Position numbers and translations under genes: made by a program
From: a virus
Virus record (IMG/VR): IMGVR_UViG_3300025133_009393
Length of the DNA stretch: 64,000 nt
Direction: 5' to 3' (one strand)
Shown: piece by piece, positions 1-64,000 of the stretch
Layout of the letters: each line of letters starts with the position of its first letter
Numbering within the stretch: the first letter of the stretch is position 1
The notes under the pieces: generated by a model
What the model saw: the letters and a program-made list of their open reading frames with translations, nothing else
The model's database searches: none
What the model was told of the DNA's origin: nothing

Positions 1-925
1 CCCAATCCTTATCGTTGGTAAAATAAAAGCCTGGCTCTCCAGAGCCAGAGGCCTTCACGCGCTCCCAAAGTTCCTCAAAGTATTCCTTTGTAATCCTGTG
101 GCGCATTAGGGCGACCGAGTTGTTCGCTCTTCCCCTTTGTGGATTAGCCTCCCACCAATTTCCCGCTTTCGCTGCAAGCATTTCCTCATCATCGGCTGAA
201 AATAGTGAAATAAGTGCAGCGCGGCGAATGCCACCAGCGAGGACGGCATCGGCGATATGACAAATAATATCATGTACCTCGATAGGTTCAAATTTATCCC
301 CGTTCTCTTTCTCTTCTAGTATGCCCTGAATCTTGACCAAACATTCCTTAAGCGGCTGGGGGCCGGGCGCCTTGCCGCCACTTGTTATCAACTTCGCCCC
401 TTTGGCTCGAATATCAGAGAAGTCAAAGCGAATTTTTGAACCGCCCTTGAAATAAGAGTTCATCAGAGCTTTAACTGCATCTGCCCAGCCCTCGATCGAA
501 TCAGCAATAAGAAATCTTCTCGTCCTTTTAGAGTTTGGCTTTTGTATTTCCGAGAGTTTCTCCACATGATGCTTTTGAACTGAGTATCCAACACCAGTCC
601 CGCCAAGCAGGAGAAACATGCACTCACTAAAAGCACTAGTGTGATCAACAGGAAGAAAAGCACAGTTGTAAATCCTGTTAGGTGCCACTTCAATCGGCTT
701 GCCGCCGAACTGCATGGAGCGCATTGATGGTAATACTTTTTTCTCATAGACATGTTTGTAAGCCTCCTCTATATCTTCTTTAAGATCCGGATACTTCTTA
801 ATATGCATTTTTTTGTTGCGAGTAACTAGCTCCTTCCATGTCTCGCGTCTCTTTTTTTTCGGCAAATATCTTGCGTACTTCATATACACTGCAATGTCTG
901 ATAAAATTTTGTTTGGTAATTCCAC
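1..925 (-). CDS. nrdJ: Class II (B12-dependent, monomeric RTPR-type) ribonucleotide reductase, 5' part; runs off the window
   Basis: Not in the ORF track because it has no stop in the window. Manual translation from GTG at 925 (SD AAGGAG): MELPNKILSDIAVYMKYARYLP..RRETW..VLPSMRSMQFGG..IYNCAF..LLGGTGVGYSVQ..DSIEGWAD..FDFSDIRAKGAKLITSGGKAPGPQPL..AVLAGGIRRAALISL..RGRANNS..GSGEPG. Confidence 0.92.
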   Translation of the reverse strand, partial: MELPNKILSDIAVYMKYARYLPKKKRRETWKELVTRNKKMHIKKYPDLKEDIEEAYKHVYEKKVLPSMRSMQFGGKPIEVAPNRIYNCAFLPVDHTSAFSECMFLLLGGTGVGYSVQKHHVEKLSEIQKPNSKRTRRFLIADSIEGWADAVKALMNSYFKGGSKIRFDFSDIRAKGAKLITSGGKAPGPQPLKECLVKIQGILEEKENGDKFEPIEVHDIICHIADAVLAGGIRRAALISLFSADDEEMLAAKAGNWWEANPQRGRANNSVALMRHRITKEYFEELWERVKASGSGEPGFYFTNDKDW

Positions 926-937
926 CCCTGTTACTCC

Positions 938-2305
938 TTATGTTTGAGTCTTTTGATTTTTAAATTTCTTGTATGATTCCTTCAAATTTTCTCGTTCTCT
1001 TTTTGCGGCCTTGAGATTTAAATCCTCAATAGAATCATTGGTTTCCTCTAGCACCTCAATTTTTACATTGCTTGGATTCATGAAGATAGGAAAGATAATC
1101 CCATCAGGACCATTCCTGTTTTTAGCCACGAATAATCTGCCGCCATTTACTTTCTTGTCTTCGATTGTTCGGGAAATAGAGAAAATAAAATCGGCAACAA
1201 AACATTTATTAAATGCTTCGGAAATAGACTCCATTGTAATAACTTCTGCGTTCAATCCTGACCTATTAGTTTGAGATGCGGTCCAGACGGGACAGTCATA
1301 TTCTTGCGACAAAGCCCTTAGACCTTCATAAATAGACTCTAGTTCCTCTCTTTTCTCCCTGTATCTTGATGTGGTTTTCAGCAAATCAGCGTAATCTACT
1401 AGAATCATATCGATTTTTCTATCACATTTTTTTAATTTTTCTAAGTGGGCGCGCAACGTACTGACGGATGCAGATTTTGTAGGATATTCTTTGATGATCA
1501 ACTCGCCCTCAACATCAAGGCAGGTTTCATAAACCTGCTCTTTCATCCCAAACAATTCTGAAAGATGGACTCCGCTAATACAGCTATCGTATCTCTGGCC
1601 AGTTCTTTCTGCAGATAACTCTAGAGTATAATGCACAACGTTCTTGCCTGCTTTCAGGGCGACGGATCCTAAGTGTGATAAAACCATAGACTTGCCTGCG
1701 CCAGTGGGGGCAATAACCACGCCAAGCTCTCCTCGGCCCAAGCCATCCTTACATACATCATCTAATTTTTCCCACCCTGTGCTAACTGGGTTTCTAGAAG
1801 TTAAAAGATAGCGGCTTTCAAAGTCTTTCTTGAAGTCATGGCCAAAATTATTATCTGTTCCAAGTCTCAAAGCTGTAGTTATGATTCTTTCAATCTCATC
1901 GTATGAAGATGCCTGCAACAAATCAACAGACTTGATCATCGCTTCTTTTAACTTTTGCTTCTTGCAAAAGTCCAAACTAGTATCTTTAATATATTCTTCG
2001 TCTGTTGCTGAGCACGCGCAGGTTCTGGCAAAATAATCTCTCACTTGTTTTTGGATTACTTCGCTTTCGTCATCCATTTCTGTACGTAAAATAGTGGCTA
2101 AGATTTTTTTGGTTGGATGTACATTATATTTGCCCCTATAATCGTAAATCTTTTTGACAAAAGATCTTAAATACTTTAGTTCGAAAAATGTTATGTCCAA
2201 TACTTCTTCAATTTGATCCGAGAATGGTCGGTCTTCCAAGATTAACTGTGCTAGTGTCTCTTGAAATGACTTTCCATACCTAGAAAAGCTAATCTCTTCT
2301 GTCAT
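938..2305 (-). CDS. Replicative DNA helicase (DnaB/T4 gp41-like)
   Basis: Walker A APTGAGKS, HYTLEL, ILVDYADL, WTASQTNR, KNRNG. Confidence 0.93.
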   Translation of the reverse strand: MTEEISFSRYGKSFQETLAQLILEDRPFSDQIEEVLDITFFELKYLRSFVKKIYDYRGKYNVHPTKKILATILRTEMDDESEVIQKQVRDYFARTCACSATDEEYIKDTSLDFCKKQKLKEAMIKSVDLLQASSYDEIERIITTALRLGTDNNFGHDFKKDFESRYLLTSRNPVSTGWEKLDDVCKDGLGRGELGVVIAPTGAGKSMVLSHLGSVALKAGKNVVHYTLELSAERTGQRYDSCISGVHLSELFGMKEQVYETCLDVEGELIIKEYPTKSASVSTLRAHLEKLKKCDRKIDMILVDYADLLKTTSRYREKREELESIYEGLRALSQEYDCPVWTASQTNRSGLNAEVITMESISEAFNKCFVADFIFSISRTIEDKKVNGGRLFVAKNRNGPDGIIFPIFMNPSNVKIEVLEETNDSIEDLNLKAAKRERENLKESYKKFKNQKTQT

Positions 2306-2334
2306 TTCTACTCTCTTTTGTATGAATTATATGA

Positions 2335-2362
2335 ATTATAGTGACTCAGGCTTGATTGTCAA
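2335..2362 (-). promoter_or_regulatory. Sigma70-like promoter upstream of the helicase
   Basis: TTGACA-16 nt-TATAAT, perfect hexamers; a second TATAAT follows 9 nt later. Confidence 0.8.
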
Positions 2363-3317
2363 GCGCGATTCTTCTAAAGCTCGCCTGAAGTTCTGTCCAG
2401 TCAACATCGCCGAAGCCGTCGATTGTCATCATCTTTAAAACTTCTGTCTTGTTGAAAGAAATATCTGCTTCTTTCATTATCTCGCGAATCATTTTTTTGG
2501 CAGCAATGTTTAAGCTTGGCACATAAAGCTGCATCATTTGATAGTTACGTTCTAAAATGTCCTTCTTCTCTAGAACATTTTGATAAACTTTAAGACTATT
2601 TTCCCGCAATTGATCTTTAGAATAGTCTACTACTTGAGTGATTGTCTTGCTTTTCTCTTCTGAAAGAAAAGGAAACCTCTTGCTGACCGTCTTAAGGCCG
2701 GCGCCGCCAATACCCTCTAAATTATCTGATCGATCCCCAGCCATGGCTCGGGCCATGGCAAAATTGTTAGGATGAATTTTGAACTGCTCTAAGATATTAT
2801 TTTTATTTAATATTTGCTTTTGGATCGGCCTGTATAAGACAGTGTTCTCGCCCAAGAGCTGAAAGAAATCTTTATCGCTTGATACTATAACTTTTTGCCA
2901 GTCCTTATACTCCGGCATGTGTACTATCTGCGCAATGATATCATCAGCTTCTATTCCGTCAAAGATCAGCTGAACCAATGGCATACAATTAAAGTACTCC
3001 ACAATCCTTTGCATCTGCCAAATCTTATTTGTCCTCTCTTCTGACTCAGAGAGATTTCTTATATCTCTGTTGAGGCGAATCGGTTTTCTTCCAGCTTTGT
3101 AGTCTTTGTTCATCAGCTTTCGCTTTTTTGAGCCGCCTTCGCCATCCCAACAGATCACAATTTTATCTGGTCTAGTTTCCCTACAGATCTTCTGTAAAGA
3201 TTTAACGACTCCAACCAAGCCACCGATCGGCTGCCCGTTAGCAGACAGCGAAGGGTTGACTATATAAGAGCGAAAAAACAAGTTAAGCTGATCGATGATC
3301 AGTAAACGCTTCTGCAT
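2346..3317 (-). CDS. 5'-3' exonuclease / flap endonuclease (PolI N-terminal domain, T4 RNase H-like)
   Basis: LLIID, CWDG, YKAGR, EADDII, SSDKDFFQL, GDRSDNLEGIGGAGLKT (helix-3-turn-helix). Confidence 0.92.
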   Translation of the reverse strand: MQKRLLIIDQLNLFFRSYIVNPSLSANGQPIGGLVGVVKSLQKICRETRPDKIVICWDGEGGSKKRKLMNKDYKAGRKPIRLNRDIRNLSESEERTNKIWQMQRIVEYFNCMPLVQLIFDGIEADDIIAQIVHMPEYKDWQKVIVSSDKDFFQLLGENTVLYRPIQKQILNKNNILEQFKIHPNNFAMARAMAGDRSDNLEGIGGAGLKTVSKRFPFLSEEKSKTITQVVDYSKDQLRENSLKVYQNVLEKKDILERNYQMMQLYVPSLNIAAKKMIREIMKEADISFNKTEVLKMMTIDGFGDVDWTELQASFRRIALDNQA

Positions 3318-3331
3318 ATAACACCTTTTTT

Positions 3332-3688
3332 TTATCCAGCATAAACTAGATTTTGATTAATATCATAAATCTGTTTAATTACAATTCTAAATGCACCTTC
3401 AATCATGGTGACTTTTCTTTGTAGCAGCTTTCGAAAACTATTGAAAGAGTGTCCTTTTCCAACTAGAAACTTAATCCTGAGAACGGTTCTTTCCTTGCTG
3501 GGTCCAGTTTTTATTGCCGGCTCAAGCACCGTGACGATTGTTATACCCTCGACAGATCTTAATTCTGTCAAGATATCAGTCAAGTTTTCTGCCGGATCTG
3601 AAACGAGATCACACCTAGCTTCAAAATAGTAAGGAGCTAGCTCGGTTTCGTTTAGTAAACGTTTAACCCTTTCTTCTATCAACTTCAT
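3332..3688 (-). CDS. Hypothetical protein, possible ferredoxin-like fold with a short LLNE leader
   Basis: 118 aa ORF filling the intergenic gap, SD-like GGGGA, CTAATTA motif at 3707-3713. Confidence 0.6.
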   Translation of the reverse strand: MKLIEERVKRLLNETELAPYYFEARCDLVSDPAENLTDILTELRSVEGITIVTVLEPAIKTGPSKERTVLRIKFLVGKGHSFNSFRKLLQRKVTMIEGAFRIVIKQIYDINQNLVYAG

Positions 3689-3717
3689 GAAATTCCCCGT
3701 GTAAACTAATTAGATCT

Positions 3718-4164
3718 TTAAAGTTTATAACACTCAATTTCATTTTCATTTTTAGTGTACACAACCTTCTTGATGCCACAAAACTTCAATATTTCATGAC
3801 ACATCAGACAAGGTTTCGAAAGACGATACTCTCCCTTTTTGTTAATTCGTACAACATAAACTGTAGAACCAACTGTTTTCGATCGATCTACTCCTAGGAC
3901 GCAACCCAACTCTGCATGGTGTGTTGCGGGGCCTAGGCCTTGTTTGCGAAAACGATTTCCAAAAGCACTAAACTTATCCTTGTTAAAGGAAGCGCTTATT
4001 ATCGAGCCACCTTTTACTAATACGGCGCCGTGTCTTATTTTGCCATAGCTACTTTGAACAGCCATGCTTTTAGCTGTCTTCAAGAAACTATTTGTCTTTA
4101 GACTTGGCTCAACCGTATAGCCGGGCAAGTGATTGCGTCGCTTAAATGGTTCTTCGCTTTCCAT
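3718..4164 (-). CDS. Cytidine/dCMP deaminase family zinc protein
   Basis: HGAVLV, HAE, PCLMC, GIKKVVY. Confidence 0.85.
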   Translation of the reverse strand: MESEEPFKRRNHLPGYTVEPSLKTNSFLKTAKSMAVQSSYGKIRHGAVLVKGGSIISASFNKDKFSAFGNRFRKQGLGPATHHAELGCVLGVDRSKTVGSTVYVVRINKKGEYRLSKPCLMCHEILKFCGIKKVVYTKNENEIECYKL

Positions 4165-4170
4165 ACATTA

Positions 4171-4198
4171 AAGATAGTAACACAAAGCGTTGTGTAAA
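4171..4198 (-). promoter_or_regulatory. Sigma70-like promoter, probably giving a leaderless deaminase mRNA
   Basis: TTTACA-16 nt-TATCTT, ATG 6 nt after the -10 box, no SD. Confidence 0.55.
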
Positions 4199-5314
4199 CT
4201 ATTTTTCTTCTTTATCGATATCATAATAAGCTTTGGCATCTCCAGATCTATTCTCAAACTTTAAAATAATATCCTCGTCCATGATCTCCAATACCCTAGT
4301 CTTAAATTTCTCGTTCTTGAGCTTTTCTAACCATTTGCTGGCTTGGAATTTTTCTGTGCTTCCATCCTTATACACCAAATTATACCAAGCTCCTGATTGG
4401 TTCAATGATTCTGATCCTTTGATAGCTTCTAGCCAGCTTTCTTGATCTTGAATTCCAACGTCACCGCCCCACAAGATCTTAAAAGTACACTGACGGCCTT
4501 CGGTGCCGAAGCGACTCTTCTTCAACGTTGCTTTGACCTCGCAGCCAACTCGATATCCATTCTCGTCGGTAATGAAAGAGGCCTTTGCCTTGCGTTTCGT
4601 AAGCCATATACGCAGCGAGTAAGCATAATGCATTGCTTTTCCGCCAGGTGTAACATAGGGTGTGGTCATTGCTTCCGCAACGTTGCTAGTAATGTTTGTC
4701 TTTAGCTGATTCAATACCAAAAACGTTGATTTTGATGCAGCAATAGGCACTGTTAGCTTTGCCATACCCTTCGCCAGAATTCTAGGCTTAACTGCCATCG
4801 ATGATTGCGGGTTAAAGTCGCCTTCGACGTCGCTGACCGATGGTGTTAAAGCTAGAGAGTCCCATATAAAAAGCATACGATTGTCGTTTGAACCCAGTAG
4901 CTCTTCAATCGTCTCTAAAACATACTCCACACTAGGCGGCTGTAAATAAAGAATATTATTAACATCGCAGCCGGCGCTAGCTAGAAATTGAGGATCTATT
5001 GCTGATTCAGAATCAAAATATACAACATCAATTCCCATTTTTTGAGCATTCGCGGCGATTTGTGCAGCCATGTAAGACTTGCCTGAACCTTCCAAGCCAG
5101 CGATCTCTACTACCTTGCCCATGGGAATTCCCGCCAGCTGGCCCCTGCAAGTGATGCAGTCTAGCCAACGAGATCCGGTCGGGATCCAGTCTTTAACTTG
5201 TGTTGGATTATCCTTGGTCAAATCAAAGGCAACTTCCATTCCCGCCTTCTTGTTAATGAGATTTCTCATCTCTCCAATACTTAGCCTTCCCAGCTTCTTT
5301 GTCTTCTTAGCCAT
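4199..5314 (-). CDS. recA: RecA/UvsX recombinase
   Basis: WIPTGS, GLEGSGKS Walker A, YFDSE, IWDSL, LNQL, TPGGKA. Confidence 0.92.
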   Translation of the reverse strand: MAKKTKKLGRLSIGEMRNLINKKAGMEVAFDLTKDNPTQVKDWIPTGSRWLDCITCRGQLAGIPMGKVVEIAGLEGSGKSYMAAQIAANAQKMGIDVVYFDSESAIDPQFLASAGCDVNNILYLQPPSVEYVLETIEELLGSNDNRMLFIWDSLALTPSVSDVEGDFNPQSSMAVKPRILAKGMAKLTVPIAASKSTFLVLNQLKTNITSNVAEAMTTPYVTPGGKAMHYAYSLRIWLTKRKAKASFITDENGYRVGCEVKATLKKSRFGTEGRQCTFKILWGGDVGIQDQESWLEAIKGSESLNQSGAWYNLVYKDGSTEKFQASKWLEKLKNEKFKTRVLEIMDEDIILKFENRSGDAKAYYDIDKEEK

Positions 5315-5607
5315 TCTTCCTCTTTTAAATTTAACTCTTCCGTTAGTGATTCATACTCTGGTAATTCCATAGTACGATCCGGATCTTGTACACCATAGTC
5401 AATGTATGTTGGATTTCGAACAATACATTCGACTTTCTCAGCGAGAGAGATAGAAATTTCTTCTATTGCCTCTCTACTAAACTCTCCTGTCGTCTGTATG
5501 ATGTACTCTCTTTTACATGCTGTTAGTCTATTTTCTAAAATAGCTCCGGTGGCCACACCCAGTAAAAAAACAGAAATGGTTACGGCTGTGATTAATAAAG
5601 TCTCCAT
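5281..5607 (-). CDS. Small membrane-anchored hypothetical protein
   Basis: N-terminal hydrophobic helix LLITAVTISVFLLGVATGAIL; CTAATTA motif 10 nt upstream. Confidence 0.6.
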   Translation of the reverse strand: METLLITAVTISVFLLGVATGAILENRLTACKREYIIQTTGEFSREAIEEISISLAEKVECIVRNPTYIDYGVQDPDRTMELPEYESLTEELNLKEEEWLRRQRSWEG

Positions 5608-5665
5608 TGTACTAAAGTAATTAGCGCGCTTGAAGCATTTTTCAACTCGGAGTTAGTTTAGAGGC

Positions 5666-6106
5666 CTAGGCCACACCCAGTAGCTCGATTTCAAATGTAA
5701 GTGATTGGCCGGCGAGCACATGATTAAAGTCGACTGTAACATCCTTCTCGCCTACCTGCTCTACGCGTGCCTGCAGGGGGCGGCCGTCTTGATCTTGCGA
5801 AAAGACTACCGTGCCCTCTTCTATATTTTCATAGTCGGCAAACTGTTCGTTGGGAACTACATGAATCAAGTCTTCTCGTGGAAAACCATAAGCTTCTTCC
5901 GGATCCAACTTAAAACTCTTAGTTTCTCCTACCTTTAGCGAAGAGACTGCATTGTTAAATGCAGATAACATCCCTCCTTCGCCTATCGTAAAAACCAACG
6001 GCTCATTCCGCTTACGAGAGTTATCAAACTCTGTTCCATCGTCTAGTGTACCAACATAATGCACACTAACTTCTTGTCCATTTTCTAACTTCTGTTCTTC
6101 GCTCAT
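5666..6106 (-). CDS. FKBP-type peptidyl-prolyl isomerase (SlyD/SlpA-like, with insert-in-flap domain)
   Basis: VSVHYVGTLDDGTEFDNS, PEEAYG, VDFNHVLAGQSLTFEIELL. Confidence 0.92.
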   Translation of the reverse strand: MSEEQKLENGQEVSVHYVGTLDDGTEFDNSRKRNEPLVFTIGEGGMLSAFNNAVSSLKVGETKSFKLDPEEAYGFPREDLIHVVPNEQFADYENIEEGTVVFSQDQDGRPLQARVEQVGEKDVTVDFNHVLAGQSLTFEIELLGVA

Positions 6107-6131
6107 TATATATTAATCCTTTTTAAATAAT

Positions 6132-6155
6132 AAGGCACCTGTAATCCCGTGCCTT
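6132..6155 (-). terminator. Stem-loop after the ssb gene (terminator or processing site)
   Basis: AAGGCAC-GGGATTACAG-GTGCCTT followed by ATTATTT. Confidence 0.5.
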
Positions 6156-6169
6156 CCTGCGGCTTAACT

Positions 6170-6907
6170 TTATGACAAAAGTTCGTTGAACGCCTTGTCA
6201 ACTGCATTCTGAGAGCCACCAGAGGAGTACTTTGTAGTCTCCTCAGAGGAAGCTTCCTCTCCCAGCAAGAACTCATCCAGCATAGCCTGTACTTGTTCCG
6301 GAGTCTTACGCTCAAACAACGTATTAAAATCAGGAATCTGATCCAGAGCAGCTGCTGTTGCCTCCTCGGTAGGCATTAAGCCAGAAGATCGACGTCGGGG
6401 AGTGATACTAGTCTGCGGAAATTGTGCTCCCGGCGGCTTTCCGTAGTTAATCACCAAGTCTGTACCATTCTCGGAATCAGTGATATCACCATAATCAGGG
6501 TTTAAGACCAGATTAAGCAACTCAGCATATGCTGTTTTGCCAAAGCCCCACACACGTACACCCTTCTCTTCCTCGCCTCGTACAATGACGGGTGAAAAGA
6601 AGCGTTGGCGAGCCGAAAGAGACTTAGCCATCTTGATGCTCTCTTCTGTACCTTCGTTGTACAGATTACGCACGAATGAATCGAGCGGATCATCTTCTCC
6701 GAAGTTTCTCTTCGGGCTTAAGAAGCCCGGGTTCTTACCCACGTTGTAGTGGAACCAAAAATCCTTGAAAGGGTCGCCATCTGGAGTTGGGACAATACGA
6801 ATTGTCGTCTCTCCGTCCTGCGGACGCCAAAATAGTTCCTTGTTGCCGTTTCCTTTATTTTGGAGAGCTGCGGCCTTTGCTCTCATCTTTTCCATATCAA
6901 TACCCAT
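6170..6907 (-). CDS. Single-stranded DNA-binding protein (T4 gp32-like)
   Basis: FWRP..TIRIVP..PF..HY, GVRVWGFGK, YGDITD..GTDL, acidic C-tail; start moved to ATG 6907 behind SD AAGGAG. Confidence 0.85.
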   Translation of the reverse strand: MGIDMEKMRAKAAALQNKGNGNKELFWRPQDGETTIRIVPTPDGDPFKDFWFHYNVGKNPGFLSPKRNFGEDDPLDSFVRNLYNEGTEESIKMAKSLSARQRFFSPVIVRGEEEKGVRVWGFGKTAYAELLNLVLNPDYGDITDSENGTDLVINYGKPPGAQFPQTSITPRRRSSGLMPTEEATAAALDQIPDFNTLFERKTPEQVQAMLDEFLLGEEASSEETTKYSSGGSQNAVDKAFNELLS

Positions 6908-6966
6908 AATAATCTCCTTTTTAGGTAGAGTGTACTCGGTCAATCTCCCGAGCACCTGTTGAATTC

Positions 6967-6994
6967 AATATAATCACTCTTTAAAGATAGTAAA
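6967..6994 (-). promoter_or_regulatory. Sigma70-like promoter of ssb
   Basis: TTTACT-16 nt-TATATT. Confidence 0.6.
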
Positions 6995-7002
6995 ATGTTT
7001 TT

Positions 7003-7842
7003 TTATATTTCTATTTCTTGAATCATGCTGGCGTGTTGCACAATATACGCATAATTCTGAGAATAATTATTTGAGTATATGCCATACGAAACCTTCAAGT
7101 TTTCATCGTCGTTATCTTTTACTTGTTCTGTAATCTTTTTAAGAAGTGTGCCATCAGACTCTAATTGTTTTGAATCGACTGAATAATAGTATATCATTTC
7201 TCTTGGCATATTCAAAGGATAAAATAACTTTTTTTCACCTGTCTCAATGTCAAGTAATCCGATAGTTGATATCTTGGCTGGAGACACCGGATCAGAAGCT
7301 GTACTCATGACCGGATCTGTGTTGCTAAAGATGTTTATCATATGTACTGTGCTGGCAATAACCTCGTTGAGCGCATCGTAGTATTTTGTAATCGGCACAT
7401 CTCCTACGATATCTTCCAGAATCGAATTTGATATTATAAACAGCCTCTTCAGTGCTGCAGAGCGCGCGTACTCTTGCAAGACATTGAAAACAATACGTTC
7501 TTGCATTTTTTTTGTGTGAGACAATAGCGATGTATCTGGCTTTATATATAATACAAATATATCTTTGCTGCTCAGTTGTTCCATTATTCGCAAAGTCGCG
7601 CCACTGATTGCTCCGCTTCCACCAACAATAAAAAGATAGGGAGGCTTCGCATCTTTAAAAAATCTCTTGAAAGAAGGGCATGAAATTTCATAATCCTCGA
7701 AAGAGGTACTAGGTTTCAAGTACTTGAACTTTGCGCCCGGTCTCTTTTCAGAATCAATCCTATAGATATTATACTGTGGATACTGAGCGAACTTCTCAGA
7801 TATGTTACAGCCGGCCTGACCTAGACCGATAATAGTTTCCAT
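7003..7842 (-). CDS. Tubulin/FtsZ-family protein (PhuZ/TubZ-like)
   Basis: IIGLGQAGCNI, degenerate signature loop GGSGAISG, IISN, YYDALN. Confidence 0.75.
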   Translation of the reverse strand: METIIGLGQAGCNISEKFAQYPQYNIYRIDSEKRPGAKFKYLKPSTSFEDYEISCPSFKRFFKDAKPPYLFIVGGSGAISGATLRIMEQLSSKDIFVLYIKPDTSLLSHTKKMQERIVFNVLQEYARSAALKRLFIISNSILEDIVGDVPITKYYDALNEVIASTVHMINIFSNTDPVMSTASDPVSPAKISTIGLLDIETGEKKLFYPLNMPREMIYYYSVDSKQLESDGTLLKKITEQVKDNDDENLKVSYGIYSNNYSQNYAYIVQHASMIQEIEI

Positions 7843-7862
7843 TTATGCCTCTAGGCTTAATG

Positions 7863-8216
7863 TTATTCTGGAGCTACGTGTCTTTCTTTTCTGTGGCTCT
7901 CGTCATCCTGCGCTTCAGGCTCGGGATTCTTAGCCATCTCGGCGAGGCCGGCCATTAAACGTTCCAGACCCATGCGAACTTTACTATTAGTATCCATCGC
8001 TCCTTCGCCGGCAGCTGCCGACAGCGCATCAAGAAGGGCCTTTACCATCTGATCTTCGGCCGGACTACCCGTTCTAATAAGTAATACGATTCTTTTACAT
8101 AGCTCTATCGGGCTAGTTGGATCTGGGGCAGCTTCCTCTAAAGAGCCTTCCATGGACACTTCTTGTGCCAACTCTTCTTTGATTAATTGAATTAGTTTTT
8201 TTCTGGTAATGCGCAT
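7863..8216 (-). CDS. Hypothetical protein with MRITRKKLIQLIKEEL leader (putative internal head protein)
   Basis: N-terminal motif shared with 38069-38743 and 50392-51009; ACTAATTA motif and AAGGAG SD upstream. Confidence 0.65.
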   Translation of the reverse strand: MRITRKKLIQLIKEELAQEVSMEGSLEEAAPDPTSPIELCKRIVLLIRTGSPAEDQMVKALLDALSAAAGEGAMDTNSKVRMGLERLMAGLAEMAKNPEPEAQDDESHRKERHVAPE

Positions 8217-8242
8217 GATGCAAAAATCTCCTTTTCTACTTA

Positions 8243-9433
8243 TTAATTAGTACTAATTTGTCTCATATTTCCAAAATCTTTTCCGATACTTAAATTAACT
8301 TTAAAGCTTCCGAAATAAGTATCAGAAAAAATTCTTATTATCTCTTCCAAAATATCTCTATTATCTCTCTTCAAATCAACAACAAAGCTGTCGTGTATGC
8401 TGAAAGCAATATGCGAATCTGTATTCTTAATAATCCGATCAGCTTTGATCATCTGCCTCAAGAACATATCACTGGTTGTGCTTTGGATTATATAATTTAA
8501 AGCGTGATGTTGATCTGATTTGATTTTTCTTCCAAACGGCGTACTAATATATTCACCATCATAATATTTCTCTAATATTCTGCCCTTGTTGAATAGTTTT
8601 TCTAGTTTAACATTTTCTGCTTGAGGATTGTATAGCCAAGCAAAAACTTTCTTCTTGACCATATCTCTAGATAAACCACCCTTAAAGACACTTTGGCCTA
8701 TCCAAGCATGGATGTCCCCTTTTGGTTGCGGAATGCCTAAAAGGCCTAAAAACACCCGCAATTCAGCAGCGTTATAATCTAGCTCTACAAAAACATCATT
8801 GTTGGGTTTCAAGATGGAGCGATGATCCCTGTCTAATGTCATGATGGGGAAGCTATTTGGGAGCGTGGTTAGCCTTCCGGTTTTTGTACCAAATATATTG
8901 TAATCAATATACGGATTTAAGCTAGATATTTTTTTCACAAATTGACGCGTCTTGTATTTACCAAAGTTATTTTTTATTCTATCGACGTCGACATTTAGTT
9001 GGTGTTTTCTTATAGATTCAACAAGTCTGGTTATGTCCAAAAGAAAATCATAATTTTCAGGCTCGGGGAAATTATTGTATACATATTCAGTAATCTGGTT
9101 TTTAAGATCAAAGTACTGTAATAGGAATATTTCTGGTATACTATCGTAAAAACATATATCTTCTAAATTAATCTTGGCTAACTCGAAGGTGCGCATATAA
9201 GCTCGGAGCTTCTGTGTCACCCGCCCCCACTCTTCTTTTAGGTCGTCTGGACATACCTCTCCTAGAGTTTTTCCTGCGCAATATAAATTAACAAATTTTA
9301 AATCATCAACGCTACTCAAATATTGTACATACTTCCAAGTTGCGGTGGGCGAATTCGGCGGACGTTCATTGAGGGTGTCCTCATAATAAAACAATCTACA
9401 CTCTTGCTTTTTGTCCAGTGGTTGAAAAAACAT
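8243..9433 (-). CDS. Short family A DNA polymerase-like protein (polymerase domain only)
   Basis: GTKTGRL, motif A ELDYNAAELRV, motif B RDMVKKKVFAWLY, TPFGR, ALNYIIQST, motif C SIHDSFVVD. Confidence 0.85.
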   Translation of the reverse strand: MFFQPLDKKQECRLFYYEDTLNERPPNSPTATWKYVQYLSSVDDLKFVNLYCAGKTLGEVCPDDLKEEWGRVTQKLRAYMRTFELAKINLEDICFYDSIPEIFLLQYFDLKNQITEYVYNNFPEPENYDFLLDITRLVESIRKHQLNVDVDRIKNNFGKYKTRQFVKKISSLNPYIDYNIFGTKTGRLTTLPNSFPIMTLDRDHRSILKPNNDVFVELDYNAAELRVFLGLLGIPQPKGDIHAWIGQSVFKGGLSRDMVKKKVFAWLYNPQAENVKLEKLFNKGRILEKYYDGEYISTPFGRKIKSDQHHALNYIIQSTTSDMFLRQMIKADRIIKNTDSHIAFSIHDSFVVDLKRDNRDILEEIIRIFSDTYFGSFKVNLSIGKDFGNMRQISTN

Positions 9434-9447
9434 CTTGCTCCAACATT

Positions 9448-9475
9448 AAACTAAGAACGAAAACAAAAAAGTTAA
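9448..9475 (-). promoter_or_regulatory. Weak sigma70-like promoter of the polA-like gene
   Basis: TTAACT-16 nt-TAGTTT, then GGAG SD. Confidence 0.4.
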
Positions 9476-10971
9476 TAGCTGCCGGCGCCAGAAGTAGATC
9501 CGATATCAGGCAAGGTACTTATTTCTACAGCCACAGTATCTTCAGAGGCAGAAGGAGCAATTGTTTCAACCGGAGTGCCGGTTTCTATAACTTTTCCAGT
9601 CGGCATTTGAATTCTAAATCTCTTGGCTGGATCTTCTCCTACTTCCATGCTTCTATCTAGCCACCGTTTACCACCCAAAACATTAAATTTTGTTTTCTCG
9701 TGGCCTGCAACCCTCTTGTTTATATGTTCGAGGGCATGAATAAAAGTTTTTTTGCGTATAATCTTTGCTATGTGAAAAAACTCTTTTTCTATATTTGGTT
9801 TAACGCCAATCTCAGCAAAGCGTGCTCTCATATATATTAGCAACCAAAAGTTAGGACCATACCTCTCTATGAAACTATCTGGCATTCCGCCGTTGATATC
9901 TATTTCTCCTATCTCTTCTCTAAAGAATTTAAGTGTAGGGTGATCTAGAGTTCTACTATAGATAGACATCGAAGGTCCGTGGCCTCTTATTTTTGCACAC
10001 TGATTTTGGCTAAAAAGAACATATGGCGAAGAAGCAATAAAAGAGTTATAAAATTGAAACATAAATCTTCTAAATAAAAAGATATCGCCGCCGCTCAAAT
10101 CGTTCCACTCATCCCCCAGGTGTGTCTTATAATATAATTGTTCATGGGCTGTCATTCCAGAATTAACATACTTATTTATGTATTGATATAAACCACTTTC
10201 CTCCTCCCTGTCTGGAAAATTAGCCTGCGAAGGAAAAGGCTTGACTTTGTATTTATGCCTTGAATTTAAATTAGCTACCAAAGTCCAAGGAGCATTTTTG
10301 TCGATGTAAAAGCCAAACTTTCTAGCAGCATTTCGAAAGAAAGCATAATTTGGATCATCATATATGGTGCTGCGATGTTTGGCATACTCATCATGATCGA
10401 ACCCGGCAATTTCAACGACCAAGCCGCTAACATGAGGGGGGCATCTGCTAGATTTGACAAATGCAGTTCTAGTAAATGGAATATCTGGCGCAAGCTGCTC
10501 GACATACTGCATGAATACTTCCATAAATTTCGTAAAATTAGTAATTCTTTTGCTTCTTCCTCTTTTCTTGAGATAGGAGCCAACAAAGTTTTGATAAATC
10601 TCTGCCATATGATCCAAATATAAATTTGGAAGACTTTGCCATCCTTTTTTCGGTCTCAGCGTTACAAAGTGAGTTGGCAAATTCGTAGGTATCTTGCCAT
10701 AATAAGCTGCTTTCGCAAAATGCTTGCGCAAGTCTTTAAAAGCATCGGCTACAAAGTTTACTGCGTATACATCTTTTAAGCCGCCTTGTAGTTGTCTAAT
10801 ATTGCTCTCCCTCAGACACAAAGAATCGCCATTTGAGTCGATCTTACCATAAAGAGATTGCTCGTAAAAGAAGTCAATATATTCATAATCGTTTGGATAT
10901 GTTGTAGAAAAATTATCAAAGCTAGCCTTGAAAGCTTTCTCATCTTCAAATTTATCCAAAGTAGTGGTCAT
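9472..10971 (-). CDS. Hypothetical protein at the end of the tail/baseplate operon
   Basis: 499 aa ORF, GAGG SD, CTATTTA motif at 10994-11000. Confidence 0.7.
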   Translation of the reverse strand: MTTTLDKFEDEKAFKASFDNFSTTYPNDYEYIDFFYEQSLYGKIDSNGDSLCLRESNIRQLQGGLKDVYAVNFVADAFKDLRKHFAKAAYYGKIPTNLPTHFVTLRPKKGWQSLPNLYLDHMAEIYQNFVGSYLKKRGRSKRITNFTKFMEVFMQYVEQLAPDIPFTRTAFVKSSRCPPHVSGLVVEIAGFDHDEYAKHRSTIYDDPNYAFFRNAARKFGFYIDKNAPWTLVANLNSRHKYKVKPFPSQANFPDREEESGLYQYINKYVNSGMTAHEQLYYKTHLGDEWNDLSGGDIFLFRRFMFQFYNSFIASSPYVLFSQNQCAKIRGHGPSMSIYSRTLDHPTLKFFREEIGEIDINGGMPDSFIERYGPNFWLLIYMRARFAEIGVKPNIEKEFFHIAKIIRKKTFIHALEHINKRVAGHEKTKFNVLGGKRWLDRSMEVGEDPAKRFRIQMPTGKVIETGTPVETIAPSASEDTVAVEISTLPDIGSTSGAGSY

Positions 10972-11017
10972 TGCGCTTGCCCTCGTTATATTCTAAATAG
11001 CATGCCATGTGAATTAT

Positions 11018-14000
11018 TTACTTAGGACCCATATAGTGTGGAGAATTTGGATCTTGAGAGGGCGGAAGTTGTTGGGCAATAGAAGGAGGGGGCGTTGAAG
11101 CCGGCTGGGCGTTGCCGGCGGTGGCGAAGGCGAGGCCCAAATCTTTTGCAGAAGCGTTGAACTCGGCCGTCGTCTTTGCGACGGCGGCCTCATCAGCTAA
11201 TTTCTGTTTGTGGGCTTCCGGAATAGAACTCTTATCTCCGCGGGCGAGGGCCATGGCCTTGGCCGCCTGCCGGCCCTCAGCAGTTCTTGGATCAACATTC
11301 GCCTCGACACCCTGTTCTACTACTGATCCTCTGCTGGCCGTAAGACGCTTAGGTCTTTTTATTTTCGAGCCTCCTCGGCCGCCAATAATGCCATCATTAA
11401 TGCCCTCCAGGCGCGTCTCAAATCGGCCTGGCTCAATTATATTCTCAACCTTTGTGATAAAGACATAGCCAGCCATTCCTAATTTCATGGTTAAAGAGTT
11501 TCTCCTCGCCGGGCCTCCGCCGGCAACGCGAGGGTGAATATAAGCATATTGGCCAGGCCTGAACATAGTTGATCCAATCGATTTTATGCTAACTTTATAT
11601 TGTTCTCTAAGCTGTGCGCTAATAGGGTCAATTCCCTCCATTTCAGATCTGGCCTCTTTCACGTAAGGTTGATCAGTTTTTTCATAAGATATGGATTTCA
11701 ATAATCCGCGATCTGCACCGATAAAAAAGTGATATATACCAGAAACTGAATCTCTTTTAACATTTCCCGTCAACCCTGGAGATGGGGCATTGTGAGCATA
11801 AATAAAATTATAAGAAAACAAACGCCCAGCTCCGGTAGTAGTGGCTACATGAATATTGGGATGCTTACCGATTTTTGATATACTATTTATCCTCCTGTTA
11901 CGAGGCACCCTGTCCCTATTTAATTTTTTACCTTCGCCCGGGCCTTCTAAGTAACTTACATGTAGTTTTGGCTTTGTGGGGTACCCCATAAAACAAGAAG
12001 GACTGAGGGCGGAAAGAACTAGATCGTTAATAACGTCTTTTATGAAGAGATCGATTGGCCATGTCTCTCTTTGTGGCTTGATCGCTTTATTGTTGTACCA
12101 CTGTAAAAATAAGATTAGTGATACCGGAACATCTGCTAAATTAAATGCGCGAACGGCACCTGTTAGCGGATCAATAAAACTAACCTCACCTAACAAATAG
12201 CGAAGTGTGGCGGACGCAGGCTTTTCTTGGCCTAGAGTATTACCTAGCAAACTGAAAGCAACTTCTAACAAATCGCCTAGAAAAAAGAAATTAATTCTAT
12301 ATTGCCCTGCTGGTTTTCCTGCCTGCAATATTGTCTGTGCCGAATCAACATTCGCGTTCAACGCATCTTCGCGACCCTTGTCGGTTTCGGCTTCCTTTTC
12401 CGGAATTCCTCCACTGGCGTTCTGCATGGCCTTCGCAACGTTACCGGCGGCCGTGCCGGCTTGTCCAGCTGTGGCTTGAAGATTTCCTCCTCCCGGATTT
12501 GCTTTTTGAATTATAATATTTTGTGGTCGTGTTCTAGGGGGTGATTTTTCCTTTCCTTTTGTCTTAGCTAAACCATACTTTCTTAGCATAGCAGATTGCT
12601 TTCTAGAGTTTTGGCCCTTTACCATCAAGCCTATATCTTCTGCTGTGACATCAATATAACGCATCGTACCCTTTTCATACAGCCTCTTTAGCAAAAGCTG
12701 ATATCTCGATGATTTTTGGTCGGATACAAATTTGTCCATGTCTTCTTCTAACCGTTCTACCTCCTCCATGTCGCGGGCAGCTTTGGTACTTAAACTAACA
12801 TTATCTTTACCTTGAACGCTTTCTGATCCGAGCGCGTCCAGAGCGTAGTCCTGCGCGCGTTCGAGGCCTTGGCCGATTTTATTCAGAAAGCCCTCGGTTT
12901 GCTCGGCGCGTGTTGTCGATTTCTCCGCTTTTGTGCGAGCTTTTTTTAATACCGCTCTCTTCTTTTCGACCGCTTTCTTGAAACTCTTGCCTAGATTAAA
13001 AATATCTGAATTTACATGACTTGTGTACGCCTCGATGATTCCTTGAAATTCAATTTCAACAGTACCAGAGCCATCCTCTTTAAAATTGAAGGCATGCTTT
13101 CGTAAAATCAACTGCATTGTAGTACTCTGCGATCTTAAAAAAGATTTCAGGGCAGCGCTGGCCATATCGTCGTCCTGTGTTGGTACCGACCAGCCGACAA
13201 GCACCTTGATTTCGAAAGCAGAAGGATCCCACTCATCCAGAGCCATTCCATATGGAGTTTTTACTTTTCTTACTCTGCCTCCAGGCTGATAAAGCAGCAT
13301 ATCCATAACCGTAGCATACTTTTTTCTGTCCAGGTCGGAAGGTTGTAAATCTTCTAAGTTGCGAAAAGACAAAACCAACTTGGCTTCAATATTTCTATCC
13401 ACTTCTACATCAGATCTACCAATAAAGCTCCAAACAAAACTTTTTATGCCAACGCCATCGTGGCGTCCCTTTGCGTTTGAAAAATATTCATCAATGCTTT
13501 TCTTTTTGGTATGATCTGAGAAAAGAATTTCTTTTGTTCTACCATATCTACTTTTTACGTAATCGACTTTAAAAAATCTAAGCTGCGGGTGTGAGCCTGC
13601 CACCTCAAACGGCTGTAAGTCTACAAAAGGCTGTATTTCTTCTGTCGTAGATATTCTAGTAACGACTCTCGAAGGATCTGCGGAAATACAAGTAAAGTAT
13701 TTCCCATAAGGAGTGTACATATTGGTAGGAACTATCTTCTCGTAATTATCGATCAGGAAACATTGCTCTTGAAAGCGCTGCTCAAGTCGGGCTTGTTCGC
13801 TATCTTTTATATATTTAGTTGTTTCTTCACCGGCAGCATTTGTTTCTGTGGTTTGATCTGATTTATCAGATTTATCTTTTTCTTCTATGGCGGCATCGAG
13901 GCCATTGACAGCATCTTTGAATGCTGGTATGCCGTTGCCGTCTCCTCCTGGGGGGCCCTTGGAAATATATGTTTCTAAGGGCAGGCCGGCCGCGTCGGCG

Positions 14001-14284
14001 AGGGGGCGACCGGACGCGTCAACGCTACCAACGGCGACATAAGTTCCAGAGGCGCCCGACTTGCGGATCGCTTCTTTGACTGCCTTCCGCATCACTTCTT
14101 TGTTTAAATGCTGCGCGCGGGCTTCGCCCTCACCTTGGCCGACGATCCCTTCAGAATATTTATCATAATTCTGAATCGCTAGTTTATTAGCTTCTTGGGT
14201 TATTTCCCCGATTGGAATCTGACTGGGTGGTGTTCCAGTTGTTTTTGAAGCTGAAGGCTCAATATATGTAAATTCTCTTGTCAT
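11018..14284 (-). CDS. Baseplate hub-like protein (gp27/VgrG/late-control-D-like)
   Basis: 1088 aa, follows the LysM/gp53-like gene; C-terminal G..FRPGQYAYI..GYVFITKVENII..FETRLEG pattern typical of hub proteins. Confidence 0.55.
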   Translation of the reverse strand: MTREFTYIEPSASKTTGTPPSQIPIGEITQEANKLAIQNYDKYSEGIVGQGEGEARAQHLNKEVMRKAVKEAIRKSGASGTYVAVGSVDASGRPLADAAGLPLETYISKGPPGGDGNGIPAFKDAVNGLDAAIEEKDKSDKSDQTTETNAAGEETTKYIKDSEQARLEQRFQEQCFLIDNYEKIVPTNMYTPYGKYFTCISADPSRVVTRISTTEEIQPFVDLQPFEVAGSHPQLRFFKVDYVKSRYGRTKEILFSDHTKKKSIDEYFSNAKGRHDGVGIKSFVWSFIGRSDVEVDRNIEAKLVLSFRNLEDLQPSDLDRKKYATVMDMLLYQPGGRVRKVKTPYGMALDEWDPSAFEIKVLVGWSVPTQDDDMASAALKSFLRSQSTTMQLILRKHAFNFKEDGSGTVEIEFQGIIEAYTSHVNSDIFNLGKSFKKAVEKKRAVLKKARTKAEKSTTRAEQTEGFLNKIGQGLERAQDYALDALGSESVQGKDNVSLSTKAARDMEEVERLEEDMDKFVSDQKSSRYQLLLKRLYEKGTMRYIDVTAEDIGLMVKGQNSRKQSAMLRKYGLAKTKGKEKSPPRTRPQNIIIQKANPGGGNLQATAGQAGTAAGNVAKAMQNASGGIPEKEAETDKGREDALNANVDSAQTILQAGKPAGQYRINFFFLGDLLEVAFSLLGNTLGQEKPASATLRYLLGEVSFIDPLTGAVRAFNLADVPVSLILFLQWYNNKAIKPQRETWPIDLFIKDVINDLVLSALSPSCFMGYPTKPKLHVSYLEGPGEGKKLNRDRVPRNRRINSISKIGKHPNIHVATTTGAGRLFSYNFIYAHNAPSPGLTGNVKRDSVSGIYHFFIGADRGLLKSISYEKTDQPYVKEARSEMEGIDPISAQLREQYKVSIKSIGSTMFRPGQYAYIHPRVAGGGPARRNSLTMKLGMAGYVFITKVENIIEPGRFETRLEGINDGIIGGRGGSKIKRPKRLTASRGSVVEQGVEANVDPRTAEGRQAAKAMALARGDKSSIPEAHKQKLADEAAVAKTTAEFNASAKDLGLAFATAGNAQPASTPPPSIAQQLPPSQDPNSPHYMGPK

Positions 14285-14318
14285 GGCATTTTTCCTTTGT
14301 TAACCATATCTTAATCGT

Positions 14319-14657
14319 CTATAGTTGTATGGTCTCCAAAAAAACTTCCAATTCAAGTGGTATTAAAATTTCGTCGCCGAACTCTAAATGCGCCTCAGTT
14401 GGAGCTTGATTTAGCCAGGCAATAACCCACCACAACTTTGGATCTCCATAGTGATAGTGCGCCAATTTAAAATATCTATCGCCCTGTTTCCACACATGCG
14501 TCAAGGTAGCCATATCTGCCACCTCCTCTACAGTAGGATGTCTTAGTTCCGGCGTAGAATAATGCCTGATGTATGGCACTCCTCTCTTGCGAAAATGCTC
14601 TTTATACATTCTCTCGCTATTTAAAACCTCATCTTGTAATACATATCTAGAAGTCAT
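14319..14657 (-). CDS. LysM-domain baseplate protein (gp53/tail X-like)
   Basis: HVWKQGDRYFKLAHYHYGDPKLWWVIAWLN..FGDEILIP. Confidence 0.82.
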   Translation of the reverse strand: MTSRYVLQDEVLNSERMYKEHFRKRGVPYIRHYSTPELRHPTVEEVADMATLTHVWKQGDRYFKLAHYHYGDPKLWWVIAWLNQAPTEAHLEFGDEILIPLELEVFLETIQL

Positions 14658-15676
14658 TATTTCGTTTCCCTCGTGCCGCCCTGATCAGAGCCAAAAACTT
14701 TCTTTTGCATTTTCTTTAGCAAACTGACAGATTTCTTATGTCGCCTTTTTTCTCTCTTTGACTTGTTGGCTCCCTTGCTATGTTTTTCTTTATATTTTCG
14801 CTCTTTTTCTGGCTGGCTTTCCTTACGAGCAAGGTCTGATCTAGCGGACGATCTGGAAGATTTTCTACCAGGAATAACTTCTTCACCAGATTCGGAGCCT
14901 TTATGAGCTGGATTGCCATCGAATTCTTCTTTCCCAGAGGTTGTGTCTCTAATAGCCTGCGCGTTACGAGCTTCAGAGGCTGAGTCGACAGCAGCATATC
15001 TTTGAGTTGGGCTAGTTGGTGCCGGGACCGAGTTATTTAAATTGTATGGAAACCTATTCATGCCCTCTTCAAGATTGCCTTTCGAATCACTTCTGGTCTG
15101 CCTTCCCGACCACCCCAGGCTATGTTGATGTATCACGGCAAAATCGCAACTAAGCTCAATCAGTTTTGGATAAAGCATTTGGTTGCCACCCTCATCTCCC
15201 AAGACAAATCCTGGATCTAATACTGGATTAATTTGCAGGCCGCTCATCGCACCGGCCAATCCACAATCTGCTGCGGAACCGCCGGAAATACCAGCAGAAG
15301 TATCGACTATTAAATTTGCAAATTTGATTTTTATTATCGGAGTGCCTTTAATTGCAGCTGCATTGCCTCGGGATCGCTCATAAGCAGGGTATAGCATAGA
15401 GGCCAAAAGAGAACATCTGCGCAAATTCTCTCTTGCCTCCTCTGCAGAGTAAGCAGGTATCTGCCAAGCAAGCGACATCCTTCTTTTTGTACCCTGATAG
15501 ATTTGAAATGGATCCATGCGTCCGTATACCGCCTCCTCGTTATATGTACTCTGAAACGAATCAGTCATACCGGTTAAAAAAGCCTTAAAGGCAACGCGAG
15601 TGGTCGAAGGAACATGATAAAAGTCTAGTACTGTGCCACCTCCGCGCTTATAATATGAATTTGATGCATCAGCCAC
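14657..15676 (-). CDS. Tail tube initiator / baseplate-tube junction protein (gp48/gp54-like)
   Basis: VYGRMDP..YQGTKRRMSLAW, LYPAY, PIIKIKFANL; lies directly after the tape measure gene. Confidence 0.6.
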   Translation of the reverse strand: MADASNSYYKRGGGTVLDFYHVPSTTRVAFKAFLTGMTDSFQSTYNEEAVYGRMDPFQIYQGTKRRMSLAWQIPAYSAEEARENLRRCSLLASMLYPAYERSRGNAAAIKGTPIIKIKFANLIVDTSAGISGGSAADCGLAGAMSGLQINPVLDPGFVLGDEGGNQMLYPKLIELSCDFAVIHQHSLGWSGRQTRSDSKGNLEEGMNRFPYNLNNSVPAPTSPTQRYAAVDSASEARNAQAIRDTTSGKEEFDGNPAHKGSESGEEVIPGRKSSRSSARSDLARKESQPEKERKYKEKHSKGANKSKREKRRHKKSVSLLKKMQKKVFGSDQGGTRETK

Positions 15677-15695
15677 TTATAATTTCCTCTTTCAA

Positions 15696-18482
15696 CTAGG
15701 CTCCGGAGGCCTGCTTGACAGCTTTTTTAACCAAGGGAACGAAATCATGCTCTCCTATTTGTAAGTAGAACGTATACTCGTTTTTGCCAATACCTGCTTG
15801 GCCGCGGCCAGTTGTTGTTCCAGGAGCTGCAGCCGTCGTAAGGGCACCAGGGCGGTTGGGGCCCTCGGCAGCTGACATCGCTCCTGGCGCAAACTTAGTT
15901 GCCATAGCTGGAGATGTTATTTTTTCAGCTGCAAATCCAAATTTTTCAGTGGCATTTGCAAATTCAATATAAGTATTGATCTTTTTACCTTCCATACCTT
16001 CAGCCAAGCTAGCCAATTCAGTGACATGTTCTTTCATATTAGCCAAGTTTACGCCGCCGGCTTTTGCGATCTTGCCTAGTCCGCCAAACATTTCTCCCAG
16101 AGCAGCCACACCGTTATTATCAAACGTTTTCATAGCTAGGCCAATCATGGCAATACCAGCTGCCATTGCTGCGAAGCCGCCAAGAGCAAGATACGCGACG
16201 ATGGCCATCTTTGCAGCTGTGAAAGCAAGAATTGCCATACCAGCTGACATTGCTAGCATGCCCAAGCCAGCTTCAATTGCGTTGTTACCTAGCATTGTAA
16301 AACCTAGAGCTATTAAATAGATACTACCACCGATCATTAACATCGCAGCGCCGACGGCCAACAAGGGCAGCGAAGCAATAGCGCCGGCTTTGGCCACAAA
16401 CAGCATGCCTATGGCCAGCGCACCCATTGCCCCAATCAGACCAAAAATTACTGGAATGGCGGCTCCGGCGCCTTTGTCAAATTGTTGAAAAGCGCTGGCA
16501 AGAGTAAAGAATGCCTCTGCAACCAAATATACAGCAGCGCCGAAGCCGGCTAACGCAACACCAACAGCAGCAATTGTTGCCGCCTTGCCCAACATGGCTG
16601 CATTTTTAGCAGCTCCAGCAGCTCCAGCTACGCCGCCGGCTGTTTGTGCAGCATTAAGCTCAGTCTGCGCGACGACTTCTGCCTGTATCAATCCAATTCG
16701 TGTATTTCTTGCAGCTACATCGGTTGCATCATCAACTTTTCTTTCAGTGGCGGCCGCCATGCGCGCAATATTCTTGACCATGTCGGCGGCTGTTTCGGCG
16801 GCTGTGAGGGCGAGGCCTCTTTTTTTCCACAGCACTATCCCTCGCCACACGACGGCCATGAAGACCAAACTAGGCACCAACCCGCCGGAGAGCATATCAT
16901 TGAGTTTTGAAAATCCTACAAGAAGGTCGCGGGCCTTCTCGACGATTGGCTGAAGGTCGGCAGCAAAATTTTGCAAGATAACTTGTCCCATTTTAAATGT
17001 ATCCATAGCCTTCGAGGCCTGCTCTTCCATTCGTTTTGTCGAAGCAGCATTTAAGTTTTGTTTAGATATCATGTCATCATAACCAGACAAGCCCTGCTTA
17101 AGCATTGTTTGCGCCAAAGCCATATCCTTGATACCGGCAGCTGCCGCAAAAGCTTTAGGTCCAAATTTCGTTGCCAACAATTCAGCCTGCATGCCTGAAG
17201 CTTCAATTGATTCCAGGGTCATTCTTATTCTTTCTTCTTCGCTAGCTTGCATCATTTCAACAGTGCCTATATACTGGCCGCCTAAGAGCGCATTCATTCT
17301 AGCAGCTGCTGTGGCGGCGCCTTCAAATTGATCAAATTGAGATGTAAAGTCTAGCTGCGCACCTACTGTAGTTTTCAACGCAACAGCAGAAGCCGATATT
17401 TTGCCAAAAACTTCCATCATTTGATCGCCATAATGAGCCAGCTGGCTAGCAGCCTGAGCGAAATCTTCTTGTATTGCTTTGGCTGATTTTCCAATACTGT
17501 CTGCCAATCCGTATAACTGTTTTGTTAGTTTTTCAGCTTGTGGGCCTGTTTTTCCTAGGGCACCCATCATAAAATTGATGTTCTTTGATGCAATGCCGGC
17601 ATCAACACCCGATTTTTCTATGACGGCGACCAAATTTGACATTGAGTCTTGTGCCTCTTTCGCCATAAAGCGAAATCCACCAATAGTAGAATCCAATGCC
17701 GCATAAGCAGCTGCCGATTCCTGCACGGAAATTCCATTCCTCTGGTTAGAGAAGGCCATTCGTCGTATTTGCTCATCATACTGGCCGCCCGAAGAAGTTG
17801 CTTTTTCAAATCCAGCAATTGCAGTTGCATTTGTCACCATAAGCGACAATGTCGCTTCTTGTAACTTCATTGCAGCTGAGCCGGCAATATTATCCATATT
17901 GAACTGTACTCTCAAGCTCTTGCCGACTTCTTTAATTGTCTGTCCAAATGAAGCAGTACCGGTTTTGGCAACTAGAAAGCTGCCTACCAGTGTTCCCTTC
18001 CAAGATTCAGTAACCGTTGCCAGTTCGCCGACAGCATCAGCTATTTTTTCAGCTTGGCTAACCAGCGCTGCTTTTGCTCTAATCTGCTCATGGTGGAGCG
18101 CGATTTGTTTTTGGAGATTTTCCAGTTGTTGGTCGTCAAGTGCTAGAATCTCACTCATCATATTGCGTTGTTCAATGAGCGCTGCGCGCTCGGTTGAACT
18201 CAACTTGGCCATCTCTTCTGCATTTTGCTGTAATTTGTTTATGCTTTTCAGCTCGACGGCAGCTTTTTCTTTGACGGTTTCGAGGTCGCCTTCTACGAGA
18301 CTATGCATTTTCTCTGCATTTTCAACCAAACTTTGAAGAGTTTCTAATTCAGCTTGGCGGCCTAGAAATATTTCGCCTTGCATTTCTCGCAAACGAACAT
18401 TAGCATCAGCAAGAGTTCTTGTACTCTCTACTTGCTGGGCTAGTAAATCTGCCTTTAGTTGTTCAACTGTTTCGTCGGCCAT
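15696..18482 (-). CDS. Tail tape measure protein
   Basis: 928 aa, Ala/Gly-rich, helical, with hydrophobic repeats; position after tube and chaperone genes. Confidence 0.85.
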   Translation of the reverse strand: MADETVEQLKADLLAQQVESTRTLADANVRLREMQGEIFLGRQAELETLQSLVENAEKMHSLVEGDLETVKEKAAVELKSINKLQQNAEEMAKLSSTERAALIEQRNMMSEILALDDQQLENLQKQIALHHEQIRAKAALVSQAEKIADAVGELATVTESWKGTLVGSFLVAKTGTASFGQTIKEVGKSLRVQFNMDNIAGSAAMKLQEATLSLMVTNATAIAGFEKATSSGGQYDEQIRRMAFSNQRNGISVQESAAAYAALDSTIGGFRFMAKEAQDSMSNLVAVIEKSGVDAGIASKNINFMMGALGKTGPQAEKLTKQLYGLADSIGKSAKAIQEDFAQAASQLAHYGDQMMEVFGKISASAVALKTTVGAQLDFTSQFDQFEGAATAAARMNALLGGQYIGTVEMMQASEEERIRMTLESIEASGMQAELLATKFGPKAFAAAAGIKDMALAQTMLKQGLSGYDDMISKQNLNAASTKRMEEQASKAMDTFKMGQVILQNFAADLQPIVEKARDLLVGFSKLNDMLSGGLVPSLVFMAVVWRGIVLWKKRGLALTAAETAADMVKNIARMAAATERKVDDATDVAARNTRIGLIQAEVVAQTELNAAQTAGGVAGAAGAAKNAAMLGKAATIAAVGVALAGFGAAVYLVAEAFFTLASAFQQFDKGAGAAIPVIFGLIGAMGALAIGMLFVAKAGAIASLPLLAVGAAMLMIGGSIYLIALGFTMLGNNAIEAGLGMLAMSAGMAILAFTAAKMAIVAYLALGGFAAMAAGIAMIGLAMKTFDNNGVAALGEMFGGLGKIAKAGGVNLANMKEHVTELASLAEGMEGKKINTYIEFANATEKFGFAAEKITSPAMATKFAPGAMSAAEGPNRPGALTTAAAPGTTTGRGQAGIGKNEYTFYLQIGEHDFVPLVKKAVKQASGA

Positions 18483-18495
18483 AGAAGTTTAAATC

Positions 18496-18840
18496 CTATT
18501 CAAATGGCCATTTAAGACCAGTCTTTCTTTCAAATTTGCGCGTAGCTTGATCAAGCTTAGCTTTGCTCTTATAAGTTTTTGCATCGTTTAAACCAAATTC
18601 AGAAACTGCATCTAAATATTTTTTCTCTCCTACCAGCGCGGTGCTAAAAGCCTGAACCTGGGAAGGGGTACCTTTGATTCGAACGTTGGAAGGGATTCCA
18701 GCTTCTCTCCAAAACATTCTTCGAAGAATATGCTTAATTCCGTATCCCAACAATCCTAAAAAGCTCTCGTTTACTTCGCCTCTGCTTTTTGCATTTAAAT
18801 CAATTACGATTGGGGCAAAATTATCTTCTTTAATATCCAT
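18496..18840 (-). CDS. Hypothetical protein
   Basis: 114 aa, GGAG SD, ACTATTTA motif at 18865-18872. Confidence 0.7.
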   Translation of the reverse strand: MDIKEDNFAPIVIDLNAKSRGEVNESFLGLLGYGIKHILRRMFWREAGIPSNVRIKGTPSQVQAFSTALVGEKKYLDAVSEFGLNDAKTYKSKAKLDQATRKFERKTGLKWPFE

Positions 18841-18878
18841 AAAATGTCTCCAACTCTTATAGAATAAATAGTTGTTTA

Positions 18879-18909
18879 TAAAATAAAAGACCAGACATAA
18901 GCCTGGCCT
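18879..18909 (-). terminator. Rho-independent terminator after the gp51-like ORF
   Basis: AGGCCAGGC-TTAT-GTCTGGTCT followed by TTTATTTT, immediately after the TAA at 18910-18912. Confidence 0.75.
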
Positions 18910-19101
18910 TTATCTTCTTGCCTTTGAGGCCGCTTCTTCATGAGCCTCTTTTTCCATCTCAAATTGCTTTTGCAATCTTTGTACATACCACATTCGAATT
19001 ATAGTTGGCAAGTTATATGCTTCCAAGAAACCCCATCCACCATGGTATTTCAATAAAAACAATTGCTCATATACATTCTGAATATAATCACTACTTAGGC
19101 C
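18910..19101 (-). CDS. gp51-like tail/baseplate chaperone segment without its own start codon (frameshift extension of the upstream gene)
   Basis: GLSSDYIQNVYEQLFLLKYHGGWGFLEAYNLPTIIRMWYVQRLQKQFEMEKEAHEEAASKARR*, in the +1 frame relative to 19091-19957. Confidence 0.75.
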   Translation of the reverse strand, partial: GLSSDYIQNVYEQLFLLKYHGGWGFLEAYNLPTIIRMWYVQRLQKQFEMEKEAHEEAASKARR

Positions 19102-19957
19102 AAAAAAAGTCCGAGGTAAACGGCACCTCCATGTCTTTCTCGTAGAAGCACGTCGAACACGTGAACGGTTGCGTCAAGTCAACCGTTGGAATACTTTTAG
19201 CATATTCTTTTCTTAGAAATCTTGAATCCATCGCCGGCATATTGTCAACGAAGTCATTAATAAAATGCTGATTTGTATTCTCATTAATTGAAGTAATAAT
19301 CATCTTCAATTGGTTAGTAAGCAAAGACGAAACTTTCTCAGTATTCTTGTTTCTAATATTGCTTTTGTTAATTAGCTGATTTTCTTCCTTGCCTGTTAAC
19401 ATGCGCACTGAAACTGTTGCGTTTGTTCTGGGCAATTGCACTTCAACGAAGCCTTCCTCGTTTATTTCTATTCCCTGTTCTGATAGGGCATCTGCCGTAA
19501 CTACTTTTGCATCTTCAAGATCAAACTCGTGATCTTGCGAAGACCCGCATGCAGGACAAGAAACCTTTGTTTGATATTGCGGACCATAGCCAGTCACTCT
19601 GGCGCGAATAACAAGCGCATTCTTATCACACACCAGCATATCATTTACTTTCACTCTCTTGTCAAGCACTATATTTTGTAGAAATCTATCTAAAGCAATT
19701 CCTTTTCGCAATAAAGCCTGTGAAGTTAATATATCCTCATCTTTAGCTGTCATGAATCGAATTTCTAAGCTATCTTGGCCGGCCAAAGGATGGCCCTCTG
19801 GATAAAATTTACCCTGAGATGGCAAATCAACAAACTCTGTTGGAGCTGGCATCTGAAAAGATGCCGGTTGATTCTCTTGCTTAAGAAGATCGGGCATGGG
19901 AAGATCGGACGGGGTGTTCAGTGCGCCCGTGCGTTCTTCATTATTTCTCGCACCCAT
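19091..19957 (-). CDS. Baseplate hub assembly / tail chaperone protein (T4 gp26-like)
   Basis: VDLPSQGKFY, IRFMTAKDEDIL, D..ALVIRAR..YG, CPAC, CSTC, ends ..DFFWPK. Confidence 0.85.
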   Translation of the reverse strand: MGARNNEERTGALNTPSDLPMPDLLKQENQPASFQMPAPTEFVDLPSQGKFYPEGHPLAGQDSLEIRFMTAKDEDILTSQALLRKGIALDRFLQNIVLDKRVKVNDMLVCDKNALVIRARVTGYGPQYQTKVSCPACGSSQDHEFDLEDAKVVTADALSEQGIEINEEGFVEVQLPRTNATVSVRMLTGKEENQLINKSNIRNKNTEKVSSLLTNQLKMIITSINENTNQHFINDFVDNMPAMDSRFLRKEYAKSIPTVDLTQPFTCSTCFYEKDMEVPFTSDFFWPK

Positions 19958-20035
19958 TTTTACCTCTTTTGTCTTTTTCTAATATACAATATTTTAATAA
20001 AACTTTAAAGTCTTTTAAAATAATTATTGAAAATC

Positions 20036-20617
20036 TTACCTGGGAGTTTTGTCTCCCGCGGTGTTGACCGCCCAGTCATAACGGAAAGTAACATCTAGAG
20101 AAACCATTCCGTCTCCGGAATAATCTAGATCTCCCCACTTTATGTCGGTAGGCCAAGCATTCTGAAGCCACCAACTTTCTGAAGTCTCAGTGTTGGGGCT
20201 GCGTTCGGAAGACGGGCCACCCTTGGAGGTCAAAGTTTTAATCTGAATCATGTTAAATGCACTAGTAGCGTCTGCTTTTGTGATGGTTCTCTCTGTGACC
20301 AGTTGAGCATTAGTCGGTATGACATATCCCATGTTAAGAAGTGACTCATAAAGACCGCGAGTCATATCGTTTTGGCCGCCTGGGTCAACAAACGATATCG
20401 TAACCGGCTCCCACTCCGCAACACCTGGATAATAAAAAGTATGATTTAAATATTTATGTGGAGTCTCCCCAATCTTTACGCCCGGTCGGGAGGCTTTGGT
20501 AGCATAAAATTGTCCATTGCCGGGGAGGCCTGGAATCATGACGATAAATTTATATTGTCTCTTTGGCTCTACGTGGGCTTGCGCCCAGAAGAAGCTATTT
20601 CCTGGTTTTCCTGCCAT
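20036..20617 (-). CDS. Tail tube protein (T4 gp19-like)
   Basis: EPKRQYKF, YYPG..WEPVTISFVD, WWLQNAWP..WGDLDY, VTFRYDWA; follows the sheath gene. Confidence 0.9.
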   Translation of the reverse strand: MAGKPGNSFFWAQAHVEPKRQYKFIVMIPGLPGNGQFYATKASRPGVKIGETPHKYLNHTFYYPGVAEWEPVTISFVDPGGQNDMTRGLYESLLNMGYVIPTNAQLVTERTITKADATSAFNMIQIKTLTSKGGPSSERSPNTETSESWWLQNAWPTDIKWGDLDYSGDGMVSLDVTFRYDWAVNTAGDKTPR

Positions 20618-20678
20618 TTTCTACTACCCTCCAAAGGTGTTTCTATAATTAACTAGTTCTCTCCACTGTTTTTTTATT

Positions 20679-23663
20679 TTAATCTTCAAACGAAGCGCCG
20701 GATCTTGTGATTACGAAATCAAGTGCAATGAACTCGATGGCTCGGGCAGGCTTGAGGAAGATCTTTGCATACATGATGTTTCTATCAATCAAGTCTTCGG
20801 TCGTAGTTGTCTTGTCCAGCACAACCCTGAAATCGGTTAACCCTAGTCCAATCTTAATCTCTTGCAAGAACGGCACGGCTCGACCGGTAAAGTTAGCCCA
20901 AGTTGCAGGAACGTTCTGTTCAAATAAGGTAGTTGCTGCAATTCGTGATATCTCTTTCTTGATGAAGATCATCAATCTTCTCACATTGATTCTATCTAGC
21001 GCAGAACGAGTCACCTGAAGCGTCTTTTGGCCGAAGATTACAATACCTTCTGCCGGGAAAGTGGCAATTGGGTTAATGTTTGCCTCATAAAGATCGTCTC
21101 GCATTTCTGATGTCAGGCGTTCACGGACAGCGATGACTGGAACGCCGGCAGAGCCTTCTGTTAAGCCGCCGCGAGTAAATCCTGCGGGAGCGAACCATAA
21201 AGCTGATTTTGCCTGTGAGCTGGCCATCGTACCAATGCCGGCAATTGATGGCGGTACCCACAACATTGCGCCGTTGATCGTATCTCGAATTCGAATCCAG
21301 GGATAGTACGCACAAGCGTAACTTGAATTCATCGAGCGATCTTTTAGGTTATCAATGGTGGCGGTGCTGCCACCAAAGGTCTCGGTACCAGATTCCCAAG
21401 TAGGCTGATACCCACCCTTAAGGTCGACAACGGCTATAGCGTCGCCACGGTCCTCACAAGTATTTATCAGATGACTGGTGAGGCCTTCGTGCCAAATCCC
21501 AGGCATTGAAGCCATGTTCATCTCCACAACTTCAGGATCAGAGATACTATCGATTGCTTTCTTGACGCTGTGGAAGGGGCTACTAGTCTTCTGACTAGTG
21601 TCTTCCATACTCGTGTTATTGAAAGGATCTCTTTCGGTGATATTTACACCATCGAAGCCGCCGGCCAGAGGCATAGTAAAGCGATCATAGCCGGCATCAA
21701 GAATATCCTTGTAGGATCCAGACCAGGCAGTAACCGAATTTCCAGTACTGCGACTTCCGCTTGAATAATGTACCAAGCCGTCTTCGTCTGCGCGCAAATC
21801 ATCTAGCGTAAAGATAAATGAAGTTTCTTTTGAGGCGTCGGCCATATCGGTCGACAATCGTCGGGCAACGTCTCGGTTACTTCGATCAAAATTAACGCCG
21901 TCGGCCGTCTCTCTAGAATCATATCCCCAATAAGCATCTTTCTCGCTGCCCAAGTTGCTATCAACAGACCCACTTCGTAAAGTGAATCTTGGGAATTCAA
22001 GTTTAATATCTACGCCTTCTGCGGGGCCGTCGTAGTTGACACCGCCGGTCCCAGCGTCATTGTTCAAGCTCATAACAGCGAAAGCTGTTGGCGAGGAAGA
22101 TGCCATCTGCGCGGTATTAGCGTTGTTGGCTGCAATTTGAAGCGCTTTGACAACTGTTGCAGCACCCATAACATAGGCGTCGGAGTAAGCAGTCGCTTGA
22201 TTGTGCTTGTCCATGGCTGTAACTTTAGTAGATACAAGCTTAAAGTCTTTTGGTTTTTCTGGGCCGTAGTAGCCGAATGGAAGAAGCAGGGGATCTGCCG
22301 TACCAGCATCGACATCGGAAGCTAATTGAACACGAATGTATTTCGACTGATTCCTATAGTTGCCGTACTCAATATATCTCTTAGTGCCCTCATCCCAGTC
22401 AGTATAGGCGTCGCCTATTTTTTTGCCGACATAATTTACAGAATTCGGATTCAAGTTGCAGCTGGTAAATCTTTCCAATACTTTGACGGCCCCGTCGTTG
22501 TCGTCAAGTCTTCTCACGATGACAGTGAAGGAGCCATATGGATCTGCTGCGCTTCTAGCTAGTTTGACATCTTGAACCGAAATCTTAAGATTGTTCTGTG
22601 CCCACTCTCCACTGTCTAACGTCACTAATCTAAACAACTTTGAAGTATGGCTTGGGTGCGTAGTGGGGTCGAAGCCGCCTTCGGGGACATTGACGCCGGC
22701 AGCATCAGAGTGTGACCGTAAATCCTGTGAAATAACCCAACCGGTTGTGGCTCGCTGTGCGCCTTCTCTGTGGTGTTGCCAGCCTGAAGTACCGTTGCCT
22801 AGGCCAAAAACCACACCAACAGATTCGCCGGCAGCAGTGCCGGTCGATAAGTCATTCACAGCTTTATCGTAAGTCTCGCCTAGCCAATAAGTTTCTCTAT
22901 TTTCTCTATTCCTAGCCTGATTGCTGGTCAAAATTGGATTAGTGTTTAAAACTTTACGAATGTATTTGTTGCTATTCTTGTTGAAGTTAAAATCAGTCTT
23001 CTTAATAATAGCACCGTCAGCGTCTCTAATCACTCCGGTAAAAGTATTTTTAGCTGCCTTATTGTAAATAAGGGTACAATTGGCTTCGGCCTTGGCCTCG
23101 GCGGCTCCCGGAATGGTACCGCTAAGAGCAAAAGATCCTTCTGTCAAATAAATGACAGCAGCTAATGAGCCGGTGACATCGCCGGCACCACCATTTGTAG
23201 CACCCGAGCCAGAAGGAGCAATGAACAAGCCGTATGCACCACCTTTGGTGGCCGGGGCCGTACCAATTTCTGCGCTGGTACCAACGGCGCCTTGGAGCCA
23301 AGTTTCCCAGCCACCATAGCCAGAATAAGCCTGTTTTTGAGGGTGTTCTTCACCTAGGAGACGTACGTATGTTAAAGGAGCAGCATTTCGTAACCAAGCT
23401 TGAGCGGCATACATGCCATACATCGGGGTAGTATTGTTTCCTTCCCTCCAAACGTCGCCACCCTGTCCTCCGGGGACAGGTGTGCCGAAGACATCTACGA
23501 ATTCGGAAAATGACTCAACCCTAACAGGTCGCATGCTCGGACCTTTGGGGGCGCGGCCAATAATTACGGGACCTATGGGGTCGCCAATATCAGGTAATTG
23601 GGAATTATCGATCTCATCGATAAAAATGCCGGGGGATACAAACTTAAATTTTTTAACAGACAT
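20679..23663 (-). CDS. Contractile tail sheath protein (T4 gp18-like), 994 aa
   Basis: FVSPGIFIDEID, WFAPAGFTRG, INPIATFP, FGQKTLQ..SALDRINVRRL, KPARAIEFI. Confidence 0.95.
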   Translation of the reverse strand: MSVKKFKFVSPGIFIDEIDNSQLPDIGDPIGPVIIGRAPKGPSMRPVRVESFSEFVDVFGTPVPGGQGGDVWREGNNTTPMYGMYAAQAWLRNAAPLTYVRLLGEEHPQKQAYSGYGGWETWLQGAVGTSAEIGTAPATKGGAYGLFIAPSGSGATNGGAGDVTGSLAAVIYLTEGSFALSGTIPGAAEAKAEANCTLIYNKAAKNTFTGVIRDADGAIIKKTDFNFNKNSNKYIRKVLNTNPILTSNQARNRENRETYWLGETYDKAVNDLSTGTAAGESVGVVFGLGNGTSGWQHHREGAQRATTGWVISQDLRSHSDAAGVNVPEGGFDPTTHPSHTSKLFRLVTLDSGEWAQNNLKISVQDVKLARSAADPYGSFTVIVRRLDDNDGAVKVLERFTSCNLNPNSVNYVGKKIGDAYTDWDEGTKRYIEYGNYRNQSKYIRVQLASDVDAGTADPLLLPFGYYGPEKPKDFKLVSTKVTAMDKHNQATAYSDAYVMGAATVVKALQIAANNANTAQMASSSPTAFAVMSLNNDAGTGGVNYDGPAEGVDIKLEFPRFTLRSGSVDSNLGSEKDAYWGYDSRETADGVNFDRSNRDVARRLSTDMADASKETSFIFTLDDLRADEDGLVHYSSGSRSTGNSVTAWSGSYKDILDAGYDRFTMPLAGGFDGVNITERDPFNNTSMEDTSQKTSSPFHSVKKAIDSISDPEVVEMNMASMPGIWHEGLTSHLINTCEDRGDAIAVVDLKGGYQPTWESGTETFGGSTATIDNLKDRSMNSSYACAYYPWIRIRDTINGAMLWVPPSIAGIGTMASSQAKSALWFAPAGFTRGGLTEGSAGVPVIAVRERLTSEMRDDLYEANINPIATFPAEGIVIFGQKTLQVTRSALDRINVRRLMIFIKKEISRIAATTLFEQNVPATWANFTGRAVPFLQEIKIGLGLTDFRVVLDKTTTTEDLIDRNIMYAKIFLKPARAIEFIALDFVITRSGASFED

Positions 23664-23757
23664 TAATCAGCTCTCCTTTTGGAAAAATAAAACAGTATAG
23701 AAATCCAATATTATTTCTTAAATAAATAGTGTTATGTTTAACCAAAAACCAAAATTA

Positions 23758-24639
23758 TTAATCTCTGTAAAAAGCATCTTTCTCTAGATTTTCGTTGATG
23801 TCTCCCAAAATAACCCTTTCCCTGGGTATCTTTACTTCAACTGCATTTTCTCTAACAACGACGCGTGGCTTTGTTTGGTTTTTATCTTCACCCACTAAAT
23901 AACCCATGACTTTGATGTTTATTTTGGTCTGAAACTTTCTTTCTTCTTCGGCTAAGTTATTAATATTATTATCTAATGCGAAATCACCCTCAATAAAAGT
24001 CTCATAATGATGGCCGTCCTCATATATAAAAACAGAGTTAATTCCACGAGGTTGAGGGAGTGTTGCAAAGGGGCCAATCAGGTCATTCATGTGCTGTTGG
24101 TATTCTGTTCTTAGCGTCACCGCATAGCTAACTTCAACAAAAACCGGAGCAGGGGCCGATATTGTTTGATAAACAACTTTATTATTTTTTCTTGGAAAAT
24201 TAAGCTGCCCCCTCTTATACTTGGCACCAGCTCTTGCAAAATTTCTAGTTTTTTCTTGATTGATTCTCCTAGACACAACAATGGAGCCGCCTTGCTCATC
24301 GTTAACTTCCATGGTATTTCCAAAAAACCTCTTCGTAAGGTCTTTATTGAAGCTAGTTCTCTCCAGTGTTATGACTGGCAGATTAAAAGAACCATCTCTA
24401 TCATTTCTTAGACTCTTTTCTTGCTTGACATTAAAAGATCTTTCTGTGCCAGTCCACAAAACTGGCACTTTCTTCCAGCCTTTGTTTTTTTGAACTCGCA
24501 AATCTAAAGTTTCATCAATCCAATTATATAAAGCTTTGTCGATAGTTTCAATAGTGGAAGGTGTGATGATTTTTTCATGAATTATTGTTGGATCATCTAC
24601 TTCGGCATAATCATGATTTTCATCTTTGCTACGTGGCAT
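23758..24639 (-). CDS. Tail terminator / sheath stabiliser (gp15-like)
   Basis: Lies between the neck and sheath genes; KVPVLW, LPVITLER, P.FVEVSY; start moved to ATG 24639. Confidence 0.65.
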   Translation of the reverse strand: MPRSKDENHDYAEVDDPTIIHEKIITPSTIETIDKALYNWIDETLDLRVQKNKGWKKVPVLWTGTERSFNVKQEKSLRNDRDGSFNLPVITLERTSFNKDLTKRFFGNTMEVNDEQGGSIVVSRRINQEKTRNFARAGAKYKRGQLNFPRKNNKVVYQTISAPAPVFVEVSYAVTLRTEYQQHMNDLIGPFATLPQPRGINSVFIYEDGHHYETFIEGDFALDNNINNLAEEERKFQTKINIKVMGYLVGEDKNQTKPRVVVRENAVEVKIPRERVILGDINENLEKDAFYRD

Positions 24640-25120
24640 CGAACAAACCCTCCCTAGCTCTAATGGCCCGGGCAGATATCTCAATTCTATGATCAACCTG
24701 GCCAAACAACTGCTTTGGCTCTTTTAAAGTAACCAATTCATAGTAATAATCTCCATACAAAACAAAATCTCCCTCTCTAACGAACAGGTCTTGATCTTCT
24801 GTTAATCGTCTTTTGTGAAAATGTACTGTTATAGAGGCTTTTTTGTCTACTCCATAGTGATCTGTGAAAGTTTCTGGGCCTTCCCATTCAACTAAGGCAT
24901 AAACCCTTACAGGGGGCAAAAAAGTCTTATTGATCGCTTCGCCATATAAAGGATGAAAATCAGTAATCTCCAAATCGATTGGATAATATAAAACTTGCTG
25001 GCCTATCACCCTCTCTATAAGCTCATCATTGACTTGTTTTACCAAATCCCTCTCTTTTTTCCCCAAAAACATTGGAGGAGGAGGAGCTGATGGCTGCGAC
25101 CATTTATCTTTTTCTGCCAT
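24629..25120 (-). CDS. Neck / head-closure protein (gp14-like)
   Basis: IGQQVLYYP, LYGEA, REGDFVLY; synteny. Confidence 0.7.
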   Translation of the reverse strand: MAEKDKWSQPSAPPPPMFLGKKERDLVKQVNDELIERVIGQQVLYYPIDLEITDFHPLYGEAINKTFLPPVRVYALVEWEGPETFTDHYGVDKKASITVHFHKRRLTEDQDLFVREGDFVLYGDYYYELVTLKEPKQLFGQVDHRIEISARAIRAREGLFDAT

Positions 25121-25130
25121 CTTTTACCCC

Positions 25131-26405
25131 CTATCCGACAAAGACGCCCAATGGTGCATTCATAAGTATTTCATTGGCTGCTTTGGCAGTTTCTGATTGT
25201 TTTACTGTAAGCTTATTATAAGTCAACTCATCTAATATAGTTTTAAGCTCCTCTCTTAATTTTTCTTGTTCTTCTTTTGCTTGCGAAAGCAATTCGGAAT
25301 GATTTAAAGTAACAGATTCTCCTGGGATTGGAATAGTCGAAAACTTTCCGCGAATCTGTCCCAACATTTCTTTAGTCAAGGCCAAGCCAAAACGTCGAAT
25401 CCATTGTTTACCAATGCTATTGATGCTTTTATATGGAATATTAGCAAAAGGCAGTGTGTTTAAATTATTAATGCCAGAAACACCAACTCTTCTATCCTCA
25501 TCTTCTTCCCAAGCATTTTTATGAATAGTAAACTGAACCCACATCTTTCCAACCTGTGAACTTCTTGGTTGCGGATAAATTCGAATTTTATTATTTTTCA
25601 ATTCATAACTATAGTGTGAGTTTCTTGTCCAAATGGCATCTTCATAGGCCATGGCCTGTAATTTATTCTGATAAGGAGGAATAACTTCGAAAGTAGAGTC
25701 ATCCGCGAACATGCCATAAGTTGATAAATTACCAACTGAATTCATTCCGCCATAATAACCAAAGAACCTCCACATTGCATGTGGCGTTTTAAAGAAAACT
25801 TTTTTAATATTTATTTTCTTATCATTGATAAGCAAACTGCCCGAAAAGCTGCTGCTGATGACAGATTGTAAATCATAATCCTGCACCTTATCTTCAATAT
25901 CAAAAGAAGCAGAATACTCATTTTCGTATCCATCGAGGCCAATCTCTGTGCCGATCCCGTCTGCGACGCGGCCTGCATAAGCTAGCCTAAATTTAGGATA
26001 TTTTAATTCTATGTTTGTGCCGGGAGAAACATCATCTGATGATCCAGACAAAAGACCGTCATGGTCAAAAGAGCCAGTTGTGTCACCCAGCATATTTGGT
26101 AAAGAATTTTTAGCTTGATGAATATTAATAATATAAGAATATTCCAAAACTGCTTCTTCATATGCTGAATATACATTTTGCTCTGTTAACTCGATATCTA
26201 AAACATCGCCGCCTAGCTTTTTAAAGGTATAGGATACTTGATCGATGGCGCCAGAAACAAAGTTTGCATCGTATAATGAGGAGTTTGTGTCAGCATATAT
26301 GCCGAACGCATAGCTTGTAATAGTCTCCGCAGTAGATCGGGTACCCGTGACAGGTAAAACAATCGTACTAGTCTGACTAGTCGGTGTTAAGGTGGGTGTT
26401 GCCAT
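25131..26405 (-). CDS. Neck / head-tail adaptor protein (gp13-like)
   Basis: KLGGDVLDIELTE, WIRRFGLALTKEMLGQIRGKF..IPIPG..TLN. Confidence 0.8.
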   Translation of the reverse strand: MATPTLTPTSQTSTIVLPVTGTRSTAETITSYAFGIYADTNSSLYDANFVSGAIDQVSYTFKKLGGDVLDIELTEQNVYSAYEEAVLEYSYIINIHQAKNSLPNMLGDTTGSFDHDGLLSGSSDDVSPGTNIELKYPKFRLAYAGRVADGIGTEIGLDGYENEYSASFDIEDKVQDYDLQSVISSSFSGSLLINDKKINIKKVFFKTPHAMWRFFGYYGGMNSVGNLSTYGMFADDSTFEVIPPYQNKLQAMAYEDAIWTRNSHYSYELKNNKIRIYPQPRSSQVGKMWVQFTIHKNAWEEDEDRRVGVSGINNLNTLPFANIPYKSINSIGKQWIRRFGLALTKEMLGQIRGKFSTIPIPGESVTLNHSELLSQAKEEQEKLREELKTILDELTYNKLTVKQSETAKAANEILMNAPLGVFVG

Positions 26406-26445
26406 TCATGAAGCCTCCGATGTAGTAATTAGTTTATAAAATTAG

Positions 26446-26480
26446 AAAACCCCGCCTCAGAATTCCAAGACGGGGTTTTT
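26446..26480 (-). terminator. Rho-independent terminator (possibly bidirectional) after the major capsid gene
   Basis: AAAACCCCG...CGGGGTTTT inverted repeat. Confidence 0.85.
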
Positions 26481-26500
26481 GCTCTAATTAGCAGATCTTA

Positions 26501-28294
26501 TTAGACAAGATCTTTGACGACAACCAAGCCATACATATCAGGTCGGACCATCTGTTTGGCATAGCGAGTCATCACGCCCTTACGGGGCACGAAGTCCTCG
26601 GTACCGAAGATCGTCGGAGTGACCTGGAGAGGTACGTACGGAGCGTAAACATAGCCGCTTTCAAGGAAGCTTCCACCTTTACGGCCGACAAGAATAAGGT
26701 TGCGTAGGAAGTACGGATCAACATACACGTCCCATTTCTTGCTAATGCTGCCAGTCTTTAGCGCACCAACAGTGCCTCTGTCAGTATCAACACCAACGTT
26801 GGCGCGGAATCCAGAGGTAAACTCAAGGAGGTTGGCAACTTCAGGTGAGGTCACGATGAAGTTAGCTCCGCCACGAAGAGTCTTTCTGTGGATAGCCGCC
26901 GACACATCGTTAATGGTCTCGACAAGAGTCTCATACCACTCACTGACAGTACCGGTGAAGTCCGGGCCGGCGATGTTGGCGGCGACTGCATGGTCAGCAC
27001 CTGTTTCGCGGTTGACGAAACGGCCGGGCATGCGGGACCAGTAAAGAGTACCACCGGTCGCACCAACGACAAGATCCTCAAGAATCTCACGATCAATCTC
27101 TAGAGCAATGTGCTCGGAAAGAATTGAAGTAAGCTCGACCTCGGCATCCAAGTTGTGGTAGGCGTTAAGATCCTGACCAAGCTCTGGAGTCCACTTAGCT
27201 TTGAGCTTTCTGGTGATCGCCGTGACAGCCACGGAATCGACACGAATGTCAATCTCGGGAATATCAGTGCTAACCTCGTTAGTAAACGGGCCGGCCGGCG
27301 TGGTCGCATGCGATTCAAGCAACCACTCTGAAGCACCCTTGACTGCACCAAGTGCATTCGCGGGGTCGAAGTTATCAGCCGTTGCATATTCCCAAACTAG
27401 TGCCGCGCCGTTTCCGCCCAAAGTACCAGAAAGAGTCGTCATGGTGACACCAGTGTTGGGGGTAATAACAAAACGAATAACGGTTTTGCCCATGCCCGGT
27501 GCAAAAGAGGTCAAGCGACGCTGGAGCGTTCCGCCCGTAGCCGCGACGTTAATAGCCGACAAATTATCTAGATTAAGCTCTTCTCCGCCGTCCTGGAATA
27601 GACTAGCCGAAAGGTCATAGATCATAGCTGCTGAACCGGAAAGATCCGGATCAAAGCGAACCAGTTTGCCAAAGTCATGAGCGCTGATGACGGTACCACC
27701 GACGCCAGAAATAATGCCGGCGGCGAGAACACCCTTGAGATCAGAAGCACCATCTGTAGCACCATTAACAGTGCCAGTTGCGTGGAGATAGATACCATCT
27801 CCAATCGTCACGTTCGCCAACGGAGCAGAATATCCATTGCGCAAGTTGTAGAATCCGCCGCCGTCATTCGTGGAAAGATCAACACCACCAGTTACCTGGC
27901 TAGCGACCACGTTACCGCCATAGAGCGATGTCTGGGCGCTGTCACCTAGGCGCTCGTCAGTTTGGGTAAAGTCGAGGAAGAAGATGAGGCCTGACGGCAA
28001 ACTCATCGGTTGCACGGAAACAAGGTCGTTGGCGACCAAGGATCCGAAAACTCGGCGGACGATCGGGAACGCTACAGAAGCGAAACCCTCAACACCACCA
28101 CCAGCCATTGTGCTGGCCTCTTTTAATAGTTGTGAAGCCTGATTCTCAAGGAGTCGGGCCATTGCATTCTTGGTATGATCAGCTCCGAGGCCTTCCAAGA
28201 GTCCAGTGCGTTCCCATTTATCCATTAGGGCAGCACCTTCTCTTTTTAGGTCGCGGCTAACAATACCTTCAGTTAATTTATCTAAGACAGACAT
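26501..28294 (-). CDS. Major capsid protein (T4 gp23-like)
   Basis: LLENQ, PIVRRVF..VSVQPMSLPSGLIFF, RKLKAKWTPELGQDLNAYH.LDAE.EL, YAPYVPL, F.PRKGVMTRY; start ATG 28294 behind GGAGG. Confidence 0.96.
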   Translation of the reverse strand: MSVLDKLTEGIVSRDLKREGAALMDKWERTGLLEGLGADHTKNAMARLLENQASQLLKEASTMAGGGVEGFASVAFPIVRRVFGSLVANDLVSVQPMSLPSGLIFFLDFTQTDERLGDSAQTSLYGGNVVASQVTGGVDLSTNDGGGFYNLRNGYSAPLANVTIGDGIYLHATGTVNGATDGASDLKGVLAAGIISGVGGTVISAHDFGKLVRFDPDLSGSAAMIYDLSASLFQDGGEELNLDNLSAINVAATGGTLQRRLTSFAPGMGKTVIRFVITPNTGVTMTTLSGTLGGNGAALVWEYATADNFDPANALGAVKGASEWLLESHATTPAGPFTNEVSTDIPEIDIRVDSVAVTAITRKLKAKWTPELGQDLNAYHNLDAEVELTSILSEHIALEIDREILEDLVVGATGGTLYWSRMPGRFVNRETGADHAVAANIAGPDFTGTVSEWYETLVETINDVSAAIHRKTLRGGANFIVTSPEVANLLEFTSGFRANVGVDTDRGTVGALKTGSISKKWDVYVDPYFLRNLILVGRKGGSFLESGYVYAPYVPLQVTPTIFGTEDFVPRKGVMTRYAKQMVRPDMYGLVVVKDLV

Positions 28295-28317
28295 GTTTAA
28301 ACCTCCTATATATGTTT

Positions 28318-29367
28318 TTATGTTAAGCCTGCTAAGATTTTCCATCTCGAAAGAGATGAATCATCTTTCTTTGTTGCTTTTTGGTTTCTACCATGCAACA
28401 ATAATCCAGCTGAAGAACTTTTCACGACTTCACTCAGTGATTGTGGCTGTTTTTTAGTTTTTGTGCTGCCCACTGCGTTTTGAAGAGTTTCGTAAATAAC
28501 TTTTGCTTCTTCAACTGTTTCGGTTATTGATATAGCTTCGACAATTTTATTTTTTTGCCGCTCATTCAACGAGTCGCTAATCAAAACCTTATTCGTATAT
28601 AATAATTTCGCACTAGACAAAGAAGATTCAGTTAATTTATCTCTTAAGAGGTAAATCACTTCCTTCATTTCTTCTTTTTCTTTTGCATGAGTTTTATTTT
28701 CAAGTTTTAGACCTTCTAGTGCTTTCTTCATGGCCTCAAGTTCTTCTTTTACTTTGGTATCTTGGGCCCGGGCTAAAACTTGTTCTTGCGCATGATCTAA
28801 GTGCGCGGTGGGGACACCATTATTGCCCCAACCAGAAGAAGTGGGCTCTATATCGACAACCAACTCCTCCAGAATTGACGAAAGAATATCCTCGTCTAAT
28901 TCAATTTCTTCCTCTAAACTTTCAACCTCTTCCTGCAAAGCACGGGGCTCGTCTTCTGGGACTTCATCGCCTAGAATATCGGCCGCGAGATCTTCTTGGC
29001 TTTCTCCCGGGGGAGCGAGACCTTCTTCGTCCTGCATTTTCTTTGTCAGCTCGTCAAAGTCAATTTCGATTTCCTCTTCTTCCTCCGGACAGGGACAAAG
29101 CTTTTCGCCATCGACAGTAACAACAGGCATATCTTTAAGAGCAGAATCTTCTTCTGGGGGATCCATCTCCAAGCCTGGTTCTTCCAAGCCCATCCCTTCT
29201 TCTTCGGCGCCTAGAGCCATTGGATCTTCCGGCTGCTCTAATAGGGCTTCAACTGCTTCTTTGATTTGATTTGAATACTTTTCTACTATCATGTCTTCGG
29301 CATTTTTGAGAGCTGCTTCGCGAAGAGCCTCTGCGTCGACTATAGCTTGTTCTAACATTGATGACAT
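28318..29367 (-). CDS. Prohead core scaffolding protein (gp22-like)
   Basis: Very acidic coiled coil, many L/I-x-E sites, directly upstream of the major capsid gene. Confidence 0.8.
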   Translation of the reverse strand: MSSMLEQAIVDAEALREAALKNAEDMIVEKYSNQIKEAVEALLEQPEDPMALGAEEEGMGLEEPGLEMDPPEEDSALKDMPVVTVDGEKLCPCPEEEEEIEIDFDELTKKMQDEEGLAPPGESQEDLAADILGDEVPEDEPRALQEEVESLEEEIELDEDILSSILEELVVDIEPTSSGWGNNGVPTAHLDHAQEQVLARAQDTKVKEELEAMKKALEGLKLENKTHAKEKEEMKEVIYLLRDKLTESSLSSAKLLYTNKVLISDSLNERQKNKIVEAISITETVEEAKVIYETLQNAVGSTKTKKQPQSLSEVVKSSSAGLLLHGRNQKATKKDDSSLSRWKILAGLT

Positions 29368-29523
29368 TTATAATCTCCCGGGTTGAAAACGTAAATTATC
29401 AGAATAAATAGTATTGTAATAGAACAAAAGAAAATATTTATATACCCGTGACCTAGCAGGATAACGGATTGGCTAAAAAACGCTTCATAGGTTTATATAA
29501 TATAGCGTGAAAAAGCACATTAT

Positions 29524-30477
29524 TTAATCTTTTATCTCTTCTAAAACCATTTTATATATTTTTCCTGTTTTATTATTTCTTATACTTAAATACTCTTCTT
29601 CCTCAATAACTGTCCAATCACCTCTATCATTTTTAAGATGTAAGTCGCCAGTATATAAATTTGCCCAACGTCTGGACGGCGATCCTAAATCATGCGAGTT
29701 ATCACTGCCCGGTACTACATTGCCGGCTACTTCAAGTTTCTCTGTTGGGCTCGTAGTTCCGATGCCGACATAGCCAGACTGATCAACGACCAAGTGGTTT
29801 TCATTTGCATTGGCGCTGATTGCAAGGTGATTTAATAAGTTATTAGTAACATCACATCTAATGTTTGCCATCGTCGACCCGTCGCCACTCTGAAATATAA
29901 TTTGGCCGTCGCCGTCGTCGGCGCTGCGAAGAAGAAGTTTGGGGTGTTCATCATTAAGCTCCAGCAGGGCACCTGGAGAAGTTGTACCAATCCCAACCCG
30001 GCCGGAAGGGTCAATAACAAAATGATCCTCGGCTGTGCCGGCACTAAATGCAAAATGATTTAATGTGTTAGACGTGGTGTCGCAACGCATATTGAAAAGT
30101 TGCGTGCTGGCCGCATTTTTAAATAAAATTTGGGAGTCGCCATGAGAATGGTTTGTTTTGAAAAGAAGCTTAGGGTGTTCGTCATTAATCTCCAATGATG
30201 CACCAGGAGAAACTGTTCCAATTCCAATCTTGCCAGTAAAACTATGTATATCGTCATCAGAATCACCAAAACTAGTGCTGCCGGTGGCGCTAATATTTGT
30301 AACTTGCTGGTTAACAACATTGACTTTTAATTCATTGGCTACCAGAGTGCCAGAGACTTCTACGTCGCCCTTGAAAAAACTAGAACCAGTGATTTGATGT
30401 CTGGCAGTTGAAGAATCTCCAAAACGCGTGCTACCGGAAATAAGGAGCGCATTTTTTATAACTATCTTATCTGGCAT
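29524..30477 (-). CDS. Fibre protein with two GIGT/EHPK modules and a WANxYTGDLHL C-terminal domain
   Basis: GIGTTSP repeats; C-terminus shared with 32469-34160. Confidence 0.7.
   Translation of the reverse strand: MPDKIVIKNALLISGSTRFGDSSTARHQITGSSFFKGDVEVSGTLVANELKVNVVNQQVTNISATGSTSFGDSDDDIHSFTGKIGIGTVSPGASLEINDEHPKLLFKTNHSHGDSQILFKNAASTQLFNMRCDTTSNTLNHFAFSAGTAEDHFVIDPSGRVGIGTTSPGALLELNDEHPKLLLRSADDGDGQIIFQSGDGSTMANIRCDVTNNLLNHLAISANANENHLVVDQSGYVGIGTTSPTEKLEVAGNVVPGSDNSHDLGSPSRRWANLYTGDLHLKNDRGDWTVIEEEEYLSIRNNKTGKIYKMVLEEIKD
29611..29667. repeat. 57-nt near-identical direct repeat (second copy 32556-32612)
   Basis: 55/57 identical by manual alignment; encodes WAN(L/I)YTGDLHLKND(R/K)GDWT. 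Confidence 0.85.
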
Positions 30478-30494
30478 GCGTCAAGCTCCTATTG

Positions 30495-32465
30495 TTAAGT
30501 AGAAGCCATGCCAGTGACTACCCACTGCATCATGCTGGCATTCGCTCCGACACATACAATATCAACATAGTCGCCTACTACGCATTGACTGCCAGAAAAA
30601 TACAAGAAATCCTTGCCGTCGCCGGAAGGTCCGGTCCCGTCAAAAGATATTGCACCTGGGGTTCCATTGCTGGAAGCATCATTGATATAGCCAAAAAGGT
30701 AATCATTTGTTTCATCGCCTCTAGCGATTTTTATTGAACCAACGTTGGCATTTACTATCATTGCACGGAAATGATAACCCATGAATTGAAATGCCTGGTT
30801 GGTATTAACAGCTGTGGGCAAAGTAATGGTGGCAACACTGGCGCCGCCGTTGGATGCCTGGGTTTGAGTTAACTTAAAGATGCCGCCACTATAGCCCATC
30901 GCAGAAGTTACGTGCATGCTGGACAGATTTAAATCAGATCCACTGATTGCGGTCATCGTCTTCTTGGACATCCAGCCGCCATAAGCTCCATTATCTGCAG
31001 ATGCCGCGTTAAAAACACCGTCATAGGTCTGGAATCGTATAGCAGCATGCGTATCGCCGAGCGTTGCTCCGCGGGAGTGTCGGAAATCGACATAAGGGCT
31101 GGTACTGGCAGTTGAATCCAAATTAACGGACAACATGGCGGTACCGCCATGTTTAAAGTTAATGTTCGCCGCCCCAGCATCTAAATTAATATCGCCGTCG
31201 ACATCAAAAGTGAGATCTGCATTAGCTCCCTCGCTATCAAAAGTGGTAAGGGTTGTTGATCCGCTGCCGGCAACTTTTAAAGAAGCCCAGGCGCTGTGAT
31301 TAGCAGCAATGCCGCTAGCTGCACCAGGCTGTGGTCGTGTCCATATCTTAAAAGATCCTGAAGTTGTTTCAAAGTCAAAGGCAGAGCTGCCGTCGTTGTT
31401 GATTGCTACTCGGCCTGATTCTGTATCTAGCTCGATATCTCCATCGACGTTAAAATATAAATCAGCGTTATCTGCATCGTCGTCAACAGTTGAAATTGTC
31501 GTTGCGCCATGTTGCGCAACCTGAATTTTAAATAAATCACCCGTATCCTGATCATCATAAATCGTAAATGCTGTATTATCACAGTCAAGTAAGAAATGAG
31601 GATCTTTGTTGTCTTTGATGTATACTTGACCGCCGTCTGAATCAAGGTAAATATCACCTGAAGATGAAAGAACTAAATTGCCGGTGCTGGTTGAAGCGCT
31701 AACATATGTGGTACCAGTACTCCAGCCAACTTTATGGCCGAGTGGAAGGAGTATTCCACTGGTGCCAAATCTAAACGATTCGTCGCTATTTACGTCGGAA
31801 AATAACACGGCGTCGGCAGTTGCTACGTTAATAGAGCCTCTTAGGGTACCGCCTCCTTTCAAGTCGATTGTGTCGCCGGCAGCATCTAAAATAATATCTC
31901 CCGACGCATCAATTATTGCATCTGTAGCTGCCCATGTTGTATCGCCGTCACTAGCCACTGTAAAAGTCGAAGCGTTAGAGTCATCATATGACAATTTAAG
32001 CTGAGTACTTGTACTCAAGACTTCAAGTTGCGAGTCGGGATCCTGAACTCCAATGCCAATTTTTCCAGTACCATCAATAACCAGATCATTTTCGTCCGAA
32101 CCGGCGGCAATTACAAGATGATTCAGCGCATTAGATGAAGCGTCGCAACGAATCCAGGCTAGCTGTGTGCCATCTGTACTTTTAAATGCAATTTGGCTAT
32201 CGCCATTGCCACTGGTCTCGCTAGCTTGAAAAAGAAGCTTTGGGTGTTCATCTTTGAGTTCTAGCAGAACGGCAGGAGAAGTCGTTCCGATGCCGACTTT
32301 GCCGGTAGAGTCAACATGCAAAGCATTAACACCGGTACTATTGAGAGTAACAGTAGAGCCCGAAAGCACAACGGGTACCGAGCCTGAAATAACTTGATAA
32401 CCAGCGGAATTACTACCGCTAATAACCATCCATCCACCATTAGATCCACTTACAACAACTGGCAT
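30495..32465 (-). CDS. Fibre-like virion protein with one EHPK module and repeated DGDIxLDA motifs
   Basis: VGIGTTSP, DEHPKLL, repeated GDI.LD units, S/G/D-rich. Confidence 0.7.
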   Translation of the reverse strand: MPVVVSGSNGGWMVISGSNSAGYQVISGSVPVVLSGSTVTLNSTGVNALHVDSTGKVGIGTTSPAVLLELKDEHPKLLFQASETSGNGDSQIAFKSTDGTQLAWIRCDASSNALNHLVIAAGSDENDLVIDGTGKIGIGVQDPDSQLEVLSTSTQLKLSYDDSNASTFTVASDGDTTWAATDAIIDASGDIILDAAGDTIDLKGGGTLRGSINVATADAVLFSDVNSDESFRFGTSGILLPLGHKVGWSTGTTYVSASTSTGNLVLSSSGDIYLDSDGGQVYIKDNKDPHFLLDCDNTAFTIYDDQDTGDLFKIQVAQHGATTISTVDDDADNADLYFNVDGDIELDTESGRVAINNDGSSAFDFETTSGSFKIWTRPQPGAASGIAANHSAWASLKVAGSGSTTLTTFDSEGANADLTFDVDGDINLDAGAANINFKHGGTAMLSVNLDSTASTSPYVDFRHSRGATLGDTHAAIRFQTYDGVFNAASADNGAYGGWMSKKTMTAISGSDLNLSSMHVTSAMGYSGGIFKLTQTQASNGGASVATITLPTAVNTNQAFQFMGYHFRAMIVNANVGSIKIARGDETNDYLFGYINDASSNGTPGAISFDGTGPSGDGKDFLYFSGSQCVVGDYVDIVCVGANASMMQWVVTGMAST

Positions 32466-32468
32466 AAT

Positions 32469-34160
32469 TTAATCCTCTATTTCCTGAAGCATCATTTTAT
32501 ACTTCTTTCCGGTTTTGTTATTTACCACCTCTAAATAGTCCTCTTCCTCAACAATTGTCCAATCACCTTTATCATTTTTAAGATGTAAGTCGCCAGTATA
32601 TATATTTGCCCAGCGATGAGCTGAAGATCCCAAATCATACGCATTGTCTGCACCTGGCAAAACACTTCCCGTAAGATCAGTTTGGCCGCTGACAGACAGC
32701 TTGGAAGTTGGACTCGTAGTTCCGATGCCGACGTTGCCACCAGACGCTACAACCAAATGATCTTCACCAGAGCCTGCGCTGATCGCGAAATGGTTTAAAG
32801 CGTTTGACGTAGCGTCACAACGAAAATTAACCAACTGGGTGCCGTCCAGGCTTTTAAACTTAATCCCACCGTCGCCGTTGGCGTGGCTACTTTGTATTGT
32901 TATCGTCGGGTGCTCATCATAAATATGCAAGGCAGTGGCAGGAGCTACGATGCCGATACCAACCTTTGTGGTACCGCCGGATGCTGGATCTCCAAAATAG
33001 GCATAAGTGGTGTTTGCAGTCCCCTCTCCGACTAGCGAAAGTGTTGAGGTTGCTGCGGCGCCGGCGCTGGCCACGCCCATGTGGATAACGCCTTCTTCGG
33101 CGCCGGCGGTGACCGTGGTACCGGCGCCCAAGATCCACGCCATGTCCGCATCAGAATCTGCGGCGTCTTTACCGGTAAAGAAAATTGCGCCAACATCATC
33201 ACCAGCTGCTTCGTCGGTGGTGCTCTTGTAAAACCTCAATATCGAATGAATAGCATCGTCATTAGAATTTTCTATCAATACCTCGGGTTTATAAGTAACA
33301 GAGCTTTTGATATGAAGTAGCTCTGATGGGCTAGTTGTGCCAATACCGATCTTGCCATCAGACGCTACAACCAAATGATCCTCACCCGTAGATCCATTAA
33401 TGGAGAAGGATTCCATGATATTGTTTGTCACGGCGCATCTAATATTTGCCATCGTTGAGCCGTCGCCGCTTCGGAAAATGATCTGAGGGTCTCCATTCGC
33501 GGAGTTGCTGCGAAGAAGAAGCTTCGGATGTTCATCGTTAAGTTCTAATAAGCCCGTAAATTTATGTGTATCGTCAGACGAGTCGCCAAAGCTTGTGCTA
33601 CCGGTTGAACTAATATTAACAATCGTTTCGTTGTGAACGTTAACTTTGTATTCGTTAGCAACCAAGGTGCCAGATACAAAAAGCGAACCGGTCATGCGCA
33701 TTATTCCAGCCTGATAATCGTATGTTAAGTTTTTACTTCCGGATATCATTGTGCCGGCAGCGGTCGATCCAGAATTGAAAAGTATTTGTGTATTTGAACT
33801 AGAAGCAAGAAGCTCTTTTGAGAGCATCTTTATGTCAGTTGAGCCTACAACAATCGACGAAACAGTGTCGACGTAATCTATTCTTGCCCACCTAGATCCG
33901 GTGGTGTAAACAAGCCAATCATCAACTTGCCAACCAGTATTGCCCTCTAAATTTGTTGAGCCGGCAGTATTAACTTGCCAATATTCTCCAGTACTGATTT
34001 TGCCCGAGCCGCTTGGCTCGCCAACAAGGCCATTTGCATATCCACCATTTGCATGGGAGCCAGTAAATAAAAGGCCACCAGATAGTGCTGTGTTGGTACT
34101 AGCATTCCAATAGCCTCTGAATCTGGAAATTCCTATAAAAGATAAGCTGTCACTCGGCAT
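32469..34160 (-). CDS. Fibre protein with a GYWNASTNT N-terminal domain, two EHP modules and the shared C-terminal domain
   Basis: GIGT repeats; C-terminal DLGS..RWANIYTGDLHLKN. Confidence 0.72.
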   Translation of the reverse strand: MPSDSLSFIGISRFRGYWNASTNTALSGGLLFTGSHANGGYANGLVGEPSGSGKISTGEYWQVNTAGSTNLEGNTGWQVDDWLVYTTGSRWARIDYVDTVSSIVVGSTDIKMLSKELLASSSNTQILFNSGSTAAGTMISGSKNLTYDYQAGIMRMTGSLFVSGTLVANEYKVNVHNETIVNISSTGSTSFGDSSDDTHKFTGLLELNDEHPKLLLRSNSANGDPQIIFRSGDGSTMANIRCAVTNNIMESFSINGSTGEDHLVVASDGKIGIGTTSPSELLHIKSSVTYKPEVLIENSNDDAIHSILRFYKSTTDEAAGDDVGAIFFTGKDAADSDADMAWILGAGTTVTAGAEEGVIHMGVASAGAAATSTLSLVGEGTANTTYAYFGDPASGGTTKVGIGIVAPATALHIYDEHPTITIQSSHANGDGGIKFKSLDGTQLVNFRCDATSNALNHFAISAGSGEDHLVVASGGNVGIGTTSPTSKLSVSGQTDLTGSVLPGADNAYDLGSSAHRWANIYTGDLHLKNDKGDWTIVEEEDYLEVVNNKTGKKYKMMLQEIED

Positions 34161-34284
34161 AAATTATTCCCCTACTAACATATAATTAGGCTGCTATAAC
34201 TAAAATCGTCATGATAAGTTATAATATATGCGCTCCCCAAAAAGCCTTAACCTTGGCCGTTTCTTTTTGCAATCTTCTATATTT

Positions 34285-35358
34285 CTATCCAATACCCATG
34301 ACTTTCCCAACTGTTGCAACGCTAGACCCCATAATTTTTCCAAGTGAGGTATTTGCGGTACCGCCAAATTTACTACCACCTACCCAAATATACTGGTAAC
34401 ACCCTATCGTCGTTCCAGTACTGGCGTAGGCACGGTTTGTAATATCTGTGGTGGGCGCGGATTGGGCTGTTTGCCAATCGTATGTGCCGGCTCCGACCGC
34501 TTTGCTGACGCCCCCTGGTCTAAAGTTATCAGAGGCGTGGGCGGCGAATGTATCTGTTGTAATATCATCATATCCTAAACAAGCGGTTTCAGTGCCGTGA
34601 AAATCATCATCGCCGTCGACGCCATATGAAATACAATTTTTTATTGTTGTGCCATGAATTCCATAAGTTTGATCACCGCCAGAATTGTTATTGTATATAC
34701 AGTTATATACATTTGCAGCGTATATTCCTTTACCAGCGGTTTTTTGATAATCTGTCTGTACAGTGCAGTTAATAACATGGCCGCGGCCATCAACGTTAAT
34801 ACCGTTGGTATTAAAATCCTGCACTAAACAAGAATAAACCGTGGCCACGCTGCTGCCGCCGTATTGACCATCAATGCCAGTTGTTGCAGTCGAAGTGCCT
34901 TTATGAGTACATATAATCTGGCAACGATCAAGTGTCGCGCTTCCATAAAGTTCTACACCCCAAACACTTGATTTTATAATACAATTAGTTGCAGTACCGC
35001 CGCCGTAGGTGCTAACTGAGAAAGCAGAAATGCCGACAGAGGTGCCGGTATATATAATTGTGCAATGACTAATGGAGCATCCGCTAGCGCAGCTGACTAC
35101 ACCATGGCCACCGCCGCCGTCTCCAGAGTTGGTTATAATTACATCTTCTGGATTTCCTGTTGCACCAATAAAACTAAGGTTAATTCCACTTACGCCAGAC
35201 TGAGCCTTGATAGTTTCAGTATATGTTCCAGCGCCAATATATATGTTATCACCGTTTGATTCAATAGCTAGAGCACCAGCAATTGTGAGCTTGGCATTAT
35301 CCCAATCAGCACCACTATTGGAATTGTTGCCAGATTTACTTACATAGATATCCGCCAT
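34285..35358 (-). CDS. Right-handed beta-helix (pectate-lyase-like) protein, putative carbohydrate binder or depolymerase
   Basis: IYVSKSGNNSNSG..AKLTI..IYIGAGTYTE start; repeated NC/HC/SC-I rungs. Confidence 0.75.
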   Translation of the reverse strand: MADIYVSKSGNNSNSGADWDNAKLTIAGALAIESNGDNIYIGAGTYTETIKAQSGVSGINLSFIGATGNPEDVIITNSGDGGGGHGVVSCASGCSISHCTIIYTGTSVGISAFSVSTYGGGTATNCIIKSSVWGVELYGSATLDRCQIICTHKGTSTATTGIDGQYGGSSVATVYSCLVQDFNTNGINVDGRGHVINCTVQTDYQKTAGKGIYAANVYNCIYNNNSGGDQTYGIHGTTIKNCISYGVDGDDDFHGTETACLGYDDITTDTFAAHASDNFRPGGVSKAVGAGTYDWQTAQSAPTTDITNRAYASTGTTIGCYQYIWVGGSKFGGTANTSLGKIMGSSVATVGKVMGIG

Positions 35359-35374
35359 TGCACTGGGCCCCCCC

Positions 35375-36901
35375 CTAAGCTACTTCAACCCAAGTCTTGT
35401 CAGGATCAAACCATATAGTTGTATTTGAGCCGCTCGTGGCATATCCAATTATTCGTACAATGTCCCCAGAGCCACTAGGGGCAGTTGCGTCGCCGGCGCC
35501 GGCAGTTTCAGATAAATAAACTACGCTGCCGACGGCCTGGGTGCCATCAAGAGTATGCAGCTGCACAAAACCCCTAATAAGTACGCCGTATCCGTGATCT
35601 GAATGTGTTGCTACTCCGAGGAGGCCTGTGGCTGTGGCCGCGGCGTCCGCGTCGATGGTCTCCCAGGTACCATCTGATTTAAAATAATATATTTTTCCTG
35701 CAGTTAATGAACCTATGTTGGAGCCCATACCGTAAATAACATCACCATCTGAGATTTTACCGGCAGCGTCTATGTCGAGGAAGCCGGAGACCACGTTAGT
35801 GAGGGCGTTGAAGGTACCGTTGACTGACACATCGCCGGCGCCATTTCCTATTGTGACATTTACCCCGTCTTCTTCATCTCCGGATGTAACAATAAGACCC
35901 GGCTGCAGTTCACCATCGTGAGAGGCAACACTAAGAGTTAACCTTCCTTCTTCGGCGCCATCGGTCATGTCTGGAATATCTGCCTTAATGGTGGCATAAG
36001 TAGTTACTTCAGGGCTACCCGCGTCATTTTCACTAACAAAGGTAATATTACCAATAACATCATCGTCGGCAACATTAGCACCGTCTTTAAGGAATTTTAG
36101 TGTACCGCCAGTAGCGTCAGCGTTAGTGTTTTTGAGCGTGAGTACAGGGCATGCTGTTACACCGTTTCCTTCCAAGACTAGGCCGACATCGGCCTCGTGA
36201 GTTAAGGTAATCTCTTCGCTTGCGCCAAATTTAATTATCGATGCATCCGACTTGAGTGATAGGTTATCTTTAACTTCGACAGAGCCGGCGTCTGTAAGCC
36301 TTAAAGTTTCTGTGTCGTCTGTTTGGGTGAAGATAAGATCTTTTGAATCAACGATCTGTTTAATAGTGACGTCTCCACTACCGCTCTCAGTAATTGTTAA
36401 AACGGATGTGCCACCATCTTGGAAGTCTATGATTCCAGTAACTGAATCAAGCGTAACGTTTCCTGAGTTTGTTGATGTAATTTCAACACCGGTGTGGCCG
36501 TCGACTTTAACATTACCCGCGTTTGAATCAATAGTAATATTACCAGATGATGTATCAATAGAAACCGCTGCATCGCCCGAACTAATATCGTCTGCAGCTG
36601 ATGAGCCACCGCCGCCGCTAGCGGCAATAGAGCCGTCGTTAGTGAGGCGGACATCTTGGCCTGTATCATCAGTAAAATAAAGATCACATGGGGTATTTGA
36701 TTTAACCCAAAGCTGGCCATATGCATCAGTATCGCTATCAGCGTCCGCTTGTTCTTTGACAGTTACGGTCCCTTCAACAGTTAGTTTTGTTTTCGGGCTG
36801 GTTGTGCCAATACCAACTTTATCACCCGATGCATCAACTGATAATGTTCCAGAATCTACTTCTAAATTTGATAAATCTGATGTTCCTGCTTTAAATCCCA
36901 T
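35375..36901 (-). CDS. Fibre protein with a C-terminal capsid-cement-like (beta-tulip/DUF2190-like) domain
   Basis: VGIGTTSP near the N-terminus; C-terminal GKIYY..W..DA..GLLGVA..GVLIRGFV..VGSVVYLS..AP..GDIVRIIGY. Confidence 0.6.
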   Translation of the reverse strand: MGFKAGTSDLSNLEVDSGTLSVDASGDKVGIGTTSPKTKLTVEGTVTVKEQADADSDTDAYGQLWVKSNTPCDLYFTDDTGQDVRLTNDGSIAASGGGGSSAADDISSGDAAVSIDTSSGNITIDSNAGNVKVDGHTGVEITSTNSGNVTLDSVTGIIDFQDGGTSVLTITESGSGDVTIKQIVDSKDLIFTQTDDTETLRLTDAGSVEVKDNLSLKSDASIIKFGASEEITLTHEADVGLVLEGNGVTACPVLTLKNTNADATGGTLKFLKDGANVADDDVIGNITFVSENDAGSPEVTTYATIKADIPDMTDGAEEGRLTLSVASHDGELQPGLIVTSGDEEDGVNVTIGNGAGDVSVNGTFNALTNVVSGFLDIDAAGKISDGDVIYGMGSNIGSLTAGKIYYFKSDGTWETIDADAAATATGLLGVATHSDHGYGVLIRGFVQLHTLDGTQAVGSVVYLSETAGAGDATAPSGSGDIVRIIGYATSGSNTTIWFDPDKTWVEVA

Positions 36902-36916
36902 ATTATTATTTCCTTA

Positions 36917-37375
36917 TTATAATCCTATGCCCTCGTCTGTCAAGCCGGATCCGGTTAGAGCAAACATTTGACTTGCAGGAATCCCTGTCAGCGTCGCGAC
37001 AACTCTATATTCCCTACTTCCATTTGAATCGTTTGGGGCTGAGATGTAAATTTCCTTGCACTTGACATCTGAAAATTCATACGCATCCTCATCGGTATCC
37101 AATTCAACAAAATGTTTACCAGTTATAACATAGGATCCGGCAGTATCTTTGGAGGAGTTAAAATGTATATAAACCTTACCAGTGCTAGAATCTCCATGCC
37201 TAATGACAGTGACACTTTTCGTCACATAAGGAAATACAATTTTATGCTCCTCGTTGTGACCTAAAGTCGCAGATCCAGTTATCCATGGCATACCAGAAAC
37301 TTGATATGAACCGACGTTATGGAGCCCGACTCCATATTTTGTAAAGGGTTTCGGGGCGCTCTTGCTATAAGACAT
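36917..37375 (-). CDS. Hypothetical virion protein
   Basis: 152 aa beta-rich ORF, AGGAG SD, CTAATTA motif at 37395-37401. Confidence 0.65.
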   Translation of the reverse strand: MSYSKSAPKPFTKYGVGLHNVGSYQVSGMPWITGSATLGHNEEHKIVFPYVTKSVTVIRHGDSSTGKVYIHFNSSKDTAGSYVITGKHFVELDTDEDAYEFSDVKCKEIYISAPNDSNGSREYRVVATLTGIPASQMFALTGSGLTDEGIGL

Positions 37376-37393
37376 TACATTTCTCCTATTATT

Positions 37394-37636
37394 CTAATTA
37401 GCCTGGGGAATTAATTTTTTCCTTCGCTGTGTTTCCGCTTTTCTCGCATTTTCTTTTTTACGCAGACGCTCTCGTCTTTTCTTTGAAGATTTTTTTTCAT
37501 GATACATTCTTGATCTAAATTCTTCTATAATTTTCTCTTTTTTAACTTTTTTAATAAATCTTCTTATTAATCTATAAGGATCGCCCTTGACATCTCTCAA
37601 ACTTACGACAACATTTGCGGGTCTTTTTTTAGCCAT
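37394..37636 (-). CDS. rpsU: Phage-encoded 30S ribosomal protein bS21
   Basis: 80 aa, very basic; LIRRFIKKVKKEKIIEEFRSRMYHEKKSSKKRR matches the bS21 pattern LRRFK......I..E.R.R..YEKPS..R. Confidence 0.85.
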   Translation of the reverse strand: MAKKRPANVVVSLRDVKGDPYRLIRRFIKKVKKEKIIEEFRSRMYHEKKSSKKRRERLRKKENARKAETQRRKKLIPQAN

Positions 37637-37646
37637 CTGTTTTCCT

Positions 37647-38045
37647 TTAGATTAAGTGTTTCCACTTACCCTTTGCCATTCCGATTATACCATCAATATT
37701 AACGCCGGCGTCGGAGGCTGAGATACCGGCAAGAGGCGAATGTGTTGATGATCCTTCTGGTGCAGGAGTGGTATTTTCGAAAACATCAATATTTACTTTC
37801 GTAGATTCATTTAATCTGCGAATTCTTTCTTGACGCTGTTTCTCATATTCTTCTTCTCTGTGTCTCTGCGTGCTGGTATTTTCATTAAACACAACGGCTG
37901 CACTCTCAGTAACAACTTTTTGATTGCCCATACCCTGCGCAACTTCTTTAATAATGCCAGATAGCACGCCCTCTTCAAAGATGCATTCTTTAATACATTC
38001 TTTAATAAGGGGTTTCAATACTTTTTTTAATTCATTCTTTTTCAT
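37647..38045 (-). CDS. Hypothetical head-module protein (MKKNELKKVLKPLIKECIKE start)
   Basis: 132 aa, several x-x-E protease-like sites; lies between the protease and bS21 genes. Confidence 0.7.
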   Translation of the reverse strand: MKKNELKKVLKPLIKECIKECIFEEGVLSGIIKEVAQGMGNQKVVTESAAVVFNENTSTQRHREEEYEKQRQERIRRLNESTKVNIDVFENTTPAPEGSSTHSPLAGISASDAGVNIDGIIGMAKGKWKHLI

Positions 38046-38068
38046 TGTTTACTCTTTGGTGTTTTTCC

Positions 38069-38743
38069 TTAATAGGTGGCGCCCACGCTTTTGCGTGGAT
38101 TAATTGTAACCATCTGTCCGCCCTTATATTGCATCTCGCCTCCACTTCTGGGCTTGGGCTGTGCGTCGCGCGCGCGTCTCGCGGAGACTTCTTTTCTCCA
38201 GAATGCTTTTGAGGCTTCGTCGGCCTTCTTGGCGCGTTCGCGGTCTTCTTCGCGCCGGGCCCGGGCTTCTGGTGACTCCTCATACGCTTCTCTTTCCCAC
38301 CCTTTGATAAATCCAGTTTTAAACTTACCGAGAGCTTCACGAGCTAGCTGTAGGTCTTCCTGTTCTTCTTTAAATCCCTGGTTAATGCCTCCTTTCTCAT
38401 CTGGCCAATTGATATAGTGCTCCGGGGGCTCCATGTACTTTTCTACAAAAAGCGTATATAAATAGCGAAGAGTGAAGGAGTGCTCATTAGCAATGGACTG
38501 TTTGTCACGGTACTCACGTAAGGCAATTTCTTCTGCTATCTCTTTAAGTTTTAAATTTCCATATTCTTCTGTCTTCTTCCCCTTCCATTTTTCATCCCAG
38601 TGAGCCTGAGTTCCTGCCTCCGGAGGGGCAGTTTTTTTACCTAGGCCCAGAGCAGTTTTCGTACGATCCCAAAGACCCTCGCCTAAGATGGTCTCGATCT
38701 CTTCCTTGATAATTTCTTTTAATCTTGTTTTTGTAATTTTCAC
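38069..38743 (-). CDS. Hypothetical protein with MKITKTRLKEIIKEEI leader (putative internal head protein)
   Basis: GTG start, SD AAGGGG; directly downstream of the prohead protease. Confidence 0.7.
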   Translation of the reverse strand: MKITKTRLKEIIKEEIETILGEGLWDRTKTALGLGKKTAPPEAGTQAHWDEKWKGKKTEEYGNLKLKEIAEEIALREYRDKQSIANEHSFTLRYLYTLFVEKYMEPPEHYINWPDEKGGINQGFKEEQEDLQLAREALGKFKTGFIKGWEREAYEESPEARARREEDRERAKKADEASKAFWRKEVSARRARDAQPKPRSGGEMQYKGGQMVTINPRKSVGATY

Positions 38744-38747
38744 GTAA

Positions 38748-39386
38748 TTACCCCTTTATAATATCATCAATAATATTGTTAATTTTTTGCTCTTTTGTAA
38801 GAGTATTGTTGCTCTCGTTTAAATATACACTAATTTCTGTATCCACATTTCCTGATTGCTTTCTGAGATACGCGCCGGGAGTTGAAGGCTCGGAGACCAT
38901 ATCAAAACAAATCAGTTGAAAATCATCTTCAACCATTGTCTGCCCATTAGATTCCCTTACAGTTCCCAATCCTCTAGACGAAATTCCAAGCTTAATGCCG
39001 GCCTTCAAAAGATCTTTCAAAATTCTTCCTGCCGGCGTGTCCAGTACTTCGAATTTAGCCATGACACTATCGCCATCCCACCACATTTTTGTAGCAAGAT
39101 GTGAAGTGTTTTTAAGATTGACAACACTGTCATCCGGATGATCTAATTCGCCCAAGGCTCTGCGCTCGCGGATCGACTTTTGATAGTTTTCAACTTCTCT
39201 TTGTAAAGTTTCTTTGCGATAGATTCTACCATTGCCATTTTTAACGCCGGCTTTTTGACACACGCCGACCAGATAAACAGCACCATTATCCATAGCATTG
39301 CGTTTTTCTGATTCAGTCATGACGTCGAGCGCGCAGCGGCCATCCGGACAGAGTTCAAAGTATTCTTGTAATAATTGTTTTGACAT
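38748..39386 (-). CDS. Prohead core protease (T4 gp21-like)
   Basis: KNGNGRIY, ALGELDHP, GISSRGLG, FDMVSEPSTPGA. Confidence 0.95.
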   Translation of the reverse strand: MSKQLLQEYFELCPDGRCALDVMTESEKRNAMDNGAVYLVGVCQKAGVKNGNGRIYRKETLQREVENYQKSIRERRALGELDHPDDSVVNLKNTSHLATKMWWDGDSVMAKFEVLDTPAGRILKDLLKAGIKLGISSRGLGTVRESNGQTMVEDDFQLICFDMVSEPSTPGAYLRKQSGNVDTEISVYLNESNNTLTKEQKINNIIDDIIKG

Positions 39387-39406
39387 ATTTTTTATCTAAG
39401 CGAGGC

Positions 39407-39472
39407 TCACCCTCGCCTGGTTTTACTTCCTTTGCAACAACGACGTACATCAGGAATATTTCTTTTTCTCAT
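39407..39472 (-). CDS. Small basic Cys-Cys peptide (21 aa)
   Basis: MRKRNIPDVRRCCKGSKTRRG*, SD AAGAGGT; below the ORF-track cutoff. Confidence 0.5.
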   Translation of the reverse strand: MRKRNIPDVRRCCKGSKTRRG

Positions 39473-39476
39473 TGTT

Positions 39477-39779
39477 TTACCTCTTATTAATTTTTATACT
39501 CAAACCGTCGTCCTCTATAATGGAACTTATAAAGTAACTAGTACCTGCGGATAAGCAACCTAAAATAAATGGATTAATATAATTATAATCAAAACTAAAT
39601 AGTTCTGTTAAGCCGTTAATACTCCACAAAAATACACCAACCCAGAAACCCACACACAGGGGACATTCAAATAATTTACCCAAGATACCCTTGGATGGTC
39701 GAATTGAATTAAAGATCGATCCATACAACAGAATAAAAGTCATGCCATAAGCACATAAAATAAAATATATTAATTCCAC
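39477..39779 (-). CDS. Small membrane protein with CxxC (DUF1360-like)
   Basis: GTG start at 39779 behind AGGTG; hydrophobic helices, LFECPLCVGFWVG. Confidence 0.65.
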   Translation of the reverse strand: MELIYFILCAYGMTFILLYGSIFNSIRPSKGILGKLFECPLCVGFWVGVFLWSINGLTELFSFDYNYINPFILGCLSAGTSYFISSIIEDDGLSIKINKR

Positions 39780-39786
39780 TTTACAC

Positions 39787-40353
39787 CTAGAATCTATATG
39801 CAGAGGCAAGGCCATATGGCTTGACGCCCGGGCGAATTGAACCTTTCTCCTCGGCATGGCGTCGGGGATCAAATTCAGTTGACTCATCTTCGAACGGCTC
39901 GGATAGTCTTCTCTCGAATTCTATTTCTAGGGCTCTCTCGTATTCCATTGAAGGCCTTTCTTCTTCAATGAATTTGCCAATAGCAAATAAAGTTAGCTGA
40001 GTTGTGTTATAGTCAGCTGACTCGACAATCGTTCCTTCTAGGGAAGAAAAAACATTTCCGCCCTGTACGGAGTCTAGCGATATAACGCCTTTTCTCATTA
40101 GATAATCAAACATTCTACTTTGGGCGGTATAAACACTTTCTCCATACTGTTCTTTTGGGAAAGCGACAACTTTTTTCTTCCCTGGCATCAATATAATATC
40201 AATATCATGATGGTCGAATATCATAACATTACCATCTGGAGTCTTTCTCGCATTAAGAGACATCTTCGCCTGAGTTGGATTCTTCTCTTCTGCCTCTCTG
40301 GCTAGTTCTTGACGAGATTGCTCTTGTTTGTTTATTGTAATTTTTATTGCCAT
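39787..40353 (-). CDS. Hypothetical protein (head module)
   Basis: 188 aa ORF coupled to its neighbours. Confidence 0.7.
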   Translation of the reverse strand: MAIKITINKQEQSRQELAREAEEKNPTQAKMSLNARKTPDGNVMIFDHHDIDIILMPGKKKVVAFPKEQYGESVYTAQSRMFDYLMRKGVISLDSVQGGNVFSSLEGTIVESADYNTTQLTLFAIGKFIEEERPSMEYERALEIEFERRLSEPFEDESTEFDPRRHAEEKGSIRPGVKPYGLASAYRF

Positions 40354-41162
40354 TATAGTTCCCCTAAAAGATTCTGTATATTGAGCACCTTCTTGACTAA
40401 TCCGGAATCAATTTCCCGTCCTTTAAACTCATCGACAACTTTTAAAACTTCTTGTAGTTTCTTGTTCAACGTGTCGTCTGGCATTTCCGACAATCTGCTT
40501 TCAATGCTTTCGCGCAGACGACCAACTTCTTCATTCAGATAAATTTTAAGCTGCAATCCGTTATCTGAAAAAGATGTAATATATTTGCCCAACAATTCTT
40601 TCTGTTCAGACAACAAGTCTTTTGAATAGGTAGAATTATATTTCTGTAAAAACGTTTTAAAGGCTAAATTATCAATCTTGGGAAACTTAACTTCTCCTGT
40701 TGTCTTTTGTTCCGTTAAGAGATCGGCAACACGAGTCTCCAATACTAGCCTAGATTTTGCTGCAAGGTCGTTGTCATGGAAAAATTGGTAAATTGTTGCA
40801 GCATCCTTATACGAAGGTACAAAATTTTCAAAAACATTTTTTGAAATAGTCTTGTTGATCTTATTGATTAGCCTTGTCTGCTGACCAAACACCTCTTTCG
40901 AATCAAGTTTTTGATGATCTTTTTTTACTTCATGCAAGAATCTACTAGCGGTATTAATATCTAAACTTTTATGCTCTAACATTGCTTTATAAAGCTTAAG
41001 CTCTTTCGAAAGAATCGTACCTTTCTTGAAAAACTCTCTCACTAATACTAGTATTTTATCTTTTTTTTCTATCTCTTCCTTAACCGTACATTTTGTCATT
41101 TCTCGAATTAAGGCCTCGAAAAGAAAAAAAGTATTTCGTTTTTTGTTGTGCTTAAACTTCAT
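40353..41162 (-). CDS. Hypothetical helical protein directly after the portal gene
   Basis: 269 aa, starts MKFKHNKKRNT. Confidence 0.7.
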   Translation of the reverse strand: MKFKHNKKRNTFFLFEALIREMTKCTVKEEIEKKDKILVLVREFFKKGTILSKELKLYKAMLEHKSLDINTASRFLHEVKKDHQKLDSKEVFGQQTRLINKINKTISKNVFENFVPSYKDAATIYQFFHDNDLAAKSRLVLETRVADLLTEQKTTGEVKFPKIDNLAFKTFLQKYNSTYSKDLLSEQKELLGKYITSFSDNGLQLKIYLNEEVGRLRESIESRLSEMPDDTLNKKLQEVLKVVDEFKGREIDSGLVKKVLNIQNLLGEL

Positions 41163-41163
41163 G

Positions 41164-43104
41164 TTATTTTTTTCCCTGATCTTCTAATTGGTCGAGAAGC
41201 TCTCTTATCTCATTATTCATAGCTAATATGTTTTCTTCTTCTTTCTTGTAAGTAGAATCTAAAGTTTCATAAATTCCAAAACGTGCTTGTTCTTGTGCTT
41301 CTCGGCCCGGAAAAACCTCGCCGGTCCTTGATCTGCTCGTTGCGCCGCGTTGATCAGACGAAACGTTTGCTTTTGCCCTCATATGAACCCGTCGGCGGCC
41401 GGTGCGGTGATAGTTTGGTCCCTTGTGGTGAGCCTTCCCTTTTTTGGCAACTGTCATATTATCATCGCGCTTTGCCGGCGGAAGAGTCTCTGTACCAGGC
41501 GGAGTGGCCAACAAATCACCCTCTTCAGGGCCGACGTCTTCGAGGCCGGCCTCTTCAGGCATTTCACCTTCGCCGCCCATTTCTTCTCCGCCCAAATCTT
41601 CTCCGCCCAAATCTAAGCCGCCGCCGAGGTCGGCGCCGCCGCCCAGGGAATCCGCTTCGGCGGCTCCTTCAATCGACCTCTCCAGGGCAGATTCAAACTT
41701 GCGATCATGGAACATCTCTCTCTGTATTCGTACCATTTCTTCTTCCGGCAGATTAAACAGATTTTCAGCGACCCAGCGCTTACTAAAGAATCCTTCCGTA
41801 GCGGAGCTAGCAATATCAAACTTAGTTTTCCAATGTTCCAACTCTTGCAATTCTGCCAAACGTGAGGGATTGTTAAGGCTTAGGGTAAAAGATAACAAAT
41901 CAGCCCCTCTATAACCCATTGTAAATAAATGAATAACACCAACCTTTTCAAGTTCCGAAACTATTGCGCGTTGGAGTCTTTGAATTGTTCTCGCAAAACG
42001 TATATCTTTTTGTGACAGCGTTGCTTCGTCTTCAGAGTCGTCGCCGCGCGAAAGATAGGATGCCGGTACTTTCAAAGCAGAGAACAATTTGTCTCTCAAA
42101 TACTTGACGTCATCGATGTCTCCAGTATAAGTTCCGCCGGGCAAGGATTCAACTCTAGAGGATTGGCCACCGCGCACAGGAATATAATAATCTTCCTCAA
42201 TGCTCATCGGGTTGTAACGCAAATCAACTCTGCCCGTATCCGGATCTACAATCTGATTTCGCTTCATCTGTGTGAGAACTTTTTGCATATAAGTTTCCAC
42301 GTCTGCGGGATTAATCGCGCCGACATCAATATAAAAAACTCTTCTTTCTGGCGATCTGACAATACGATATGCCATCATCGCATCCTCAATTAACGTCAGC
42401 TGTCTCCAGATTCTTCTTGCAGGCTCCAAAATAGAGGTACCATACGGAGCATATCGATCATTTCCTAAAATCCTGAAATGTGCAACCTGCCAATTTTCAA
42501 AAGTCATTCCAGCATCGTTCCATTGAAACTGTACATAATTTGGATTTGCTTTATCTTCACCCTCCAATCTCTCAACTTGCGCCGGCGGAATACCAGTTAC
42601 GTATTTGATCCCCTCTTGTTCCTCAATATCTAGATAAAGAAAGAAGTCGCCGTACTTGCACATCGTACGACACCAACCAAATAGATTGAAATCAATATTT
42701 AGAATACTATGATACAAAGTATCCAAGATATGTTTTATCTCTTCATTGGGGCACTTAATAGATAATAAAGGAGTTAAGTAAGTTGAGGTTGTCATCTCAT
42801 CAGCATATATATCTAACGCTGAGGCAATTTCCGGAGTGTATTCCATCTGGTCGAAATCAATATATCGATCTGCACGATTTTGATTTGCCATATATGCGGC
42901 TTGCATGGCCTCATAAGGGGAGCGAGTATCTTTTTTGAATGACTGGCCACTGGCAGATTTAAATTTAAGCCTATCTACTTGATGTCTTTTTAATTTACGT
43001 GGAGTCTGACGTCTGAAGTCAACCAAAGGTCCAGAAAGAAGTCGTGTAAGTTTTCTAAATAACTCGCTTTGATTGTTCTTGGGATTGTTTTTTCTATCAG
43101 CCAT
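41164..43104 (-). CDS. Portal protein (T4 gp20-like)
   Basis: PEIASALDIYADE, IEDAMMAYRIVRSPERRVFYIDVG, EDYYIPVRGG..VESLPGG, DDVKY..ALKVP.SYL. Confidence 0.95.
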   Translation of the reverse strand: MADRKNNPKNNQSELFRKLTRLLSGPLVDFRRQTPRKLKRHQVDRLKFKSASGQSFKKDTRSPYEAMQAAYMANQNRADRYIDFDQMEYTPEIASALDIYADEMTTSTYLTPLLSIKCPNEEIKHILDTLYHSILNIDFNLFGWCRTMCKYGDFFLYLDIEEQEGIKYVTGIPPAQVERLEGEDKANPNYVQFQWNDAGMTFENWQVAHFRILGNDRYAPYGTSILEPARRIWRQLTLIEDAMMAYRIVRSPERRVFYIDVGAINPADVETYMQKVLTQMKRNQIVDPDTGRVDLRYNPMSIEEDYYIPVRGGQSSRVESLPGGTYTGDIDDVKYLRDKLFSALKVPASYLSRGDDSEDEATLSQKDIRFARTIQRLQRAIVSELEKVGVIHLFTMGYRGADLLSFTLSLNNPSRLAELQELEHWKTKFDIASSATEGFFSKRWVAENLFNLPEEEMVRIQREMFHDRKFESALERSIEGAAEADSLGGGADLGGGLDLGGEDLGGEEMGGEGEMPEEAGLEDVGPEEGDLLATPPGTETLPPAKRDDNMTVAKKGKAHHKGPNYHRTGRRRVHMRAKANVSSDQRGATSRSRTGEVFPGREAQEQARFGIYETLDSTYKKEEENILAMNNEIRELLDQLEDQGKK

Positions 43105-43107
43105 GTG

Positions 43108-44682
43108 TTATCCTTTCAGCAGCCAGACAAAATCTTTTTGCATTTTTTTCTGCTTATCTTTTTTTATCTCGTCATACCCCAACATTCCTGGAATGTTGGT
43201 ATTTAAATTTGTTGAAGATTTTTGCATTGAATTCAAAAACGCCTTCTTATACTCAATCTCGCGCTGATTGACGCTAAAGACAGTATCTCTTATCCAGCAT
43301 CCGATCGCGCAAGATGTTATCAAATCATCATTATATTTTTTCATAGCCTGGGGCCGGCCCATATGCCACACAAAAGTTTTCATTTCATTATACAGTCTTC
43401 TCGAATATATTTTAATTAGTTTATTTCTAACTAATTCCTCCATTTTTGCAATCACCAAGGGGCGCGTTTTTGACGTCATGCTAAAGCCTGGGACTGCATT
43501 CGAAGCATGCTCTCCCAGTACTGGATCGACATACTCGTGCGAAGATTTGTATGAATAATATATATTTGGATATCCGGATTCTTGCAGTTTATCCAGCACT
43601 GTCCAGCCAACAGAGTTATTTTCCACCGCCAACATACAGTTTGCATATTCAGCACCAACCTGCGAAAGCAAATTCGCAAACATATCTAAAGATGGCTTTC
43701 CCTTGTACTCTGCTACAATCTCCATTGTCTCTATTTTAAAGATATGAAAGGCAGAATAATCTTTGCCGTCGCCTCTCGCGACGTCAGCAACTAACAGATA
43801 GTTAAACTCCGGACTGTGTTCTTCCCAAATCCAAAAATTTCTATCGAAGCCAGTCCTATGTTTGGGTTCACATATTGTTTGTTCAATCCTAGTCATGTCG
43901 TCCGGATGAAAAACAGTTTCACCAGACATATTAAAGTTGCACTGGAGTTCTTGCGCAATTTGTCGACGTGACATGTTCTTTGTTTCGTTCTCAAACCAGG
44001 CTTGATCGCGGTCGGGATGTACGTCCCAAGGCAGAATAGTGCCGAAAAAATCATTTTTGCTATCTTCCGCATCAATATAAGTTTGATGAAACCAATTACC
44101 AACGCCATTCGGCGTAGATAAGGCGATGCAGCGGCCGCCGGTTGATAGCGTCGGATACAAACCAGTCCAAAGTTCATCTAAACCTTCAACGTGTGCGGCC
44201 TCGTCGATAACCAGCAAAGATAGCGCTTCCGAACGTCCAGCGTCGGCACTAGTTGAAGATGCTTTAATCTGTGATCCGTTAGTCAGTTCAAACGAAGTTC
44301 TATTATCAACACTAATGTTTGATATTCTTACCCACTCGGGAAGGTTCTTGATAATGGCTTTAACCTTTTTGACCAAATTAGAAGCCGTGCTAAATTTAGT
44401 AGCAATTACAAGAATATTCTTGTCGCGGTGAAACATCATCAGCCACACAATATAAGCTGCAGAGATTGTAGAAATTCCTAGCTGACGGGCTTTCAATATT
44501 ACGTTAAAACGATGATCATTGAAATCCTTAATTAATTCTTCTTGATAACCATACATTTTGAAAGGTATCAAGCCCAACAAAGGGTGTGATATCTTAGCAT
44601 AATTATTAATAAAATAGACAGGATCTTTGCCAGATCTTATTATTTCTTTTATTATCTGGTCTTTCGAAAGCTGATAGCTCAT
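43108..44682 (-). CDS. terL: Terminase large subunit (T4 gp17-like)
   Basis: YGYQ, KARQLGIST, LLVIDEAAH, LSTPNG, nuclease VADVARGDGKD, DDL. Confidence 0.95.
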   Translation of the reverse strand: MSYQLSKDQIIKEIIRSGKDPVYFINNYAKISHPLLGLIPFKMYGYQEELIKDFNDHRFNVILKARQLGISTISAAYIVWLMMFHRDKNILVIATKFSTASNLVKKVKAIIKNLPEWVRISNISVDNRTSFELTNGSQIKASSTSADAGRSEALSLLVIDEAAHVEGLDELWTGLYPTLSTGGRCIALSTPNGVGNWFHQTYIDAEDSKNDFFGTILPWDVHPDRDQAWFENETKNMSRRQIAQELQCNFNMSGETVFHPDDMTRIEQTICEPKHRTGFDRNFWIWEEHSPEFNYLLVADVARGDGKDYSAFHIFKIETMEIVAEYKGKPSLDMFANLLSQVGAEYANCMLAVENNSVGWTVLDKLQESGYPNIYYSYKSSHEYVDPVLGEHASNAVPGFSMTSKTRPLVIAKMEELVRNKLIKIYSRRLYNEMKTFVWHMGRPQAMKKYNDDLITSCAIGCWIRDTVFSVNQREIEYKKAFLNSMQKSSTNLNTNIPGMLGYDEIKKDKQKKMQKDFVWLLKG

Positions 44683-44685
44683 TTG

Positions 44686-45219
44686 CTAGCCCCTCTGGTT
44701 TTTATTTGAGGGACGCTGACCCCATCCTCCTAGATTTAGAAATTCTTTAAATTTACCTTCCAATCTCTCTTCTGATGGCTTTAGTCTATCTTCAACATCT
44801 TTTAAACCACCAATCTTATACGTCTTGGCGACTGTAACAAAAACTCGTACTCTGGATGTTGACTGCACTAAAATATCAACGTCGTCGCCGGCGGTCAAAG
44901 CCAAAGCATTGCCAGTTATCTTTTTATATTCTTTCTTGAGCCACTTTGCAATATCAGCACAGGTTCTATTACATTCGTTCTCAAAATTTGTATTATAAAC
45001 GTCTTTTAGCTTGATGTCGGATTGATAAGACACGATAAGTTTGGTGCCGTCGACCCTGCACTTAAAGCCGTCCATGGTTCTAGAATCGAGAGCGGGATTC
45101 CCCTCCTCTCTCCTGAGACCAATCTTGATTGGCTCACCCTTATCATCTAGCGCGCCATCATATGCATTGGCAGCTGCTTGAGCGATTCCTCTAATAATAT
45201 CTAAAGTTACTTGTGACAT
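44686..45219 (-). CDS. Hypothetical protein upstream of TerL
   Basis: 177 aa, AGGAG SD. Confidence 0.7.
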   Translation of the reverse strand: MSQVTLDIIRGIAQAAANAYDGALDDKGEPIKIGLRREEGNPALDSRTMDGFKCRVDGTKLIVSYQSDIKLKDVYNTNFENECNRTCADIAKWLKKEYKKITGNALALTAGDDVDILVQSTSRVRVFVTVAKTYKIGGLKDVEDRLKPSEERLEGKFKEFLNLGGWGQRPSNKNQRG

Positions 45220-45600
45220 TTAATTATCTCCTGGTCTCCAGCCGTTAAGCCATCTTTCTTCTCTGTCCTCAACGTATTGTATAAAACATTTTTCACAACA
45301 TTCATACTTCAACATGTATATATCGTCCTGCAAGTTAAATGAATAATATTCGCAAACAGAACATTTTCTATTTGAATCTCTATTAATTAGTTTTTTAGAT
45401 ACTAAAAAACCATCAATTTCAACCTTTTGTGTTTCTTCTTCTCGAAGGCGGTGCTTTTGATCAATTAATTTTATCTGTTCAAGATATTCTTTTTCTTTAT
45501 CAGGGCCCCAATTTGATCTAGGATTTTGTATTGCTTCGCTACCATATTTTTGCTTTATTGCTTTTTCCAAACGAGCAATATAATTCAAATCTTTTTTCAC
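45220..45600 (-). CDS. Hypothetical zinc-finger protein
   Basis: GTG start overlapping the upstream stop (GTGA); CSVC...CCEKC. Confidence 0.7.
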   Translation of the reverse strand: MKKDLNYIARLEKAIKQKYGSEAIQNPRSNWGPDKEKEYLEQIKLIDQKHRLREEETQKVEIDGFLVSKKLINRDSNRKCSVCEYYSFNLQDDIYMLKYECCEKCFIQYVEDREERWLNGWRPGDN

Positions 45601-46061
45601 TTCTGAGCCTCGACGGCAGCATAAAATATTCCAATAGACAACAGAGCGCCGGTGACGAGACCTAGCGTGACCCACAGGGCGGCATAATCATTGGGGCTTT
45701 CTGTCGCTATCTCTTGAAGGCGTGCTATCTCTTCTGTTTTAATACCTATTATTGAATCGCTGCTTTCTTTTAAACTGTCGTACCTGGCTTGAAGAGTGGA
45801 CAGCCTCAAGGTATAATCTGCCTCTATCTTCTTAAGCTCATAATTTAATTTAAGCTCATACTCCATCAAAGAATATTTTTTATCCGTATTGATTTTTGCA
45901 GCTGCAATTGGATCTAACAAGATGCCGGTATATGGTGCTTTTTGATTTGCCTGCATTACTGTGATTTGCCCCTCAAGCTCTTCTGTTTCTTGTGCTTTTG
46001 TTTGAAGCGGTGCTAAAACAATGCTAAGACTTATGACAATACTTAATAAAACTTTATTCAT
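45597..46061 (-). CDS. Signal peptide + coiled coil + C-terminal TM protein (spanin-like)
   Basis: MNKVLLSIVISLSIVLAPLQTKA|QE; C-terminal LWVTLGLVTGALLSIGIFYAAV. Confidence 0.5.
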   Translation of the reverse strand: MNKVLLSIVISLSIVLAPLQTKAQETEELEGQITVMQANQKAPYTGILLDPIAAAKINTDKKYSLMEYELKLNYELKKIEADYTLRLSTLQARYDSLKESSDSIIGIKTEEIARLQEIATESPNDYAALWVTLGLVTGALLSIGIFYAAVEAQK

Positions 46062-46064
46062 TTT

Positions 46065-46436
46065 TTAAACCTCAAAAAGCTTTTTCATCTCTTCAGCTAA
46101 AACAGAAGGATCATCCTTGTGCTCACTGACTAAATTCTGAATTTCTTTCTTTTTCTTTTTCGAAAGCTCGTCTACTTTAATAGTATGCTCTTTTTCAAGA
46201 TTTTTTAAGGTTTCTTGATAAACTAACACGATCTCTTCTCTTTGCTGCAGCTCTTTTTCATGGGCTGTTTTAATAACTTCAATCTCTTTTTGATAACTTT
46301 CTTTAGTAATGTCGAGTACTTTAAGGACATTAGCATTCGAACGTCTAAAAATTATCCACAGAACAATAGTATAGATCAGCACCGCCGGTATATACCAGTA
46401 GTGCTTAATCCAAACCCAAGCTTTTTTCCAAAACAT
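46065..46436 (-). CDS. N-terminal TM + coiled-coil protein (i-spanin-like)
   Basis: WYIPAVLIYTIVLWIIFRR followed by heptad-rich region. Confidence 0.55.
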   Translation of the reverse strand: MFWKKAWVWIKHYWYIPAVLIYTIVLWIIFRRSNANVLKVLDITKESYQKEIEVIKTAHEKELQQREEIVLVYQETLKNLEKEHTIKVDELSKKKKKEIQNLVSEHKDDPSVLAEEMKKLFEV

Positions 46437-46441
46437 ACTAA

Positions 46442-46624
46442 CTAGCTGCTTTTCCAAGCTTTGGCTAAGTCAACTGCAGCCTGCGAACCAATATAAATTA
46501 CAGTCACCGCAACCCAATCCTCGCTATGTAAAGCACCCTGCATGGCCAAAAAAGTTGCAGTACCCCAAGCAAGAAGTTTTCTACTTACCAATTTTCCTAT
46601 AACTCCATCAATGAACTCTTTCAT
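46442..46624 (-). CDS. Holin-like small protein with two TM helices
   Basis: 60 aa, SRKLLAW..., YIGSQAAVD; AAGGAG SD and ACTATTTA motif upstream. Confidence 0.6.
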   Translation of the reverse strand: MKEFIDGVIGKLVSRKLLAWGTATFLAMQGALHSEDWVAVTVIYIGSQAAVDLAKAWKSS

Positions 46625-46674
46625 AATTATTCTCCTTTATTAAAAGTCTTTAATTAAATCCTTATATAAATAGT

Positions 46675-49600
46675 TTAATGATTTACATTTGCAAATCTGT
46701 CTTTCTTTTCAATAATAATCTGCGTATCCACAATGTCTTTCAAGCTGTCCAAATGCGAAATAAGTAGCACAGTTTTAAACTGAGTCTTGATCATGTCCAG
46801 GATTCGAATAAAGCCTTCCATGTTTTCTTCGTCTAAAGCAGTGCCGGGCTCGTCTAAAATAAATATGTCTCCCTTCGGAAGAGTAGATATATTTAATAGT
46901 GCCAAGCGAATAGCCATGGCAGCGATCGTCTTCTCTGCTCCTGAGCCCATTTCAATTGGCCTGGCATCATATTCCGGATGTTTAATTAAGATGTCTAACT
47001 TCGTATCCTCATTAACAAACATAATTTCGAACTCAACAATGTTTGTAAGAATCTTCGATACTTCTGAATTAATCAAAGGCAAACGTTTTTTAATAATGTC
47101 GTAAGCAATTCCATTTGCATGCATACAGCGCATAAATAAATCATAGGCCGAATATTGTTCTTGCATATCTTTGTATTCTTCCTGTTCTTGTTCAACCTTT
47201 TCAAGTTGCTGCTCAAGCGAACCATTTGCTTTATACAAATCTAATACCTTTTTTTGACACTGTCCATGCTTCATCTTCTGATCTTCTATCTTGTCTTTCA
47301 GCACTTTTTTTCTCTCCAGCAAACTTTCGAGATTTTCTATAGCCTCTTTGTTATCTTCGTATTGCTGTCTTTTGATACTCATTTCATTAACAATATTATT
47401 AGATTTGAGCATCCTTGTCTTATTCTTTTCAATCGATAGCTCCAGAGCAGATATCTCATTTTGTGTCGATGTTCTCTTTTCAACAACCTGCTCATACTTT
47501 GTAATATAATCATTAATTTTGTCTGGCTTTAAATCAGTTACAATATTCTGCTTTTCCTTCTTTGAGGCAGACAATTTCTCTACTGCAACAATTGTGCCGA
47601 CGAGACCCTTCTTGGCTGTATACGCATCTTTAATGAATCTACAATGTGAAAATTCTGAACCGCATGGCACTTCATTTAAAAGCTGTATCTTTTTCTTTTG
47701 CCTTTCTAGTTGGCCTTCGAACCGGAGGATTTCTTTTTCGATTTCATCAAGTCTTTCATAATTCTCCTCAATAAGCTTCTGTTTTTCTTCAAGCGAAGCG
47801 ACATCAAAAGCTTCCAAGAATTTTGCAAGCTTGTTAAACATCGTTTTGCTTTCTTGTAATTCTTCATTTGATTTTTTATTTTGCTCTTTGTATTTATTTA
47901 GCAGCCCCTGTTGAGCATCCAGTGCTCTTTCTATCTCTGAAATATTAATTATTTCCGTCGGAAGAGAACGAATCTTGGCATCAATATCTGAATACTCATC
48001 CAACATTTGTTTTACTTCATTTTGAATGTTTTCACATTCTCTTTCTTTAGTTAGTTTAAGTGTATCATTTCTAGCGAATTCCGTTCTGGCTTTTTTAATT
48101 TCGCTCTCAAATTCTCTCGCTTCAGAACGACGAAGGAGTCCTCTCATATCGGACGCGTCTTCTTTTGCTTTGCGAAACTTATTTTCAAAGATCTCCAAGT
48201 CAAGAAACTTGGCTAAAATCTCCTTTCTTCTTGTAGATCCTTCGCTGATATATGTTAAGGATCCTAGCTGAGATGCCATAGACGTTAACAAGAAGTCATC
48301 GATTGTTCCAAAGATCTTTCGAATATTCTTATCGGTATCGATACGGCTTAAGCCATTTAACTCTTGCTCTTCTCCGGTTGCATTATCAAGCACGCGAAAA
48401 TCCACATCAGTTTTTGCTTCCGTAGTTACCTTGCCTTTCAGTTTCTTTTGGTATTTCTTGCTTGTTCTTTCAATCATGTAAGTTCTGGTACCGATGTCAA
48501 CTTCGACATAACCCCTGCAATCTTCTTTATTCTGGTTTATAATATTGAGATTTTTTCGGTTGTGCTTGGATGTTGTGTTATAAAGAGTATACAGCATGCT
48601 ATCAATAATACTAGACTTTCCAGAAAAATTCTTTCCTAGAATTCCAACGGTACCATTCATGTTAAAAAAATCTATGCTATTGTTCTCGCTATAATTGAAT
48701 AAATTATCCCACTCTAAATGTTTTATTCTCCAACTAATATTACGACTAACTTCTTCCTGTTCTTCAACAATTGCCTTATACTTTCTATTAAGCCCATAAA
48801 CCTTTTGCAAGGTTTCGTCTTGAGCCTGAAAGTCTTTCAAATATTCATCGATTAACTCTTCTTGAATTGCAGTATCTCTCAAGTCTTCTTGGACTAAGCC
48901 ACTTGTTAGCTCTTCAACACTTCCGCGCTCGCCGGCTGCTCTACTTAAATATGTTATAGCTTCTGGCTTGAAGCGACTCTTGCTGGCTTCTACAGCTTTG
49001 CGTACAACTCCCAAAGGAAGATTGTTTTGTGATACCAAGCGTAGCCGGGCGCCCTTCTGTATTTCTGTGTTTCTAGGAATGCGTCCAGAAGGGGTAAGAG
49101 TAATTGTAATGAAAGGCTTGGGATTTTTAATAGAATGGTGCTTAACAGTGAATTTATCTTTGCTTTCAATATCCCAAATTAAATATCCCTTATTGTTTGT
49201 TTCTCCATGGTTCTGTTGGATCGTCGAGCCAGGATAGCGTATTTTACCCTCTTTGTCGAGGGCTTGATTGGTTTTGTGTATATCCCCAAGAAAACCATAG
49301 TCAAAATCATTAAAGATACTAAGATCATTTTCACCCCTCTCCATTGTCCAGCCGGCGTCAGTTTGGCAATTTGATATAGATCCATGATAAAGTGCAATAT
49401 TTATGCGTGAATTATCAGAAGGAGGTTGCCAGTTTCCCATATCGAACACAGATAGCACATTCAAGGAGAAATTACCCCTTAAAGCGACTTCTCCGGAATC
49501 ACGGAGTAAGTATAGGTTTGGATGGCCAAGGGCGTTTACGATGGGTGTAAGCGCGTCCTGGCGGCTTGAATTGCGCAAGTTACCATCATGGTTGCCCAAA

Positions 49601-49827
49601 ATGATATAAGTTGGCGCAATGTCTGCCAAATTACGAAAGAAATCAGAGCACATTTGCACGAATTCAGGACTAATTTGAGTCTTGGTGTGTGCAATGTCTC
49701 CACAATGAATTATATAATCCGGCTTTTGCTTAGCCAGCTTCTTGTAAAGCCGATCGAAAACCACTCGGTACTCTTTATGGTATTTGAGATTCCGAATGTG
49801 TGTATCGGCTAGATGTGCAAATCGCAT
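46675..49827 (-). CDS. Fused Mre11/SbcD nuclease - Rad50/SbcC ATPase (T4 gp47-gp46 fusion)
   Basis: ADTH, GD, GNHD, YHG, GDIH phosphoesterase motifs, then GKNFSGKS, Q-loop, coiled coil, GSGAE, FILDEP, ISH. Confidence 0.92.
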   Translation of the reverse strand: MRFAHLADTHIRNLKYHKEYRVVFDRLYKKLAKQKPDYIIHCGDIAHTKTQISPEFVQMCSDFFRNLADIAPTYIILGNHDGNLRNSSRQDALTPIVNALGHPNLYLLRDSGEVALRGNFSLNVLSVFDMGNWQPPSDNSRINIALYHGSISNCQTDAGWTMERGENDLSIFNDFDYGFLGDIHKTNQALDKEGKIRYPGSTIQQNHGETNNKGYLIWDIESKDKFTVKHHSIKNPKPFITITLTPSGRIPRNTEIQKGARLRLVSQNNLPLGVVRKAVEASKSRFKPEAITYLSRAAGERGSVEELTSGLVQEDLRDTAIQEELIDEYLKDFQAQDETLQKVYGLNRKYKAIVEEQEEVSRNISWRIKHLEWDNLFNYSENNSIDFFNMNGTVGILGKNFSGKSSIIDSMLYTLYNTTSKHNRKNLNIINQNKEDCRGYVEVDIGTRTYMIERTSKKYQKKLKGKVTTEAKTDVDFRVLDNATGEEQELNGLSRIDTDKNIRKIFGTIDDFLLTSMASQLGSLTYISEGSTRRKEILAKFLDLEIFENKFRKAKEDASDMRGLLRRSEAREFESEIKKARTEFARNDTLKLTKERECENIQNEVKQMLDEYSDIDAKIRSLPTEIINISEIERALDAQQGLLNKYKEQNKKSNEELQESKTMFNKLAKFLEAFDVASLEEKQKLIEENYERLDEIEKEILRFEGQLERQKKKIQLLNEVPCGSEFSHCRFIKDAYTAKKGLVGTIVAVEKLSASKKEKQNIVTDLKPDKINDYITKYEQVVEKRTSTQNEISALELSIEKNKTRMLKSNNIVNEMSIKRQQYEDNKEAIENLESLLERKKVLKDKIEDQKMKHGQCQKKVLDLYKANGSLEQQLEKVEQEQEEYKDMQEQYSAYDLFMRCMHANGIAYDIIKKRLPLINSEVSKILTNIVEFEIMFVNEDTKLDILIKHPEYDARPIEMGSGAEKTIAAMAIRLALLNISTLPKGDIFILDEPGTALDEENMEGFIRILDMIKTQFKTVLLISHLDSLKDIVDTQIIIEKKDRFANVNH

Positions 49828-49849
49828 CTAGATCCTATTGTGTGTTACT

Positions 49850-49877
49850 ATTATAACTTCCGCAGTTTAAAAGTCAA
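49850..49877 (-). promoter_or_regulatory. Sigma70-like promoter of the Mre11-Rad50 fusion gene
   Basis: TTGACT-16 nt-TATAAT. Confidence 0.75.
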
Positions 49878-49879
49878 GT

Positions 49880-50395
49880 TTAAAATCTTCTTTGACGTGT
49901 TTTTTTGGTTTTCGGCCCATCTTCTTCTTTATGATAGACTCTAGTTTTCATCAACCGATCAACCCAATCAGTTGTAACTCCCCAATTAGCATCTTGATTT
50001 TTTCCCATATGGTGATCATAGTGCCACCTTAAAAAGATCTTTCCCCATATAGGCTGTAAGTGTGCATATTTATGAATCTTATAATACCTCACGGCTGTGA
50101 ATATTAAAGTTATAAAAAACAAAGGCGCATAATATGCCAAAGGGCTGTGTATGGCTACTAATAAAAATAAACCAATCTTCTCTCTCAAAGGCGGACCCTG
50201 TATCCCATCTAGATAGTCCTCATCATAGTTGCCATATTTTCTACAATTTTTGTGATGTGCATGCCAATGAAAGGACCAAAAGCTTCTTCTTTTCTTTCCC
50301 AAGCCATGTAAAATATATTTATGAATAACCCATTCTGCTACCTGCGAATATATGATAGCAAGAGGTATAGATAATATATGAAAGAGATAGCTCAT
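49880..50395 (-). CDS. Fatty-acid hydroxylase / sterol desaturase superfamily membrane di-iron enzyme
   Basis: EWVIHKYILH, HWHAHH, HKYAH, HYDHH, NWGVT histidine boxes; TM segments. Confidence 0.88.
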   Translation of the reverse strand: MSYLFHILSIPLAIIYSQVAEWVIHKYILHGLGKKRRSFWSFHWHAHHKNCRKYGNYDEDYLDGIQGPPLREKIGLFLLVAIHSPLAYYAPLFFITLIFTAVRYYKIHKYAHLQPIWGKIFLRWHYDHHMGKNQDANWGVTTDWVDRLMKTRVYHKEEDGPKTKKTRQRRF

Positions 50396-51009
50396 CTTGG
50401 CTCTTGAGGTTTTAGCTCTTGAGGTATAATTAAATCTTTTTCTTGGCCCTGGAGTGAATAGCCAACAGACATGCTACCCCAGCGCGCTCCGGAGACGTCT
50501 CTAACAAATTCAGCCAATTCCATAATTTTATCAAAGATTTGAGGCTTAGATATCAGTATGCTTTTTGGAGCATGCTCTAATATATATTCAGCCATGTTCA
50601 TAGTAGATTTCCACAAATCTTCTGCAATCCGATACTCAACTTCTCTCAACCCTATCTGTGAATTATTCTTCATGAAGGTGCGCAGTACATAAATCAGATT
50701 CAACAGCTCTTTATCTAGTTGAAAAGCTTTTGAAGAATTGTGCAGGAGACTCAACTTTTCGAAAATAATATTTAAAGCTTTGCTGATGTAACTCCAGTTG
50801 GGAAAATCATCACCCTCTGTAGAAGATTTTGAAGAAGCTACTCCTTTGCCGAATCGAAGACTCTGCGGAGGATCCATATAGGCGCCTCGCTCTGCTGCAT
50901 GCGTAGCGTAATCTGCTTCTTTAAAAACATCAGTATTAAGCTCAATGCCAGTGAGGCCGGCAAGTTCTTCTAGAATGATCTTTTTTAATTGTGCTTTGGT
51001 AATCTTCAT
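50392..51009 (-). CDS. Hypothetical protein with MKITKAQLKKIILEEL leader
   Basis: Shared leader begins at ATG 51009; the track start TTG 51048 is an alternative. Confidence 0.65.
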   Translation of the reverse strand: MKITKAQLKKIILEELAGLTGIELNTDVFKEADYATHAAERGAYMDPPQSLRFGKGVASSKSSTEGDDFPNWSYISKALNIIFEKLSLLHNSSKAFQLDKELLNLIYVLRTFMKNNSQIGLREVEYRIAEDLWKSTMNMAEYILEHAPKSILISKPQIFDKIMELAEFVRDVSGARWGSMSVGYSLQGQEKDLIIPQELKPQEPR

Positions 51010-51023
51010 ATGTAGACGTAATG

Positions 51024-51046
51024 AAAAACGCCGATCTTGTCGGCGC
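51024..51046 (-). terminator. Terminator-like hairpin between the primase and the leader-bearing gene
   Basis: GCGCCGA-CAAGA-TCGGCGT followed by TTTT. Confidence 0.6.
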
Positions 51047-51085
51047 AAAAAGTCATCACCCCCTTTATTTTTTTCATTTAAGAGA

Positions 51086-52024
51086 TTAGATTTTCATAAT
51101 CTCTTTCAATAAATAGTTGTCTTTGTTCATAAGTTCTGCTTTCTTTTTTCTTTTTGTATACTCTTCTTTGGACATTTCTCCAACGTCTGTATATGGAGAG
51201 ATATTCACTTTATATACTTCTATGCCATAGTCCAACAAGCTATTGATTAAACGCATCGCTTTCTTTTCGGCGTCAGAATCTAAAGCTATGTAGACTGGAG
51301 TATCATTTTGAACAATCTCCATGAACAATTTGGAATCTTCGCGAAGCGTTGATCCCAGCAAAGGAGCCGCATTTGGGCCGGCGGCGACTGCGTCGAAGGC
51401 GCCTTCAACAATAGACAGCTCCTCGTCAAAGTTTAAAAATAGATGATTGAAGATAATATCTCTACTTATAGGAGGGTTGAAATATTTCCTCCAATCATCT
51501 GTGTATGTCCTGGCGGTAAAATAATTACAGTACCCAGACATATTAAAAGAAGGTATTATGATCCTTCCGGCATATTGTCCGGAGCTGCAATAGCCGATCT
51601 TCCAGCGTACTATATCTTCTTTAGTAATCCCTCTTTGCTTGAGATAGTTTCTTGCATATAGAGAATTGTACGGCAAGTCTTTATTGACTAGTGAAATAAA
51701 TTCTTCTGGTAAATCAATTTTTTGCTCTATCGGCTCTTCCTTTCGAAAGAGCATCTTCTCCTCAAAAGACGTTATTTCAACTTGTTCAGTTAACTTATCC
51801 CATTCAGATCTGTGCTTGAAATTTCCAAAACGACGGACGAGTCGGCGCAACGTTCTTCCAGTATAATCGCATATCCAACATTTATAAACATCTTTTGCAA
51901 TATTTACTGATAACTTCTTCTTATGGTGATCACACTTAGGGCAAAAAAACAGGTGCTCATCATTAACTCTATAGCATGAACCCAACAGTTCTCTTAAGAT
52001 TGAGAGCTTTTTCCCTTCAGACAT
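51086..52024 (-). CDS. DNA primase (zinc finger + TOPRIM)
   Basis: CPKC..YKCWIC, YLKQRGI, RIIIPS, IVEGAFDA, ALDSDA. Confidence 0.9.
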   Translation of the reverse strand: MSEGKKLSILRELLGSCYRVNDEHLFFCPKCDHHKKKLSVNIAKDVYKCWICDYTGRTLRRLVRRFGNFKHRSEWDKLTEQVEITSFEEKMLFRKEEPIEQKIDLPEEFISLVNKDLPYNSLYARNYLKQRGITKEDIVRWKIGYCSSGQYAGRIIIPSFNMSGYCNYFTARTYTDDWRKYFNPPISRDIIFNHLFLNFDEELSIVEGAFDAVAAGPNAAPLLGSTLREDSKLFMEIVQNDTPVYIALDSDAEKKAMRLINSLLDYGIEVYKVNISPYTDVGEMSKEEYTKRKKKAELMNKDNYLLKEIMKI

Positions 52025-52533
52025 TCATACCCTGCTCTTGCAACTACCCAACTATCAGCCATATCATAGCATCCAGGTTTTGGATTTCCTTGCTTAGTAT
52101 AACTTATAAGAACATCAGGTACATTGTCAATCACATATTTTATAACTACTTGTTTTGCTTTAGAACCTTTCGGTATTGTAATGCCACACTTTTTTCTTGC
52201 AGAAGTAGCTGCGATATATTCCGGTTCTAATTTAAATATTTCATAACATAACCACGAAATTATTCCATTAAAGCGGGAAAGAGTAGACAAAGTTTTTGCC
52301 GATGAAAAACCACTTCGAAAGCTTTGCAAGGATTGTTCAATATAAATTGAAGAAATAGAATAATGATCATCGATTTCCCATAACAAGTTTTTAATTTCCT
52401 GCCCCTTGTGAAAAAGGCTGGGGAAGTGATTTTTATTTCGTGTGTCCCAAGCTTCGCAAAAAAGAATCTTGCCCTCTTTGTCAAGAACTGTTGCGCCAGT
52501 TATACTTGTACTGATATCTAAGCCTAAAATCAT
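51994..52533 (-). CDS. ruvC: RuvC-like Holliday junction resolvase
   Basis: Start moved to MILGLDISTSITG; IYIEQ, YDMADS. Confidence 0.82.
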   Translation of the reverse strand: MILGLDISTSITGATVLDKEGKILFCEAWDTRNKNHFPSLFHKGQEIKNLLWEIDDHYSISSIYIEQSLQSFRSGFSSAKTLSTLSRFNGIISWLCYEIFKLEPEYIAATSARKKCGITIPKGSKAKQVVIKYVIDNVPDVLISYTKQGNPKPGCYDMADSWVVARAGYECLKGKSSQS

Positions 52534-52631
52534 TTGGACATCATATAAATTCCCAACACCAACAAAACTGGAATTCCTATAGTTATACCCGCATGTACTG
52601 CCCAAAGCTGCAGCTGTTCCTTACTCTTCAT
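52530..52631 (-). CDS. Small single-TM peptide (33 aa)
   Basis: MKSKEQLQLWAVHAGITIGIPVLLVLGIYMMSK*, GGAGG SD, ATGA overlap with the resolvase start. Confidence 0.55.
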   Translation of the reverse strand: MKSKEQLQLWAVHAGITIGIPVLLVLGIYMMSK

Positions 52632-52657
52632 ATCATCAAACCTCCACCAAAACTATA

Positions 52658-53863
52658 TCATATATCGAGCTTGAGTTTAAATGTATATTCGTCGTCTTCT
52701 CTTTTTCGGATAGGGGTTGCCAGCTTTGCAATTGCAATTAAGTTTCTGTTTTTATCATATATCCCAACCTTTGAAATATACGTCTGCTTCAAGAAACTGG
52801 CAGAATGTTTTGAATAATTACTCTTAACCGTATTTTTAATAGTCAATTCTGGATTTTCAATATAAGTGTCAGTAGGAATCGGACCCCATGTAAAAGCCGA
52901 AGCTTGGGAGCCGGTTGTAGTAAGTTGTATATCTTGGTTGTGATCTAAAAATGTTGGATTGTTCGAATGATTCAGTTCGCCCTTTTTCGCATGAGCTAAC
53001 ATTGTAAGGGTTGGCGTATATGTCGTACCTTCAAACATCATATCGTAACTTGCTGAAACTAGAGGATTTGTCGTATCAGTGGATCCAGTTGAGAAATAAT
53101 TTAACCAGCTAGCTGCAAAAGTTCCGGAAGGAGCGACGTCGCCCTCATAATAAGCCCGATGTCCGCTGGCAAGATCATCACTTCCTGTTAATATTATGAA
53201 ACCCTCATTATAAAGTACTATTCCGGCGCACTTTCCGATATGTGAAGAATTGTATGTTTCCAGCAGTTCTCCATTTCTTCTCTCATCTTCTAGTCGACCA
53301 ACTAAAGTACCAGTAATATAATAATTTAATTGAAGACTTCCCTTGCGTATTGAAGAACCATAGAAAATAGAAGGTATGCTTATTAAAGATAGTTGCACAC
53401 TATCAAAATCACGACTAGGATATACAGATGAGGAAAAAGCAAAATGAGGACTTTGGCATCTATAAAAATCAATAGTTGATTTAAGAGCATCTACTCTTCT
53501 GCGCGGACTACCTGTTGGCTCATATTTCCTGCTCATAGAAGCAGTTAGCGGATAAGAGCCAGACAAGCTATCTCCATAATTAAAATCTGTATTTACGCTA
53601 GTGGCAGAAATTGTTTTAAAACTGGTTAAGCTGCCTTCTTTTGTAATAAATGGAAAAACTAACCCGTGATCTGCCTCGGTTCTATTTACATTTATTTCGT
53701 AAAGATTTATATGACCATCGGGCGTATTTGAATTTTGTTTGCTCTGTTGAATATCGTTATAATATGCGTTATGAAGAGCGCTAAAAACAGTAAATTTTAC
53801 TTTAGGATATGCTTTTACTTGGTTGTAGAAAATATCATTTTTTCCAAATTTATAATACGACAT
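52658..53863 (-). CDS. Virion baseplate/fibre-anchor-like protein (paralog of 53879-55078)
   Basis: C-terminal YISKVGIYD..LIAIAKLATPIRK..FKLKLD; S/T-G-S rich. Confidence 0.6.
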   Translation of the reverse strand: MSYYKFGKNDIFYNQVKAYPKVKFTVFSALHNAYYNDIQQSKQNSNTPDGHINLYEINVNRTEADHGLVFPFITKEGSLTSFKTISATSVNTDFNYGDSLSGSYPLTASMSRKYEPTGSPRRRVDALKSTIDFYRCQSPHFAFSSSVYPSRDFDSVQLSLISIPSIFYGSSIRKGSLQLNYYITGTLVGRLEDERRNGELLETYNSSHIGKCAGIVLYNEGFIILTGSDDLASGHRAYYEGDVAPSGTFAASWLNYFSTGSTDTTNPLVSASYDMMFEGTTYTPTLTMLAHAKKGELNHSNNPTFLDHNQDIQLTTTGSQASAFTWGPIPTDTYIENPELTIKNTVKSNYSKHSASFLKQTYISKVGIYDKNRNLIAIAKLATPIRKREDDEYTFKLKLDI

Positions 53864-53878
53864 GACATTATCTTTTTC

Positions 53879-55078
53879 CTAGTAATCCAATCGGACACGT
53901 AAAGTAAATTCTGTTGTAGGATCTTTCTTAAGCGGCTCTGAAAGTTTTGCAACTGCCAGCAGCTCATTGTCTGCGGAATAGAGCCCTACAGTGGTAATAT
54001 AAGACACCGGTGTGTCAGTAGATACATTTTTAACTCTCAGTTTGCTACCTGAAATGTAAGTAGGATTTGAGCTATAGTTGTACTCGTTATGGTGCGCTCG
54101 GCAATAATAGATCGTCGAGTTTAATTCGGTAGTATTGTTGAATTGAACATTTGCAATCCTTCTTCTTAAAGAATTGGAAATGCCATTAATAGTTGAACCA
54201 GTTATATAATGATATACAGATGTATTTTGATGTTCTGTGCCATCTTCAGTAATGCCAAATTGATAATCGTCACCGTCACTCCATAAAGCAGGGGCGCCGC
54301 CGGCCTCAGCCATGGAGCCGGCTGCGGAACCAAAGACAGAGGCTGTAATAACAGCAATCCCGGCTTGATAATAGACATGGCCCAATGCAGTGGCTGGGTT
54401 GGCGCCAGAGCCAGTTAAGAGCAAGCCATATTCGCCTGCAGGAGAATTGACAAAATAACTATTCTGCGCGCCGTGATCAGTAAGATCTAACAATCCGCCG
54501 TCAGAAGCAGCATGGCCGTTCGCGAAGTCGCCGTCGGCCTCGTAGTTAAGGAGGGTGCGCGAGCCGCCGGCCTCGTCTCGTTTGCCAACGCCTATCTCTT
54601 CATTCAAGCCACCGGTCATAAATGATATTGTAAAGCTTCCTTTTTTAATTTCGTCTTTGTTAAGGAGTCTAGAAAATGACACAAAGAAACATTGATGGAA
54701 TTTTCGGTTGGTTGCGTCTTCCGAATCTGGAGCAGCATTGCCATCTTGATCGAACGTTCTTATTCCGCCGGTTACGTCGTGGCCAACCAATACTTGAGCC
54801 ATCTGATTGTAAATATTTAATTTTTTAGAATTTTGCTTGTAAGTCTCATCTTCCACTGCCGATGAGTGTCCAAAAGAAATATCAAACAAATGATTAGCAG
54901 AAGAGCTTAAATACGGATAATCATAGACACTCTGGAACATTCCATGTGAATATGTCTTGATATTCCTATCTTCATAAGTTCCCGATACTAGTGCTCCAGT
55001 AATCGGTATTGCTTCGTGAAGAAGCGTTCTAGTTGATGTAACGTCATTGTTGGTTAAAGATTTAAATGATGATGCCAT
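53879..55078 (-). CDS. Virion baseplate/fibre-anchor-like protein
   Basis: C-terminal YITTVGLYS..LLAVAKLSEPLKK..LRVRLD; NYSSNPT shared with the paralog. Confidence 0.6.
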   Translation of the reverse strand: MASSFKSLTNNDVTSTRTLLHEAIPITGALVSGTYEDRNIKTYSHGMFQSVYDYPYLSSSANHLFDISFGHSSAVEDETYKQNSKKLNIYNQMAQVLVGHDVTGGIRTFDQDGNAAPDSEDATNRKFHQCFFVSFSRLLNKDEIKKGSFTISFMTGGLNEEIGVGKRDEAGGSRTLLNYEADGDFANGHAASDGGLLDLTDHGAQNSYFVNSPAGEYGLLLTGSGANPATALGHVYYQAGIAVITASVFGSAAGSMAEAGGAPALWSDGDDYQFGITEDGTEHQNTSVYHYITGSTINGISNSLRRRIANVQFNNTTELNSTIYYCRAHHNEYNYSSNPTYISGSKLRVKNVSTDTPVSYITTVGLYSADNELLAVAKLSEPLKKDPTTEFTLRVRLDY

Positions 55079-55095
55079 TTGTTAATTCCTATTTT

Positions 55096-56076
55096 TTAAG
55101 ATGATGGTTTCTTGATGTATCTGATTGGGATATCTATTTTATAGCCGGTTGTTACACCAGTTAAACGTAAATTGGTGTCAATATATTGCAAGGTGGTCCC
55201 CATTCCCATGCTATCGGCAGTGTCGACAGAACCAAACTTGTTAAATAAGTGAGTCGACGTTTGTAATTCTAACTTAGCACGCACTCCGCACTGAAAATAA
55301 CTGCCCCTAGGACCTCTAATGACTTGATCGGGGCCGCCAGGCTGCGAAGTGTCGCGCTGACCAACGACGCCGATAGACTCATTGTTTTTTACAAAATCTG
55401 CTGATGCATCAGAAAGATAATAACTAGCAACGTTGTCATCGTCCAAGAACGAATAGGTCTGTGTATTGCCAACATTCTCACCTTCTCCGCCAGTACACAA
55501 ACGGCCCAGCCTATCGTCCATTTCGACCATATACTGAGTTTCATATAAATCTTGATCAATTTGAAAGCCGGGGGAGATCTCAGGAGTATCTAATCCCTGA
55601 TCAACGCGTATATATCCGCCTTGATAGGTTTGTGTATCAGCAGTGCCATTTAAGACTCCGTTCGGAAGATCTTGGCCAGTATTGGTCGCGGTGGCGGCTA
55701 CTAAAGTAGTAGTATCTACTGCAACCAAAAACATATCACTAATTGTGCCGAAATCGGCGCGCTTGTTGCTGGTCTTATTTAATTTTAGAATAGGCAAATA
55801 CAATAAATTTGTTCTTGAAATTGTTATCAGTCTAGATTTCATCAAAGACGTATTGTTTGTAAATGCCTCCAGAACAGGAGTTTGTAAAATTTCTAAGTCA
55901 AAGTAAGCGGATCCGGATAGATGATTCTTATTATAGTTGGTATAATTAATCTCATCATCACCTAGGGCGAATTTTGTGATTTTAAAGCTGCCATCGCCGC
56001 GTGCCAACCTAAAGCGTCCTGTATCTGTCAATACAGCGTCTAAGATAATATCTCCAGAATTGTCTAGAAAAGCCAT
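55096..56076 (-). CDS. Virion protein with a tail-collar-fibre-like N-terminus
   Basis: ILDAVLTDTGRFRLARG..FKITKFALGDDEINY; AGGAG SD and ACTATTTA motif upstream. Confidence 0.6.
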   Translation of the reverse strand: MAFLDNSGDIILDAVLTDTGRFRLARGDGSFKITKFALGDDEINYTNYNKNHLSGSAYFDLEILQTPVLEAFTNNTSLMKSRLITISRTNLLYLPILKLNKTSNKRADFGTISDMFLVAVDTTTLVAATATNTGQDLPNGVLNGTADTQTYQGGYIRVDQGLDTPEISPGFQIDQDLYETQYMVEMDDRLGRLCTGGEGENVGNTQTYSFLDDDNVASYYLSDASADFVKNNESIGVVGQRDTSQPGGPDQVIRGPRGSYFQCGVRAKLELQTSTHLFNKFGSVDTADSMGMGTTLQYIDTNLRLTGVTTGYKIDIPIRYIKKPSS

Positions 56077-56170
56077 TTATTTTCTCCTATTTTCTTTATA
56101 AATAGTATTATGGATTATAATCTACTTCTAAAAGTATTTAAAGTAATTACTATTTTATGTATTTTTTTAT

Positions 56171-59100
56171 TCATTCAATCAAAGGTTTTTCATGTTTGTG
56201 CTTAAATTGAAAATTAACATCAAGTCTTCTTCCGGTAGTCTTCGATGTAATCCTTAGTTTAAATTTCTTATTACTCATAGCAGAGCCGCTGATATCTTGC
56301 TGCGCAAACAAAGAATTTTCAGTCACACCTAATACCGGTTGAACCAAATTTAAATTTAAGGTTGGATTTTCTTTCGATCCAGGAAATTTTGAAACAGTTT
56401 CGTTAAGCTCTGCCTGATCGGCAGCCGGTCTTATAAGAAGATACTTTCTCATCCCTCTGGCATAATTATCTCTTGTTGGTTTTGGAAAATTATATAACTT
56501 TATCATTGGTAAAACCGCAACACGATGTGTGTCGGCGCCATCTTCAAGAGTAACTAATTCTATCTCATAGACCACCGAAGGGTTAGAAATATTTCCCCTG
56601 GAATCTATACTCCTAAACATATAATAATATTTTCGATTTGGATTGATTAAATCTGTAAACTGCTTTGTTGAAGTTGTAAATATTTTCTTTCCTTGAAAAT
56701 CTTTATATGTTCTAGGCGGATTTACTGTTCTAAAAACCTGGAATGAAACTAAAGAGTTGTCAGAATTAAATGTAATCGCTTCTCCAGCTCCCACAGATTG
56801 TGCCAAGCGTTGAATGTCATAATATTCTTGATCTCCGTCTTCTATAACAACCGGCAAAACAGTTTCTTTTCCTACCGAACCTTCGAAAAAGAATGTAATT
56901 TTATCTTTTGTCGCTCGATAAGGAATAACGTTAACCTGTGGCGGCAAAGGAGGGCGGTCCAAAACCATAGAATGGCCGCCGGGATCTACATTAAAATGTG
57001 GTAACTCTATTAATTTTAACGTCGGCTTCATCATGACGTCAAATTTAAGAGACATTACTGCGTCTGGCCATTGTGGAACAGCTTCTGGATTTTCAAGAGG
57101 AGGCGCGGGGAATTCTAGATTTTCCTGTGCTGGCGCGCCAGTGGGAGAGGCCTGAGAGGGAAGGTTAAGTCCGCCGCCAGTGGAGTCTAAAGAGCTACCA
57201 TAGTTAGCGGGTACGGACATACCTCCGGCAATGGGCCCTGCGGGATTTCCGAATCCAGCGCCGGCTTGACTTTCGATCGGATCTGCGCTTAAGGGATCCG
57301 ATTGGCCGTAGGCCGGCGGTGGGCTGCATTCACTAACCAAAGCACCGTATTGGCCATATGTTGGGTTGCCCGACGCGTCATAGCCAGCGAACACCATTGA
57401 TGAATTATCTTCGCACAATTCCGGAGTTGCAACAGGGAGTGGCGTAGACGGCTCATGCAACATAGGTAAATTTGCACCCCCAGACCAAACATTCCAATAG
57501 CTATATTGTGTACCAACAACTGCATAATATGCGTATACGCGGTATCGATAAAATACACCATATTTTACTTGAGTGTCAATTATATTAGCAATATCTGTCT
57601 TGTTCGTGTTTGGCACATAAATGTTTTGACAAAATTCATAACTCTCTGTAACTGTGTTGAATTTGCTTTTTTCTATACGATAAAGTACTATTTCTGCATC
57701 GGCATGTTCTCCGTTTAATACCTCTTCATAAGTTCTGGCGCGATTTGAGATGTACTCTTGCATCTTATTTTTAAAAACAGCCAGCAAAATTGTTTTTACA
57801 ATCGAAGAAGACGGATCAGAAAAATCTAGCTCATTGGTGCTAAAAAATACAGTATGATTATCTGCTTCCTTGTTGATATAATCTTCTCCCATTACCTGAT
57901 ATGCATTTGCAATTTTTTCCAAATCCCAAGTTTTTCTTATTGTCTCTTTGAAGACTTGCTTTTTTCTCAACTCTGAATCTTGTGTGGGGCTCTCTTCGAT
58001 AGTGTAACGATCAGATAATTCGACAAACTGTTTTGATTTTATACCAAACATAGTACCATAATTGTCAGCATCCGGAATATCAACGTCCGTTACCTCAATA
58101 ACTTTTTCAATTATTGCCGGCATTAAATAAGATTCATTAAGAAGATTGGTTAAGTCCACGTCTCTATCGGTCTTAAAAACTATGTTAGTTGACATCGGAA
58201 AAGAAGATTTATACTCAGTAAACTCACGCATCATATCTACTGTCGACTCTGCAAAAACTATATTTTCATATGCAGAAGACTGTTTTAAAACATTCTTAGA
58301 TATACCATCTTCATTGCCTAAATCTCCCAATATAGAAGAAAGAACATAAGAATAAACATTATAATATTTTTCGCGGTCCATTGTATGAAGCGCTGTTTTT
58401 AAGTCCACTTCAGGAAATATTTTTTCTCCTTTATGGTTTGTTGCTATTTGCATCTCGCTACCAAGAGTAATATTGGAAATAAGATGACTAAGTTTGTTTG
58501 TAAAAGTTGAAGGCTCGTCTTCTTTTTCTGACAAAAGCAAAAATGAATATAAATTTGGCAAAGTACATTCTTGTACTTCCGAGGATTCTATAGTATCAAT
58601 ATATTTATCAAAAGAAAAATTAGGTGAATAATAGGTCTTTATATCAGCAGATATTGCGCCTGGTCCAGAATTCATTTTTTCTAACTCAATATTGGAAAAA
58701 GGAGCAGTAGCTATAAAAGAATTGCTCTCGTAAATATAGTGACCATTTTGTGTCGACTCTTTAATAATTCCCGGGTGGTCTCCAGTTCCATAGACATATC
58801 CTCTCCATTCGTCAATTGCACTATATATTTCACTAAATCTTGTGTTACCAACATCCAACTCTACAGAAACTGAGTATAGCTTTGCTCCATTATCTTTGGC
58901 TAATTTTGTAGCTACCGGGTAGGCAGCTTTTTGGCTCTCTGCTGATTCACCATGCTGTGTGATAGTCATTGGAAGACTTCCATACATTGCGCGCGCAATT
59001 TTCATACCGCCGTCGCCTGCATTGTCTATATCAATAACTTGATTTAGATTGTATTTGAGACGATGAGCGTACCAAAATCTAGTCCACAAGCCAATTTCAT

Positions 59101-59410
59101 GACCATAGATCAATTCGCCCGGGGTCGTTGGATCAGTATTCTTTGACGGATCTATTGGAATTCCTGGTGATTCTCCGGGAACAATCAAGTCCCAATATTT
59201 CCCCATCTCTATCCTAAATCTATCTCTAGAGTTATATTCATTTCCCCAAATACCAAAACTCATTCCGTAAAACGAGCCATTAGGCCTAGGGTTGTCTGAA
59301 TTTATATCGCCATATATATTATTGTCAATCACAAGTGTCGTTTTTCCAACACCAGAAGCGTGATTTTTTGGTAAATATATAGATGAATTTTCTTTGCTTT
59401 CTTTTGGCAT
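56171..59410 (-). CDS. Large putative virion protein with FN3-like motifs and a Pro/Gly insertion
   Basis: 1079 aa; DTQVKYG..YRYRVY, YYYMFRSID..GNISNPS. Confidence 0.55.
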   Translation of the reverse strand: MPKESKENSSIYLPKNHASGVGKTTLVIDNNIYGDINSDNPRPNGSFYGMSFGIWGNEYNSRDRFRIEMGKYWDLIVPGESPGIPIDPSKNTDPTTPGELIYGHEIGLWTRFWYAHRLKYNLNQVIDIDNAGDGGMKIARAMYGSLPMTITQHGESAESQKAAYPVATKLAKDNGAKLYSVSVELDVGNTRFSEIYSAIDEWRGYVYGTGDHPGIIKESTQNGHYIYESNSFIATAPFSNIELEKMNSGPGAISADIKTYYSPNFSFDKYIDTIESSEVQECTLPNLYSFLLLSEKEDEPSTFTNKLSHLISNITLGSEMQIATNHKGEKIFPEVDLKTALHTMDREKYYNVYSYVLSSILGDLGNEDGISKNVLKQSSAYENIVFAESTVDMMREFTEYKSSFPMSTNIVFKTDRDVDLTNLLNESYLMPAIIEKVIEVTDVDIPDADNYGTMFGIKSKQFVELSDRYTIEESPTQDSELRKKQVFKETIRKTWDLEKIANAYQVMGEDYINKEADNHTVFFSTNELDFSDPSSSIVKTILLAVFKNKMQEYISNRARTYEEVLNGEHADAEIVLYRIEKSKFNTVTESYEFCQNIYVPNTNKTDIANIIDTQVKYGVFYRYRVYAYYAVVGTQYSYWNVWSGGANLPMLHEPSTPLPVATPELCEDNSSMVFAGYDASGNPTYGQYGALVSECSPPPAYGQSDPLSADPIESQAGAGFGNPAGPIAGGMSVPANYGSSLDSTGGGLNLPSQASPTGAPAQENLEFPAPPLENPEAVPQWPDAVMSLKFDVMMKPTLKLIELPHFNVDPGGHSMVLDRPPLPPQVNVIPYRATKDKITFFFEGSVGKETVLPVVIEDGDQEYYDIQRLAQSVGAGEAITFNSDNSLVSFQVFRTVNPPRTYKDFQGKKIFTTSTKQFTDLINPNRKYYYMFRSIDSRGNISNPSVVYEIELVTLEDGADTHRVAVLPMIKLYNFPKPTRDNYARGMRKYLLIRPAADQAELNETVSKFPGSKENPTLNLNLVQPVLGVTENSLFAQQDISGSAMSNKKFKLRITSKTTGRRLDVNFQFKHKHEKPLIE

Positions 59411-59425
59411 AATATATTTCTCTTT

Positions 59426-62400
59426 CTAAGCGGTGGCGTTTGAAACATCTAAAATAAAATATTTATTTAGTATAGGCACTTGTGTTGTCAAAGCCGTCTC
59501 TCTGACATTAAAATTCTCATTGGTGTATCTTCTTAAGCGACAAATCAATCGCCCCCCGCCGACGGCGCGTGCTCGGTCCATCAGCGAAGGAGTTAGTGAC
59601 GCCCACAAAGGCTTGGAAACATGCATGGAATGTACATTAAACGCCTCTTCATCATCGCGGCCTTGATTCTTAATAACGGTGCTCGTGTCGCCGGCGAGTC
59701 CAACCATCGCTTCAACAGCTACAATATTTTTATATATCATCCAATAAAAAGGATATACTTCTTGATCGTCTGCGTCGATCGTTAAAATTTTATTTTTTAG
59801 AGAGTTCCTGATACTCAAGGGTCCGGCATGCTGTTCCGAAAGCATCATCAGCATGGGCAAAGGAAGAGTTTTAACATATTGTTGTATTTGATTGTCACTC
59901 CCCAAAGAAAACAAATATTTTGATATTCTAGAAGGTTCTTCTCTATGATCACGGCTGAATTCAAGAAAATAATCCCCTTGAGTATCAATATGGCTACTAA
60001 ACAAATTTCTCTTAACAACATTCGCAGCGAACCCAGCAATTTTATTCAGGCCGGCGGCGCGGCCTTCGGCTGCTCTTTCATAAAACATTCCCGAGCTGGC
60101 ATCGTATTTCATTCCAGTAGATGAATCGATATTTCTTTGTCTTGTTATAGTTAATTTTTCCATATCGTCAGCCGAATATTGGTTTTCGTACGTTGGATTA
60201 ACTGCTTCGTTTCCATCCGCATCAATATAAAAATATTTATCATTAAATGTAGTATTTAAGGTAACAGCGGGATCGGCCGGCTTAGAGAGCAAAGAATAAT
60301 TTGCAAAATCATGGGAATCTATAGCCACTATCCTGCAATTATATTTCTCTAGCAGAGACAAATAATTTGTAGCATCTATCAAAGCTGTTTTGAGGCCGTC
60401 AGCGTCCTCTTGAAATACAAGATTGTTATCAAATTTTGTGCTATAAGAGCCAGCAAGAATATGCTCCATTATAGAAACAACGCTAGTGTTGGCCAATCTG
60501 ATAATATCAGATTGGTTTAGTGTATAATTTGAATTTCCTCTTTTGTAAAGGCCCGATAATAAATCAGAAGTTGCGCCGGTGAATCTTACAGCAGAAGGCG
60601 TTAAATATTGATGAGCGTTTTCGATTATTTGAAGTTGGCCACTATAATCAAGCGTCGTGCCGGAGGAGGCGCCTTGTTGTAAATGAAGAATTAGTCCTGC
60701 AGGATTTTCATTCGTATTCGTCTGTATATACTTCTTTACTTCCCATATGGCCCGGGCTGAATATTCCGCTCTAGAAATTTCTTTTAACCCAGGAGACCCT
60801 TTCCAGGCATTTCCAAGCGGACTGGCTTCGGGCAATCTTGATCCAAGATATTCATATCCAGTATGTCTATTGGTAAAATTAAGATCTAGTATGTTATTAA
60901 ACTTGCATTCATACTCAAAAACTCTTTTTGAAGATGGCGGCTTTTGTATAGATGTTGTGCTGGCAGAGTTGTTAACCCCAATGCCTTCTTTGTTCAAGGT
61001 CGCAGGACTACCCAAAACACGACTAGCTGCTAGGTGAAAATCCTCTATAATCTCTAAAACTATACCTATTCCTTTGGGGCTTCCACTGCCGGGGTTGCAC
61101 ATCTTTTTGAAATTTTCTCTAATTTTCTCAGTATTATATAAGTCCTTAGAGTTTTGATATAGCATTTCTGCGCAGTCTAAATAAGAATCAATGGCCTTTT
61201 CCCACAGCCATCTTTGCGGAACATATCGCTTCTTAAATGCTTGCGAAAATGTTTTATAAATAGGATCCCAAGATCCTGGCCCTTTTCCGGGGCCCTTCGA
61301 GGCGACTGCTTTGTATTTTCTTAATTTTATAATACCGTTTTTTATTTCTCTTAGCTTACCAGCCAAATATTGATTTGTACCATTTATAACTCTTATTTTA
61401 ATTGAATATTGATATTTTCCAGCAGATAAATGCCCTAGGGATCCATCGGTCGCTGTAAAGTATCTCACGCCGGTGGCGGGCATGTCGATCAAACTAACGT
61501 CAGTAAGTTCTTGTACACTGCCCATGGGTGTTATAATATATGTAGGAGTAACAGATCCAGCAAGAGCTGCGTCATTGCCCGATGAAGCTTTCTTAGTATG
61601 TAGTCTGGTTTTTAAAGCCCGAGTTGAAGAAACTTCTGTAGTGTTCGCTATCAATTCGGGCGGATGGTTCTCATCTATATCAATCATGGCAGCAAACGGA
61701 TTTTCGCTTTCATTGACCACCTTTTCTCTAAAAATAGAGAATGAAACGATCTTGCTAAGTTTTAATATCTCATTTACCCTATCAGCGTGGGCCGGCTTTG
61801 TTGGATAATTCAATAAAGACGGGAACAAGGAATTGTCCTGAAGAAGCTTTCTCCAATCTAGCATAAAGAACATATTGTTAACCATGCCACCAGACTGCGA
61901 AGGTGTCATATAAAGTTTAGACACATAAGATGTATTTCCCGCGGGAGTGAGCGGTTTGTGAGAAGCCATCTTTAAATTACTATTCAGTTGAGATGCTAGA
62001 TTTTTCGTAGATGTAAAGTCTAAAGATCTTGGAGTTGTTAATCTTTTTATTCTTCGATAATCCACTACTTTGTGATTTCGAATTCTAACCTTTTTCAAAT
62101 TAACAGATTTTAATGTTGTCTTGTGGCCAGTACTATATCTTCCTGGAATTGTATCTCCAGCTTCATTAGTGAATGGCGGTATCCAATGTATCGGCCCGAA
62201 CCATGGCACATCGTCAGCAGTGGCAAAACGATCTGTTGTTCCGGCGGGGTGGCCGTCGACCAGCACTCTCTCAACCAGGGGGGCATTATAAATAACATCG
62301 AAATTAGCAGGATTTATATTAAATTCGTTAACAAGAGCATTTCCCACGCCGTCGGCGCCTTTTGTACCTCCGCCAAGATCTACGCTAGCAAAAACCACCA

Positions 62401-63019
62401 ATGTTAAATTCTGTTGATTTTTTGGTATATCAAAATCAATGCGATATGGTACATTGTAAACGTTTTTTCTTGTCGTGCGATCATACGACTCATATGCAGA
62501 TCCAAATGTGCGACGGGGCTTTCCAGGAGTTTTATCGCCAGTGCCGGCAGTATTGTTGGGTGTTTCATTTAAAAATATTTTATAATGCCTGACGATGTTC
62601 TGTTGTAGATCATCAAAAACTTCTCCACGGACTATTTTCTCAATATTGTGTCGCAATAATTGATTTGTTTTTTTAGTGCTCTTGACAGCAACCACATTAA
62701 TTGCAATAAATTGTTTTATGAAATCATTGTCAATCCATAAGGGAAGTTTGTTTTTACCTTCCATGCTATCTTTGGCTATGACAGTAACAGATACCTTGGT
62801 ATTTCCATTGGTGGAGCTTGTATTATAGATTGGCTTTTTTGTACCGGTAGTAGTATATCTAACCAACTTTCCGGTAAGATAATTGTAATAAGCTGCATGC
62901 TGGGTTTCTTCACTAATGTGAGGATTGTCGCTTAATTTCTTATTGTAGCCATCAGAAGCTGACTCTAAAATAACTTTGTTGACATACAAGGATGGTAAAA
63001 TCTGTTCAGACATTAGCAA
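59426..63019 (-). CDS. Large hypothetical (probably virion) protein
   Basis: 1197 aa continuous ORF in the structural cluster. Confidence 0.6.
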   Translation of the reverse strand: MLMSEQILPSLYVNKVILESASDGYNKKLSDNPHISEETQHAAYYNYLTGKLVRYTTTGTKKPIYNTSSTNGNTKVSVTVIAKDSMEGKNKLPLWIDNDFIKQFIAINVVAVKSTKKTNQLLRHNIEKIVRGEVFDDLQQNIVRHYKIFLNETPNNTAGTGDKTPGKPRRTFGSAYESYDRTTRKNVYNVPYRIDFDIPKNQQNLTLVVFASVDLGGGTKGADGVGNALVNEFNINPANFDVIYNAPLVERVLVDGHPAGTTDRFATADDVPWFGPIHWIPPFTNEAGDTIPGRYSTGHKTTLKSVNLKKVRIRNHKVVDYRRIKRLTTPRSLDFTSTKNLASQLNSNLKMASHKPLTPAGNTSYVSKLYMTPSQSGGMVNNMFFMLDWRKLLQDNSLFPSLLNYPTKPAHADRVNEILKLSKIVSFSIFREKVVNESENPFAAMIDIDENHPPELIANTTEVSSTRALKTRLHTKKASSGNDAALAGSVTPTYIITPMGSVQELTDVSLIDMPATGVRYFTATDGSLGHLSAGKYQYSIKIRVINGTNQYLAGKLREIKNGIIKLRKYKAVASKGPGKGPGSWDPIYKTFSQAFKKRYVPQRWLWEKAIDSYLDCAEMLYQNSKDLYNTEKIRENFKKMCNPGSGSPKGIGIVLEIIEDFHLAASRVLGSPATLNKEGIGVNNSASTTSIQKPPSSKRVFEYECKFNNILDLNFTNRHTGYEYLGSRLPEASPLGNAWKGSPGLKEISRAEYSARAIWEVKKYIQTNTNENPAGLILHLQQGASSGTTLDYSGQLQIIENAHQYLTPSAVRFTGATSDLLSGLYKRGNSNYTLNQSDIIRLANTSVVSIMEHILAGSYSTKFDNNLVFQEDADGLKTALIDATNYLSLLEKYNCRIVAIDSHDFANYSLLSKPADPAVTLNTTFNDKYFYIDADGNEAVNPTYENQYSADDMEKLTITRQRNIDSSTGMKYDASSGMFYERAAEGRAAGLNKIAGFAANVVKRNLFSSHIDTQGDYFLEFSRDHREEPSRISKYLFSLGSDNQIQQYVKTLPLPMLMMLSEQHAGPLSIRNSLKNKILTIDADDQEVYPFYWMIYKNIVAVEAMVGLAGDTSTVIKNQGRDDEEAFNVHSMHVSKPLWASLTPSLMDRARAVGGGRLICRLRRYTNENFNVRETALTTQVPILNKYFILDVSNATA

Positions 63020-64000
63020 ATTTCTCCCGAACCATCGCCCATCTCGTCATCATATATATCTTCCACGATCCTCATCGTATCTTCATAATCTCCACAATCA
63101 ATAAACTCGTCGCCAAAGATTCCCTTAGAGCGATCTGTTATATAGTGACATAATACTCCTTGTGGTATTTCTTCGTCTATGTACAAATCAAAATAATATT
63201 CCACATCTCTATTCGTAACAGGAGGTGACGCCAAGTTCAAACCCTCTTCGTCAAAGAGGTCGCCGGCGGAAATATTAAAATTCATCCTATCGCGGGTTTC
63301 ATGACCTTGGTTGATCAAGAAATTTAAAGGTATTAAATTTTCTTCCCCCGTCTTTACGGTCAAATTGTTAACTATGTCTTTCTTTTCTTCTATCTCGAAC
63401 AACTCTATATCAAAATTTTTAAGCAAAAATTGTGTATTTTTTTCCTCAATGTGGATCAACAGAAAATCTTCATCTATTCTTATAAACCCATCCGTTCCGG
63501 CAACTTCTGATGGGATCCCAAGATCTAGTTCAGCTACCTCTAGCATTCCAGACTTGTAATCAGCTTCATCAAATAAATCCATATTAACCGAAGTCTTGTA
63601 AACTGCCTGGCACTCTATTTGAGGAAAATTTATGACCCTATCCATATTGGTTTTGCTGCTAGCGCCTGTTATATAAAGATAGTGCTTTGCTTCCGTCATC
63701 TCTCCTTTGTGAAATTTTAGATACCAAGCAGGGGCATTTTGCTCATTCAAATCAGAAGTGCCGATTGGGCTGATTAAAGCAAAGTGTTTGTCATTGGTGG
63801 GCTGTATACTTTCAGCACCTAAATCAACTCTCTCTGAGGAAAGTGTCGAACGAACTAATTCATTTATTCTTTTTACCTCTGTTTCTATCCCAGAATAAAC
63901 ATACTGTGTTCTAGCGCGCGGTGTATCTAGGCGTATTCTGTCTTCAGTATTATTTTGTTCTTCAAATTTGCCAGCATATTCTAAATCATATAAAATATCA
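63013..64000 (-). CDS. Hypothetical virion protein, 5'-truncated by the window edge
   Basis: The frame of the 63013-63750 track ORF stays open to the edge: DILYDLEYAGKFEEQNNTEDRIRLDTPRARTQYVYSG... Confidence 0.7.
   Translation of the reverse strand, partial: DILYDLEYAGKFEEQNNTEDRIRLDTPRARTQYVYSGIETEVKRINELVRSTLSSERVDLGAESIQPTNDKHFALISPIGTSDLNEQNAPAWYLKFHKGEMTEAKHYLYITGASSKTNMDRVINFPQIECQAVYKTSVNMDLFDEADYKSGMLEVAELDLGIPSEVAGTDGFIRIDEDFLLIHIEEKNTQFLLKNFDIELFEIEEKKDIVNNLTVKTGEENLIPLNFLINQGHETRDRMNFNISAGDLFDEEGLNLASPPVTNRDVEYYFDLYIDEEIPQGVLCHYITDRSKGIFGDEFIDCGDYEDTMRIVEDIYDDEMGDGSGEIC

Follow-up and report, generated by a model that had tools for sequence, protein, structure and literature searches.

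A probable +1 frameshift site in a PF12322 tail gene of an uncultured marine phage and its relatives, and the likeness of the gene to T4 gp26 and gp51

Frameshifted chaperone genes and +1 sites

A frameshifted chaperone pair is characteristic of long-tailed phages. The gpG/gpGT pair of phage lambda is reportedly made through a frameshift that is conserved in tail chaperone genes (Levin et al. 1993; Xu, Hendrix and Duda 2004, cited in PMC9024508). Phage Mu is said to use a -2 shift (Xu et al. 2004), and Listeria phage PSA reportedly produces structural proteins by a shift in the +1 direction (Zimmer et al. 2003, cited in PMC9024508). Elsewhere, +1 sites are found in prfB, which encodes RF2 (CUU_UGA_C), and in yeast Ty1 (CUU_AGG_C), and an SD sequence 3 nt upstream is known to stimulate +1 shifts of the prfB type. 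What about the T4-type phages? To our knowledge, they have seemed to be without a frameshifted chaperone pair, and we know of no mechanistic frame for gp26 and gp51, the hub "catalysts" of T4. What these two proteins do in hub assembly has been obscure for decades; Leiman et al. (2010, PMC3004832, Table 2) list both as chaperones of hub assembly.

Here we describe a gene of an uncultured marine phage, contained in a 64-kb stretch of DNA (the window), in which comparison with related loci points to a conserved recoding site that is very likely real. Its layout recalls lambda G/GT. Two overlapping ORFs lie between the tube gene and a putative tape measure gene, the second has no start of its own, and a conserved slippery run sits in the overlap; these are the overlap features of the Xu-Hendrix-Duda type. 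The products predicted from the sequence would be a major short form and a minor long form sharing an N terminus, and the N-terminal domain weakly resembles solved chaperone folds. There are differences as well. The proposed shift is +1 rather than -1, and the site, UUU UUU UGG, has neither heptamer logic nor downstream structure. The protein, a PF12322 domain, has 288 aa and two Cys pairs, compared with about 140 aa for gpG, and the extension is only 63 aa long.

With prfB and Ty1, the proposed site would share a P-site tRNA that slips +1 to an overlapping cognate or near-cognate codon, and the version in Flavobacterium phage immuto, CUU_UGG_C, is a single base off the prfB site. It differs from both in that the A-site codon is a sense Trp codon, neither a stop nor a known rare codon. 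It differs from prfB in that the SD-like element lies 20 to 26 nt upstream instead of 3 nt and in that no autoregulatory logic is evident. Mu and PSA resemble the present case in having recoding other than -1 in phage tail or structural genes; however, the PSA shift reportedly takes place at a Pro codon beside a stop and in another protein family, and the Mu chaperone is not a PF12322 protein. In full-text searches of openly accessible papers, we found no report of a frameshift in a PF12322 gene or of the equivalence of gp26/gp51 and G/GT.

The locus and its conservation

All genes of the window are on the minus strand, and in the 5'-to-3' direction of that strand the order is sheath, tube, 288-aa gene, +1 extension, hairpin, 114-aa ORF, and 928-aa gene (Table 1). 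The 288-aa protein matches Pfam family PF12322, T4_baseplate (4e-16, 59.8 bits, cut-off 24.5), as well as PHROG 150, "baseplate hub," and there is no second PF12322 copy within the 64-kb window. The tube gene is directly upstream. The putative tape measure protein has no family match; it contains an N-terminal coiled coil and Ala/Gly-rich hydrophobic stretches, and the gene syntenic to it is annotated as tape measure in immuto and in Listeria phage LIS04. An earlier note on this DNA, made from the sequence alone, had proposed an analogue of lambda G/GT, and by position the gene sits in the corresponding slot, between the tube and the putative tape measure. The 114-aa ORF has no match in Pfam, PHROG, or NCBIfam, and small ORFs also fill its slot in Microcystis phage Mel-JY01 and in immuto.

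Table 1. Features of the locus, with positions in the window
Feature	Position	Strand	Basis or remark
Tail sheath gene, 994 aa	20679..23663	-	Pfam Phage_sheath_1C, 1.2e-7, 32.1 bits against a cut-off of 26.9
Tail sheath gene, second Pfam match	20679..23663	-	Phage_sheath_1, 3e-4, 21.1 bits, below the cut-off of 31.4
Tail tube gene, 193 aa	20036..20617	-	PHROG 4542, tail tube protein, 1.2e-18
PF12322 gene, frame-0 product of 288 aa (putative short chaperone form)	19091..19957	-	Pfam, PHROG
SD-like GGAGGTG, 20 nt 5' of the shift codon	19124..19130	-	Synonymous codon choice
Proposed shift site UUU UUU UGG	19100..19108	-	T7 run at 19108..19102
Proposed P-site UUU	19105..19103, re-pairing on 19104..19102	-	Candidate slip
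+1-frame extension, 63 codons and TAA	18910..19101 (codons 19101..18913, TAA 18912..18910)	-	Conserved peptide
Terminator-like hairpin and T-run	18886..18911	-	11-pair stem, 4-nt loop, TATTTTAT tail
114-aa ORF between the chaperone gene and the putative tape measure	18496..18840	-	Position
Putative tape measure protein, 928 aa	15696..18482	-	Position, size, and composition only

The last codons of the 288-aa gene are TCG GAC TTT TTT TGG CCT AAG TAG, just as the earlier note had read them, with the run of seven T's in the place given there on the minus strand. After the run, the +1 frame starts GGC CTA AGT and remains open for 63 codons; its TAA sits within the terminator-like hairpin, so that the terminator described in the note does follow at once. 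No ATG, GTG, or TTG occurs in this frame from its upstream stop to a TTG at 19062, and use of that TTG would cost 13 residues, which was also rightly seen, as were all the other sequence details in the note. The PF12322 match covers profile positions 8 to 219 of 219 and residues 44 to 286 of the 288-aa protein. Since the domain finishes where the frame-0 ORF ends, the +1 ORF is an addition rather than a missing piece of the domain. Joined at the run, the two ORFs give a conceptual long form of 285 plus 63 residues, about 348 aa, with the junction ...DFF-GLSSDY....

How widely is this arrangement conserved? In IMG/VR, 285 stretches encode relatives; 80 loci were kept, of which 79 reach far enough to show the extension. 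In all 79 of these loci (43 to 74% identity), a conserved extension of 58 to 89 aa, similar in sequence to the +1 ORF of the window, is shifted by +1 with respect to the PF12322 gene. Recurrence on this scale, here and in five distant isolates (see below), goes far beyond chance. Homopolymer runs are prone to errors, and a sequencing or assembly error could in principle split a single gene of 350 aa. This explanation is excluded by the number of independent assemblies, since the identical frame relation recurs in these 79 and in five isolate genomes; in addition, frame 0 closes with a conserved short tail of 3 to 4 codons after the run.

Junction statistics were taken from 64 non-redundant loci. 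The junction 9-mer is TTTTTTTGG (TTT TTT TGG) in 59 of them and TTCTTTTGG (TTC TTT TGG) in the remaining 5, with TTTTGG invariant. Among the other Phe codons of the same genes, 72% are TTT; against this baseline, the wobble base of the second TTT of the run is kept in 64/64 loci, and the first TTT is over-conserved too (59/64). By information content per column, wobble periodicity follows frame 0 as far as the run and frame +1 directly after it. The +1-frame dipeptide abutting the run is Gly-Leu in every locus (64/64), whereas the frame-0 residue after Trp varies (Pro in 50, Ser in 11, Val in 2, and Ala in 1), so selection acts on the +1 frame already upstream of the frame-0 stop.

The nearest isolates to the window phage are not relatives of T4 in the narrow sense, and a DNA search of phage isolates with a 2.3-kb query gave no match. 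At the protein level, related +1 ORFs of 60 to 80 codons follow the junctions of Mel-JY01 (AAC TTT TTT TGG CCT AAG TAA), immuto (AGC TTT CTT TGG CCT), Rhodothermus phage RM378 (TCC TTT TTT TGG AAT), Bacillus phage SP-15 (GAA TTT TTT CAC), LIS04 (GAG TTT TTT AGT), and the metagenomic locus L089 (GAG TTT TTT TAC). The A-site codon, UGG in the window and not known to be slow there, is thus replaced by UAC, CAC, or AGU in distant relatives. Mel-JY01, immuto, SP-15, and LIS04 have the same gene order: sheath, tube, PF12322 gene, small gap or ORF, and long tail gene. None of the records of these isolates annotates a frameshift, and the extension appears there as a gap or as a small hypothetical ORF. 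The alignment of homologous loci that the earlier note had called for bears out both the U-run and the absence of a conserved start (see below), and the comparative evidence supports its central proposal of a programmed frameshift joining two ORFs.

Entry into the extension frame

Could the extension be a separate small protein, translated by unconventional initiation or by termination-reinitiation past the frame-0 stop? Databases contain hundreds of such short ORFs, and a conserved SD-like GGAGGU is found 20 to 26 nt upstream of the shift codon. Starts are another matter. In 14 of the 64 loci, including that of the window, no ATG, GTG, or TTG precedes Gly-Leu in the +1 frame, 40 loci have no ATG in this frame upstream of the extension, and the most common candidate start position is present in at most 26 loci. 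Near-cognate starts, too, are missing at any workable spacing from the SD-like motif. Conservation begins at the very codon that abuts the run, upstream of the frame-0 stop, and in 16 loci the +1 frame is closed no more than 27 nt upstream. From the start-codon and frame-closure data it follows that translation must cross over from frame 0 into the extension, in a stretch of about 15 to 27 nt that includes the run.

The database ORFs themselves speak against a separate protein. A profile of the extension (A1) was searched against 1.84 billion representative proteins and gave 696 matches; of the top 150, nearly all are ORFs of 38 to 165 aa in which the match begins at scattered positions, often inside the profile. 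This is what gene callers yield where a true start is absent. A word-index search with the extension returned only two clusters, both without a Pfam assignment, and there was no four-letter code word for the fused protein that was unique to the site. Furthermore, in-frame fusions exist. P0147 (313 aa) carries PF12322 at residues 31 to 226 and the extension at 235 to 296 in one reading frame, its junction lacking a Phe run, and P0154 (316 aa), 50% identical to it and from another source, is a second such fusion. These natural fusions show that proteins made up of the domain and the tail really exist. Viral and metagenome scans for the context of P0147 returned only distant, frameshifted relatives. 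On all this evidence, a separate small protein is highly improbable.

The reading we favor, and consider probable from the pattern of conservation, is a PF12322 gene with a +1 ribosomal slip on UUU-UUU-U that gives a short and a long form. The majority of ribosomes would stay in frame 0 and stop four codons past the run, producing the 288-aa short form, which is the domain alone. A minority would slip +1 with the P-site tRNA-Phe on the second UUU of GAC UUU UUU UGG; this tRNA would re-pair on the UUU one base 3', and reading would resume at GGC CUA. The slip would add a 63-aa tail, predicted to be helix-loop-helix, to make a long form of about 348 aa with the architecture of gp51. In immuto, a tRNA-Leu on CUU would re-pair on UUU, as in prfB. 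P-site re-pairing one base 3' is possible throughout, namely, on UUU_U in 64/64 loci, on CUU_U in immuto, and on UUU_C in SP-15. In most loci the E-site tRNA-Phe may shift too, which may account for the preference for a full U7.

That preference also bears on two other routes to the long form, because the over-conserved first TTT suggests that the full U7 matters and is compatible with a -2 shift or with polymerase slippage as well as with a +1 slip. In the Mu-like version, a -2 ribosomal frameshift on UUU UUU U would yield ...DFFF-GLSS.... Shifts of +1 and -2 lead to one identical frame, and U7 would let tRNA-Phe re-pair perfectly two bases back in 59 of the 64 loci. In the five TTC TTT TGG loci, however, the tRNA would land on UCU, a +1 slip suffices in SP-15 (TTT TTT CAC), LIS04, and L089, and the downstream structure that usually drives backward shifts is absent. 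We therefore regard a -2 shift as very unlikely.

Slippage of RNA polymerase on T7 would instead give transcripts that have lost one U or gained two, with the long form then made by normal translation. Several features are in keeping with it. The homopolymer is kept whole beyond what UUU_U requires, G-ending codons are enriched upstream (see below), and the window has a 6-bp hairpin (19129..19113) immediately before the U-run, which together with the run resembles an intrinsic terminator. This hairpin is not conserved in relatives, though, and a smaller hairpin of 4 bp is only weakly supported (76% of cells paired versus 74% in shuffles). Seven U's are also short for efficient slippage by a bacterial polymerase, which counts against this route, and 5 of the 64 loci, together with immuto, break the run to U4 or U3 and still retain the two-frame arrangement. 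Polymerase slippage thus appears unlikely. The interrupted runs are what separate the three routes: TTC TTT TGG in five loci and TTT CTT TGG in immuto permit a +1 slip (UUU_U, CUU_U) but no clean -2 shift or polymerase slippage, and so favor the +1 P-site slip. The earlier note had left +1 and -2 undecided, and these variants tip the choice toward +1.

The sequence upstream of the run is under strong synonymous constraint. Relative to baseline usage in these genes, particular codons are enriched at fixed positions: GAG for Glu (47/47 versus 40%), GTG for Val (32/46 versus 16%), CCG for Pro (40/64, or 62%, versus 16%), ACG for Thr (26/59, or 44%, versus 14%), and, just before the run, GAC for Asp (49/53 versus 33%). 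GAC in place of GAU holds the run at seven and eliminates a U_UUU_UUU -1 site. Together, the upstream codon choices spell GGAGGU(G), which lies 20 nt 5' of the shift codon except in one clade, where the distance is 26 nt; the motif is found at -29 or -35 in nearly all loci. An SD sequence about 3 nt upstream of the shift codon is absent, and at 20 to 26 nt the conserved motif is too far away for stimulation of the prfB type.

RNA structure around the run is not conserved: RNAalifold gave an energy of 0 for all windows, and single-sequence folds of the upstream region had a median z of -0.2. A phage tRNA that decodes four bases was considered and rejected. The window has no tRNA gene, and the tRNAs of relatives are for Thr, Ile, Arg, and Leu only, with none for Phe, Trp, or Gly.

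Chaperone folds and the T4 pair

What might the two forms do? The gene product would be a chaperone for tail or hub assembly, from the same family (PF12322) as T4 gp26 and gp51. By analogy to lambda gpG/gpGT, both forms may jointly assemble the tape measure, hub, and tube and would be absent from the virion. Structure comparison offers some help here. An AlphaFold model of the natural fusion P0147 (pLDDT 90.4) was compared by VIA-align with 48,161 chains, and 3FGX took rank 1 (Z 6.1, rmsd 3.6, 83 aligned), HK97 2OB9 rank 3 (Z 5.5, rmsd 3.6, 79 aligned), and YqbN 3KLU rank 7 (Z 5.2, rmsd 4.3, 85 aligned), Z scores of 5 to 6 being in the middling range by the tool's own note. All three align on residues 1 to 97 of P0147, with about 80% of the target chain covered. 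A study that worked with these three structures (PMC9603447) presents them as the phage tail assembly chaperones with solved structures; 3FGX is Rbstp2171. A Foldseek search of BFVD returned many "baseplate hub" proteins from diverse myoviruses; against PDB it found nothing significant (E 2.9), and a sequence profile search of PDB found only chance zinc-finger matches. The model of a T4-like gp51 reached a Z of only 3.8 against 3FGX. Given this value and the middling Z scores of P0147, the weak resemblance of the modeled N-terminal domain to the three chaperone folds is taken as suggestive.

The relation to T4 is seen most clearly in domain architecture. T4 gp26 (208 aa) consists of PF12322 over residues 1 to 206, and T4 gp51 (249 aa) has PF12322 over residues 1 to 201 followed by 48 further residues. 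With gp26 as the domain alone and gp51 as the domain plus a tail, the short and long forms described here have the gp26 and gp51 architectures, respectively; the conceptual long form likewise has its C-terminal tail, of 63 aa, directly after the PF12322 domain, a layout also seen in P0147 and P0154. T4 differs in using two genes without a frameshift, which are divergently transcribed neighbors beside genes 27 to 29 rather than lying after the tube gene. PF12322 is encoded twice in T4 but only once in a complete 186-kb relative of the window phage. T4 thus looks like a two-gene version of the frameshifting gene, and both this equivalence and the chaperone role are well-supported inferences. The earlier note had taken the two ORFs to be a gp26-like and a gp51-like protein. 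The first assignment stands for the short form. As for the downstream ORF, its counterpart is not the whole of gp51 but the C-terminal tail alone, about 48 aa, and it is the long product that has the gp51 architecture.

Is the extension homologous to that tail? T4-like gp51 proteins carry a newer Pfam family, PF28602, Gp51_C, which is also carried by 11 of the 30 ESM Atlas clusters nearest the extension (score 0.93, 185 of 256 features shared). In full-length profile comparison, the conceptual long forms and the gp51 family are collinear through the tail (E 2e-5), with the extension contributing only 1 to 2 score units in a controlled truncation. The predicted tails have the same secondary-structure topology: in the model of P0147 and in that of a T4-like gp51 (pLDDT 92.6), the second Cys hairpin is followed by a short helix, a helix of 14 to 17 residues, a loop, a helix of 5 to 6 residues, and a long terminal helix. 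Sequence similarity of the tails is not significant, with hhalign giving an E of 0.65 for the extension against T4 gp51 and of 0.2 for the tail alone against the C-terminal family, and the extension profile found no candidate in the T4 genome. In favor of homology, the two tails match many helix-loop-helix chains in common; against it, the helix-loop-helix is a shape often met. Overall, the extension and the gp51 tail are likely homologous, though the E values do not show it.

Going one step further, PF12322 proteins may be the long-missing tail assembly chaperones of T4-type and of many other large contractile-tail phages. The ancestral form would have been one frameshifting gene with a G-like and a GT-like product, gp26 and gp51 of T4 would be that pair fixed as paralogues, and the lineage described here would depend on a bare +1 slip at UUU_UGG that an SD-like or GC-rich element 5' of it, of a kind undescribed for +1 shifts, possibly tunes. 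We consider this scenario as a whole to be slightly better than an even proposition.

A +1 shift by which a protein of gp26 type becomes one of gp51 type would tie the frameshifted chaperone pairs to the hub catalysts of T4. It leads to predictions on the ratio of the two forms, on whether the tail binds tube or tape measure, and on exchanging T4 genes 26 and 51 for one frameshifting gene. It would also mean that annotation should be corrected in hundreds of phage genomes in which the extension is missed or is annotated as a short ORF whose start is arbitrary. Finally, a simple and widely conserved natural +1 site would join the short list of those from bacteria and their viruses.

Codon choice just upstream of the run

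Upstream of the U7 run at which the chaperone gene (PF12322, the T4 gp26/gp51 family) is proposed to slip by +1, synonymous choice keeps a Shine-Dalgarno-like element, AUGGAGGUG, with GAG used in 47 of 47 cases against a baseline of 40%, and GTG is over-represented within it across the related loci. Its GGAGGU motif lies 20-26 nt from the shift codon (the second UUU of UUU UUU UGG), sitting 6 nt further 5' in one clade; to our knowledge, this spacing matches that of no known stimulator. Directly 5' of the run, codons show a strong excess of G- or C-ending forms, namely, CCG (62% versus 16% baseline), ACG (44% versus 14%), and GAC (92% versus 33%). Could these bases be paired? A 4-bp hairpin (CCGU/RCGG) whose 3' end stops 2 nt short of the run is possible, with weak support. 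A 6-bp hairpin, GAGGU...ACCUC followed by GGAC and U7, is present in the window and in one related locus (L008) and is not conserved among relatives.

Coordinates of the features discussed
Feature	Sequence	Position	Strand	Remark
Shine-Dalgarno-like AUGGAGGUG	window	19124-19136	minus	synonymous codon choice
G-/C-ending codons	window	19109-19123	minus	codon enrichment
6-bp hairpin	window	19113-19129	minus	flagged terminator-like by scan
Extension, Mel-JY01	L081	5734-5970
Extension, RM378	L095	4698-4874
Extension, immuto	L082	5720-5943
Extension, SP-15	L094	4741-4940
Extension, LIS04	L096	4702-4933
Sheath protein, 994 aa	window	20679-23663	minus	sheath domains
Two neighbouring tube-like genes, 186 and 266 aa	L089	4902-6276		shared N-terminal motif
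114-aa ORF, chaperone gene to putative tape measure	window	18496-18840	minus	no family match
Putative tape measure, 928 aa	window	15696-18482	minus	assigned by position and composition only

The extension in public records

How is the extension, the proposed +1-frame tail, recorded in the five distant isolates? It is either called as a small ORF, the start of which is arbitrary, or left without annotation, and none of the five records marks a frameshift. In one database ORF, P0016 (126 aa), the extension domain is fused to an N-terminal stretch that resembles Hsp90 at a score under the Pfam cut-off; a gene-calling artefact or a chimeric contig is the probable explanation.

Neighbouring tail genes

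The slot of the 114-aa ORF holds small, apparently unrelated ORFs in Mel-JY01 and immuto. Searches of Pfam, PHROG, and NCBIfam gave no match for the 928-aa protein, a putative tape measure, and BLASTP showed no similarity between it and the tape measure of immuto. At 994 aa, the sheath protein is of unusual length; its sheath-domain matches are confined to roughly the last 290 residues, with the N-terminal ~700 unassigned. Upstream of the chaperone gene in L089, both tube-like genes carry a common N-terminal FWT(K/S)xPSKDPK motif and are possibly a pair of tube paralogues.
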